A stretch of 64,000 nt of DNA from Mobula hypostoma (Eukaryota), in contig NC_086097.1 in NCBI RefSeq assembly GCF_963921235.1, forward strand, positions 10,974,001 to 11,038,000, given 5' to 3'. Shown piece after piece: positions 1-64,000 of the stretch. Position 1 is the stretch's first letter; each line of letters begins with the position of its first letter. The position numbers and the translations under genes are program-made. The notes under the pieces were generated by a model. That model did not search any database. It was not told where the DNA came from and worked only from the letters and a program-made list of their open reading frames with translations.

Positions 1-129
1 ATCCCATGACTTCATGTAACCCTGATCAGGGGCTAAGCAGGTGCTACACCTTGCCCGTGGGTGACCTGCAAGCTAGCAGATGAAAGGAGCACCTTACATC
101 TCCTTTGGTAGACTTATTTCCATCCTGCC
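1..129 (-). mobile_element. RTE-related non-autonomous element, 5' part (family A), cut by the window edge
   Basis: Aligns by eye with 33970-34105 and with the reverse complement of 3996-4130. Confidence 0.7.
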
Positions 130-359
130 CTCCAAGGTACACACTACCCTCTGTAAAGAAGTTACCTCAGTTCTCTTAAATCTCACCCCTCTTGTATCTG
201 TGCCATCTAGTTTGAGACGCCCCAACCCTGGGGAAAAGACTATGATTGCCAATTTTTCATTGTATTTGGGAAGCTGTAATGTGATATTTTGGGCTTCTCT
301 GATTATTTCTTTGATCACTCTTGGAGACTTTATTTTGTAACAAACTGTTCAATTTCCAG

Positions 360-422
360 GGTAATCCAGTTGGGCAGAGTGGCCTGGGAATGGCTTACTT
401 GTATGGAAAGGGTGTCCCAGTG
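360..422 (+). CDS. SEL1L: SEL1L coding exon (internal), [21 protein letters not shown]
   Basis: ttccag acceptor and gtatgt donor; 63 nt, phase 0/0; matches the Sel1-repeat segment [21 protein letters not shown] recalled from human SEL1L. Confidence 0.95.
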
Positions 423-2174
423 GTATGTATGAGTGTTTTTAATGGTCAGATTTTATCTGATTGGAATAAATAATTGTCTGGGTCAAAATGATATTGGCTT
501 TTCATATGCAGGAAAGTTTTGAAGTGAAATTTATTATAGCTTTAAATCTGTTTTTGTCAACACTGATGGTTGCTTTTGCTATTTGTACTCTCCCACCTCC
601 ATCTCTACTGTTTCTTCCACTTTTGAACTAGAGGTATAATGAGGAACAATTTGTATTCTTTAATGAATTGCAGACCTACCAAAGCCAATTTTACAAAGGT
701 GACATTGCATTTGACTATCTGATTAACACATTTGCAGTTTAAATACAACCTTCCTTCCTTGAGCTGTGACTAACTTTCTGAATTAGAATGATTTGATCTG
801 TTGTAAAAATCCTGCCGAAATTGTGCAAATTAAGCAGGAAACTCCTCATTGTGAAGATGAAACAGCAGAGATCCTATAACATAGCTCTTCAAGATAAAGT
901 GAGCAGGCAGGATTGCGGAAATTTAAAAATCTTTGTGTTATGGTTTATATCAAAAGTTGCCACCACAATGTCCAATTGAGAACTTAAGGTTTGCTTATTT
1001 CCTGTCCATGTCCCTGATTGAACATTTAATAGAACTCTGTGACCTAGAAATGAGCCATTGGTGCCCATCCTGCAGACTTCAGATTTGCATGAGGTCCAAG
1101 TTTTCTGCTGCAATTGGGATGAGTGTTGCATTTTCGTCATCACAATATGCTGCTTTATAGTCTAGTCCAAAGCCAGGTTTCAGAGGAAAGGGGGAATGTA
1201 ATGAAGATAATGGCTATGTACAGTGCCGTAGATCAGGATGGCCAAAGAGGTATTAGAGCCCTATCATGTGCTATTGTCACAAGTTGAGCTTCGTCCTTTA
1301 CAGCACTTCCCTTCCCTTCCATGTTACCGTCTTTACCTGCTCCAGCCTTTTCACTTGTGGCATTGCACCTAATTCTGACTTAAATTTGTGACCTTGAAAA
1401 TACTTCATGCTGCCAGATTTTGACTTCTCTCCTGAAATGTTGATTCATAGTTTTGCAATTTCTGGTAAATACTTGCTGTACTGGCCAATGTTGATTTCCA
1501 ACATCCATACAATGCACTTATTCAAAGCAAATCATATCTTTAATCCAGGGCAAGCAGATTTCACTTCTAGAATCAGTTATACTGGATGGAAACGGGCCCC
1601 TTCCCTCAACTTGTCCATACTGACCAAGATGTCTATTCAAGCTAATCGATTTGACTCCATTTAACTAACCCTTTTCCATCTGTGCACATGATTTAAATGT
1701 CTTTTAATTATTATGATTGGACCCACCACTACAACTTCCTCTGGCAATCCATCTCATGTGCTGATCATGCTCTGGAGAAAATTTCGTTTTCTACTTGAGT
1801 CCCTTTAAATCTTTACCATATCCTGAAATGGGTGTCCTCTTGGTTTAGACTGGGGAGGAAAAGACTTTATTCATTCCTCTCATGATTTTATGTATTCGTA
1901 AGGCCACCCTTCAAAATTGAACATTTTAGGGAAATAATACCAGCATTTTCAGTCTCTTCTTATAACTTCAGTCCTCCAGTCCCAGTAACAGTGCTTGAAA
2001 TATTCATATTTGAATTCATATCTTTCTGTGATTACCTCTACTTTGCACCCCATGCCTCCCCTACTTTGCCTTCCAAGTATTCTGTAATCTTGTTTCTCTA
2101 ACAGGCTATCATTCCCCCCTCCATTATTCAATGGTTATTGATTCACATCTAGTGTATGCTGTTGTAGTATATAG

Positions 2175-2690
2175 ACATAGAACTGTACAGCACAAAAACA
2201 GACCTTTCAGCCCATAACGTTGTGCCAGTCCATTAACTTACTAATCAAATGGGCAACCTATCTAATCCCCTCTGCCTATGCAATGACCATATCCTTCCAT
2301 TTTCCTCACATTCATGGAGCTACTTCAAACATTCCAGGCACCCACCACTTAATAAACAATAACAAAAACTTATCCCCCATAAAACTTTGACATGCCCCCC
2401 CCACCCCCACCCCCACCGTAAATGCATGCCATGTGGTATTAGACGTTTCAACTCTGGGAAAGGTGCTGTGTGTCTACTCAATCTGTGCCTCTCATCTTCT
2501 AGACCTCCATCAGATCTTGCCTGTGCTGCTCCAGAGAAAACAACCAGTTTGTCCAACCGCTCATTGGCACGTGCCCTCCAATCCAGGCACAAACCCTTCT
2601 GCACCTCCAAAGCCTGTGCTTCCTTTCTATAATGAGGCAACCAGAGCTGTATGCAGTACTCCAGATAGCCTTAATTGTACCCATCTGCAA
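2175..2690 (-). mobile_element. Decayed CR1 LINE 3' fragment
   Basis: acatagaactgtacagcac tail motif and decayed CR1 ORF2 C-terminal sequence on the minus strand; boundaries approximate. Confidence 0.55.
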
Positions 2691-2871
2691 TATCCAGTAC
2701 CTTGCCAAAAATAAACACTGTACAAAATCAGATTGGTATCAGCATTGTTAAAGCTGAAAACTATTTTGTGTGGTAGCAGGACAAAATTGCTACCTGATTT
2801 TACAGTACCTTTAAAATTATGTTTTGATTTGAATTGAATCCCAAGTTGTTTTGTTTTTCCCTTCTTAATAG

Positions 2872-2988
<117 letters not shown>

Positions 2989-3545
2989 TAGACCTGTCTT
3001 AAAAATATGCAGATCTAGTTGATAATCAGCTGCTTGTCAAGTACTTTTAAATATGACAAACATCAATCAATAGATCAAAATATTATTTCAAAACTTGATG
3101 TCAATCTTTTCATTACAAGTTTGTTTTCTTGATTTTGATTAAATCAAATTTCTGGTTCAGAGCATGTTTTAGATTAATATTTGCAATTATGAGTTTGAGC
3201 AGTTGCCTTGCTCAGTGTTTCTTAATGTCTGGAATTGCATTGTTCAATACTGAGAAAGTGTATTTTGATTACAAAATCAGTATTAACATTCTTGGGGCAG
3301 TTTCTGACAAAACAGCTAGTTCTACCTCCTAGTAAACTGTTCTACTCAACAAACTTAGTGTGCTGTATAAAATTTATCAGCTGGTAGAGCAGTGGGGATG
3401 ATAAGTTAGGGAAGTTTGGTTTCAACTCAAAGCTGTTGAACAAAACTACAAGTTGATTCAATGATATTCTTCTACCATTAATGCATATTTGTCTCCAAAT
3501 TTATTTAAGGCTTACTCTTGGTGAATTTTCTGTCACCTCAAATAA

Positions 3546-3767
<222 letters not shown>

Positions 3768-3995
3768 TGAAAAGTTCCTCCTGAAATATTAACTGTTTCC
3801 AGATGCTGCTTGACCTGCTCAGTATTTCTAGTCTTTTGTTTTCTAGTTTCCAGCATCTAGTTTTTTGGTTTTCTAAGCGTTGATCCTTAATGCCTTCGCA
3901 TGTAAGTGTATACTGTTAAAGGGATGCTTATAAATGTGTTCCACCGCATGATTAGGTTTCTGGTACTGAGTCAATTAATGCTGGCTATTGTCAGT

Positions 3996-4360
3996 GGGTG
4001 GCTGGATGGAGATATGTCTCAACCAAAGGAGGTATAAGGCACTGCTTCCCTCTAGCCTGCAGGTCACCCCTTAGGAAGTTGTAGCATCTGTTTAGCCCTC
4101 CAATCCAAGTCATGTGAAACCAGGGGAGCAGATGGTGGATGGTCATATGAGCAGCTGGTGCATATCACAAGTCCTGGTTATGTGACCACTGATGCCAGTC
4201 AGTCAATCTCTGAAGAGTATTGATAATGGCTGGGGTCACCCGTCTTGTAATTTCTGCCCAAAGGAAGGCAATGGCAAACCTCTTCTGTAGAGAAATTTAC
4301 CTAGAACAATCATGTTCATGGAAAGAACGTGATTGCTCACTTCATCAGGCACATAATGAA
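3996..4360 (+). mobile_element. RTE-related non-autonomous element (family A), ~365 bp
   Basis: Four copies in the window; contains GAAGGCAATGGCAAACC, similar to the BovB/Bov-A RTE motif; no tRNA A/B boxes seen. Confidence 0.65.
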
Positions 4361-4570
4361 GGACCGATGGCCAGTGAATCACTCAGGAAAATCTGAATGC
4401 TGGTCATGGATCAAACTGACTAGTCAGTCCAGAATAGGCTGGAAGAACGATCCTGGCACTTCTGAAAATTTTTGTAAATACAAAATAATCTGCAGATGCT
4501 GCGGTCAAAGCAACACTCACAACACGCTGGAGGAACTCAGCAGGTCGGGCAGCATCCGTGGAAAAGATCG

Positions 4571-4604
4571 GTCAACGTTTCAGGCCGGAACCCTTCGTCA
4601 GGAC
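4571..4604 (-). ncRNA. Minimal type I hammerhead ribozyme motif (core intact)
   Basis: Reverse complement reads GTC-CTGACGA-AGGGTTCCGGCCT-GAAA-CG-TT-GAC. Confidence 0.8.
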
Positions 4605-5159
4605 TGCAGAGGGAAGGGGCAGAGGCCCTATAAAGAAGGTGGGGGGAGGGTGGGAAGGAGAAGGCTGGTAGGTTCCAGGTGAAAAACCAGTAAGGGGAAA
4701 GATAAAGGGGTGGGGAAGGGGAAGCAGGGCAGTGATAGGCAGGAAAGGTGAAGAAAGAATAGGGGAAAACACAATGGGTAGTAGAAGGAGGCGGAACCAT
4801 GAGGGAGGAGATAGGCAGCTGGAGGAGGGGGCAGAGTGAAATAGGGATAGAGGAAGGGAGGGGGAGGGAATTACCGGAAGTTGGAGAATTCTATGTTCAT
4901 ACCAAGGGGCTGGAGACTACCTAGACAGTATATGAGGTGTTGCTCCAACCTGAGTTTAGCCTCTTCATGGCAGTAGAGGAGGCCATGTACGGACATATCC
5001 GAATGGGAAGCAGAGTTGTGTTTTCCCCTATTCCTCCTTCACCTTTCCTGCCTATCACCTCCCTGCCTCCCCCCCCCCACCCCTTTATCTTTCCCCTTAC
5101 TGGTTTTTTCCCACCCTCCCCCCACCTTCTTTATAGGGCCTCTGCCCCTTCCGTCTACA

Positions 5160-5193
5160 GTCCTGACGAAGGGTTCCGACCCGAAACGTTGAC
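5160..5193 (+). ncRNA. Minimal type I hammerhead ribozyme motif (core intact), sense to SEL1L pre-mRNA
   Basis: GTC-CTGACGA-A-GGGT(TCCG)ACCC-GAAA-CG-TT-GAC. Confidence 0.8.
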
Positions 5194-5961
5194 CGATCCT
5201 TTCCACAGATGCTGCCCGACCTGCTGAGTTCCTCCAGCGTGTTGTGAAAATTTTTGTGATGTTTCTAAATCAGTAGTTCTTAGACTCCTAATCTCAAATC
5301 ATTTTAAAAACAATTCTGCACATATAATTTCATAGAATTTAACTTTGGCTCCTAACAAAGCCTGTTGAGTGTTTTGGGATGAAACCTCAGCAGTATAACT
5401 AATTAGGCCTCACTGCACTTCCTGAATTCAGTGGGTGTAGTTAATTGGTCTTCAATCCAGCCAATGTAAGTGGCATTGGGCTGCATCTAGCACAGGTTGT
5501 CCTTTATTGCAGTTCAGTAGTTTTAGTCAGGTTTGGTCTCACTGGCATATGTCATCATGAAATATGTTGTTTTGCCATAGCAGTATATTGTAATGTATAA
5601 TATATAAAACTATAAATTGCAATCAGAAATGTATATGAAAATTAGTGCAAGAAGAGGAAAAAAGAAGGGGGCTGTGTACATGGGTTCGTTGTCATTCAGA
5701 AATCTGATGGTAGGGGAAAAAGATATTACTGAAATGTTGAGTGTGTTTTATGGGCCTCTACTTCAGTTGGTACAATATTTGCATTGTAAACATCCATTCT
5801 CTGCACAAGTGAAATCACGGTTCAGAAATGACTATTTTTAGATTGCAGTTTTTTTTTCTCTCTCCGTATTACAACTCTTTTGTCTGTGGGTTTTTACTCA
5901 TTTGAGTACTTGGGATAACAATCTACTTTATACTTTGTACTATGTACTTTGCATTTTCTGA

Positions 5962-6279
<318 letters not shown>

Positions 6280-7644
6280 TAAACAATTATTTGCTGTTAC
6301 ATCAATAGTCTAGTTTGTTAAGTTAGTGGTAAAGCATAGAAAGAGGCTCTTTAGCCTACTGCATCCATACTGACTGTCATGTCTTTATTGTCAGTTGGTT
6401 CTGAAGAAAGGTCTCGACCCAAACTATCTGTTCACTTCCATACATGCTGCCTGACCTGAGTTCCTTCAGCATTTTGTGTATTGCTTTGGATTTCTAGCAT
6501 CTGCAGACCCTCGTATTTGTGCCTTTACTGATCCTACTTGTCTGAATTAATTTCAAATGTCAATTTATCGATCACTCAAGACTGTGCTGAAATGGTTCTT
6601 AAATATTTCTCCTGCTTCAGTCTTTTAGGGATCATTCCACATGCTAACTAATCTGGAAAAATGTACTCCCAGAATCTCCTTTAACCTCCCCAATCCCTTT
6701 AAATCTTTGCTCTCTAATGTAGACACCTCTGCTATAGAACTAGGTGCTGGCTACTATCTTTACTTATCCATTTTGTTCACTGTTCCCTCTAAACTGCATG
6801 GCTGCACAGTAACTGAAATGGTCCTGCATAGCCACGCAGCTAGTAATGGACACAGCTAGAAAGTTAACGAAATGTGAAAGATTCTCATGTTCTGTATTGT
6901 GTTATACTATACCCTTCAATTAACAAAGTATGTGAATTTTCAATTTTCATTCTAAATATTTGCAAAAATAAAAAGCATTTAGTGCTATGCAGTTTTCAGG
7001 CTGTGTATATAATAATGAAAGAAGTCCTGCTTAGAGCAATGGTTGGCCCAGGCAGCTGTAAAAATAAATAAAAGGGATTGTTGATTTTATACCTCTACCA
7101 TGTCACCTCTTTGCTCCAAGATAAACAACCCTATCGCATCCGATTTCTCCTCTTAAAGACCTCCAGTACAGGCAACATCTTTTTCTGAATTCTTTTCCTT
7201 GATCACTGAAAACCATAGCAAATGAATGTAACTCATTTGTGCAACATTGTAAAATGTGATGGTTTCAGAGGATGCAGAAAAGGTTCATTGGAATATTGCC
7301 TGGATTCAAGTATTAACTATTGGAGAGGTTGGATAAATTTAGGATTGTGTTCTGTAGGTGTTGGAAGTTGAGGGATATCTTGAAGTAGATAAAATTGAGA
7401 GAGACTGAATTGATGGAAAGTCAGGGTGGAATTGTAAAATGATCGAAGGCATACCAGAAGACAAAGCAAGAGGGGTAAAGTTTTTAAAGGAGATTTGCAT
7501 GGCAATTTTTGGGGATAAAGGTATCTTAAATGTCAGAGGAAATGGTAGAAGTAGAAACATTTTAAAAGGTGTTTGAACAGATAAATGAACAGGCAGAGAA
7601 TGGAGAGATATAGACCACTTTCTATTAGATGTGCATTTTAATTT

Positions 7645-7912
7645 ATTTAGAGATACAGTGCAGAAGAGACCTTTCTGGCCCAATGAGCTGTGCTACTCAG
7701 CAGCCCCACCTATTTAACCCTAGCTTAATCACGGGATAATTTACAATGGCACGTTAACTTAAATCGATACGTCTTTGCACCGTGGGAGGAAACTGGCGCA
7801 CCTGGAGGAAACCCACAGTCATGGGAATGACACTAAACCTCCTGGAGGACACTGGAACTGAGACCCTGAGCTGTAATAGCATTGCGCTAACTGCTATGCT
7901 GCCACAGTGCCC
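7645..7912 (-). mobile_element. V-SINE (HE1-like) copy
   Basis: tRNA-like head and V-domain GGGTTTCCTCCAGGTGCGCCAGTTTCCTCCCAC on the minus strand; CR1-like tail. Confidence 0.7.
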
Positions 7913-7959
7913 CAGTTTTTTAGATTTTTTAATTAATTGGGTATTGTGGTCAGCACATA

Positions 7960-8467
7960 CAGTACTCTGCCAAAGTCTTAAGCACCCTAGAGTTTTTTGT
8001 GGTTTTAGATGGTATGACGTTGTCTGGGATTACCTGGAGAGGCAGAAACAGAGAGACAGCCAAAGTTTGCCAAACAACTGTGACAAGTTCTCCAAGATGC
8101 TCGGAGCAACTTACAAGCCAATTCTTAAAACTGCCTGTCAGTGTACCTGAGAGAATTGATGCGTTTTAAAGCAAAGAGTGGTCAAACCAAGTATTGATTT
8201 GATTTAGCTTTTTTACTGTTGGCTTTTTTGCTCTTTACAGTAAATGTTTTGATATTTAGAAACTTTTCATTTACAAACATGAGAAAATCTGCAGAATAAA
8301 GCACAAAATGCTGGAGGAACTCAGCAGGTCAGGCAGCATCTAGGGAAAAGAGTAAACAGTCAATATTTTGAGCCAATGCTCTCAGGACCTTCATAATTTT
8401 TGAAAGCATCTTCACTTTTCAGTTTTTGCATGTGCACATAGGCTGAAGAACTTTTTCCTCTGTACTG
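7960..8467 (+). mobile_element. Internally deleted Tc1-like DNA transposon, with a decayed Penelope repeat inside (~8275-8390)
   Basis: TA-CAGTAC...GTACTG-TA termini; transposase C-terminal remnants VWDYLERQ and KAKSGQTKY*. Confidence 0.7.
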
Positions 8468-8833
8468 TATCTTCTAATTGGATTTAATTGAAGGGGCTTG
8501 TTGCTGTACCATGAAATGCCTGGTGGTGGCACTGCTAACTCCAAGTTGTTGATAGAAACAGCAAAATATTCTCATGGTTTATACTTGTTCAAATCTTATT
8601 TTTTTTAAAAGTCAAGTTTGGAATTCTGAAATATTGCACAGCAGACTCTTTATTTATAACTGAAGATACAGAATTATGACTGACTACCATTCTATCAAAT
8701 AATTTTTATTCAGGTTGAGTTAATGTGAACTTGGGAATGTGTATAAGCCAGTGGGTATGCTGAGTTTTTAAGGAGTCAGCTAATCGAGTTCAGTAATGTA
8801 CTCTTTATTCAAGACTTCAAAGTTCAATAATAG

Positions 8834-8962
<129 letters not shown>

Positions 8963-9753
8963 TGAGTTCTGGTCAGTCTTACTGCAGTTTGATTTTTGAA
9001 ACCCTAGTGAGTGGAAGGACTTTATTCTCTATTTGAACCATTCCTTTTTTGAGGCACAAAGCCTTCTGAAACCTGAGTTTATGTGCACTTCAAAATGCAA
9101 ATGCAATGTCCAGTACACTTTAAATTATAAAGTAGCACTCTAGGAAAGTCTAAATTATACTGTAAAATTCAAATTGTGATTGCACATTGAAGCAGATTTT
9201 TTTTACAAAGCACCTTCCAGACTAAATACTGCACAATTCATTAATTCCACTTAAACTGTCCTAGGAAGCAGTTTGATTTTGGCTGTTTTAATTTGGTTTA
9301 GATGCCTGGGGTATGCTGTTTCAGATGAAAACTTTTCTTGTCATATTAAATGTTCAATTTCAAAGTATGCTTGTGAACTTTCTAAATGACACTCAACTAT
9401 AACCAAGAAAATTTTAACCAATGCTTTTAAGAATTGTAATCTTTATAAACGAGCTGATACGCTAATTCTAATTTGGATACTATATTACTTCCTTAAAATT
9501 AAAAGCAGCAAATCTTGGTCTGATCTAAAGTGCAGTCAGAATAAGGGTGAGAGCCACGTTTCATTCGGATAGTTGAATAGAAAATTGCTACAGAAAGCTC
9601 TGCATTTCTAATTGGAGAATAATTCAGTTTACCAGAATCTGCTCAAATAACATCCATTGCACTTAAGCTGACAAGCATCAAAGAAGAGTTGTTGGGGAAG
9701 GGGCATACATCTTTGTATGATTATGATGAACATCAAGTTCTGTAAGTACTTAA

Positions 9754-9954
<201 letters not shown>

Positions 9955-10032
9955 TAAAATTATCATTTGTATTTACCGACATGGTTTCAGTTGAAGGATG
10001 GTGTCACTTTTCGGATTTGTTTGACATGGATT

Positions 10033-11615
10033 TATGAACATTTGGAGGGATATGATTAGAGATAGTCAGCATGGCTTTGTCAAGGGCAGGTTGTGCCTTA
10101 CGAGCCTGATTGAATTTTTTGAGGATGTAACTAAACACATTGATGAAGGAAGAGCAGTGGATGTAGTGCATATAGATTTCAGCAAGGCATTTGATAAGGT
10201 ACCCCATGCAAAGCTTATTGAGAAAATAAGGAGGCATGGGATCCAAGGGGACATTACTTTGTGGATCCAGAACTGTCTTGCCCACAGAAGGCAAAGAGTG
10301 GTTGTAGACGGGTCATATCCTGCATGAAGGTCAGTGACCAGTTGGTGTGCCTCAGGGATCTGTTCTGGGACCCTTACTCTTCGTGATTTTTATAAATGAC
10401 CTGGATGAGGAAGTGGAGGGACGGGTTAGTGAGTTTAGTGATGACACAAAGGTTGAGGGTGTTCTGGATAGTGTAGAGGGCTGTCAGAGGTTGCAGCGGG
10501 AAATTAGAACCATAGAAAACCTACAGCTCAATACAGGCCCTTTGGCCCTCAAAGTTGTGCTGAACATGTCCCTACCTTAGAAATTACTAGGCTTACCCAT
10601 AGCCCTCTATTACTAAGCTCCGTGTACCTATCCAAAAGTCTCTGTAAAGACCCTATCGTATCCACCTCCACCACCGTTGCTGGCAGCCCATTCCATGTAC
10701 TCACCACTCACTGCGTAAATAAAAAAAAACTTACCCCAGACATCTCCTCCGTACCCAGCACCTTAAACCTGTGTCCTCTTGTGGCAACCATTTCAGCCCC
10801 GGGAAAAAGCCTCTGACTATCCACACGATCAATGCCTCTCACCATCTTATACACCTCTATCATGTATGGCAGAATATAATATTTATAGTAAGACTGTCGG
10901 CAGTGTGGAGGATCAGAGGGATCTTGGGATCCGAGTCCATAGCACGCTCAAAGCAGCTGCGCAGGTTGACTCTGTGGTTAAGAAGGCATACGGTGTATTG
11001 GCCTTCATCAATCGTGGAATTGAACTTAGGAGCTGAGAGGTAATGTTGCAGCTATATAGGACCCTGGTCAGACCCCACTTGGAGTACTGTGCTCAGTTCT
11101 GGTCGCCTCACTACAGAAAGGATGTGGAAACCATAGAAAGGGTGCAGAGGAGGTTTACAAGGATGTTACCTGGATTGGGCATCATGCTTTATGAAAACAG
11201 GTTGAGTGAACTCGGCCTTTTCTCCTTGGAGCAACGCAAGATGAGAGGTGACCTGATAGGGGTGTATAAGATGATGAGAGGCATTGATCGTGTGGATAGT
11301 CGGAGGAGTCTTCCAGGGCTGAAATGGCTGCCACAAGACGGCACAGGTTTAAGGTGCTTGGGAGTAGGTACAGAGGAGATGTCAGGGGTAAGTGTTTTTT
11401 TTTACTCAGAGTGGTGAGTGCGTGGAATGTGCAGCTGGCAACGGTGGTGGAGGCAGATACGATAGGGTCTTTTAAGAGACTCCTGGATAGGTACCTGGAG
11501 CTTAGAAAAATAGAGGGCTATGGGTAACCCTAGTAATTTCTAAGGTAGGGACATGTTCGGTGCAACTTTGTGGGCTGAAGGGCCTGTATTGTGCTGTAGG
11601 TTTTCTATGTTTTCT
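10033..11615 (+). mobile_element. 5'-truncated CR1 LINE (RT and C-terminus, disrupted)
   Basis: SQHGFVKGRLCLTSL, DFSKAFDKVPH, PQGSVLGP and RPHLEYCAQFWSP motifs; (TTTCTATG)-type tail; possible TSD ATGGATT at 10026-10032 and 11616-11622. Confidence 0.92.
10505..10862 (-). mobile_element. CR1 3' fragment nested in the opposite orientation within a CR1 of the same subfamily
   Basis: Reverse complement of ~11262-11617, with several substitutions and indels. Confidence 0.85.
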
Positions 11616-11904
11616 ATGGATTCCCAGCACGGTTTCCAGTGGCTTTGAATTGCATCTATATGGAATGCTGTTTTTTATAATCTGGCAGTGTTTCATTCCC
11701 TGTTACAAATCCGATGAGCAGTCATCTTGCATTTTTACTTCATTCCTTGAGTACAATCTCAAATATATTGCCCATATTTAGAGGGGTGCCCTTTTAGAAT
11801 GGAGATATTTCTTTAGCTGGAGAGTGGTGAATCTGTGGAATTCATTGCCACAGGTGGCTGTGTAGGCCAAGTCATTAGGAATATTTAAGGCAGAGGTTGA
11901 TACA

Positions 11905-13082
11905 TCTGCAGCATACTACCACCTACAGTGGACCTCCTACAATTCGTCTACTGACACAACCGATCGACAGATGACGCAATAGCCACAGCTCTACACACCA
12001 TCCTTGTACATCTGGAGAAGGATGCTTGTATGAGAATGCTGTTCTTGGACTACAGTTCAGCATTCAACACCATAATCCCCTCCAGGCTTGACAAGAAGTT
12101 CAGAGACCTCAGCCTTGTGCAGCTGGATCCTGGACTTCCTGTCAGATCACCAGCAGGTGGTAAGAGTGGGCTCCCTCACCTCTGCCCCTCTGACCCTCAA
12201 CACAGGAGCCCCTCAGGGCTGTGTCCTAAGCCCCCTCCTTTGCTCTCTGCATACCCATGACTTGTCTCCACCCACAGCTCCAACCTGCTAATTAAATTTG
12301 CTGATGATACTACATTAATTGGCCTTGTCTCAAATAATAACGAGGCAGCCTACAGAGAAGTCTTCATCACCCTGACACTGGTGTCAAGAAAACAACCTCT
12401 CACTCAATGTCACAAAAACAGGAGCTGGTTGTAGACTACAAGAGGAATGGAGAAAGGCTAACATTGACATCAATTGATCTGGGGTTGAAAGGGTAAATAG
12501 CTTCAAGTTCCTCAGCATATACATCACCAAGGATCTCGTGTGATCTGTACATACAGGCTGTGTGGTGAATAAAGGACAACAGCGCCTCTTTCACCTCAGA
12601 TGGTTAAGAAGCTTAGCAGGACTTTCTACAGGGGCACAACTGAGAGCATCCTGACTGGCTGTATCATTGCCTGGTATGGGAACTGTATTTCCCTCAATCT
12701 CGGACTCTGCAGTGTGTTGTGGACAGCCCAGCGCATCTGTGAATGTGAACCTGTAACTATTCAGCGCATATACAGAGGTGCGTAAAAGGGGTCCGATGGA
12801 TCATTGGAGACCAGAGTCACCACAACCACAAACTCTTCCAGCTGCTACTATCCAGGAAACGGTACTGCAGCATTAAAGCCAGAACCAACAGGCTTTGGGA
12901 CAGCTTCTTCCAACAGGCCATCAGATTCATTAATTCAAGTTGATACAATTAATTTCTTTGTTCTATTGACTGTGCTGTTGTGCATACTATTTATTACAAA
13001 TTACTAATTGCACATTTAGACAGTCATAACGTAAAGATTTTTACACCATGTATATGAAGGACATAAGAAATGGTCGATTCAA
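11905..13082 (+). mobile_element. Decayed Rex1/Babar-type LINE splitting an older CR1 3' fragment
   Basis: [34 protein letters not shown] and FYRGTTESILTGCI..WYG motifs; CR1 3' pieces on both sides (~11780-11904 and ~13085-13185). Confidence 0.85.
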
Positions 13083-13631
13083 TTGATTATTAATGGCATG
13101 AAGGGATACAGGGAGAAGGCAGAAAAATGGATCAGCCATGATGAAATGGCCAAATGGACTAATTCTGCTTCTCCATCTTATGTTTTTTTTTCCAATCCAT
13201 TAGTTAAGTTGGGAAGGAAAATTTAATCATGTAGTAGTCTCCAGCAGTTTAATGTGGTTTTCATGACTAGTCCTTTAAATGGAACATTTATTATGTATTA
13301 CATGTGGAGTGCCGCTTTAATCTCAAAGGTTGCGTTTGGAAGTGGTGTAGGAAATCAATTTGGTAGTTTGCTATCTTGGAGGCTAAGGGAATGTTCACTT
13401 TAGTGAGTGAGTTGGCTACTAGTCTTGTCATCTCGGTATATGCAGTGTCAAACCATGGTTATTTAAATTCCGTATATTTTTGGAATCCTGTTTGGGTAAT
13501 TCTCTGTACAGTAACATTTCCAGGACCTGGTCATGTTTCTGTATGCAGCACTGTCAGTTGTATTGAGGAATCATTCTAAAGAATATTGCGTATTTGGTTC
13601 ATATCCTCTAATGGTAAAATAAGGAAATTAA

Positions 13632-13853
<222 letters not shown>

Positions 13854-14539
13854 TAATGTAAAGGATCCTTGTTATCTAATGATTACACCTAAAATGACCT
13901 TTTCCTTAAGCATAAGTGTAATATCCAATGGGCGAAATGTTCTATCAGAAACTTTGCATGATGCCATTATGGAAAATTGTGCTTGTACACCCTACCATGA
14001 CCGGAAGTTAAACCAAGCTGAGATTCATCAATATAGGAGAATCGTTTCTCAGAAATGAGCTTTGTACATGAGACCAGTACAACTTGAGTAGATCATCTCA
14101 CTTGTCCATGTCAGGAAGGAATGTCATTTTCCTCTATCCCCTCAATCCTGTGCAATACTTTGCCTCATGGATGTCGCCACCAGTACTACAGAGCAAGAAT
14201 CTTCTCCAGGGTGGAGCTTAAACAATCGCTCATGTGGCTGCTTAACTTGTGCAGTTCACTATTAATGTCTCAGCTTGGGGATATCCCATCTAGGCAGTTG
14301 GGTCAATAAGATCTTTTCATAAAATCCGCTTAATATACTTGGCTCTGCTTTTCTAACTGGATTGGAGCAAGTTGGACATGCACCGGAAGTATGGTGACAT
14401 TTATAGATGCCTCAGAAATCCTCAGACTATGTTGATCGTTGATGTGGAATAACACCTATGAGACCTATTAAATGGCCTAGGCCTGGGGTTCATGGACTCC
14501 ATAATGGTATTGAACCATGGCATAAAGGTTGGGAACCCC

Positions 14540-14850
14540 TGACCTAGATGATGTGGAGAGGATGTTCTCTATCATGGGGGAACACGGGACCAGAGCCTCA
14601 GAATAGAAGGGTGTACATTTAGAACAGATGAAGAATTTCTTTAGCCAGAGGATTGAATCTGTGGAATTCATGGCCACAAATGGCTGTGTGGGGCCAAGTC
14701 ATTGGGTATATTTAAAGCAGAGCTTGATTAGTCTATACATCGAACGTTGTGGGGAGAAGACAAGAGAATGGGGTTGAGCAGGATAATAAATCAGTCATGA
14801 TGGAATGGTGGAGTAGACTCGAGGCTGAATGACTTAATTATGCTCATGTC
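14540..14850 (+). mobile_element. Decayed CR1 3' fragment
   Basis: DVERMFS...RNFFSQR..NLWNS-like remnant and CR1 3' UTR. Confidence 0.6.
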
Positions 14851-14960
14851 TTGCTGTTGTATTTCATTGTGTTATTTGCTGTACAGGTGACAAAGCTAAT
14901 CTGTTAAAGGCTTGAAAGAAAAGTGGTCAAAGCTCCTGTTGGGATTTGAAAACTTTCTGA

Positions 14961-15185
<225 letters not shown>

Positions 15186-16460
15186 CAAGGATGCAGTCTT
15201 GTTCAACCATACCACCAACAGCAGTGCAAGAAAAAAGTTAATCTTTAACTTTTATGAAATGCACATTTTCTTATTAAAATAGCCTGTTTTGGGGCTTACC
15301 AGGTTTTTAGTTGTTTAGGTCAGTGCCTGAAGAATAGTTTTACAAATGCCACAAAGCTAGTCCTTCACCATTGAAACATTGTTAATTTTACTATTTTGTA
15401 TTAAATCTCCCAACTTTGAGTTGAACCCAAATTGTTTTCCATGAGGATATAGAAAATTCTTCAAGAGTTGTTCTTAGAAGTGCCATTACACAAGTATATC
15501 ATCACCAAATGAACATGGATCTTTTCCTGCACTTTAGTCCTTTGAATTTGCCAACATTTGCCTCACTGTCAAAGGATTGCTTTCAACAGCTGGTCTGCTT
15601 ATGGAGCTTTAGTCTTTTGTCGAATGGTGACTTTGTTCCACTTCAGACATCTTGAAATCAGCTATAACTAATGCACAATTTAAGGATTAAATTTACTGCA
15701 AACCTGAAAACAAATTTGAATTTGGTTATTAGTATGTTGCAGATTTAATGTTTTCCACAGTTTTGAGTGATTGCAATGTTTAGTTAAGGGGTTCTCCTGG
15801 TACTCATTACTGTTTTCTCTGGATTTGACCATTTTGCAAGGCAGAATTTAAAAATACTAAAACTGAACTATTTCATAGTAATGTGGTGATAAGGATATTT
15901 TTTTGAAAATGTGCAGAGCCAAAACTGTGAGACTAATTTGGTTCTTGACAAGGCAAATGTTAATGGAAGTAAGTACTCCATTTAATGATGGGCAAGTGAC
16001 AACATGTTTGATATCTTAGATGTCTTAATTGAACTTGGTAATAATTGGAGTTTAATGATGGATTTGAATAACAGCAAATGTAGAGCGCAGAATAGAATTG
16101 TGTGTTTACCTTTGGGGAACCACTAGAGTGGGGGAGGGAGGGGAGAGAGCCTAATTCTAGGAAGCCCACTTAAACACTGGTTGAAAAAATCAGTAGTGAT
16201 CTCTGGAGCAAATAGTCCATAAAGATTGCACTTTGTTTTGGGGCATAACTGAACGCTCAAAGCATATGTATTCCCTTTAAAATTGGGATGGATAGCTGTT
16301 GTAAATGTATGATATTGTAAATGCAATGAGGATTTGCTGTGTAAAATTGTTTAAAAATGTTAATAAGTTGTACAAACTTTTTAATATGCAGTCTAATTAG
16401 TCATTAAAGTGTATTTAAGCTGGTTTTAATAAAAATAAATGTAAGTAGCCTGAGACTCTT
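15186..16460 (+). other. SEL1L: Probable SEL1L 3' UTR (~1.25 kb, AU-rich, no obvious transposon)
   Basis: Repeat-free AT-rich sequence from the stop codon to tandem AATAAA signals; the 3' end is inferred. Confidence 0.65.
16428..16439 (+). terminator. Tandem polyadenylation signals AATAAA-AATAAA
   Basis: AATAAA at 16428-16433 and 16434-16439, with TGTA motifs upstream. Confidence 0.65.
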
Positions 16461-16924
16461 CATTTCTACATTAAGTGCTCTGTACATTTAACACTGAACA
16501 ATGGGACCCTAATTGAACTGGACAAGGTGCCAGTATCCTCTTCAAGTTGTCAATCTGACCTGTTAAGAGGATGAACTGGGAAAGTCAAATTCTCCTTCCT
16601 GTCATCCAACTCATCATTATTTGTGATGCAGTCTACTATAGTGCTATCATCAAGAAAACTTCTAAATGGAGTTAGGAGTGTAAGCAATGGAAGATTCTAG
16701 AATACTAGAAGGAAGGTGATGAGTAGAACCAAATAAGAAAGGATGATGGTCAAATTAAACCAATGGGCTAGGGGATGGTGGCCCAATGATTTAAGTGTGT
16801 GGGTGATGGGCAGATGGAACAAGATGGAGAGGGAAAAAAACCGGTAACTTGGTGCTGGGTGGCAGAGTTTGGAAAGGAGAGGGTTGAGAGAACCTGCGTG
16901 GATCAGAAGAGTGAAATTAACATC

Positions 16925-18600
16925 TGATGTGATGCAGCTATGTCTACAAGAGCCTCTGCAATTTCTTTCCTAGCCTCCCATAAGGTCTGGGGATGCACTT
17001 TATCAGGTCCTAGGGAATTGCCCACCGTAATTGAGCTCAGGGCCGCAAATACCTCCTGCTTCTTAATATGTATATGATCCAAGACCTCACTACTTAACAC
17101 CTCCATTCCTTTGTCATCCATAATATCCTTTGTAAACACAGTGGAAATAGGCATTAAAAATCATAACCATCCCCCGTAGCTCCACACACAAGCAGCCCTG
17201 ATAGTTTTTAAGAAGACCCAGTCTCCCTAGTCATTATTTTACTCGTAATGTAACTGAAAACCTCTTGGGATTATCGTTAACCATGCCTAACAAATTTGTC
17301 TTGTATTCCAACACTCACAACACACGGGAGGAACTCAGCAGGTCAGGCAGCATCCGTGGAAAAGACTGGTCGATGTTTCGGACCGGAACCCTTTGTCAGG
17401 AGGAAGGGTTCCGGCCTGAAACGTCGTCCGATCTTTTCCACAGATGCCTGACCTGCTGAGTTCCTCCAGCGTGTTGTGAGTGTTGCTTTGAACCCAGCAT
17501 CTGCAGTTTATTTTGTGTTTACTGTCTTGTATTCCCGTTTTGCCATTCTGGTTTCCAATTAAAGCCTCATCTTAAGGCTTTTTTTTAATATTTGTTGAGA
17601 ATTCATTCATACTCAGCTGCTTGAAAATGTACACCAGCTTCTTTTTACTTACCAGAGCGTCAGTGTCTCTCGGCAGCCAGGGTTCCCTGAACTCAGTATG
17701 TCCACCCTTCAACCTAACAGGAATATGTGGGCCTTTTGAAAGTTTTTACTTGCCTACTGTTCCTTTGCCTTTAAATAGAATCAGCCAGTCATCTCAGCTG
17801 GATTCTGCCTAATGCCCTGCACCAGTGGAGAACTTGAATCTGTAGACCAGTTCGACCTTATTCCATAACTATTCAAAAACTAAAATTCAGAGTACATATA
17901 TGTCACCATATGCACCCCTGAGATTTATTTTTGGGCAGGCAATCAGTAAATAGAAAGAAACACAATAGAATCAATGAAACACCACACATGACAAATGGGC
18001 AAACAACCAATGTGCAAAAGACAACAGATTGTGTAAATACAAATAAAAAATAAAAATAAATTAATCAGGAATGTGTATAAAGTACATAAGTTGATTAGAA
18101 TTGTGGTCACTGGACCCAGGGTTTTCCCAACGGCCACTTCAGTTCACCTCCTCTCTGAGAGGAGGTACAGTATTGCAGTTACTCTATATATTGCATGAGG
18201 AAGCTTCTTGGATACCATAAAAGCTCCAGCTTTCCAGACCCTTTGCAGTCAGTTGGTCCAGTCAATGCTGTGATCAGTGAAAATTCCCACTAACACTCCC
18301 TACTATTCTCATTATATTTTTACCTAAATGGCTTTGCTAGCTAATCCCTCGAGAATATCATCTCGAAGTACTGCTAGTATGTCGTCCCTAATAAAATAGT
18401 AGCTTTCAGTCCACTTTGTATGTTCCTTGGTCACACCTGAACCATTGGTATCCCAGGACATTGAGCTGCCAGTCTTGCCCTTCTCTCAGCCATGTTTCTC
18501 TTAGATTGGCCGCTACGTCCCAGTCCTAAGTGACAATCCACTCCTTCAGTTTATGCACCCTATGTTCGAAGATCTTTGTATATGTTGTCTTGAACTGTTC
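16925..18600 (-). mobile_element. Heavily decayed CR1 ORF2 (endonuclease/linker), interrupted by younger inserts
   Basis: ORF 16903..17154 reads STVFTKD...SLGPDKVHPQTLWEARKEIAEAL; GQDWQLNVLG-like remnant near 18450-18490. Confidence 0.6.
17310..17522. mobile_element. Penelope-derived fold-back mini-element (two head-to-head hammerhead-bearing arms)
   Basis: Arms ~17310-17395 and ~17403-17485 are inverted; 13 bp TSD TGTCTTGTATTCC at 17297-17309 and 17523-17535. Confidence 0.9.
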
Positions 18601-19448
18601 CCTCTCAACTGGACTCACTTTTAAGGACTCTTCATCTCGATATGTTCTCAATACGTATTGCTTATATATTTATTATTATTTCTGTTTGTATTTGCAGAGT
18701 TTGTTGTCTTCTGCACTCGGGTTGAATGCCCTGGCTGGGCGGTCTTTCATTGATTCTGTTATGGTTATTATTCTATAGATTTATTGAGTATGCCCACAAG
18801 AAAATGAACCTTGGGTGACATATATGTAGTTTGCTAATAAATTTACTTTGAACTTTACCAATCTACTTTGTATCTTATTTGGTAATGCATAAAGTACTCA
18901 TATTTACAAGTCTTGCACCATCTTTCCCTTTGTTAACAGAGCTTGGAATAACTACAGAATCTAATCTAATACTCAGAGGAGTGTTAAACTGTTAGGTACA
19001 AACTATCAAATCAAAACATCATAACGTTTGGTTTGTATTATCAGTGTAAGTGGGCTTAGAGCTGATTTATATTGTTGCCCCAGTCAAGAGGAATCAAACT
19101 GCCATGTTTCATCACATCGTTAATTCAAACAGATTACTTAATTATATTTGTTTTGCAATATATCAGACAGTTGTTTCTTGTTAGCTAACTGATTTTTTCG
19201 GTTTCTAGTAAATGATATTTATAAGTGAATACATTTGTTTGAAAAGAGATGTTCAGTTCAGTTATTACATCAAAGTGCATTCAGCTTTGGTATGTGGTCT
19301 TAAGCAACATTAATGCTAAGAGTTGATAATTTATCAAATGGATTTGCATTCTAAATGTACTATGGATATCAAGATAAATCCAGAGAGTTAATCCCGTAAA
19401 CCCCTTTGAAGGTGTTTGTTTGTTGATAAATTCACCTGAATTATCAAC

Positions 19449-19860
19449 AGAATCAGAATCGGGTTTAATTTCATTGGCATGTAAGAAGTGTGTGTGTGTA
19501 TATATAGTTAAATTAAATGAGTGGTGCAAAAAGAGAGTTGGTGGGTTCATTGTCCATTCAGAAATTGGATGGCAGAGGGGAAGAAGCTGTTCCTGAATCA
19601 TTAAGTATGTGTTTTCAGGTTCCTGTACCTCCTCTCTAATAGTAGCAATGAGAGGAAGCCATGCCCTGAGTGATGGGGATGATGGATGCTATCGTTTTGA
19701 GGCATCGCTCCTTGAAGATATCCTGGATGCTGGGGAGGCAGGTGCCCATGATGGAGCTGACTGAGTTCACAACTTTTTGCAGCCTGTTTCAATCCTGTGC
19801 AGTAGCCCCCCTCCCCTGCTGTGATTCAGCCTGTCAAAATGTTCTCCACAGTACCGTTTG
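19449..19860 (-). mobile_element. Rex1/Babar-like LINE 3' fragment
   Basis: (AGAATC)n tail and FSLLLLERRYRNLKTHT remnant; similar pieces at ~5517-5750, 41222-41400, 42190-42545 and 48055-48690. Confidence 0.6.
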
Positions 19861-19944
19861 CTGCAGTGGCCAAGGGGAATCAAACTGCCATGTTTTACCA
19901 CATTGTTAATTCAAAGAGATTACTTAATTCTGTTTATGATTATA

Positions 19945-20356
19945 ACCATATAACCATATAGCAATTACAGCACGGAAACAGGCCATCTTGGCCCTTCTAG
20001 TCTGTGCCGAACTCTTAGTCACCTCGTCCCACCAACCTGCACTCAACCCATAACCCTCATTCCTTTCCTGTCCATATATCTATCCAATTTAACTTTAAAT
20101 AACAACATCGAACCTGCCTCAACCACTTCTGCTGGAAGCTCATTCCACACAGCTACCACTCTCTGAGTAAAGAAGTTCCCCCTCATGTTATCCCCAAACT
20201 TTTGCCCTTTAACTCTCAACTCATGTCCTCTTGTTAGAATCTCCCGCACTCTCAATGGAAAAAGCCTATCCATGCCAACTCTATCTATCCCCCTCATAAT
20301 TTTAGATACCTCTATCAAGTCCCCCCAACCTTCTACATTCCAAAGAATAAAGACCC
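19945..20356 (-). mobile_element. CR1 3' fragment
   Basis: ORF 20043..20318 reads IEVSKIMRGIDRV...NFFTQRVVAVWNELP; (ATAACCAT) tail repeats; near-TSD ATTATAA(C/T)CATAT at ~19939 and ~20357. Confidence 0.85.
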
Positions 20357-20729
20357 AATTATAATCATATTTGTTTTGCTGTATATTAGCCAGTTGTTGC
20401 TTGAGCTGTTTTTTTTACTTGTAACTGCAGAAGAAACATGCTATTCCAAGAATATAGAACATAGAACACTATAGCACAGTATGGGCCCTTTAGCCCATGA
20501 TGTTGTGGTGACCTATACAAACCTACTCCACAATCAACCTAACCCTTCCCTCTTGCAGAGCCCGTAATCCTCCATCTGTACATCCATGTGCTAATCTAAG
20601 AGTCTTTTAAATGTCCCTATTAGATCAACCTTGACCACCACCCTGGCAGTGTGTTCCAGGCACCCACCACTCTCTGTGTAAAAAAAAACTCTCCCTTAAA
20701 ATTTTCTCCGCTCAATTTTATTGTTCTAT

Positions 20730-20995
20730 TGAGATTGGATTGAGCGGAACAGGCCCTTCTGGCCTATCGAGCCACACCACCGGGCAATCCCCCGATTTAA
20801 TCCTAGCTAATCACAGGGCAATTTACAATGACCAATTAACCTATCAATCAGTCCGTCTTTGGACTGTGGGAGGAAACTGGAGCACCCGGAGGAAACCCAC
20901 AATGTCACGGGGAGAACGTACAATCTCCTTCCAGTCAGCGGTAGGAACTGGACCCGGGTCACTTGTGCTATAAAGTGTTGTGCTAACCACGATGC
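20730..20995 (-). mobile_element. V-SINE copy
   Basis: V-domain GGGTTTCCTCCGGGTGCTCCAGTTTCCTCCCACAGTCCAAAGAC on the minus strand. Confidence 0.75.
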
Positions 20996-21096
20996 TGAGG
21001 TGCAACTTAAACATGATTTCGATTGTATTGGTCTCTGCTGCTGTGAGGGCTTGCTGTACACCTTAACTATGCCTCTCATAAGCTTATACACTTCTA

Positions 21097-21495
21097 TCAA
21101 GCAACACACATCAAAGTTGCTGGTAAACGCAGCAGGCCGGGCAGCATCTCTAGGAAGAGGTACAGTTGACATTTCAGGCCGAGACCCTTCGTCAGGACTA
21201 ACTGAAAGAAGAGTAGTAACAGATTTGAAAGGGGGAGGGGGAGGGGGAGATCCAAAATGATAGGAGAAGACAGGAGGGGGAGGGATGGAGCCACGAGCTG
21301 GACAGGTGATTGGCAAAAGGGATACTAGAGGATCATAGGACAGGAGGCCCAGGGAGAAGGAAAAGGGGGAGGGGGGGAAACCCAGAGGATGGGCAAGGGG
21401 TATAGTCAGAGGGACAGAGGGAGAAAAAGGAGAGAGAGAGAAAGAATGTGTGTATATAAATAAATAGTGGATGGGGTACGAGGGGGAGGTGGGAG
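21097..21495 (-). mobile_element. Penelope-like 3' UTR/terminal repeat with hammerhead motif (21165-21198), inserted in a CR1 fragment
   Basis: Near-identical reverse complement of ~31258-31630; hammerhead reads GTC-CTGACGA...GAAATGTC. Confidence 0.85.
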
Positions 21496-21667
21496 TTGTG
21501 TTTCATCCTCTCTCACTCCAAGAGAAAAGCAGTAGATGTTCAGCCTATCTTCATAATACGTTTCTCTAATCCTGGCAGCATCCTGGTAAATCTCCTCTAC
21601 TCGCTCTCTAAAGCTTCCACATCTTCCTATAAAGAGGTAACAACAACTGACTCATATTCCAGTGATA

Positions 21668-21955
21668 ACGGTAACATAGCAGTTAGCACGACACTAATAC
21701 AGCTGCGGGGGGGGGGGGGTCAGAATTCAGAGTTCAGTACTGGTGTCCCTGTAAGGAGTCTCCGTACTTCCTCCCCATGGAATGCGTGGGTTTTCTCCAG
21801 GTCCTCTGGTTTCCTCCCACAGTCCAGGGACATACTGGGTAGGTTAGCTGCTCATTGTAAATTGTCCCATGACTAGATTAGGGTTGAATCGGGGTTGTCA
21901 GGGACTGCTACGCAGCGCAGCCAGAAGGGCCTATTCCGCGCTGTATCTCAAAGTA
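21668..21955 (+). mobile_element. V-SINE copy
   Basis: tRNA-like head (TAGCAGTTAGCACGAC) and V-domain TGCGTGGGTTTTCTCCAGG..GGTTTCCTCCCACAGTCCA. Confidence 0.7.
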
Positions 21956-21959
21956 AATT

Positions 21960-22156
21960 GCTGTTCCTTTTCACACCTTGTGACGCATCTGGTGGCATTT
22001 TTTGCTGCTCCTTGGCGTTTGTCTGTTTTTCACGAGACCGAGTTGCTAGCTCGACGCTCAACCCAGCATGGGTGGAAAGCAAGGGGTCGGCCGGATTCGA
22101 ACAAGGGACCACTTGCCTCAAAGTCCAGTGCTGATGCCACTGCACCACTGGCTGGC
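21960..22156 (-). mobile_element. tRNA-derived SINE (~195 bp) with intact Pol III boxes
   Basis: On the minus strand, A box TGGTGCAGTGG (22137-22147) and B box GTTCGAATCC (22093-22102); body differs from the V-SINEs. Confidence 0.7.
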
Positions 22157-22253
22157 ATCCAAATAACTAAATAAACAATATTCATTTACTCAAAATACTG
22201 TTGTCTCTCCACCTATCAGTCAGCAGATAACTGGGAAAGGAGATTGTAATCTC

Positions 22254-23748
22254 GTTAGATTCTGGACTAGTTCCTGAGGATTGGAGGGTGGCTAATGTAA
22301 CCCCACTTTTTAAAAAAGGAGGGAGAGAGAAACCGGGGAATTATAGACCGGTTAGCCTAACGTCGGTGGTGGGGAAACTGCTGGAGTCAGTTATCAAGGA
22401 TGTGATAACAGCACATTTGGAAAGCGGTGAAATGATCGGACAAAGTCAGCATGGATTTGTGAAAGGAAAATCATGTCTGACGAATCTCATAGAATTTTTT
22501 GAGGATGTAACTAGTAGAGTGGATAGGGGAGAACCAGTGGATGTGGTATATTTGGATTTTCAAAAGGCTTTTGACAAGGTCCCACACAGGAGATTAGTGT
22601 GCAAACTTAAAGCACACGGTATTGGGGGTAAGGTATTGGTGTGGGTGGAGAATTGGTTAGCAGACAGGAAGCAAAGAGTGGGAATAAACGGGACCTTTTC
22701 AGAATGGCAGGCGGTGACTAGTGGGGTACCGCAAGGCTCAGTGCTGGGACCCCAGTTGTTTACAATATATATTAATGACTTGGATGAGGGAATTAAGTGC
22801 AGCATCTCCAAGTTTGCGGATGACACGAAGCTGGGTGGCAGTGTTAGCAGGGAGGAGGATGCTAAGAGGATGCAGGGTGACTTGGATAGGTTGGGTGAGT
22901 GGGCAAATTCATGGCAGATGCAATTTAATGTGGATAAATGTGAAGTTATCCACTTTGGTGGCAAAAATAGGAAAGCAGATTATTATCTGAATGGTGGCCG
23001 ATTAGGAAAAGGGGAGGTGCAACGAGACCTGGGTGTCATTATACACCAGTCATTGAAAGTGGGCATGCAGGTACAGCAGGCGGTGAAAAAGGCGAATGGT
23101 ATGCTGGCATTTATAGCGAGAGGATTCGAGTACAGGAGCAGGGAGGTACTACTGCAGTTGTACAAGGCCTTGGTGAGACCATACCTGGAATATTGTGTGC
23201 AGTTTTGGTCCCCTAATCTGAGGAAAAACATCTTTGCCATAGAGGGAGTACAAAGAAGGTTCACCAGATTGATTCCTGGGATGGCAGGACTGTCATATGA
23301 AGAAAGACGGGATGAACTGGGCTTGTACTCGTTGGAATTTAGAAGATTGAGGGGGGATCTGATTGAAACGTATAAGATCCTAAAGGGATTGGACAGGCTA
23401 GATGCAGGAAGATTGTTCCCGATGTTGGGGAAGTCCAGAATGAGGGGTCACAGTTTGAGGATAGAGGGGAAGCCTTTTAGGACCGAGATAGGAAAAACTT
23501 CTTCACACAGAGAGTGGTGAATCTGTGGAATTCTCTGCCACAGGAGACTGTTGAGGCCAGTTCATTGGCTATGTTTAAGAGAGAGTTAGATATGGCCCTT
23601 GTGGCTACGGGGGTCAGGGGGTATGGAGGGAAGGCTGGGGCGGGGTTCTGAGTTGGATGATCAGCCATGATCATAATAAATGGCGGTGCAGGCTCGAAGG
23701 GCCGAATGGCCTACTCCTGCACCTATTTTCTATGTTTCTATGTTTCTA
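22254..23748 (+). mobile_element. Young 5'-truncated CR1 LINE
   Basis: 9 bp TSD TGTAATCTC at 22245-22253 and 23749-23757; (TTTCTATG)n tail; uninterrupted 410-aa RT frame. Confidence 0.95.
22288..23520 (+). pseudogene. CR1 ORF2 reverse transcriptase domain (5'-truncated, 1-bp frameshift near 23490)
   Basis: NYRPVSLTS, YLDFQKAFDKVPH, GVPQGSVLGP and KFADD motifs; no endonuclease domain or native start. Confidence 0.93.
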
Positions 23749-24374
23749 TGTAATCTCTAATAGCATTTATCTTCCATCGGGGGATCTAAAGATCAAGTTC
23801 TTCACACAAAGAGATGTGGGTATATGGAACAGGCTGGCAGAGCAAGTGGTAGAGGCAGATACAATTTTAACATTTAAAATGACCTGAGCTCTCTGCCACC
23901 ACCCAGGTGTCATCACGTATGAAGTGCCAGTAGCATTATACTGTTTACTTTTTAACATTTGTTTTTTTTTGTGATAATATTACTTTATGTGTTGTGTGTT
24001 AGTTATATGTACTGTGTTGTGCACCTTGGACTGGGGTAATGTTTCGTTTGGCAGTGTACATGTATACAACTGAATGCCAATAAACTGAGTTGAACTTAAA
24101 TATTTAGACAGCTACTTGGATGGGAACGGTTTAGAGTGATATGGACCAAATACAGGCAAAATGGGATAACTCAGGATTAATCCTGATCAGCAATGACAAG
24201 TTGAGCCAAAGGGCCTGTTTCTGAGTTATATTATTCTATGGTCCTCCAAGAGGACCACAACCATGTCATAGGATTTGGAGGCTTTATGAGTCAGGGCTTT
24301 ATGCTTTGGCTCTTAGTAAGGTCACCAAGGACAAAAAGGTCAAAGGGTAGATGCTAGATTAAGAGTGGCCCACT

Positions 24375-27299
24375 GAACGTGGATTTTAAAATTCCTTCTA
24401 AGATCTTGGCTAATAGACTTGAGAGTATTTTACCTAGGATTATTTCCAATGATCAAACTGGATTTATTAAAAATAGATATTCACATTTTAACATTCGAAG
24501 ATTATTAAACATTATTCACTCTTCTCCATCCAAAGAATCTGAATGTGTTGTTTCCCTTGATGCAGAGAAAGTCTTTGATAGGGTGGAGTGGTCTTACTTG
24601 TCTGAGGTTTTGGAAAGATTTAATTTTAGTCCAGGATTTATTTCCTGGATTAAATTGATCTATCATACCCCTATGGCTGCGGTTATAACTAATAATCAAA
24701 AAATCTCCTTACTTTAGATTATACAGGGGTACTAGGCAGGGATGTCCTCTTAGCCCCTTATTACTTAAGTTGGCTTTGGAGTCCCTTACTATTACTCTTA
24801 GAGATTCTAATACTGTTGATTGTTAATACTCGTATCTGATTGAAACGTATAAGATCCTAAAGGGATTGGACAGGCTAGATGCGGGAAGATTGTTCCCGAT
24901 GTTGGGGAGGTCTAGAACGAGGGGTCACAGTTTGAGGATAGAGGGGAAGCCTTTTAGGACCGAGGTTAGGAAAAACTTCTTCACACAGAGAGTGGTGAAT
25001 CTGTGGAATTCTCTGCCACAGCAAACTGTTGAGGCCAGTTCATTAGCTATGTTTAAAAGGAAGTTAGATATGGCCCTTGTGGCTACAGGGGTCAGGGGGT
25101 ATGGAGGGAAGGCTGGGTTCTGAGTTGGATGATCAGCCATGATCATAATAAATGGCGGTGCAGGCTCGAAGGGCCGAATGGCCTACTCCTGCACCTATTT
25201 TCTATGTTTCTATGTTTCTATGTTCAGGGGACAAGAGAGGGGACAAAGTACACAAGTTTTCGTTTTATGCAGATCACCTGTTGGTTTATATTTCAGATCC
25301 TAAGAAATCTATTCCTTCTATGTTATCTATATTTTCTGAATTCAGTAGTTTTTCTAGATATAAATTAACTTTACATAGAACTAAGTTATTTCCTATTAAT
25401 AATTACTCCGATCAAAATCATGAAGTACCTTTTAGTATTGCTAAAAATTACTTTACTTATGTTGGTATTAAAAAAATTACTAAATTACTAAAAATTTTAA
25501 AGATCTCTATAAATGTAATTTTCTCCCAATAATTGATCACACCAAACAAATGCTTTTTAAATGGTCACCTATGACATTATCATTAATAGGTCGAATTAAT
25601 GCTATTAAAATGATAGTCCTACCGAAATTCTTATATATATATTTCAGGCAGTTCCTTCCTTTGTTCCTAAAATGTTTTTTGACAGAATAGACTCTATAAG
25701 CTTCTCTTATATTTGGAATAATAAAAATGCTAAATTGAGTAAACTCTTATTGCAGAAATTAAAAAAGGATGGTGGTATGGCTTTGCCAAATTTTAGAATG
25801 TGTTATTGGGCAATTAATATTTGATACATTACTTTTTGGATTCATTATTCAGACATACTCGGTGAAGGGGTTCTCTTTACTGGGAGCTCCTCTTCCCTTT
25901 TTGTTTTCTAAGATTAGTAGACACGATTTTAATCCATTATTAAACAAACATTAAGAATTTGGTTTCAGTTTCATAAATTTTTTGAGTTAAACAATTTTGC
26001 TCTTTTTAGTAATGTCCATCTCAATTTTCTTTTTAAACCATCAATTTTGGATAAGGCCTTTTTAATTTGTAAAACCAAGAGAATAACAACTTTTTCAGAT
26101 TTGTTTTCAGGGGATTGTTTACTGTTTTTTTCTCAGTTAGTGGATAAAAATGATTTATCTAATGTACACTTTTTTAGATACTGGTATTTACAAATTAGGA
26201 ATTTCTTACGTGGTTTGCTGCCAAATTACCCTTCTGCTTATCCACCTAACATGACAGATGCTCTCTTTCAGTTTAAACCACTTCAGAAAGGGTTGATAGC
26301 TATAATTTATAAACGGTTATTGAATTTACGAATGATATCTAACGATAAAATTAAACGTGCATGGGAATTGGAATTTCAGGAGTCATTTTCAGATAATCAA
26401 TGGAGTAAAATTTTTCATTTGGTGAATAACTCATCGATTTGTGCCCGTCATTCCTTGATACAGTTCAAGGTAGTGCATCGGGCCCAAATGTCAAAGGATA
26501 AACTGGCACATATTTTTTCCAGCATTAATCCTATTTGTGACAGATGAAATATTAAGGTGGCCACTCTAACTCATAAGTTTTGGTCTTGTATAAAGCTAGA
26601 TAAGTTTTGGACAGATCTTTTTAAAACGCTATCAGAAGTCTTAGATCTGGACGCACAACCTAATTTACTCATGGCAATCTTTGGGATTATCCCATCGAAA
26701 ACAAGAAATATTCCTGTTTCCGCTCAACGTATGATAGCCTTTTCAACTTTATTGACTAGGAGACCCATTTTATTGAAGTGGAAGGTTTCTAATCCACCTA
26801 CTGTCTTTTTTTGGTTTTCCTCCATTATGTCCTGTTAAGTTTAGAGAAAATAAGAAGTCGGACATTTGATACATCCTTTAAATTTGAGCAAATCTGGCGA
26901 CCTTTTATTCAATATTTTCACTTGATTTGATTTGTTACTCTTCCAATTATTCTTTTCGAAGTTTTAGAATTGATCAGAAAGTCGTATCCTCAGAATGGAC
27001 TGCCCAGTCCTTTTCTTTCCTTTTTTTTCTTACAATGTAGTGGGAGGGGTTTTCTTTTCTTCTCATTTTAAAAATTTAAAGTTTTTTTTCTCTCTCTATG
27101 AATTGATAAGAGGAGAATTAGATGTCTTTCTCTTTAATTATATATTACATATTCGCTTAATACGATGTATGATTTTGATAATGTCTATTTCACTTTCTGT
27201 TTAATATTGTTACTAATATATATATTTGAGATAATTCTCCTCTTGTTTGTATATGTGCTCTTTCTAAATCAATAAAAAGATTAATAAAGAAAAAAAGAA
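24375..27299 (+). mobile_element. 5'-truncated L1-clade LINE (ORF2 RT and C-terminal Cys-rich region, disrupted)
   Basis: KILANRLESILPRIISNDQTGFIKNR, SLDAEKVFDRVEW, GTRQGCPLSPLL, FYAD, CDR...TLTHKFWSC; AATAAA and A-rich tail; 14 bp TSD AAGAGTGGCCCACT at 24361-24374 and 27300-27313. Confidence 0.93.
24835..25224 (+). mobile_element. Young CR1 3' fragment inserted in the L1 RT domain
   Basis: Near-identical to 23357-23750; L1 frame resumes after the (TTTCTATG)n tail. Confidence 0.92.
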
Positions 27300-28869
27300 A
27301 AGAGTGGCCCACTAGTCCTCCAGATTTGTGGGTTCAGCTCAGGGCTAACAACCCCGACTGGTAAAACAAAGCTATTGTGAAAACAGCAATGAAGAATCCT
27401 TCAACATCTGTCTGTGATGGTATTTTGGAGTCTCCACCTGGGACTTGCATGAATGACAGTAGTGAAAACCGAGAGGAAACTGCTGACACAATGAAGGAAG
27501 CCCTGACCGCCGCCAAGGAGGTGGAGGATCTTCATTGGCACCCTAAACACCATCATAGCTGGGCATATGACATTATTTTAATCAGGAATTTGAGATGAAA
27601 TGCATGATATATTATTAATCCATGAAGGAAAATTTCTAGTTAAATTTTCACCTTCATTTTAAAATTATTTCTATAAATGTATGCTTAAAATGCAGGGTAC
27701 ATTTATTGCAGACTCTGTAGCTGAAGGGCCTGTATGACTGTGATTTTATTCTCATCCATAAGCATGGCTGCAAATGCACACACACAAAATACTGGGAGAA
27801 TTCTGAATCTGAACCTGCATGTCTTACCCGTGCAGTTTAATTAGAGACAATAAATTCTCATTGAAAATGTGCAAACAATCACACAAAGCAGCCCCCAACC
27901 TACAGAGCTGTGGTACAACCAAAATCCATTTATATTTATTACTGATTTCTGCTTACTTTTCAGTGCAATTTAACAAACAATTTTAGAGGTCTTCAGAATA
28001 GAACCTTTGTTTTTAGAGATTGGACTGCTTTTACCACAGGTATCTCAACAAACAAAGGGAAGTCAGATCATCACAAAGACGGAACTCATGACAATCAAAT
28101 ACCCACTGGCCCTTGTCCAATGGCATTATGCTCTGCTGATAGACCATTTTTTCTTCTGCAGAATGCAAACTGATTATACCCAGCCTATTCATGTGCATTT
28201 TCATGTTGTCTGAAATGTGTTACCTTCCCCTCATGAATATCAATATAACAATACTTGAAAGGTCAGGATCTTAGGAAGCCAGGCATAAATAAGAGAGTGT
28301 AACAAAAAAATAACAAATAACCAATTATCCCAGGCATTCACCAAAGCTAAGTGGAATTTACAACTTGTCATAACAAGCTGCTGCAAGAGATTGTTCATAA
28401 TGGAACAAGAGAAATTCGGGTTAATGAGATTCCTCAACTCTGTTTATTCACAGAAGTACTACTTTATCATTAGCTGGTGAGTTATTACAGAGAACTGAAT
28501 GTACATGGTTTTCCATTGGACTTGGAATTGGTTTATTGTTGTCCCATGTACCAAAAGGCAATACAAGAGCAGATGTAATTTCCTTTATGATTAGGTTGAA
28601 TGCTTCTTGAGATGCAGTAGTCCACGTGCCTCCAAATGGGTTCTTTCAGATTATGATACTGGCTATCATTCTTCATAGTGGAGTTCTTTCTGGTAGCTGG
28701 GTACCCTAATGTCAAATCATTGAGTGGCTTAACTTTACAAGAAAAATCCTTAATAAATTAGTGCTAATATCCAATATATTAGATTAGATTAGATTATGAG
28801 GATACACAGTCCTCTTTTATTGTCCTTTAGTAATGCGTGCATTAAGAAATGATACTTTTTGTTCCTCCA

Positions 28870-30330
28870 GGAAGGACTTCAATTCCCTTAGATTTCTGAG
28901 AATTGGCCACCGCTATCTCGTCAGAGTCAGTTAGGAAGTAACTGAAGTTATCTCCTTTACAGGCACCTGCCGTTTGAGACTATATAATGGCATGTTGTTT
29001 GACTGTTCCTAAATGCCATATCATGCATGTGGTTCTGGAAGCATGCCTGTCTTCCTTGGTGCGTAGAAATGTCAATAGCTTGGGAAATGATGGCGGGTTT
29101 TGTTTTTTCTGATCCAGCTACAGCTCTAAGATTGGGGAGCCGTCCCAACATCGCCTATAAAATTGCTTTAAGAGATGCTTGTTAGCCTCAATTTCAGCAA
29201 CTCTGTCTCACTTTATGGTCCATGTCAACACTACCTGCAGCCGCTATAGATAGGCAGACAGTTTTTCACCCATGTTCTGTACCGTATTCATAAATTTGAT
29301 GGATAATTCATCACTGTCTTCCATGGAGGCAAAATCTGAATCTAGGAGTTGACATAAACAGCAGGTGAAGCTCCAGAGCTTATTGGCTTGATGATATCCA
29401 CATATTTTCTGTGTAATATGAAGATCATACACTCTTGGGTCTTGCAAGAGCAGTTCAACACTAGAGCGCCAAATCTCATAATCCGCCTCATTAGATGGAT
29501 GAAGGACCCTATCAAAAAAAGTCTAGAGCCTCACTGGTGGATTACCATGAGCCATCAAGTCATTACTGTGCACAATGTGCTCCACTACGACTCCTTGAAT
29601 ATCTTGATCACTGGGAGAGAAGGATGGGTTCATTGCAACTCCAGTAGCTTGTATTACAAGGACTGAGTTATTCTGCATAGCAGCTAGATCTGTTTCTGGC
29701 TGGTTAATATCAGAGGAGTCGGCTCTGAAATTATTTCCCCACTCTCGATAATAGGTGTTTCACAGATCTGTGCTAACTCTCACTCAAGATTTCTTCATAA
29801 TCTTTACCACTGCACTTTTCTAAGGTTTTCAACTCACCAAGATAAGCTTAAGTGATGTCTTTTCCAGCTATATGAGTGCAAACACTGGCTAAAGTAACTA
29901 CATGGTAGGAAACATTTTGGTCACCGCTTGCCTGTTGAGTGTACTGTAGCAAGGGCTTGAGATCTTACACTACAGAACCAAAATTGTACTCTGCTACGAG
30001 GGACTCAGTAGACTCTGCTCCAGAATCAGTTAGAGGAATAACTCTGGCAACTGAACCATATCTTTTTAGGAAGTTTGGTACTTTCTCATCTTTTTCTGTT
30101 CCTATTATGCCACTGACTAAATCAGCATTTGGGATTTTGACACCTTTTTCCTCCAGGACTTCCATTTTCTTTCAATGTAACAGTAATTTAATTGAACAAA
30201 AGTGAGTTTGAATAATGAGATTATTTTAATGCTTTGTACATTAATCAGTGTGTTAGTATTTATCTAATAAACTGCCTCCTGGCTAACCCACCAAGTTTTA
30301 TGTAACACCTTTGTAGTGTTTTCTTATCTT
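28870..30330 (-). mobile_element. Decayed Gypsy/Ty3 LTR retrotransposon, gag region (PNMA-like capsid) with the adjoining LTR edge
   Basis: MEVLEEKGVKIPNADLVSGIIG...FLKRYGSVARV (29965..30165) and LDSDFASMEDSDELSIKFMNTVQNMGEKLSAYL (in 29244..29447) resemble fish Gypsy gag; on the minus strand, TGTTACA ending at 30301 is followed by TAAAACTTGGTGGG (LTR end / PBS-like). Confidence 0.7.
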
Positions 30331-30571
30331 GTGAGACTGGTCGCCACACAGTTTATGAAGAATTTGAATTACCTAGTACTACACTGGGTGCTAGTAGGCC
30401 ATCAGAAGCTCTAGGTATCGGAAGGAGGCAGTGAATAGAAAACACACACTGCTGGAAGTAAGTTTTGGTTACAAAAAAATAGCAACATGTAAAAATTATT
30501 TACATGAGTAAGAGCAATTCAAAATTCTAACATTCAGTCCAAGTCTCAGATATCAATGAAAACCAAGTTCT

Positions 30572-31630
30572 TAAACGCATCTCCCCCATTTCACGTACAT
30601 CTGCTCTCACTCCATCCTCCCACCACCCCACTAGGAATAGGGTTCCCCTGGTCCTCACCTACCACCCTACCAGCCTCCGGGTCCAACATATTATTCTCCG
30701 TAACTTCCGCCACCTCCAACGGGATCCCACCACTAAGCACATCTTTCCCTCCCCCACTGTCTCTGCATTCCGCAGGGATCGCTCCCTACGCAACACCCTT
30801 GTCCATTCGTCCCCCTCATCCCTCCCCACTGATCTCCCTCCTGGCACTTATCCGTGTAAGCGGAACAAGTGCTACACATGACCTTACACTTCCTCCCTTA
30901 CCACCATTCAGGGCCCACAGTCCTTCCAGGTGAGGCATCACTTCACCTGTGAGTCGACTGGGGTGATATACTGCGTCCGGTGCTCCCGATGTGGCCTTTT
31001 ATATATTGGTGAGACCTGACGCAGACCGGGAGACCGCTTTGCTGAACATCTACGCTCTGTCCGCCAGAGAAAGCAGTATCTCCCAGTGGCCACGCATTTT
31101 AATTCCACATCCCATTCCCATTCTGACATGTCTATCCACGGCCTCCTCTACTGTAAAGATGAAGCCACACTCAGGTTGGAGGAACAACACCTTATATTCC
31201 GTCTGGGTAGCCTCCAAACTAATGGCATGAACATTGACTTCTCTAACTTCCGCTAAGGCCCCACCTCCCCCTCGTACCCCATCTGTTACTCATTTTTAAG
31301 CACACATTCTTTCTCTCACTCTCCTTTTTCTCCCTCTGTCCCTCTGAATATACCTCTTGCCCATCCTCTGGGTCACACCCCCCCCTTGTCTTTCTTCCCG
31401 GACCTCCTGTCCCATGATCCTCTCGTATCCCCTTTTGCCTATCACCTGTCCAGCTCTCGGCTCCATCCCTCCCCCTCCTGTCTTCTCCTATCATTTTGGA
31501 TCTCCTCCTCCCCCTCCAGCTTTCAAATCCCTTACTCACTCTTCCTTCAGTTAGTCCTGACAAAGGGTCTCGGCCTGAAACGTCGACTGCACCTCTTCCT
31601 ATGGATGCTGCTTGGCCTGCTGCGTTCACC
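30572..31630 (+). mobile_element. 5'-truncated Penelope-like element: Cys-rich linker, GIY-YIG endonuclease, pyrimidine-rich 3' UTR and hammerhead repeat
   Basis: Hand translation across stops and a frameshift: RVPLVLTYHPTSLRVQHIILRNF...AFRRDRSLRNTLV...PCKRNKCYT...FTCESTGVIYCVRCSRCGLLYIGET.RR..DRFAEH...LIFRLGSLQTNGMNIDFSNFR* (stop ~31256); hammerhead 31554-31587 with a CTGACAA core. Confidence 0.92.
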
Positions 31631-31818
31631 AGCAACTTTGATGTGTGTTCCTTTTTATTTAGAATCAGTGAGATTTATTAGAAAAACCTTTAGTACCCCA
31701 ATTTCTCTAACTAATTAGATCTAGTGTTATTACCTATTTAAATATTTACATACTAACATTTGTCTTTTTATTTATCACTAGTTACTTCGGAAACTTACTG
31801 AATTCCTACTTTCTTGTA

Positions 31819-31971
31819 CAGGTCGGTCTTCATTCATCCAGCACCACTGGGACCTGAGGAGTGCTGGATTAGTGAAAATGCCAGATTACAGAAGGATCAC
31901 ATTAAGCATAATCAGTGCTGGATTATTGAAAAACCGGATTACAGGTAGTCGGATTAGTGAAGGTCGACCTG
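31819..31971. mobile_element. pogo/Tigger-type MITE (153 bp)
   Basis: TIRs CAGGTCGGTCTTCATTCATCC and CAGGTCGACCTTCACTAATCC (17/21 match); TA on the left, CA on the right; internal repeats of the GGATTA motif. Confidence 0.7.
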
Positions 31972-33149
31972 CATTATGATTAACCTCAGTTTCATTTTCA
32001 AGTCAATATGTCTACAAATTCAAATTCAATCCCCAAACAAAAATACAGCTTAACTCCTTTCACGACATATTCTCCAACATCACAACTTTTAAATAAGGTA
32101 AATTTCATTCAGTAAATTATCAAAATTCTTGCAAAATAATCAGTTCTTCCAGAAAATCGAATTCAGATCCTTTGAATGAGAAATGAACTTGTACATCCAA
32201 CCATATTAAATCTGTTATGTCTTGAAACATTTCCTTTCCAACTGGTTCTTCGAACTTGGATGGCTCGCCATCTTGTTTCTTGGCTCATTGGATGAAATGG
32301 TGGGTCATCCACAGAAAGTCAATTCACAATACATACACAAAAAAAAGCTGAGCTGTATACAACAGGATTACAGTCCATAAGTTTCTTATATGCATTCTAT
32401 TTTCTATTTCAAAATAATTCATTATCACATTGTCATTTCCAAACATTTATCAGTTACAACACTACCAAATACATTTCACACACAAATTATACACTCAGAA
32501 TAGTAAAAGTGTTTTAATTCACCAAATCCCTTGGTTTGATTTATCAGAACTAAATCCTGGTTGCACTGTAGAAATCTTGGACACTACTCTCTGCCGATAT
32601 TGTCTCGCTATAGCTGGTGCTCATTATAGCCGTAGCTTCAACTTATCTTCATCCTGAGGACTTCTAACAGTTTTTACCGTTAGTTAGTTTCTACAGTTTT
32701 CTGTGTTTTAGTCGTTTGTCTATGCCTGCGTCAGCCATGCCTTATTCGCGCTTAACAATTTTTTTCAAGTTTCCTTTTATTTTAAGTTCAGTTAGTCTCA
32801 TTTTCATCCCTCCACAGGTGGAGCTTTCTAACGTTACATCTTTGGGTTTAATTAACCTGGGTTACATAGACAATAAAGTGCAATATTATAATGAGGTAAA
32901 TTCTGACGCCAAGAGTACAAGGAAGGACCATCATTACAGAGAGGTAGAAGCTGTCCTTGAACCTGGTGGTACATGCTCTCAGGCTTGTAAATCTTCTATC
33001 TGATGGGAGAAAGGAGAGAAGAGATGCCAGGCTGGAAGGTGTCTCTGATTATGTTGGCTGCTTGACTGGGGCAGTGAGAAGCATGAACAGAGTATACGGA
33101 GGGGAGGCTGGTCTCTGTGATGTGCTGAGCAGTGTTGACATACAGTGAT

Positions 33150-33395
33150 TGGTGACATGCTATCACAAGTCCCGGCGCTGGACTTCAGAATACAGTCTTG
33201 ACATCCTCTGTCAGGAGTCTCTGGTCGTCCTACCCCTGGATCACATGAGCTTTCTCCGGGTCCTTTGGTTTCCTCCCACAGTCCAAAGACATACTCGGTA
33301 GGTTAATTACTCATTGTAAAATGACCTATGATTAAATTGGGGTTAAATTAGGATTGTCAGTGGTTGCTGCGCAGTGTGGCTCAAAACAAATAAAA
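33150..33395 (+). mobile_element. Decayed V-SINE
   Basis: TCTCCGGGTCCTTTGGTTTCCTCCCACAGTCCAAAGAC V-domain. Confidence 0.6.
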
Positions 33396-33738
33396 ATCCC
33401 AGTAGTTACTTACGGTCACAAGCAGAGCAGTTTGCCATACAAAGCCATATTGTATAGAATGATTTCTGGAATGCGAATTTCATGTCAACCTTCTTTAGTC
33501 TCCTGAGAAAGTAGAGATGCTGGTGAGCTTTCTTAGCCATGATGTTAACGTGGTGGATTGAGGACTGTTGGTGATGTTCACTCCCAGGAAGCTCCTAACC
33601 CTCTCATCTCAGACAGGAGCTGGTGCACCGACCTCCTTCCCGAAGTCAATGGCCGGCTCCTTTGTTTGGCTGATATTGAGGGAAAAGTTGGTGTCATGAC
33701 AACATGTCACTAGAACCTGTCTCTTTCTTACACTCCTG

Positions 33739-34105
33739 TCATCATCATCATGTCATATGACGTTGGCAATCATGGCCATGACCATGATTATCTTGGTGAA
33801 TTATTCTACATAATGGTTTGCCATTGCCTCCTTCTGGGCAGTGTCTTGGCAAGATAGGTGACCCCAGCTGTTAATAATACTCTTCACAGACTATCTGCCT
33901 GGCGTCAGTGGTCACATAACCAGGACTTGTGATATGCACCAGCTGCTCATACGACCATCCACCACCTGCACCCATGGCTACATGCTACCCTGATCTGGGG
34001 GGTTAAACAGGTGCTACACCTTGCCCAAGGGTGACCTGCAGGATAGCAGAAGGAAAGAGCACCTTACACCTCCTTTGATAGAGATGTATTTCCACCCCGC
34101 CACCC
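33739..34105 (-). mobile_element. RTE-related non-autonomous element (family A), full length with (TGA)n tail
   Basis: Reverse complement of 3996-4360; tcatcatcatcat at ~33739-33751. Confidence 0.7.
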
Positions 34106-34121
34106 AATTTTGAATTTGATT

Positions 34122-34440
34122 AACACGTACAAAACGCTGGAGGAACTCAGCGGCCAGGCAGCATCTATGGAAAGGAATGAACAGACAATACTTCAGACAG
34201 AGACCCTTCATCAGGACTGGAAAGGAAGGGGGTGGAAGTCAGAATAAGAAGGTGAGGAGGAGGGGAAGAAGGACATGCTGGAAGGTGATAGGTGAGACCA
34301 GGTGAAGTGGACGGTAGGTGGGGGAGAGGGGGGAATGAAGTGAGAAGCTGGAACGTGAGAGGTGGAAAAGTTAAAGGGCTGAAGTAGAAGGAATCTGAGA
34401 GGAGAGGAAAGTGGACCGTGGGAGGAAGGAAAAGAAGAGG
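34122..34440 (-). mobile_element. Older Penelope-like terminal repeat/3' UTR with a decayed hammerhead
   Basis: GCTGGAGGAACTCAGC..CAGGCAGCATCTATGGA..AGACCCTTCATCAGGAC followed by a purine-rich tract. Confidence 0.7.
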
Positions 34441-35424
34441 AATCTGATTTCTTTTTTAAAAAATTGTTCAGGACAGGGACTGGGCTGTCTTTTTGAACAA
34501 CTGATTCTTTGCAGCAGTTTGATATATCTTATGTACAGTACCTCCGCGGTTTATCTCCTCCTTAGTGTGGTCATATGATGGAAGATTTTGAAAGGGATGC
34601 TATGAAATCCAGAGTTATACTTTGCACATCACTTGCAGTTTGCAAGCATGATGTTGAGTTTCCTTTCGCTAATTGAACTCTGGCAGTTGTGCCCTTGATC
34701 TTCCACTCTGTCCCATTGAAGTTCAATGTTAGTATGAGGAGCACCACACCATTTCCTGACTGGACCTGCTTAACTATTGAATTGCACTCCCTCCTTCTTC
34801 AAAACTACATTTCTGCAAGTAGCTTTCCAACCTTTCGCTGAACAAATTCAGATTACTAGTGTTCATCTTTCATTTACACTTTGCAAGATTGAGGTTTACT
34901 ATGTTTAGTTCCCTCAAATCCATCATCATTCATCCTTGAATCATAGAAGATGATTTATTTGTCTCATGTACATCAAAACATACAGTGAAATGTGATGTTT
35001 GCGTCAACTAAAATCAAATAAACAAGGATTGTGCAGGACAACCGACAAGGGTATCCTTGCTTCGGACACCAACGTAGCATGCCCACAACTCACTAATCCT
35101 AACTGTACATCCCTGGAATGTGCGAGGAAGCCGAAGAATCCGGAGGAATCCCAAACAGTCAAGAAGAGAACCTACTGTACCCACTCTTTACAGACAGTGA
35201 CGTCAATCGAATGCCAATCTTACAACTAGCACTGTAAAGCGTTGCACTAACTGCTACATTACTGTGTTGCCCATGATCTACTTTATCACTTAATCTCCAT
35301 ATTTCTGGATGAAATATTTGGCCCATCTACTATGTGCCAGTTCACAGATTTGCCAGTACCATATGCTGCACACACTCACAATCAATTCCCCCCAAATATT
35401 ACCACTTATTTCCCACAATTTTAT

Positions 35425-35625
35425 TAGAACATAGAAACATAGAAAACCTACAGCGCAATACAGGCCCTTCGGCCCACAAAGTTGTGCTGAACCTTAGAAA
35501 TTACTAGGCTTACCTATAGCCCTCTATTTTTCTACCTATCCAAAAGTCTCTTAAAAGACCCTATCGTACCCGCCTCCACCACCGTTGCTGGCAGCCAATT
35601 CCACACACTCACCACTCTCTGAGTA
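35425..35625 (-). mobile_element. CR1 3' end fragment
   Basis: Same subfamily as 10505-10720 and 45968-46170. Confidence 0.8.
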
Positions 35626-36081
35626 GTGAGTCCTAAATTTTCTGTCCTTAATTGAATATTTCCGATGGGCATAATATGTTTGCTTTTGATATTAATTGAG
35701 CAGGTAGCTAGGCCATGTCAGAGGGAAAAGAAGAGACAATATTTTGCTCAAACATATAAGATCGTAAGATGACTTGACAAGATGTAGTCTACTTAGCCTC
35801 CTAATGAATGGTCTTGGTCTGAAATGCCGATTGTTTATTTTCCTTCATAGATGCTGCCTGCCCCGCTGAGTTCCACAAGCATTTAGTGTGCACTTAGTGT
35901 ACAGATTCTCTTGTGTGTTCCCATCTTAGCCTCAGTTCTGTTTTCTTTACTGTCCTTTGACTCCCATGCAAACCAAAATTCTGTTAATATCTGCCTTGAG
36001 ATCTATCTTGAAATTGTCCCAATGGCAGCATCCACTGAACATTTGCCCCATCAAGCACCCTCAGAATATATCATTTTGTTT

Positions 36082-36969
36082 TGCTACCTCAAGGAGATCT
36101 GTGATTATTTTTTGTGAAAATGACGTAATGGTCTTTTGGAGGTCACCTGATGTAATTTTCCCGCCGATGTGAGGTCACGTGATAACATGTGCACCACGGG
36201 TATATAAGGGAAGTCTACAGATGACGCAGTTAGTTTTTAGTTTTTAGTTTTCAGTTTCCAGCTAAAACGTGCATCTGTGTCTCTGTTTCTGTTGCGTATT
36301 TGTTTTTATGACGCAGTTTCATTTTTAAAATGGAGTGTATGCTCTGTTGCAAGGTACAATAGTGCTGGACTGGCAATTTTTGCTAGATGTGTTGATGTAC
36401 CTTATTCTAGCAGTAGTACGGGAGAGTGAAGACTTTATCGAAGTACAGGACCTGAAGGATTGAGAGGAGTCAGTATCCTTCAGCAGTTTAACAAAGGATC
36501 GACCTTATTGAGTCTTCGTTGAAGGAGTAGTGACCTGCATCAAAGATAACTCTTGCCAAAAGAGCTAAGATTTCCTGCCGGATTTGCTCTCTAGAATTTA
36601 AGGTCTGTTGTCTTAAACTGTTTATTTCCTGCATCTTGAATCCTTTGGGTAGAACCAACAGGAAAGTCACGTCTATGAAGAAATCCTTCTCCAGAGAAGT
36701 CTCTCCCAATTGAACGTATAAATCTGTTGACCTTTTGAATTTACCATTTTAAGAACTATATCTGACTTTACCACTTTAAGAAATGTTTTCGCATTTAACA
36801 CTTTAAGAACCAGTGCCGCGTGACAATTTGTTGAACGGCTGCATAGCGGTTAACTTCCGGTTAAGGTTTTTGTTTGTCTTTTTTTATTGTTTATCCGTGT
36901 TTAATAAATGTTTGGTTGCTTTTATATAACCTGTCTTGATTAATGTTCATTGTTGCCGGTTACGTAACA
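36082..36969 (+). mobile_element. Solo LTR (888 bp), probably Gypsy-type
   Basis: TGCTAC...GTAACA termini (5/6 inverted); 4 bp TSD GTTT at 36078-36081 and 36970-36973; TATATAA at 36201; AATAAA at 36903. Confidence 0.75.
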
Positions 36970-37117
36970 GTTTCAATAAAATACCTTTCATTCTTGTAAA
37001 CTATATTGTGTTTTGGCTCAACCTGTTTAATTGTTCTTCAATTCATCTCTTCATCCAGGAACCAAACAAGTCAATTTAATCTGAATTTCAAATAGTTATT
37101 TATTTATTTACTTACTT

Positions 37118-38572
37118 AGGTAATGAACCAGGTCAGGTCACAGATCTCTCAGTGGATGAGCATCTGGGGGACAGTGACCACTGCTCCCTGGCCTTTAGCA
37201 TTATCATGGAAAAGGATAGAATCAGAGAGGACAGGAAAATCTTTAATTGGAGAAGGGCAAATTATGAGGCTGTAAGGCAAGAACTTGTGGGTGTGAATTG
37301 GGATGATGTTTTTGCAGGGAAATCTACTATGGACATGTGATCAATGTTTAGGGATCTCTTGCAGGATGTTAGGGATAAATTTGTCCCGGTGAGGAAGATA
37401 AAGAATGGTAGGGTGAAGGAACTATGGGTGACAAGTGAGGTGGAAAATCCAGTCAGGTGGAAGAAGGCAGCATACATGAGGTTTAGGAAGCAAGGATCAG
37501 ATGGGTCTATTGAGGAATATAGGGTAGCAAGAAGGAGCTTAGGAAGGGGCTGAGGAGAGCAAGTAGGAGGCATGAGAAGACCTTGGCCAGTAGGGTAAAG
37601 GAAAACACCAAGGCATTCTTCAATTATGTGAAGAACAAAAGGATGACAGGAGTGAATGTAGGACCGATTAGAGATAAAGGTGGGAAGATGTGCCTGGAGG
37701 CTGTGAAAGTGAGCGAGGTCCTCAATGAATACTTCTCTTTGGTATTCACCAATGAGAGGGAACTTGATGATGGTGAGGACAATATGAGTGAGGTTGATGT
37801 TCTGGAGCATGTTGATATTAAGGGAGAGGAGGTGTTGGAGTTGTTAAAATACGTTAGGATGGATAAGTCCCCGGGGCCTGATGGAATATTTCCCCGGATG
37901 CTCCACGAGGCGAGAGAAGAGATTGCTGAGCCTCTGGCTAGGATCTTTATGCCCTCATTGTCCATGGGAATGGTACCAGAGGATTGGAGAGAGGCGAATG
38001 TTGTCCCCTTGTTCAAAAAAGGTAGTAGGGATAGTCCAGGTAATTATAGGCAGGCCAGTGAGCCTTACGTCTGTGGTGAGAAAGCTGTTGGAAAAGATTC
38101 TTAGAGATAGGATCTATGGACATTTAGAGAATCATGGTCTGATCAGGGACAGTCAGCATGGCTTTGTGAAGGACAGATCGTGTCTAACAAGCCTGATAGA
38201 GTTCTTTGAGGAGGGGACCAGGCATATAGATGAGGATAGTGCAGTGGATGTGATCTATATGGATTTTAGTAAGGCATTTGACAAGGTTCCACACGGTAGG
38301 CTTATTCAGAAAGTCAGAAGGCATGGGATCCAGAGAGATTTGGCCGGGTGGATTCAGAATTGGCTTGCCTACAGAAGGCAGAGGGTTGCGGTGGAGGGAG
38401 TACATTCGGATTGGAGGGTTGTGACTAGCGCTGTCCTACAAGGATCAGTTCTGGGACCTCTACTTTTCATGATTTTTATTAAGGACCTGGATATGGGGGT
38501 AGAAGGGTGGGTTGGCAAGTTTGCAGATGACACAAAGGTTGGGGGTGTTCTGGATAGTGTAGAGGATTGTCG
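37118..38572 (+). mobile_element. CR1 ORF2 internal fragment (end of endonuclease to RT), disrupted
   Basis: EHLGDSDHC, DKSPGPDGIFPR, YMDFSKAFDKVPH and KFADD motifs. Confidence 0.9.
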
Positions 38573-39544
38573 AACAAAAGAACAAATTGCACAAATGGCA
38601 AAAAAAGCAAGAGAAAAACACAAAGAATATTAAACATCTAATGACAGAGTCCTTGGAACAGACTAGGAATGTTCAGTAACAGTTTCCTCTGCATTTTTCT
38701 GGACATTTCTTGGTTTCAGTGAGGACTATCACATGACTTAAATCTGGCTATCTGATTGGTTAATGTTATTCATGGAATTTAACATTATCAGTGGTCTGCT
38801 ACAAGAAAACTGGACCATCTTTGTTCACTCTCTTTTTCCTAGGCACTTTTCCGCCTGCTCTTTTTTGTTCTCCCTCCTCATCTTGCTTCTCCCTTTTTCT
38901 TCTTTGTTCTTCTAACACTTAATAAATTTTATGCCTCAATCTTAACTTCCAACGAACCTTTGGATCACAAAAGCATCAGGATCCAATAGGATGTTGCCTC
39001 ATTTAATGTTGTATCTTCCAAAGTATTAAGAAATTACTTTGGTGAATTAATTGCAACGTTATTGACCCCTTGGTGTTAATATTCAACATTACCATATTCT
39101 GAGTTTCCATAAGATTAACTTAACTATCTCAACCACAAGCCATGCACAAAATGTATTCAAACCATTTCTTCAAATGCTAATATGTGCTGTATAAAATTGC
39201 ATTGTGTGAACAGATATGTCAAATTTAAGGCTGAATAACTTCTTAAAGGGTAAATTTAAATATTAGTTTTGAAGTATCTCAGGCTGTTCTATGGAAATTA
39301 GCGGAAAATGTATCTACATGCCAGTGATGCCGTGGTGAATAAAGAATTTTCCCCTCTGGAGTTTAGTTACAAGTTGACTCTTCCCATATTTGGTGGGCTG
39401 CAATCATCATGAGAAGTCATTCATTGGTGAAGCAGCGCAAGACTGAAGAAGAGCTCAGTAACTTTTCTTCACGGTGAATGAAAGGCCAGGCATTCTACTT
39501 CCATATCTTGCGAGGAAAACCCTATGGTTTGAGGTATAACAAGT

Positions 39545-40925
39545 GTAGGCAGGATGGTAGTTAAGGCTCCTCCTGTGAGATTTGAGATTTCAGGGTTCAT
39601 CTGCAGGGAGTGTAACCACCATCAACTCCTGACTGATGAGGTCGAGGAACTGGAGTTGGAGCTGGATGTCTTCAGGATTATCCGGGAGGCTGAAAACCTC
39701 ATAGTTAAGACTTTTACTGAGGTGGTCACACCCGGAGTGTGGGCTTCAGATAGGAGATGAGTGACCACCAGGAGGAGAAAGGGGAGTAAGCAGTCAGTGC
39801 AGCGTTCCTCTGTGACCATTCCCTCAGCAACAAGTATACTATACCCCTCTGGATACTACTGTGGGAGTGGGAGGAGGACCTATCAGGGCACAACAGTAGC
39901 AGCTAGGCCAGTGGCACTCTGAGGCTCAACAGCGAAGGGTTGTCAGGAAGAGAGATAGTAAATTGGAGACTCAATGGTCAGGGGGACGAACATGAGATTA
40001 TGTGGCCCTGAAAGAAACACCAGTATAGCGTGTTACCTCCCAGGTGCTAGGGTTTCTCAGAGCAGCTGCAGAAGGTTCTCAAGAGGGGAGTTGGGCAGGC
40101 AGAGGTCATGGTGCATATTGGAACTGATGACATTGGTAGAAAGAGAGGAGATCTTGCAAAAGGAGCATAGGGAGCTAGGGTAGAGGGTGAAAAGCAAGAC
40201 CTCCAAGGTACTAATCTCTGGGTTACTCCCAGTACCACATGCTAGTCAAGGCGGGAATAGGATGATAGTATAAGTGAATGAGTGGCTGAGGGAGTGATGC
40301 AGGGAGCAAAATTTCAGAAATCTGGATCATTGAGATCTCTTCTGGGGAAGGTGTGACTTGTACAAAAAGGATAGGTTACACCTGAACCCAAGGGGGACCA
40401 ACATCCTTGTAGGTAAGTTTACCGGAGCAGTTGGGGAGGTGACTAAACTAATTTGGCAGGGGGATAGAAACTAGAGTGTTAGGGCTGAGAATGGGGCAGT
40501 TGGTATGCAAGCCAAGACATTTTGTAGTGAGACTGTGAGGAAGGACTGGTAGATGATAGGGCAAAATTGCAGTCAGTGGCTTGAGGTGAAGTGTAACATG
40601 GGGGCAAAATCAAAAAGGGTGAGTAATATAGGTGTGAAGGTGCTACATTTGAATACAGCGCACTTTAGAGATTGGCAGGTATGACAGTGTAGACATCATT
40701 GAGTCATGGCTGAAGCAGATCATAGATGGGAACTTATCATCCAAGGATACACCTTGTATTGAAAGGACAGTCAGGTAGGCAGAGTGGGTGGCAAAAATGG
40801 TAAAAACTGAAATCAGATCCTTAGAAAGAGGTAACATAGGATCATGTTGTTAGAGTTAAGAAACTGCAAGGTTAAAAAGACCCTGATGGGGTTATATACA
40901 GGCCTCTGAACTGTAGCCAGGATAA
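39545..40925 (+). mobile_element. Decayed CR1 5' part: ORF1 (Zn-finger/coiled coil, SGNH esterase) and start of ORF2
   Basis: FICRECNHHQLLTDEVEELELELD, IGDSMVRG, VHIGTDD and DRLHLNPRG remnants. Confidence 0.8.
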
Positions 40926-41974
40926 GTAAAATGTATTAGTTTCCTGATAGTTAGAGGACTAAAAGAATATATAGACTAATGGTAAGTGGACATCTGCCCA
41001 ATTGCTACCAAAGCTCCTTGGACAGAAAATCCATCAAGCTGTGGAAGGCCGGCTGATGAGAAACTTACTATATGTAGAGGAGATTCACCAGAATAGATCT
41101 CCTGAGTGAGAGGACTCTAGATATAAGGAGGGTTTGGAGAGGCTGGACTTTTTTTGTTTGGAGCAAAGAGGTTCAGGGGTGAACTGATAGAAAATACAAC
41201 ATTATGAGTGGCACAGATATCAAAATCAGAATCAGATTCAATATCACTGGATACATTGTGAAATTTGTTTTGATGCAGCGGTACAATGCCATATATAATA
41301 ATAAAAACATATATATTACAATAAGAAATATATTTTAATATTAAATTAAATAAGCAGTGCAAAAAGAGAACAAAAAAAGAAAAAATAGTGAAGTATTGTA
41401 TCATAAACAACAGAAAGTCTGCTGATGCTGGAAATCCAAAGCAATACACAGAAAATATCGGAGGAACTCCTGGAAATAAGCAACACAATTAAAAGTTCAA
41501 AGTTCAAAGCAAATTTATTATCGAAGTACATATATGTCATCATATACAACCCTGAGATTCATTTTCTTGTGGGCATACTCAATAAATCTATAGAAAATAA
41601 CCACAACGGAATCCGTGAAATACCACGCAACTTGGGCATTCACCCAGAGAGCAGAAGACAACAAGCTATGCAGACAGAAAGATGTGCTCAAGGGTGGGTG
41701 GGAGGGGCAAATTCTTTACCTTTGATGGAATGGGCCCTATCTACTACTATTAGCAATGACCAGTGCCTGTAATTGAAATGATAGGCTTAAATTCAGCCTT
41801 TGCATCTAGTTTTTAAGTGATCAAATTTTTGATACTCCAGTATAAGCAGATGTTTAAGGTCAATTGTCAATAAATGCTAAAATTTGAAAGCGGAATGAAA
41901 TGTAATGAAACAGGTTAAAATGCTTTAATCTGCAATGAACAATGACAGAAAAAGGGCACATGGAGAGTCATCAA

Positions 41975-42110
41975 ATCACAAACAAGAAAAAATCTGCAGT
42001 TGCTGGAAATCCAAGTAACACACCCAAGGTGCTGGAGGAACTCAGCAGGCCAGGCAGCATCTATGGAAAAGAGTGCAGTCGACGTTTCAGGCCGAGGCTT
42101 TTCGGCAGGA
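41975..42110 (-). mobile_element. Solo Penelope-like terminal repeat with a mutated hammerhead (42078-42110)
   Basis: Reverse complement TCCTGCCGAAAAGCCTCGGCCTGAAACGTCGAC. Confidence 0.75.
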
Positions 42111-43094
42111 GAGTAAAGTGACTTTGATCACGGCTGTCAGTGGTCAATCGAGAATGAACGATGACAGCTTTGGAAACATGGCGTGTTCAAAGTTCAGTGT
42201 AAATTTATTATCAAAGTATATAATGTCACATATATTATCTTGAGATTCATTTTCTTACAGGCATTCACAGTAGAGCAGTGAAATAAAATAGAATCAATGA
42301 AAAACTACTCACAAACAAAGTCTGATTCAGCAAGAGGAGAACATGGCTTGGATAGTGGAGGGCCTTGGTGATGGATAACAGTTTCCTGTGGCAGATGTGT
42401 TAAATGATGGGGAACACTTTTTCTGTGATAGACTCGGCTGTATCCACTACTTGCTGTAGGCTTTTTCATTCTTGGGCACTGGGGGCGTTTTCACCAGTCC
42501 ATGATGAAACTAGCCAGAATACTCTCCACAGTGCATCTAAAGATTTGTGTAACTATTGCAAGGACAAGTAATTGTTACTTACAGTATGTAGCTTGAATAT
42601 ACAGCTGGTGAAATGACATTTCATAGCTCTTAGTGTACGCATAAAGGATGAGAGGCAAACAGCTGAAAATAGGATTTATTCCTGTACATTTATGCATCTG
42701 TTAATTGTGCATTCCATACTTGCTGTCTGGAACATGACGTGGCATTGAATCATTTTATATCAGACTGAGCCTGAAATTAAAAAAAGACCTACTATTATTT
42801 TTATTTCATTTGCAGAGACAGAATAATTTTTGTTAACAATGTGCTCTGCTTTCCATTATATTCTGCAATTCCACAATTAGGTAGTTGGCCATTAATACAG
42901 TAATATCTCATTCGACAGGCCAGTTCTGGAGGTTAAACATGTCATTAATTTCCAATAATCACTTTACTCATTGCATCCAATCAATGTTACTTCATACTGC
43001 TGTCTATACATCATCTTTACCATTCAACCTGTGTTACCACTTTCAGAGCAGAATGGGCTCGGACTCCAAGATCAATGCTGTTAAGGGTCCTACC

Positions 43095-43303
43095 ATAAGC
43101 AGCTGGAGTGTATCACAAGTCCTGGTTATGTGACCACTGACACCAATATCTGAAGAGTATTGACAACGGCTGGGGTCATCCGTCTTGTAAAGACACTGCC
43201 CAGTAGAAGGCAAAGGCAAACCGCTTGTGTAGAAAAATGTTTCCAAGAACAATCATGGTCATGGATAGACTATGATCACCCACAACATGGCACATAATGA
43301 TGA
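43095..43303 (+). mobile_element. RTE-related family A, 3' half
   Basis: Matches 4150-4360; ends in ATGATGAT. Confidence 0.7.
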
Positions 43304-43418
43304 TTACCATTAACTGCATGCTTTCCCTTTTACCCCCCCAAAGCGCAATGCCTCAGACTTTCCCAGATTAAACTGCATCTGCAATTTCTCGATTCATAAC
43401 TACAGGATATCAGATCTA

Positions 43419-43650
43419 CACTCAGTGGTCACTATATTAGGTACATCTCTACACATGATTATTTAATCAGCCAATCATGTGGCAGCAGTTCAACGCATAA
43501 AAGCACGCAATCAAGAGGTTCAGTCGTTGTTCAGAGCAACATCAGAATGGGGAAGAAATGCGATATAAGTGAGTTTGTGGAATGATTGTTGGTGATTTGA
43601 ATATCTCAGAAACTATTGATCTCCTGGTATTTTCACACACAACAGTCTCG
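43419..43650 (+). mobile_element. Tc1-like transposon 5' end
   Basis: TA-CACTCAGTGGTCACTATATTAGGTACA TIR; transposase start MGKKCDISEF...ISETIDLLVFSHTTVS. Confidence 0.7.
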
Positions 43651-45962
43651 TGGACGAACTCGCAATTAGAGATTGATTGGTATGATGTTGTGGGCATCAG
43701 TCATGGCTGAAAGAAGGCTATAGCTGGGAGCTTAACGTCAAATGATATACTTTGTATTGGAAAGACAGGCAAGAAGGCATAGCTGGTGGTGTGGCTCTGT
43801 TGATAAAAGATGGAATTTTATCCTTAGAAAGTGGTGACATAGGGTCAGAGAATGTTGTGCGCAGAGTTAAGAAATTGCAAGGATAAACAAAAACATTATG
43901 GGAATCGTATATAGGCCTCCAAATAGTAGCCAAGATGTGGGGTTGAGATTGCAAAAGGAGCTGGAAAAGTTATGTAATAAGGGTAATGACACAATTGTAA
44001 CGGGGGATTTCAATATACAAGGTGATTGGGAAAATCAGATTGGTGTTGGATTGCAAGAAAGGGAATTTATTGAATGTTATGAGATGGCTCTTTGAGCAGC
44101 TTGTGCTTGTACTCGAGGAAAGGCTATTTTAGACTGGGTGTTGTGTTACAACCCAGATCTTATTAGGATGCTTAACGTAAAGGAATCCTTAGGAGGCAGT
44201 GATCATAATATGATTGAATTTATACTGCCATTTGAAGGAGAGAAACGTAAGTCACATGTATCTGTATTGCAATGGAATAAAAGGAATTACAGATGCAGAA
44301 GAGAGGAATTTGCCCAGGTGGATTTGGAGGAGGATATTGGTGAGGATGACGGCACAGTAGAGATGGCTGAAGTTTCTGGGAATAGTCCACAAGGTGCAGG
44401 ACAGATATGTCCTACAGAGGAAGAAGTTCTCATATGGCAGGGCTAGGTAACCGTGGCTGTCAAGGGAAGTTAAGGACTGCATAAAAGCCAAGGACAGGGC
44501 ATATAATGTAGCAAAAGTGAGTGGGAAGTTGAATGATTGGGAAGCTTTTAAAATACAACAAAAGGCAACTAAGAAATCTATAAGAAGGGAAACGATGAAA
44601 TATGAGGACAGACTAGCCAACAATATAAAACAGGAAACCAAAAGTGTGTTTAGTTATTTTAGAGTAAAAGGAAGGTGAAAGTTAATATTGGACCACTGGA
44701 AAATGATGCTGGTGAGGTAGTAATGGGAGACAAAGAAATGGCAGGTGAATTTACTGGGTACTTTGCAGCTGTCTTCACTGTGAAAGACACTAGCAGTGTG
44801 CCAGAGGTCCGTGAGTGTCAGGAAGCAGGAATGCCATTGATATTACAAAGGGAAAAGTGTCAGGCAACTCAAAGGTCTTAAGGTGGATAAGTCACCTGGG
44901 CCAGATGGACTACATCCCAGAGGTTGCTGAGATACCAGATCTATTGAAGAATCACTTGATCCTGGCATGGGTCTGGAGGATTCGAAGACTGCAAATGTCA
45001 CTCCACTCTTTAAAAAGAGAGGAAGGCAAATGAACGGAAATTATAGGCCAGTTAACCTAACCTCAGTGGTTCAGAAAGTGTTGGAGTTAATTATTAAGGA
45101 TGAAGTTTTGAGGTACTTGGAGACTAATGATAGAATAAACCAAAGTCAACATAGTTTCTCTTAAGAGAAATATTGCCTGACAAATCCGTTAGAGTTCTTC
45201 AAGTAAGTAAAAAGTAGGGTGGACAAAGGAGAGGAAGTAGATGTCATTTACTTGGATTTTTAGAAGGCGCTTGATATGGTGCCACACATGAGGCTGCTTA
45301 ACAGGATAAAATCCTGTGGCATTACAGGAAAGATACTGACATGGATAGCGGAATGACTGACAGGTAGAAGGCAGCAAATGGGAATAGAAGGGGCCTTTTC
45401 TGGTTGGCTGCCAGTGACTAGTGGTGTTCTTCAGAGGTCAATACTGGGACTGCTACTTTTCATATTGTTTGTCAATGATTTAGATAACGGAATTGATGGA
45501 TTTCTGGCAAAGTATGCAGATGATATAAAGATAGGTGGAGAGATAGGGTATGCTGAGGAAGCAACACGATTGCAGCAGGACAGACAAATTAGAAGAATGG
45601 GCAAAAACGTGGCAGATTGAGTACAGTGTTGGGAAATATATGATAATGCATTTTGGCAAAAGGAACAATAGTGCAGACTATTATCTAAATGGGGAGAAAG
45701 TTCAAACATCAGAGATGCAGAAGGAATTAGAAATTTTCGTGCATGACTCTAGGAAGGTTAATTCAAAGGTTGAGCCTCTGGTAAAGAAAACAAATGCAAT
45801 GATGGCATTTATTTCAAGGGGATAGAATATAAAAACAAGGAGATAATGCTGAAGCTTTAAAAGACACTAGTAAGGCTGCACTTGGAGTATTGTCAACAAC
45901 TTTAGGCTCCTTATCTCAGAAACTAAGTATTGTCATTGGAGAGAGTCCAAAGGAGGTTCAAA
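43650..45962 (+). mobile_element. Decayed CR1 ORF2 (endonuclease and RT)
   Basis: GIVYRPPNS, GDFNI, LGGSDHNMIEF, NYRPVNLTS and KYADD motifs with many stops and frameshifts. Confidence 0.88.
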
Positions 45963-45967
45963 GAAAG

Positions 45968-46340
45968 ATAGAAAACCTACAGCACAATACAGGCCTTTCA
46001 GCCCACAAGGCTGTGCTGAACATGCCCTTACCTTAGAAATTACCAAAGGTTACCCATAGCCCTCTATTTTTCTGAGATCCATGTACCTGTCAGGAGTCTC
46101 TAAAAGACCCTATCTTATCCGCCTCCACCACCGTCGCCGGCAGCCCATTCCATATAGTCACCACTCTCTGAGTCAAAAAACTTACCCCTGACATCTCCTC
46201 TGTACCTACTTCTAAGCACCTTAAAACTGTGCCCTCTCGTGTTAGCCATTTCAGCCCCGGGAAAAAGCCTCTGACTATCCACATGATCAATGCCTCTCAT
46301 CATCTTATACACCTCTATCAGGTCACTTCTCATCCTCTGC
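45968..46340 (-). mobile_element. CR1 3' fragment
   Basis: RMRSDLIEVYKMMRGIDHVDSQRLFP (ORF 46115..46384). Confidence 0.85.
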
Positions 46341-46622
46341 GCAAAATGGCAATAAAAAAAGGAGTAACCAGAAACCAGAAACACATATTACATAGCCGTC
46401 TAAAAACGTGAAATAGATTATTCTGTAATTAATAAGACTTCACCATTCTCTCTCAGATGGTATCCTCCATTCTCTCCACTGTATTGCAGATTCCCCTTCT
46501 ATCCATTCTGCCCCTTCTCCACAAGTTAAAACATTCTTAATTTCTAAGTTTGTTGAAAAGTCATTACAATAAACACTTACTTTGTTTCTCCTCCAAACAA
46601 AACCTGACATGTTGAATATTTA

Positions 46623-46861
46623 AGCAACACACATCAAAGTTGCTGGTGAACGCAGCAGGCCAAGCAGCATCTGTAGGAAGAGGTGCAGTCGACGTTTCAG
46701 GCCGAGACCCTTCGTCAGGACTTCGTTATTCCTGACGAAGGGTTTCGGCCTAAAACGTCGACTGCATCTCTTCCTACAGATGCTGCCTGGCCTGCTGCGT
46801 TCACCAGCAACTTTGATGTGTGTTGCTTGAATTTCCAGCATCTGCAGAATTCCTGTTGTTT
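46623..46861. mobile_element. Penelope-derived fold-back mini-element (head-to-head hammerhead arms)
   Basis: ~98 bp near-perfect arms 46623-46720 and 46730-46827 with a 9 nt spacer; 14 bp TSD ATGTTGAATATTTA at 46609-46622 and 46862-46875. Confidence 0.93.
46688..46721 (-). ncRNA. Minimal type I hammerhead ribozyme motif (core intact, GUC triplet)
   Basis: Reverse complement GTC-CTGACGA-AGGGTCTCGGCCT-GAAA-CG-TC-GAC. Confidence 0.8.
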
Positions 46862-48242
46862 ATGTTGAATATTTATATCTTTCTCTGCTTGTATTCCCAA
46901 TTTCCAACAGTTTCAGTTTGATGTTAGGCATTGTTTATTTAAAAATAAAAGTTACTAAACCTTAAAGGCATAGGAACAGAATTAGTCCATTTGACCCATT
47001 GAGTCTGCTCCACCATTTCATCATGGCTGACTTATTACTCATCTCAACCCAATTTTCTTGCCTTCTCCCATAACCTTTGTTGTCCAGACTTTTCAAGAAC
47101 CAATCAACTTCTGCTTTAAATATACTCAATGACTTGCCCTCTGGGTTAAGTATCAACTATGCCACTCAGCTATGCGTTCCCACATGGGAGGAGTTCTCAT
47201 ACTGTACAAGCAAGGTCGTCAATAAAGCTCAGTTGAAAATCCTGCTTGTTATGTCCTGGCGTGTTCTGCACGATCCCTCAATAACTAATACCACACCCTC
47301 CACAGCCATCTGTGGCAAAAAATCCATTGATTCACCACTCCCTAGTTTAGGAAATTCCTCTGCACCACTGTTCTAAAAGGACATCCTTGTATTCTGAGTC
47401 TGTGCCGTCTAGTCCTTGACTCCCCCACTATAGGAAACATCTTTCTCACTTCCACTCTATTTCAGCCATTCAATACTCAATGGGTTTCAATGAGATCCCT
47501 CCCTCATTCTTCTAAACTCTAGTGAGTGCAGGCAAAACAAGAAGAGTGCAGCATAATTATAAAGAAAGATTGCATAGTGACGTAGCTAGTGGAGATGCTG
47601 CTTTACAGCTCCTGTGGTACCGGCTTGTTCGTGACCTCTAGTACTGTTCGTGTGATGTTTACACCTCCTCCCAGTAAGCATCTACTCCTCTAATGATGGT
47701 TGCATTTCCGCCCACGTCACAAAGACACGGAGTGTGTATTAGAATCTGAGGTTGGTGATGAGAATATAATGGGATTGGTATAGCACATTCAGCTTAGAAA
47801 CAGGCCACCTGGCCCACAATGTCTCAGCTGAACATGGTGCCGAATTAAATTCCATCTCTTCTGCATGTTCATGATCTATTTTTTCCCATTGCCTGCATAT
47901 TCATGTGTCTATCTAATAGCCTGCAGGAGCTACATTGGACATTGAGAAAAATATAACACATTGTACAAATAAAACATGGGTTTATTCTATGGCAAATATT
48001 CCCAAGAAGATCAAATGATCTTCTAAAGTCTGAAACAACACTTAGGGCTCAGGATCAGAATCAGAAACAGGTTTAATGTCATTGTCATATGTCGTGAAAT
48101 CTGTTGTCTGGCCGCAGCAATACATTGCAATGCATAATAAAGTAAACTATAAATTATAGTAAGAAATATATAGAACATTTAAATTAAAAATGTAATGCAA
48201 ATGAGAACAGAAAAGGAAAGAAAAATTTAGTGAAGTAATGTA

Positions 48243-48466
48243 AACACGAGGAATTCTGCAGATGCTGGAAATTCAAGCAACACACATCAAAGTTGCTGGT
48301 GAATGCAGCAGGCCAGGCAGCATCTCTAGGAAGAGGTACAGTCGACGTTTCAGGCCGAGACCCTTCGTCAGGATCTGACGAAGGGTCTCGGCCTCGGCCT
48401 GAAACGTCAACTGTACCTCTTCCTGGAGATGCTGCCTGGCCTGCTGCATTCACCAGCAACTTTGAT
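48243..48466. mobile_element. Penelope-derived fold-back mini-element (head-to-head hammerhead arms)
   Basis: Arms meet at CGTCAG-GAT-CTGACG (48366-48380); 13 bp TSD GTGAAGTAATGTA at 48230-48242 and 48467-48479. Confidence 0.93.
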
Positions 48467-50462
48467 GTGAAGTAATGTACTTTGGTTTATTGTCCATTCT
48501 ATGAACAATGAACCCATGTATACTACCACACTACTTTTATCATTAGAAATTTGACTGTGGAAGGGAAGAAGCTATTCCTGAGTTATAGTGTGTGCCTTTA
48601 GGATCTTGTACCTCCTCCACAATGGTAATAATGAAAAGAGTGCATGTTCTGTGTGATGGCGATCCTTAATGATGGATGCCCCCTTTTGCATTAGACAGTA
48701 AGGGAGAAAATTTTTCAAGCAAAGTGCACCTCAGATTATTTGGTTCACAGCAGAGCGTGAAGCCATGTTAGGCATCAGGGTCAGCTCTGTTATACAAAGG
48801 TGAATGTATAAAATATACAGCTTGAGATTTGTTTGCTTAACAGCAGTCGCAAAGCAAGGAACCTGAAAGAACCCAATTAGAAAAAAAGGATAAACCCTGA
48901 GTGCCCAGAGAGAAAGAGAAAAAAAACCAAAAGAAATTATGCAAACAATAGAAGCAAGCAAAAGCAACAGAAATCTGAACTAACATATGTCCTTAGATCC
49001 AAATCCTCAAAACCGGATCCCGGAGTAGGCCCAAAGCCTCGGTATTCAGTTCATCATATTAGTGGGGCAAATCGCTGCAAAGTTCGCAGATACGAAGCAC
49101 AGCAGCCAGGGGCAGTCTCACCATCTTAGCGTCACGGAAGGAGGAGCTCCCAGACTATCTGGGCCAGTGTTTAAATTGTCTGAACCTTGCGCTAGGAACT
49201 GGATTCAGTCGTACAGAATCACTCTGGGACTAGATTTCACTGCTGGAGAGTCAGGTCGGATCAGTACTTAGAGCGATCCAACTTCGCCCGACTCTTGACA
49301 TGTAACATGTTAGCATGGTAAATGAAAACAGATTTATGTATTCAGGCCTGTCTCAGTGTGTATAATGATGCTTTGATTTAGTAAATCAACATGTAGTACT
49401 GTGCAAAAGTCCAAGACACATATACATAACTAGGGTACCTAAGACTTAAGGTAGTCTTACAGTATTTAGTCATTTTATGTATTGCACTGTACTGCTGCCA
49501 CAAAAAAAAAACAAATTTCATGACATATGTGAGTGACAATAAACCTGATTTTGATATGAGTCTCTATTATGGACTGAGAGTGGGAAGGGGGCAGGGAGAG
49601 GGAGTCATGGTTAGGAAAAGGAAAAAGGACAGGGGAGGGAGTGTGAAGCATCAGAGGGACATTCTGTAATGATCAATAAACCAAGTGTTTGGAAACAAAC
49701 GACCTTGCCTGCTGTCTCAGAGCTGGGTGTGTCTGCACCCAAGCAACCTCCTGCCCAGGGCACTCCACTCCTGTCCCACACTCCTCCCATAATGCTCCAT
49801 CCTCTAAAGACCCAACATCCTTTACTCCTACCAGATTTACAAACTCGCTCTTCATTCTCTGTTGACAAATACAATACTCTGCAAATGCTTTAGGAACCCT
49901 AGCTATATACTGGCTTAAGATTTTTAACAGTACTGTAGAATATTGGAGAGTCTGCTTCAACACATAAAACACCGGAGGAGGTCACTGGGGTTTCAGATGA
50001 AGCATCTCAGCTTCAAATGTTGACTGCCCATTTCCCTCGGCAGATACTGCCTGTTACACTAAGTTCTTCCAACATTTTCTGTGTTGTTTCACACCGAACA
50101 TTATTGAATGACTGGAAGGTAACAGAATATATCACATTGTAAGAAAGAAAGTTGATTAGATTTTATACACTATAGGCATGCAAAGAATAGCTTCCATTTC
50201 TGGCAGTATATCCTATTACACAACATATTGTATAGGATTATTGATATCGTAAATAATAATATATACTATTAGACCTATGATCCATAGCTGATTATCTAAT
50301 AATAATCTAATCAGGAGTAATATCGCCAGCACTTTGTTGTTTTGTGGCAGCAGTCCCATTCAATACAGGAGAATAATAAAATAAAAATTACAATTCGAAT
50401 ATATAATAGATTCTACTGTGTTTCTTTGTTTTGTGGCTGCCTGTAAGCAGACAAATCTCAAG

Positions 50463-53165
50463 AAACATGGAAAACCTGCAGCACAATACAGGCCCTTTGG
50501 CCCACAAAGCTGTGCCAATTATGTCCTTACCTTAGAAATTACTAGGGTTACACATAGCCCCCTGTTTTTCTAAGCTCCATGTAACTATCTAGGAGTCTTT
50601 TAAAAGACCCTATCGTATCCACCTCCACCAACATTGCCGGCAGCCCATTCCACGCACTCACCACTCTCTGCGTAAAAAACTTACCCCTGGCATCTCCTCT
50701 GTACCTACTTCCAAGCACCTTAAAACTGTGCCCTCTTGTGCTAGCCATTTCAGCTCTGGGGACAAGTATCTGACTATTCACATGATCAATGCCTCTCATC
50801 ATCTTGTACACCTCTATCAGGTACCTCTCATCCTCCGTCACTCCAAGGAGAAAAGGCCGAGTTAACTCAACCTATTCTCATAAGGCATGCTCCCCAATCC
50901 AGGCAACATCCTTGTAAATCTCCTCTGCACCCTTTCTATGGTTTCCACATCCTTCCTGTAGTGAGGCGACCAGAACTGAGCACAGTACTGTACTCCAAGT
51001 GGGGTCTGACCAGGGTCCTATAGAGCTGCAACATTATCTCTTGGCTCTTAAACTCAATCCCACGATTGATGAAGGCCGATGCACTGTATGCCTTCTTAAC
51101 CACAGGGTCAACCTGCACAGCAGCTTTGCGCGTTCTAGGAAACGGACCCCAAGATCCCTCTGATCCCCCACACTGCCAAGGGTCTTACCATTAATACAGT
51201 ATTCTGTCATCATATTTGACCTACCAAAATGAATCCACTCCCACTTACCTGGCTTGAATTCCATCTGCCACTTCTACTGTTGCTGCTACACTACATCTAC
51301 TGCTCTACCTTCATCAATGTTTAGTCACATCCTCTAAAAAATCATTCAGGCTTGTAGGGCACGACCTGCCTTTGACAAAGCCATGTTGACTATTCCTAAT
51401 CATATTATGCCTCTCCAAATGTTCATAAATCCTGCCTCTCAGGATTTTCACCATCAACTTACGAACCACTGAAGTAAAATCACTGGTCTATAATTTCCTG
51501 GGCTATCTCTACTCTCTTTCTTGAACAAGAGAACAAAATCCGCAACCCTCCAATCCTCCGGAACCTCTCCCGTCCCCATTGATGATGCAAAGAACATCGC
51601 CAGAGGCTCAGCAATCTCCCCCCTCACCTCTTACAGCAGCCTGGGGTACATCTCATCTGGTCCCGGTGACTTATCCAACTTGATGCTTTCCAAAATCTCC
51701 AGCACATCCTCTTCCTTAATATCTACATGCTCAAGCTTTTCAGTCCACTGTAAGGCATCCCCACAATTGCCCAGATCCTTTTCTGCAGTGAATACTGAAG
51801 CAAAGTATTCATTAAGTACCTCTGCCATTTCCTCTGGTTCCATACACACTTTTCCACTGTCACACTTGATTGGTCCTATTCTCACACGTCTTATCTTCTT
51901 GCTCTTCACATACTTGTAGAATACCTTGGGGTTTTCCTTAATCCTGTCCACCAAGGCTTTCTCATGGCCCCTCTGGCTCTCCTAATTTCATTCTTAAGCT
52001 TCTTCCTGCTAGCCTTATAATCTTCTAGATCTCTATCATTACATAGCTTTTTGAACCTTCTGTAAGCTCTTCTTTTCTTCTTGACTAGTTTTACAACAGC
52101 CTTTCTACACCATGGTTCCTGTACCCTATCATCCTTTCCCTGTCTCATTGGAACGTACCTATGCAGAACCCCATGCAAATATCCCCTGAACATTTGCCAC
52201 ATTTCTTCCATACGTTTCCCTGAGAACATCTGTTTCTAATTTATGCTCCCAAGTTCCTGCCTGATAGCCTGATATTTCCCCTTACTCTAATTGAACGATA
52301 TCCTAACTTATCTGTTCCTATCCCTCTCCAACGCTATGGTAAAGAAGATAGAATTGTGATCACAATCTCCAAAATGCTCTCCCACTGAGAGACCTGACAC
52401 CTGACCAGATTCATTTCCCAATACCAGATCAAGTACAGCCTCTCCTCTTGTAGGCTTATCTATATATTGCATCAAGAAACCTTCCTGAACACACCTAACA
52501 AACTCCATCCCATCTAAACCCCTCACTCTAGGGAGATGTCAATCAATATTTGGGAAATTAAAATCTCCCACCACAACAACCCTGTTATTATTACTCCAGT
52601 CCAGAATTTGTCTCCCGATCTGCTCCTTGATGTCCCTGTTACTATTGGGTGGTCAATAAAAAACACCCAGTAGAATTATTGACCCTTTCCTGTTCCTGTT
52701 CCTAACTTCCACCCGCAGAGACTCCGTTATAATCCCTCCATAACTTCCTCCTTTTCTGCAGCCGTGACACTATTTCCGATCAACAGTGCCATGCTCCCAC
52801 CTCTTTTGCCTCCATCCCTGTCCATTCTGAAGCATCTAAAACCTGTCACTCTAACCTGGCATTCCTGCCCCTGAGCCATCCAAGTCTCCGTAATGGCCAC
52901 AACATCATAGCTCCAAGTACTGATCCACACTCTAAGCTCATTCGCTTTGTTCATAATAATCCTTGCATTAAAATAGATCAAAATCCTTCCTCTTCTACAG
53001 TCTCCAAGTCAACCGCCTCTTCCTCCATCACTTAAGTTCGGTTCCCCCCCCCCCCCGCAGCAGTTCTAGTTTAAACTCTTCCCAATAGCCTTTGCAATCT
53101 TCCCCGCCATGATGTTGGTCCCCTTGGGATTCAAGTGCAACCCATTCTTTTTGTACAGGTCACAT
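50463..53165 (-). mobile_element. CR1 LINE, long but disrupted (end of ORF1, endonuclease, partial RT, 3' UTR)
   Basis: YFNARIIMNKANEL..ITETW, GEHFGDCDHN, DKSPGPDEMYPRLL and RPHLEY motifs; CR1 tail; the central RT segment appears deleted near 51290. Confidence 0.9.
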
Positions 53166-53177
53166 CTGCCCGAATAA

Positions 53178-55075
53178 GTTTGGGGGGTGGGGAAGAGGAT
53201 AGCTGGAAGGTGACAGGTGAAGCCAGGTAGATGGGAAAGGTAAAGAGCTGGAGAAGAAGGTATTTGATAGGAGAGGAATGTGGAATTGATAGGTAGGTGA
53301 GAAGAGGTAAAAATCCAGAGTGGGGAATAAAAGAAGAGGAGAGCAAGAGAGATTTTATTTTACCTGAAGGACAAATCGATATTCATGCCATCAGGTTGAA
53401 TATAAGGTGTTGCTCCTTCACCCTGGGGATGGCCTCATTGTGGCACAAGAGGACCAGGAATGTGAATGGGAATGGGAATTGGAATTAAAGTGTTTGGCCA
53501 CTGGAAAGTTCTGATTTCGGCTGATGGAGCGGAGATGCTTGAAGAACTGATGCGCCAGTTTACGATGGGTCTGACTAGTATGAAGCCTTCAAGTTGTTAT
53601 AGCTGGGGTAGCAATGAAGACAAGCTCCCACTACCTATTGAACGCTCCCAATGCTGTGCACCTCAACTAGCCTCTGACAACCAAGTCCAGCTCCTGGCCT
53701 TCATGTGTGTCTTAGCTATCAAGCTTGGTGGAACCATTTCTACTGACAGGAGAATGGGAATAGGCGGGTTACTGGCACCATAAAACCAGGCACTTCAGGC
53801 ACATCAGCTATGGTTGGCAGCTCATCTAGGAGAAGGAAAACTCTCAAACTTCTGCCACCTTGAGGCTATACCCATATGGGGAAGGCTTTGGGAGTAAACC
53901 CCAAGGGAAAGCTCTGGAGCTGGAGTCCCTAAGGCAGTCCTCTGTTGAGTTCAACACTGACTGGCAACTTGAGCCATGCTGCTGGTATCAAACTGTATCA
54001 GTGCCTGCTGTTCTTTTGGGTTCATTAGATGTGTGGAGAGGTAGATACTGCTGCATGGGCAGCAGCTTGCTCTCCATATCGTACAGCCCAGGCTTGCGTA
54101 TCTAGACAGCTGAGATGCAACATCCATGGTCAACCTTGACCAATGGAGGCCTCATTCACTCACTACTATAGAGGAGGCTGCACTGGGAGCACTGGATACC
54201 ATAGACGACCTCTAGCAGATTCATGGGTGGCCCTGGGAGGAAGTGAGGGAGAAAGTGAATGGGCAGGTGTAGCTTTTTGACCACTTGCAGGGATAAGTGC
54301 TGGGAGGGAGATTCGTGAGAAGAGATAACTGGATATGGGGGGAGCAATCCCTGCAGAAAGCGGAGAGTGGGGTGGGGGGTGGTAATGATGTGCTTGGTGA
54401 TAGGATCCCTTTGAAGATGGCAGAAGTTGTGGAGAATGGTGTGTTGGATGCAGAGGCTCATGGGCTGTCATTGTTAAGGTGGGGGGAAGATGAACTGAAG
54501 ATGTCCAGGAAATGGAGGAGATGCGGGTGAGGGCAGAATCAATAGTGGAGGAAAAGAAATCTCGTTCTTTGAAGAAGGAGAATATCTCTGATGTCCCGGA
54601 AAGGAAAGCCTCATCTTGGGAACAGATGCCTCAGAGACAAAGAATCTGAGAAAAGGGAATAGTAGTTTTTACATGAGACAGGGTGGGTATAGGTAAGGTC
54701 AAGACAACCATGGGAATTGGTGGGTTTATAAAAGATATCGATTTATCTCCAGTGATGGAGACAGAGAGATCGAGAACAAGGAAGGAGGTGTCAGAAATGG
54801 ACCAAGTGAATTTACGGGCAGTTTGAAATTTGGAGGTAAAGTTGATGAAATTGATGAGTTCAACGTGTTTGCAGTCTTCAGTGTCGTGGAGGAAGAACTG
54901 GGGAAGGCTTGGAACATGGACAGTTCTACTTAGCCAATGAAAAGGCATAGCTGGGGCCCATGCCCATAGCAACCCCTCGAGTATGGAGCAAGTGGGAGGA
55001 GCCAAAGGAAGGATTGTTGAGGGTGAGGACCAGTTCTGGCAGACGGAGGAGGACGGTGGTGGAGGGGAACTAATT
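53178..55075 (-). mobile_element. Older Penelope-like element (RT, linker, GIY-YIG, 3' UTR), interrupted at ~53580-54150
   Basis: Minus-strand remnants GVAMGMGPSYA, KFTWSISDTSFLVLDLSVSI, IQHTILHNFCHLQRDPITKHI and VVYGIQCSQCSLLY; C-terminus resumes at ~53370-53575. Confidence 0.8.
53580..54152. repeat. ~570 bp insertion of unassigned family inside the Penelope GIY-YIG domain
   Basis: Penelope coding remnants are colinear on both sides of it. Confidence 0.5.
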
Positions 55076-56117
55076 GTTGTTTTTAATTGAGAAAGAAATA
55101 TCTATCTATCTATTTATTACTTACTAGAACTTCTGTATGACGAGAAATTGTGTTGACTAAGCCTAAATTCACTACAGTTCAGAAGAATGAGAGCAGATCT
55201 CATTGAGGAATATACACTTCTGATAAGACTAGACGTAGAGTGGAATTGTAGTCTCTCTGAAGTGGTGTGTTAGTCATTCCTCAGTTTGAATAGTTCATCA
55301 ACATTTTCCACTCTTCAGCCAGATGTCTCCATATAACGTGTACTTGGTTGTAGCTGGTGGAGGATGGGATTTGCTACCTCTGAGCAAGCTTCCTAAAAAA
55401 ATATTCTCCATGGTATGACTTTCCCCTATTTTGATATTATTTTCTTTCTGCCATTGCCAAAATTAGATCTCACTATCATGTAATGATGATATTGGCACGC
55501 TGGAAAAGATTTCTCATCGATATCTAACATAAGTAAAGGGCTTTAATTTTAACAACATTTTTAATAATTCAACTGTGTATAAAATATATATCTAAGTTTA
55601 AAATGCACCATGACATACTGAAATGCATAAATTAATTTTAAGTGATTATTTGGTCTTAGAATCTAACTTAATGTATAACATTGTGTTTTCAGGATCAGAG
55701 GAGTAGTATTAGTCTTTATGACATAATACTAAAAGGCTCAATCACATTCATTTATCAAGACTCTTTTCAGCAGGAATAGTAGAACAAAATGTTGAAATTT
55801 TGTTCAATTAATCCTTACATTTTTCTTTATTTCTAAGGATATTGTCAATAGTAACTTCTAGATTTCATCATTACCATCAATTCCAATGTAATGGCAACAA
55901 ATACTGACAGCTGTTTCATTATTTCTTTTGGAGTTTGAGGAGACTTAGACTCTCACCAAAGACCCTTGCAAATTGTAATTCGTAGTTTTTATTATCATGT
56001 ACTGTTTCTCAAAACAACAGATTTCACAACATGTCAGTGATATTAAGCTTGATTCTGATTATAAACTCAAGGGATTCTGATCAGTGCAACTGCAGAATTG
56101 GAGCTCATAGTTTTCCT

Positions 56118-56510
56118 TAACACGAGAAAGTCTATAGATGGTGGAAATCCAAAGCGACACACACATAATGCTGGAGGAACTCGGCAAGTCAGGCAGCATC
56201 CATGGAAAAGAAGAGATGGTCAACATTTCAGGCCAAGACCCTTCTTCAAGACTGAGACGGTCGGGCGAAGACAGCAGAACAAGCAGGTGGGGGGAGGGGA
56301 AGCAGGCCAGCTGGAAGGTGATAGGTAAAGCCAGGTGGGTGGGAAAAGTAAAGGACTGGAAAAGAAGGAATTTAATAGGAGAGGAGAGAGGACCATAAGA
56401 GAAAGGGAAGGAGGAAGGGACCAGGGGCAAACAACAGGAAGGCAAGAAGAGGCAAAAGGCCAGAACAGGGTAGAAAAGGAAGAGGGGATGTGGTGGTGGC
56501 GGGGGAATCT
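56118..56510 (-). mobile_element. Older Penelope-like terminal repeat/3' UTR with a decayed hammerhead (56219-56252)
   Basis: Reverse complement GTCTTGAAGAAGGGTCTTGGCCTGAAATGTTGAC, plus a purine-rich tract. Confidence 0.75.
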
Positions 56511-56670
56511 TTTTACTGGAAGAATTTTTCTTTATCCTTTCCACTTTCATATTGTGTTAGTTAGCTTTCCCGGCAAAGTCACTATTCTCTTCCATTACTT
56601 GTGAGATTATGCTTTGCACCTTTTACTAGCTCTATATTTATCCTGATTCTTTTTTCTTTTCTTGCTAGTA

Positions 56671-56985
56671 CGAGGGGTGATTGATAAGTTTGTAGCCTAA
56701 AGTAGACGGAGTCAATTTTAGAAAACCTAGCACATTTATTTTTCAACATCGTCCCCTCCTACATTTACACACTTAGTCCAGCAGAACATACGGATCCCTT
56801 CTTTGTAGAAGTGGTCCACAGCAGGGGTGATTGATAAGTTTGTGGCCTATGGTAGAAGGAGATGAGTTATACAGTCCTTGTTAAATGCACATGCAGTTCA
56901 ACTCTTTGAGTAATTATGCAGAAAGTTTGAAGTTAATAATTCATCTCCTTCTACCTTAGGCCACGAACTGATCAATCACCCCTCA
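56671..56985. mobile_element. Mariner-type MITE (315 bp)
   Basis: TA-CGAGGGGTGATTGATAAGTT... and ...AACTGATCAATCACCCCTCA-TA; ~40 bp TIRs; third TIR copy at 56823-56862. Confidence 0.85.
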
Positions 56986-57509
56986 TATATCTATAAAATA
57001 CTTCATCATTTATTTTATACTCAATCATTTAATTTCTCGTTTCTTTTTGCTAAACTTCAATTACACCTTTCATAATCTATCACCCTTTGCCATTTTTAGT
57101 CCTTGTATATCGTTACTGATTCATTCTTTATCCTATTCATCTCCAGTGAAAAACTATTAACTTGTCACAATGTTCATCCTAGGTAACCGCAAAGGGAAAA
57201 AAAAATTTTTCATTTATCTTCATATCACTCATGAACAACTTAGAGAGATTTACTGCAGTAAAATGTCCCATGTTACATCATTGATTCAGCCCAAAGTTTA
57301 CATGTCAGCCAGAAATGGACATAGCATACATTCGCTTTTCAACCTTTCCTACGGTCATGATCTTTGAATCAGTCTTCCAGGTTCTTTTTAATTGTAGCAA
57401 GGGTGGGGGTTTTTTGCCTCCAATTCCCTTCTAACCCTGGGTTCCACAGCCTTTACATTCATTGAGTGAAATAATGTTTCTCAGTGACTATCAAGAACAT
57501 TCCCAGAAC

Positions 57510-58265
57510 AGGGTTAATGGTAAGGCACTGAGGAGTGCAGTGGAACAGAGGGATCTGGGAATACAGATACAAAATTCCCTCAAAGTGGCGTCATAGGTAG
57601 ATAGGGTCGTAAAGAGAGCTTTTGGTACATTGGCCTTTATTAATCAAAGTATTGAGTATAAGAGCTGGAATGTTTTGATGAGATTGTATAAGGCATTGGT
57701 GAGGCCGAATCTGGAGTATTGTGTTCAGTTTTGGTCACCAAATCACAGGAAGGATATTAATAAGGTTGAAAGAGTGCAGAGAAGGTTTACAAGGATGTTG
57801 CCGGGACTTGAGAAACTCAGTTACAGAGAAAGGTTGAATAGGTTAGGACTTTATTCCCAGGAGCGTAGAAGAATGAGGGGAGATTTGATAGAGGTATATA
57901 AAATTATGATGGGTATAGATAGAGTGAATGCAAGCAGGCTTTTTCTACTGAGGCAAGGGGAGAAAAAAACCAGAGGACATGGGTTAAGGGTGAAGGGGGA
58001 AAAGTTTAAAGGGAACATTGGGGGGGGCTTCTTCACACAGAGAGTGGTGGGAGTGTGGAATGAGCTGCCAGACGAGGTGGTAAATGCGGGTTCCTTTTTA
58101 ACATTTAAGAATAAATTGGACAGATACATGGATGGGAGGTGTATGGAGGGATATGGTCCGTGTGCAGGTCAGTGGGACTAGGCAGAAAATGGTTCAGCAC
58201 AGCCAAGAAGGGCCAAAAGGCCTGTTTCTGTGCTGTCGTTTTTCTATGGTTTCTATGGTTTCTAA
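57510..58265 (+). mobile_element. CR1 3' fragment
   Basis: ORF 57630..58181 is the CR1 ORF2 C-terminus; (TTTCTATGG) tail; closely similar to 62445-63190. Confidence 0.92.
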
Positions 58266-58424
58266 CTATCCACCAGCTACTCCACCTACTTATTTTCCTA
58301 AATCTATGCTCCCTCATCACTCACCTCTCTGCTAAAACAAGTAGGTCCATTTTTTCTAGCTTGTCTAAGCCATTGAATTTTATCACCATGATTAAATCTC
58401 CCCACAGAATAGAATCACATTGTC

Positions 58425-58950
58425 ATACAACACAGAAACAGGTTCCCTGGCCCATCTTTCCTGTGCTAACCATTATGCATCTATCCAAAGTGATCCCATT
58501 TTTCTGTACTTGGTCTTTAACTTTTTAATGCCTTGATGATTCATGTGCTTGTTTAGTTACTTTTTAACTGTTGTGAGAGTTTCTGCTATCACCACCGCTC
58601 AGGCCAAATGCTCAGTATTCCAACCAGCCTCTTCCTGAAGAAAATACTTCCTCAAATCTCTTCTAAGCCTCTTACCACTTACCATTAACCTATCCCCTCT
58701 AGTTTTAGTCATCTCCACATTGCTGAAAAATTCCCTACTATCCACTTTATTGATGCTCCTTATAATTTTGTATATCTCATTTGGATACACCGTCAGATTC
58801 CTGTACTCCAAGGAAAACAAACCCAGCTGATCCAGTCTCACTTCATAGTTAAAATAATCCATCTATCCCAAACAATCTCCAGACAAAACTTCTCGGAGCC
58901 CTCTTTGGTATAATCGCATTGTTCCTACAATATGGCAACCAGAGGTGGAT
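58425..58950 (-). mobile_element. Old CR1 3' fragment
   Basis: ORF 58599..58862 reads YEVRLDQLGLFSLE...KTRGDRL. Confidence 0.7.
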
Positions 58951-59434
58951 ACAGGTATTGTATTCCAGCAGCAACCGAGTCGATGTTTTATAAAGTTGTT
59001 TCATAACCTCCATGTTTTAATCTTCCAATAAAATCAAGTGTGTCCTCTATGTTTGATGCCCAGAACATGCCCTCTTCTCAATTGAGGAGGAAGTGCAGAA
59101 ACCTAAAACACAGCCTCTCACCCTCCAGCAGCAGATTTCAAATGGACAATGAACTATTTATTTTTCTTTTTTTCTCTTTTAGAACAACTTACTTTGTTTA
59201 ATTCATATATTCTGATTCTTTATCATAATTTCTAGGGAAAGCAGTATGAATTCAAGTAAAGTAGACGAACTTAGTCTATTTCAATGATTTGCTTCTGAAT
59301 TTAGCAAAAAGGACATTGTTGACAAATTAGCAAGTTCATAGTTCAAGTTTAATTGTCATTCAAACATACATGAATAACCATGAATATAACCAAACAAAAC
59401 AACGTTACTCCGGGTTATTTAGTGATATTTCCAG

Positions 59435-62084
59435 ATCACAGGGGGATGACTTGCTTGGGACAAGCTGCAGTAGCCGGATCTCTGGCACTGAGTCTGGTTC
59501 TGCAGTGCAGAAGGGAGGGTGGAAGAAGAGGAAAGCGGTAGTGATCGGGGACTCGATAGTCAGAGGCACAGAAAGGAGGTTCTATGGTCATGACAGAGAC
59601 TCCCGGACCGTTTGTTGCCTCCCGGGTGCCAGGGTTAGGGATGTCTCTGATCACGTGCACAGCATTCTGAATTGGGAGGGTGATCAGCCAGATGTCATGG
59701 TACAAGTCGGTACCAATGACGTAGGAAGAAAGAGTGAAGAGGTCCTGGACAGTGAGTATAGAGAGCTTGGTAGGAAGTTGAAAAGCAGGACCTTGAAGGT
59801 GGTAATCTCAGGCTTGCTACCTGTGCCATGTGCCAGTGAGGGTAGGAATAGGATGCCCTGGCGGATGAACACGTGGCTGAGGAACTGGTGTAGGGGACAG
59901 GGTTTCAGATTTCAGGATCATTGGGACCTCTTCTGGGGCAGGTGGGATTTGTACAAGAGAGACGGGTTACACCTGAACTACAGTGGGACCAATATCCTTG
60001 CAGGGAGGTTTGTTAGTGCTATTGGGGAGGGTTTAAACTAAATTTGCAGGGGGGTGGGAACCAGAGTGCCAGAGCAGATAGTGGAGCAGGGGTGAAAATA
60101 AATGATGTTAAAAGTTCATGCAAAGTCACAAGTAGAAGGGTTGTGTGTGGTAGTGATAATCTTCTGAGGTGTGTCTATTTCAGTCGAGGAGTATTGTGGG
60201 GAAAGCTGACGAGCTGAGGGCGCAGATTGATGCATGGAATTATGACATTATAGCCATTAGTGAAACTTGGCTACAGGAGGGGCAGGACTGGCAGCTTAAT
60301 GTTCCAGGGTTCCAATGTTTCAGATGTGCTAGAGGCAGGGGAATGAAGGGTGGTTGGGGGGAGGCATTGCTAGTTAGGGAAAATGTTACAGCAGTGCTCA
60401 GGCAGGACAGATTAGAGGGCTTGTATACTGAGGCCATATGGGTGGAGCTGAGAAACAGGAAAGGTATGACCACATTAATGGAGTTGTATTATAGACCACC
60501 CAATAGTCAGCGAGAATTGGAGGAGCAAATCTGCACAGAGATAGCAGACAACTGCAGGAAACATAAAGTTGTGATAGTAGGGGATTTTAATTTTCCACAT
60601 ATTGATTGGGACTCCCATACTGTTAAAGGTTTAGACAGGTTAGGGTTTGTAAAATGTGTTCAGGAAAGTCTTCTAAGTCAATATATAGAGGTACCAACTA
60701 GAGAGGTTGTAATATTAGATCTCCTATTAGGAAGTTAGTTAGGACAGGTGAGGGAAGTGTGTGTGGGGGAACACTTTGGTTCCAGTGATCATAACACCAT
60801 TAGTTTCAACTTGATCATGGATAAAGGTAGATCTGGCCCTCGGGTTGAGGTTCTAAATTGGAAAAAGGCCAAATTTAAAGAAATGAGAAAGGATCTAAAA
60901 AGCGTGGATTGGGACAGGTTGTTTTCTGGCAAGGATGTGATTGGTCAGTGGGAGGCCTTCAAAGGAGAAATTTTGAGAGTGCAGAGTTTGTATGTTCCTG
61001 TCAGGATTAAAGGCAAAGTGAATAAGAATAAAGAACCTTGGTTCTCAAGGGATATTGGAACTCAGATAAAGAAGAAGAGGGAGATGTATGACATGTATAG
61101 GAAACAGGGAGCAAATAAGGTGCTTGAGGAGTATAAAAAGTGCAAAAAAATACTTAAGAAAGAAATCAGGAGGACTAAAAGAGGACATGAGGTTGCACTG
61201 GCAGTCAAAGTGAAGGATAATCCAAAGAGCTTCTACAGGTATATTAAGAGCAAAAGGATAGTAAGGGATAAAATTGGTCCTCTTGAAGATCAGAGTGGTT
61301 GGCTATGTATGGAACCAGAAGAAATGGGAGAGATCCTAAATGGGTTTTTTGTGTCTGTATTTACGAAGGAAACTGGCATAGAGTCAATGGAAATAAGGCA
61401 AACAAGTAGTGAGGTTATGGAACCTATACAGATTGAAGAGGAAGAGGTGCTTGCTATCTTGAGGCAAATCAGAGTAGATAAATCCCCAGGACCTGACAGG
61501 GTATTCCCTCGGACCTTGAAGGAGACTAGTGTTGAAATTGCAGGGGCCCTGGCAGATATATTTAAAATGTTGGTATCTATGGGTGAGGTGCCAGAGGATT
61601 GTTGTTCCATTGTTTAAAAAAGGCTCTAAAAGTAATCCGGGAAATAATAGGCCGGTAAGTTTGACGTTGGTAGTAGGTAAATTATTGGAAGGAGTGCTAA
61701 GAGATAGGATCTACAAGTATTTGGATAGACAGGGACTTTTTAGGGAGAGTTAACATAGCTTTGTGCGTGGTAGGTCATGTTTAACAAATCTATTAGAGTT
61801 TTTCGAGGAGGTTACCAGGGAAGCAGATAAAGGGAAGGCAGTGGATGTTGTCTACATGGACTTCAGTAAGGCCTTTGACATGGTCCCGCATGGAAGGTTA
61901 GTTAGGAAGATTCAGTCGCTAGGTATACATGGAGAGGTAGTAAATTGGATTAGACATTGGCTCAATGGAAGAAGCCAGAGAGTGGTAGTGGAGGATTGCT
62001 TCTCAGAGTGGAGGCCTGTGACTAGTGGTGTGCCACAGGGATAGAGCTGGGTCCATTGTTATTTATCATCTATATCAATGATCT

Positions 62085-62138
<54 letters not shown>

Positions 62139-62141
62139 TAG

Positions 62142-62174
<33 letters not shown>

Positions 62175-63195
62175 TAACTATCTATCTATCTTTTTATCTA
62201 TCTATCTATCATTGTTATTTGTCATCTATATCAGTGATTTGGATGATAATGTGGTAAGTCGGATCAGCAAATTTGCTGATGATACAAATATTGGAGGTGT
62301 AGTGGACAGTGAGGAAGGTTTTCAAAGCTTGCAGAGGGATTTGGACCAGCTGGAAAAATAAGCTGAAAAATGGCAGATGGAGTTTAATACAGACAAGTGT
62401 GAGGTATTGCACTTCGGAAGGACAAACCAAGGTAGAACATATAAGATAAATGGTAGGGCACTGAGGAGTGCAGTAGAACAGAGGGATCTGGGAATACAGA
62501 TAGAAAATTCCCTAAATTTTGTTGTTCCCTAACCTGTGGCGTCACAGGTAGATAGGGTCATAAAGAGAGCTTTTGGTACATTGGCCTTTATAAATCAAAG
62601 TATTGAGTATAAGAGTTGGAATGTTATGGTGAGGTTGTATAAGGCATTGTTGGGCCGAATTTGGAGTATTGTGTTCAGTTTTGGTCACCAAATTACAGGA
62701 AGGATATTAATAAGGCAGAAAGTGGGCAGAGGATGTTGCCGGGACTTGAGAACTGAGTTACAGAGAAAGGTTGAATAAGTTAGGACTTTATTCCCTGGAG
62801 CGTAGAAGAATGAGGGGAGATTTGATAGAGGTATATAAAATTATGATGGGTATAGATAGAGTAAATGAAAGCAGGCTTTTTCCACTGAGGCTAGCGGAGA
62901 AAAAACCAGAGGACATGGGTTAAAGGTGAAGGGGGTAAAGTTTAAAGGGAACATTAGTGGGGTCTTCTTCACACAGAGAGTGGTGGGAGTGTGGAATGAG
63001 CTGCCAGATGAAGTGGTAAATGCGGACTCACTTTTAACATTTAAGAAAAACTTAGACAGGTACATGAATGAGAGGTGTATGGAAGTATATGGTCCAGGTG
63101 TAGGTCAGTGGGACTAGGCAGAAAAATGGTTCAGCACAGCCAAGACGGGCCAAAGGGCCTGTTTCTGTGCTGTAATGTTCTATGGTTCTATTGTT
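59435..63195 (+). mobile_element. Near full-length CR1 LINE: ORF1 SGNH esterase, ORF2 APE endonuclease and RT (disrupted), 3' UTR
   Basis: AVVIGDSIVRG / VGTNDV / DGLHLN (59370..60041); AISETW, YYRPPNS, GDFNFP, SSDHN; YMDFSKAFD, GVPQG, KFADD; CR1 tail. Confidence 0.93.
62085..62210. repeat. (GATA)n/(GACA)n microsatellite followed by inverted (TATC)n
   Basis: Read directly from the sequence. Confidence 0.95.
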
Positions 63196-64000
63196 CTATC
63201 AGTACTATGCTCGATAACACTGGCTTTATAGCGTCCAGGGTTGCTCAGTTCTTGATGTCCTGATCATAATATTAATTCAAAAATAGAACAAAGAGTGTAT
63301 TTCCTTGATGTCACGTAGCATTTACCCAAGTGTTGCAGCAAGGAACCCTGCAAAAACAAACTATAGCCAATGGTACCCAGATATCTTTGTGAATAATAAT
63401 GTATGATTCAAATGTAAAGAGACAGACCACTGTTATGAGCAAGAACCTTACCAATGTTGAGGAGCAGAGGGATCTTGGGGCCCAAGTTCATAGCTCCTGG
63501 AAAGTGACTACTCAAGTTGATAGGGCGGTTCAGAAGCCATATGACATGCTGTAATGTGAAGCCTTAGTTTACTTGCCGATTGAAAGCCACTTCCACCTTG
63601 CCAGTTGTTGATTGACCCTTTTGAGGGATGAAGCAGCTCTTTCCCATTGGTTGCCTTGGTCACCATGGCACCAGTGTCCAGTGAAGGGTGCTTCAGGTAT
63701 GTAAGGACAGCAGGTGCAAGAGACTGGCTGGTTTTCCTTTGTCTCCAGGGGCTCCCTCTACACACTGGGGTTGCGACCAGTGCTAAAGAACCATTAGAAA
63801 AATGACTGCAGATACAGGAGGCCTCCATGTGCACTCTTTGTGAAGTATCTGTTTGGGTGAATGTTTCTTTTTGTAGTTGTGCAACTTGGAGAGACCTAAT
63901 GAGGTACTTGTTGAATTTGAAGTGTTACTGAATGTCCAGTGTTGTAGTTTTTTGTGACATAGGGTGGCTTAGATGTTTGTTTGAATGTTTTACTGTTTGT

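Follow-up and report, generated by a model that had tools for sequence, protein, structure and literature searches.

The palindromic repeats analyzed here are insertions in which two 5′-truncated copies of a canonical, putatively endonuclease-bearing Penelope-like element (PLE) are joined head to head; the unit length of the element is 3.5 kb. Three of them, reported in a preliminary description of a 64,000-nucleotide stretch of Mobula hypostoma DNA (hereafter the window), are real and lie where that description placed them, each with its own target site duplication (TSD) of 13–14 bp. They probably arose in the ordinary course of integration of an autonomous, putatively endonuclease-bearing PLE, through priming on both target strands and a switch between the two cDNAs. 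The only biochemical study of PLE integration ends at the extension of both strands. Thousands of natural products of the process in this one genome offer a readout of the start site used on each strand and of the cDNA that finishes first, and they also show where the two are joined, how much microhomology is involved, and whether one or two RNA molecules were copied.

Evgen'ev and Arkhipova (2005) and Arkhipova (2006) reportedly described the architecture of endonuclease-positive (EN+) PLEs, with an inverted pseudo-LTR (pLTR) and a ‘tail’. An inverted pLTR with a one-sided tail, a palindromic junction, and a TSD is a published PLE signature (PMC3846280, PMC8557442; the inverted pLTR and one-sided tail also in PMC4209133). 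The suggestion in the preliminary description that the hairpins constitute an undescribed system must therefore be given up, and for annotation purposes the units should be filed as PLE fragments rather than as a new MITE-like family.

Architecture of the palindromic units

Positions in the element (pos) are counted from the T of TCCTGACGA, which is pos 1; pos 3–9 coincide by chance with the hammerhead core numbering C3–A9. The coordinates of all features are collected in Table 1. Unit A has the arms of about 98 bp, the 9-nt spacer, and the 14-bp TSD ascribed to it previously, and both arms start from pos 1. Taken as inverted repeats, 46609–46720 and 46730–46841 are 93% complementary around the spacer CTTCGTTAT, which can be read as re-copied CTTCG (the reverse of pos 7–11) followed by TTAT (pos −3 to 0, with one change). 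The right arm exceeds the left by 34 nt, corresponding to the terminal tail, which is absent from the left arm. In the tailed arm the GAAA box is mutated to AAAA, so that a core position is hit, and the predicted cleavage site falls between 46759 and 46760. Folded as a single strand, the unit forms a 98-bp hairpin of −200.6 kcal/mol (z = −30.7), with none of 200 shuffled sequences being as stable. A single arm, by comparison, folds no more stably than its shuffles (z = 0.37).

Table 1. Features of the PLE insertions in the window
Feature	Position	Strand	Description
Unit A, left TSD	46609..46622		ATGTTGAATATTTA; direct repeat, 100% identical to 46862-46875
Unit A, tail-less arm	46623..46720	-	PLE pos 98 to 1; hammerhead core and GAAA intact
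Unit A, junction filler	46721..46729		CTTCGTTAT; exact junction at 1 locus genome-wide
Unit A, tailed arm	46730..46861	+	PLE pos 1-132; CUGACGA at 46732-46738; tail at ~46827-46861
Unit A, right TSD	46862..46875		second copy of ATGTTGAATATTTA
Unit B (other subfamily)	17297..17535		whole insertion including both TSDs
Unit B, TSD	17297-17309 and 17523-17535		TGTCTTGTATTCC; flanking repeats
Unit B, tail-less arm	17310-17401	-	extends to pos 1; GG next
Unit B, tailed arm	17404-17522	+	begins at pos 9
Unit C	48230..48479		whole insertion including both TSDs
Unit C, TSD	48230-48242 and 48467-48479		GTGAAGTAATGTA; flanking repeats
Unit C, tailed arm	48243-48373	-	extends to pos 1; single T next
Unit C, tail-less arm	48375-48466	+	begins at pos 3; 6-nt CGGCCT duplication
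Fourth head-to-head PLE insertion	4460..5257		element ~4476-5241; long arms 4517-4774 / 5016-5247
Longer PLE copy, 3′ end	21097..21197	-	stops at pos 101 (tail-less end); non-palindromic
PLE copy resembling 21097..21197	31555-31653	+	similar to the copy above

A fourth head-to-head insertion, absent from the preliminary description, occupies approximately 4476–5241. It is flanked by a 16-nt TSD, TT(C/G)TGAAAATTTTTGT, and its junction lies roughly 170–290 nt upstream of the ribozyme. Junctions away from the ribozyme thus occur even inside the window.

The putative hammerhead comprises a 4-bp stem I (AGUC/GACU), CUGACGA, a 3-bp stem II, GAAA, and a palindromic ACGU for stem III. Rfam at the gathering score returned neither a hammerhead nor any other family across the whole window, and at E ≤ 10 it returned only three chance-level matches in a full copy of the element (L132), none of them inside the module and none a hammerhead. 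The ribozyme is thus recognized at the motif level only. Minimal PLE hammerheads in the literature likewise required a special descriptor (PMC4209133).

The parent element is a PLE with a putative endonuclease

The 27-mer from the tail has 27,586 exact matches in the genome (13,901 + 13,685 on the two strands), against none for the reversed control. Translation of a long copy (L131) yields IIKPADKGG, containing the DKG motif, as well as RYIDD and a C-terminal Cys/His cluster. A DKG motif lying upstream of the RT core and an xIDD catalytic box reportedly define the PLE-type reverse transcriptase (RT; Arkhipova 2006). After the Cys/His cluster, GVIYCVRC...LLYIGET is visible, and the GIY-YIG family PF01541 matches with E = 9.4e-4 and 19.9 bits, which is under the curated cut-off of 22.6; this copy is broken into three reading frames. 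Pfam RVT_1 gave no score on the L131 frames at E ≤ 0.01. The nearest protein-atlas clusters, from animals, carry PF26215 and RVT_1 (score 0.97) and serve as a lead only.

The tandem organization expected of pLTRs is also present. Two same-strand copies lie 3,497 nt apart, and in L132 the tail continues directly into the leader of the next unit and its ATG, located 38 nt past the tail; the 34-mer spanning tail and leader has 394 exact matches in the genome. Short head-to-tail arrays of the same module exist as well, with a spacing of 310 nt (for example, from C2:157816733 onward).

An inverted 5′-truncated partner, a one-sided tail, and a single TSD of variable length, which together define EN+ PLE insertions, were found in 34 of the 100 tails sampled. 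At this share, the 27,586 matches would correspond to several thousand solo units. With published EN+ PLEs the units share the inverted 5′-truncated neighboring copy, a tail of 30–40 bp at one end, variable-length TSDs in AT-rich targets, a palindromic inverted junction, a putative hammerhead motif in the repeated part, and, in the long copies, an RT reading frame with a candidate GIY-YIG domain. They differ in being mostly ORF-less solo units of 200–270 bp and in having a measured junction hot spot at hammerhead stem I. A full-text literature search returned, within the passages it covered, no report of this hot spot or of the lead of the tail-less arm described below.

A hot spot for 5′ ends at hammerhead stem I

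The 100 sampled tails were the first matches on contig C1, chosen without regard to 5′ structure; they come from the initial 9 Mb of that contig and represent a single subfamily tail. Junctions were located by BLAST alignment to a single real copy and then adjusted on visual inspection, with an ambiguity of 1–5 nt at microhomologies. Upstream, 24 of the tails reach at least ~590 nt; another 15 have their 5′ end in the interval −588 to −61, and the remaining 61 in the interval −60 to +104. These 61 short tails comprise 34 head-to-head duplications of the terminal module, 24 simple truncations, and three others, two of which (L070 and L072) are inversions of far-upstream sequence and one of which (L095) is doubtful.

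In 26 of the 34 palindromes the leading arm ends within −10 to +6 of TCCTGACGA, that is, in stem I (binomial P = 3e-21, with 17 of 193 positions as the null). The same interval holds 22 of the 61 tailed-arm ends (P = 4e-9) and 7 of the 24 simple truncations (P = 0.004), so palindromes have no monopoly on the hot spot. The preliminary description had placed the inversion point on the upstream border of the ribozyme, some 30 nt ahead of the predicted cleavage site, and had predicted a sharp peak there. The sampled junctions bear out the non-random location and the strong peak, but the peak is shared with simple truncations and the point is not fixed: in 8 of the 34 short palindromes the leading arm ends elsewhere, and longer palindromes, among them the insertion at 4476–5241, have junctions hundreds of nucleotides upstream. 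A genome-wide count of sites at which an 11-mer is preceded, across a gap of 0–12 nt, by its own reverse complement gave 742 loci for an 11-mer anchored at pos 1, 406 for pos 14, and 168 for pos −13. Contigs assembled from independent short-read runs (X1, X2, X3, and X5) have loose ends at pos 128–137, 96–97, and 0 to −3.

Because the hot spot adjoins the ribozyme, the preliminary description invoked either a short ribozyme-defined RNA template or RT arrest at the folded hammerhead; self-cleavage would be what creates such a template. The tail-less arm of L057 does end at pos 31, the first base past the predicted cut, and a few further ends fall at pos 29–38. However, BLAST calls place 9 arm ends in the 13 nt of pos 26–38 and 10 in the 18 nt of pos 8–25, so there is no peak at the predicted cut, and the self-cleaved template loses its footing. 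An RT copying 3′ to 5′ meets the 3′ side of the ribozyme first, and a stall is therefore expected at approximately pos 31–40, whereas the observed peak, at −10 to +6, lies on the 5′ side, past the entire copied motif. Moreover, ribozyme-dead mutants insert normally in vitro and no RNA-seq reads start at the cut (PMC11167929), the motif has no Rfam score, and the long arm of unit A carries AAAA in place of GAAA. A template defined or arrested by the ribozyme is thus decidedly improbable. The usual template here is evidently something other than RNA from self-cleavage, and this bears on the long-standing question of what purpose the hammerhead serves in PLEs.

Secondary clusters of 5′ ends lie at −16 to −12 (6 of the 24 simple copies) and at −29 to −22. 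The upstream sequence contains a TATA-like box at −36 to −29 and an initiator-like TCAGTT at −7 to −2, but the two clusters do not fit a single start site 25–30 nt downstream of the TATA-like box. The notion that the hot spot marks the start of the full-length mRNA in the upstream pLTR was likewise rejected as having no special support. Pattern counts give 323 loci with pos 2–13 at the correct distance from the tail-to-ORF junction, 280 of which also have pos −11 to 0, so most pLTRs preceding an ORF run past the hot spot. On C1, at most 8 of 32 such pLTRs could be cut near pos 0, a share similar to that in solo tails (16 of 71). The match of L082 to the junction word arises by chance from its target sequence.

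Another reading is an RNA-processing boundary, with an intron acceptor ending at stem I and the 5′ ends representing splicing intermediates, including a stop at the lariat branch. Upstream of pos 1, CCCTTACTCACTCTTCCTTCAG followed by TTAG at the boundary resembles a branch point, polypyrimidine tract, and AG acceptor, and the −16 to −12 cluster would match an RT stop at the branch A (−16). The Drosophila virilis Penelope has an intron whose 3′ boundary coincides with the beginning of helix I (PMC4209133); the distance from the start site downstream to this intron is 46 nt (PMC2377424). Yet reading by eye revealed no convincing donor in the 300-nt 3′UTR, and the only contig deletion joint that ends at pos −1 (301 nt skipped, run X5) is without GT..AG ends. 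Three loci (L066, L086, and L109) start at −1 to 0 and adjoin their TSDs directly, and are thus not exon–exon joins; furthermore, cis-splicing does not produce a free 3′ exon. We therefore find this explanation very unlikely.

As to the cause of the hot spot, a population of short RNAs starting at stem I is a realistic possibility, though it falls somewhat short of being probable; the main alternative, a boundary set by a protein footprint, seems rather unlikely. Promoters and transcription start sites of PLEs have been located in pLTRs (PMC2377424, PMC6765202). Given that RT begins at internal sites, the short RNA could come from any copy that retains at least about 40 nt of sequence upstream. 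The near-palindrome GTCCTGAC (pos 0–7) probably sharpens the peak among palindromes by providing GTC/GAC microhomology between antisense cDNAs.

Target site duplications and the relationship between the arms

A shared flanking word of at least 8 nt was found for 32 of the 34 palindromes, as against 11 of 1122 pairings of flanks between loci; the median length of the word is 13 nt, with 71% A+T. Palindromes are troublesome in short-read assembly (PMC8557442), and two unrelated insertions might also happen to abut. Nevertheless, 32 of the 34 units sit inside one TSD, the units lie in a 256-Mb contig where they make up about one third of all tails, and contigs from independent runs also show opposite-strand joints within the module. 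An assembly artefact or chance abutment is therefore extremely improbable.

The two arms differ systematically. The tail-less arm has its outer end at pos 84–103 in 30 of the 34 palindromes, which is 29–48 nt short of the tail end. Where the leading arm ends at the hot spot (26 palindromes), its partner has a variable stop, between pos 4 and pos 72 as read from the junctions; the leader is the tail-less arm in 14 and the tailed arm in 7, the remaining 5 being symmetric, and the tail-less arm has a 35-nt head start. The arms of a unit are also related to each other. Over 46 positions they differ on average by 0.83 within a unit and by 1.91 across loci, and none of 10,000 random matchings reached the observed mean. 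Both arms of L097 carry an identical private deletion. At L080 and L129, on the other hand, the arms differ at two sites that are polymorphic in the family, which fits copying from two RNA molecules, usually of one source. A T/C difference between arms at pos 38, seen in the best 40 of 1,445 candidates retrieved with a query from pos 1, was rejected on its absence from the unbiased sample and is attributed to the selection of copies similar to the T-bearing query.

The relatedness of the arms, with private variants usually common to both, would also be expected from self-priming, in which one cDNA folds back at the template end and itself serves as template for the second arm. Such snap-back from junction palindromes has been proposed for rotifer Penelope elements (Arkhipova et al. 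2013, PMC3846280). Small palindromes or near-zero spacers are indeed frequent here (for example, GGAC/GTCC, GGACT/AGTCC, and GGGAT/CCC, the slash marking the junction), and CCTTCGTCAGG/GTCTC, present at L035 and at 6 of 50 loci in one genome-wide listing, fits fold-back on CCT/AGG. A copy cannot, however, exceed its template by 35 nt, and among the 21 hot-spot palindromes with unequal arms there are 14 whose tail-less arm leads while the tailed arm lags; the tailed arm, being longer by 35 nt, is therefore not a snap-back copy of the tail-less one. The discrete outer end of the tail-less arm in 30 of 34 cases, rather than an end co-extensive with its partner, the different subfamily haplotypes of the arms at L080 and L129, and the impossibility of a hairpin loop in a spacer of 0–1 nt all point the same way, and we regard self-priming as improbable.

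Junction diversity and independence of the insertions

The 50 hot-spot loci listed show 34 distinct junction strings. Of these, 26 occur at a single locus in the list, and the recurrent ones are mostly of 1–3 nt. This variation between loci indicates that the units are made during insertion. Recurrent microhomology junctions include CTTCG/TCCTGACG, at L016 and L097, and GAGAC/GAAGGG, at 8 of 50 loci in the separate listing that also holds CCTTCGTCAGG/GTCTC. In the window, the 25-nt junction of unit C recurs as an identical string at one further locus.

A single pair of sampled loci stands apart. L081 and L106 are identical at 198 of 200 positions over the full unit and share an asymmetric junction (pos 1 joined through a G to pos 22) as well as an arm-specific difference, while their TSDs differ and their outer ends lie at pos 88 and pos 101. 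This looks like one re-copied unit. Together with the complex junction CTAACGAAGGG, which occurs directly or as its complement at 4 of the 50 hot-spot loci listed, the pair is what one would expect if the palindrome were itself a non-autonomous MITE- or SINE-like unit spreading from master copies. Set against this, the L081/L106 junction is confined to these two loci in 3.48 Gb, the junction of unit A is unique, and 34 junction strings exist among the 50 hot-spot loci listed. The 34 sampled palindromes, moreover, belong to several subfamily haplotypes, all with counterparts among the long ORF-bearing copies, and the scatter of junction types over subfamilies in the sample refutes a role of mobile units as the main source. 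Spread of the palindrome as a unit is thus a highly improbable origin for the family as a whole. On the question, raised in the preliminary description, of whether junctions recur or are unique, the answer is that they are mostly made at insertion, the L081/L106 pair being one likely case of re-copying. Its view of the units as retroelement-made hairpins from independent insertions agrees with their individual TSDs and differing junctions.

A model for the formation of the units

In the mechanism that we favor, the PLE protein would nick both strands of an AT-rich target 13–14 bp apart, and each 3′-OH would prime reverse transcription on PLE RNA, with the internal start site differing between the two. 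A start at about pos 132–140 would give the arm with the 35-nt tail, whereas a start at about pos 85–103, just 3′ of a small stem-loop, would give the tail-less arm. The first cDNA to arrive at the end of the short template may then jump to its growing counterpart, at the 3′ end, and copy it back to the target. Such a switch, using 0–5 nt of microhomology and sometimes accompanied by stuttering, would weld the two copies head to head within one TSD, and the hot spot at stem I (−10 to +6) would correspond to the commonest template end.

The proposal of the preliminary description that both target strands are primed is the best reading of the units and is inferred for the process in vivo; in vitro work on the PAc element of Anolis agrees with it (Frangieh et al. 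2024, PMC11167929). The purified Anolis protein cuts and extends both target strands at AT-rich sites. RT begins beside a small stem-loop, at two neighboring internal sites that are one tail length apart, and ribozyme cleavage is dispensable (PMC11167929). There are also differences. The resolution of the two cDNAs was not followed in that in vitro system, and no strand difference in start sites was reported for it, whereas the units described here almost always pair a tailed with a tail-less arm (PMC11167929). The minimal template boundary of the Anolis element lies inside stem II, unlike the stem I hot spot here, and its ORF begins inside the ribozyme rather than at an ATG 38 nt past the tail (PMC11167929).

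A fuller reading, which we offer tentatively and consider less than probable, is that the stretch from stem I to the tail (~100–140 nt) may be a self-contained template existing as a discrete short RNA, whose 5′ end at stem I would be set by a promoter within the CT-rich segment upstream. Two such RNAs, as a rule derived from the same locus, would be taken up by a dimeric PLE particle, which would copy them from both nicked strands at the two internal starts and join the run-off products by a cDNA-to-cDNA switch. If the discrete short RNA is real, the solo hairpins would not be truncation debris but complete (‘full-length’) copies of a sub-genomic template. They would also constitute a retrotransposon-made counterpart of MITEs, with thousands of copies, able to yield hairpin RNA against the parent element.

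Relation to other small or inverted elements

MITEs depend on a DNA transposase that recognizes their terminal inverted repeats, and they spread as units with a TSD of fixed length. The units resemble them in being small, ORF-less, hairpin-forming, dispersed, and TSD-flanked, but a class II origin was rejected on three counts: the ends are unequal (tailed and tail-less), the junctions vary, and the arms represent the 3′ end of a retroelement.

With non-LTR retrozymes and other minimal-hammerhead repeats of metazoans, the units share their nature as ORF-less PLE-derived modules with a putative type-I minimal hammerhead and a palindromic stem III (PMC4209133; bioRxiv 10.64898/2026.07.22.740005). 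Non-LTR retrozymes are defined as tandem head-to-tail units that are thought to cycle via circular RNA (PMC4209133; Li et al. 2026, bioRxiv 10.64898/2026.07.22.740005). The units studied here are head-to-head, dispersed, solitary, and TSD-flanked, and assignment to the retrozymes was rejected. Dual minimal hammerheads on opposite strands, 100–700 bp apart, had been noted in Schistosoma in 2014 (Cervera and de la Peña, PMC4209133).

The units also have a probable mechanistic relative in the LINE-1 retrotransposon, since in both cases the second target strand would prime on the RNA and leave an inverted 5′ part within one TSD. In L1 twin priming, however, the inverted segment comes from another part of a single RNA, farther upstream, and nothing is duplicated, whereas both arms of the units represent the same 90–130 nt, a region that was thus copied twice. 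Ostertag and Kazazian (2001) are said to have introduced twin priming as the explanation for the 5′ inversion of LINE-1 insertions. Non-duplicating inversions of this twin-priming type occur in the PLE family as well, at L070, L072, and L048.

Palindromic insertions and their parent element

The three head-to-head palindromes of the preliminary description (units A, B, and C) are present as described, each within its own flanking repeat. Their arms are unequal: one carries the complete 3' end (...CAGCATCTGCAGAATTCCTGTTGTTT), including the terminal ~35 nt or tail, and its partner is 30–45 nt shorter. Folding computation predicts a 98-bp hairpin for unit A RNA (-200.6 kcal/mol, z = -30.7).

Table. 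Insertions of Penelope-like elements (PLEs) in the window; TSD, target-site duplication
Feature	Window position	Strand	Arms and junction	Flanking repeat
Unit A	46623-46720 and 46730-46861 (arms)		spacer CTTCGTTAT	14 nt, ATGTTGAATATTTA
Unit B	17310-17522			13 nt
Unit C	48243-48466			13 nt
Fourth head-to-head insertion, another subfamily	4460-5257 (~4476-5241)		arms ~250 nt; junction 170-290 nt upstream of ribozyme	16-nt TSD
Long non-palindromic copy	21097-21197	-	stops at position 101	
Long non-palindromic copy	31555-31653	+	stops at position 99	

Positions are numbered from the T of TCCTGACGA (position 1), which places the hammerhead core CUGACGA at 3–9, GAAA at 23–26, the stem I strands AGUC and GACU at -1 to 2 and 31–34, and the predicted cut after C30. 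Within the window, BLAST gives 17 matches to the long arm, most of which carry on upstream through CT-rich sequence; the arms thus form the 3' terminus of a longer element. Its terminal 27-mer has 13,901 + 13,685 exact copies in the genome (3.48 Gb, 200 contigs), compared with 0 for the reversed control. A long copy with broken frames (L131) bears IIKPADKGG, RYIDD, and a C-terminal Cys/His cluster; its GIY-YIG match (PF01541, E = 9.4e-4) is below the Pfam cut-off, with a GVIY...YIGET motif visible. The 3' part consists of a ~300-nt CT-rich 3'UTR, the minimal hammerhead motif, and ~100 nt ending in the tail. Two same-strand copies are spaced 3,497 nt apart, and at another locus (L132) the tail joins the next unit directly (GCGTTTAAATTCAC...), with an ATG 38 nt on. 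The parent element is a canonical PLE, probably endonuclease-bearing, with pseudo-LTR (pLTR) organization. Its hammerhead motif receives no score from Rfam; the minimal PLE hammerheads in the literature also lack stem III and needed a special descriptor (PMC4209133). On the reverse strand of L131 (4390-7040), a LINE-type element adjoins the PLE copy (Exo_endo_phos, E = 1.9e-11; RVT_1, E = 1.1e-44).

In the published PLE signature, an inverted 5'-truncated copy lies next to its partner, only one side carries the tail, the junction is palindromic, and a single TSD of variable length encloses the insertion in an AT-rich target (PMC3846280, PMC8557442). The window palindromes have this architecture. 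These therefore belong to a known kind of element with a known insertion architecture, contrary to the suggestion of an undescribed distinct system. PLE palindromes duplicate the terminal module, whereas L1 twin priming duplicates no sequence; they are head-to-head, whereas retrozymes are head-to-tail; and MITEs, unlike them, move as DNA and as units. Schistosoma minimal hammerhead pairs on opposite strands, 100–700 bp apart, have also been reported (PMC4209133). As a class, the palindrome loci preserve abundant natural products of the later steps of PLE integration.

A hot spot for 5' ends at hammerhead stem I

Because an initial genome sample was biased by a query starting at position 1, sampling was based on the tail instead: we took the first 100 places of the tail 27-mer along contig C1, a selection blind to 5' structure, compared each to one real long copy, and read the junctions by eye. 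The tailed arm spanned the full 700 nt compared at 24 places; its 5' end fell at -588 to -61 at 15, and at -60 to +104 at 61. Among these 61 near ends, 34 belong to copies in which the terminal module is duplicated head to head and 24 to simple truncations; two copies carry an inverted far-upstream piece (L070, L072), and one case is doubtful (L095). Inverted partners are frequent among longer copies too, and at L049 both arms stop at -501.

In this sample, the 5' ends of arms peak at -10 to +6. By a binomial test of this 17-nt window among 193 positions, enrichment holds for all tailed arms (22/61, P = 4e-9), for simple truncations (7/24, P = 0.004), and for the leading arm of palindromes, which reaches furthest toward the element's 5' end (26/34, P = 3e-21), so that non-palindromic copies share the hot spot. 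Secondary clusters lie at -16 to -12 and -29 to -22. Genome-wide, a pattern made of the reverse complement of an 11-mer, 0–12 nt, and the 11-mer itself matched 742 loci when anchored at position 1, 406 at position 14, many with one arm extending to positions 3–5, and 168 at position -13, consistent with the C1 hot spot. Contigs from independent public runs have loose ends at 0 to -3, 96–97, and 128–137, and summed word depth drops ~8-fold across position 1 (contig depth is a poor measure and serves as a consistency check only). The hot spot is real, but it is a peak rather than a fixed point: the proposed inversion at the ribozyme's 5' edge survives as a strong preference, and its fixity does not, given the distant junction of the fourth window insertion.

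Each palindrome as a single insertion

A flanking shared word of at least 8 nt (median 13 nt, 71% A+T) was found for 32 of the 34 palindromes, compared with 11 of 1122 flank pairings between different loci. Each unit is thus a single insertion, and the independence claimed for units A, B, and C holds. Junction strings at 50 listed C1 loci of the hot spot fall into 34 types, 26 of them seen once and the repeated ones mostly 1–3 nt long; since junctions differ between loci, the units were made during insertion. The junction of unit A is unique in the genome, and the one-base junction of unit C occurs at two loci. Recurrence of identical junctions, raised earlier as a sign of a mobile unit, was seen across a whole unit in one pair: L081 and L106 are 198/200 identical, have different TSDs, and share an arm-specific difference and an asymmetric junction that occurs at those two loci only. 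Whole units are therefore re-copied only rarely.

Origin of the two arms

The tail-less arm has its outer end at positions 84–103 in 30 of 34 units, immediately 3' of a predicted 6-bp stem-loop (77–98), and the tailed arm ends at 132–140. In published work with a purified PLE protein from Anolis, both strands of the target are cleaved and extended, and reverse transcription begins at two neighboring internal sites separated by the length of the tail (PMC11167929); the two arm ends match this. Both long non-palindromic window copies stop near position 100, so the tail-less start site is used in ordinary insertions too. In the 26 palindromes at the hot spot, the partner of the leading arm ends anywhere from position 4 to 72; read by eye, 14 have the tail-less arm in the lead, 7 have the tailed arm, and 5 are symmetric. 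Two cDNAs would race toward the 5' end, the tail-less one with a 35-nt head start; it leads as such a race predicts, because its start is 35 nt nearer that end.

Self-priming by fold-back, which has been proposed for rotifer elements (PMC3846280), is argued against as a general route, since the tailed arm could not be a fold-back copy of the tail-less arm. Arms within a unit show 0.83 differences per 46 nt versus 1.91 between units (0 of 10,000 random matchings were as low); L097 has an identical private deletion in both arms, and in L080 and L129 two sites diagnostic of subfamily distinguish the arms. Such a pattern is consistent with two RNA templates, usually from one source locus. In the full-text literature searched, we found neither the stem I hot spot, nor the tail-less arm's head start, nor two-template evidence; papers behind subscription, among them Arkhipova 2006 and Evgen'ev & Arkhipova 2005, may bear on these points.

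Junction microhomology spans 0–5 nt (CTTC in L071, TTCAG in L090, CTG in L044, GTC in L016 and L097), and ACGAAG or CAGTTAG is re-copied in stutters in L026, L046, L077, L099, and unit A; together these look like template switching. In L081, L106, and L107, position 51 is G in the tail-less and A in the tailed arm, the first two loci being related by descent and the third independent; positions 49–56 can pair with 108–115 in the tail. L048, L070, and L072 carry an inverted segment from just upstream of the truncation point with no duplication, as in L1 twin priming, so both kinds of product occur in this family.

Cause of the hot spot

As to cause, the hot spot is most simply inferred to mark a template end, as a short RNA template would give. 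A TATA-like TTTCAAAT (-36 to -29) and an initiator-like TCAGTT (-7 to -2) have the right geometry, and published PLE promoters and start sites fall within pLTRs (PMC2377424, PMC6765202). Because reverse transcription starts internally, any copy keeping ~40 nt upstream could supply such a template. The secondary clusters, however, do not match a single start site, and pLTRs before ORFs mostly run past position 0 (of 323 loci with positions 2–13, 280 also have -11 to 0).

The ribozyme-based causes proposed at the outset fare worse. Self-cleaved RNA is rejected as the usual template: arm ends by BLAST are no denser at positions 26–38 (9 in 13 nt), where no peak appears, than at 8–25 (10 in 18 nt), in agreement with the dispensability of ribozyme cleavage in vitro (PMC11167929). 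Arrest of reverse transcriptase at the folded ribozyme is argued against by the side of the peak, which is 5' where a stall would be 3'. Instead of a template end, the boundary of a protein footprint may set the hot spot, and the near-palindrome GTCCTGAC (positions 0–7) may contribute by letting two antisense cDNAs pair. A splice-acceptor boundary is a lead rather than a finding: CCCTTACTCACTCTTCCTTCAGTTAG, on the reverse strand of L132 and ~30 nt upstream of TCCTGACGA, looks like a branch point, polypyrimidine tract, and AG acceptor ending at stem I, the same sequence recurs in L002-L027, and an intron of Drosophila virilis Penelope is reported to end exactly at helix I (PMC4209133). Against it, copies starting at -1 to 0 adjoin TSDs directly, and reading the 300-nt 3'UTR revealed no convincing splice donor.

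In contigs of run X5, from another organism, a variant without the 301-nt CT-rich 3'UTR segment (joint 960->1262) passes from the last part of the ORF region straight into position -1 of the ribozyme module, so the same boundary separates modules between families too. Four same-strand tail-to-leader junctions at 310-nt spacing (C2:157816733-157817696, genome G000), together with contig joints that step back 119, from position 0 to 118 (L132 joint 959->841), point to short head-to-tail, retrozyme-like arrays of the hammerhead-tail module.
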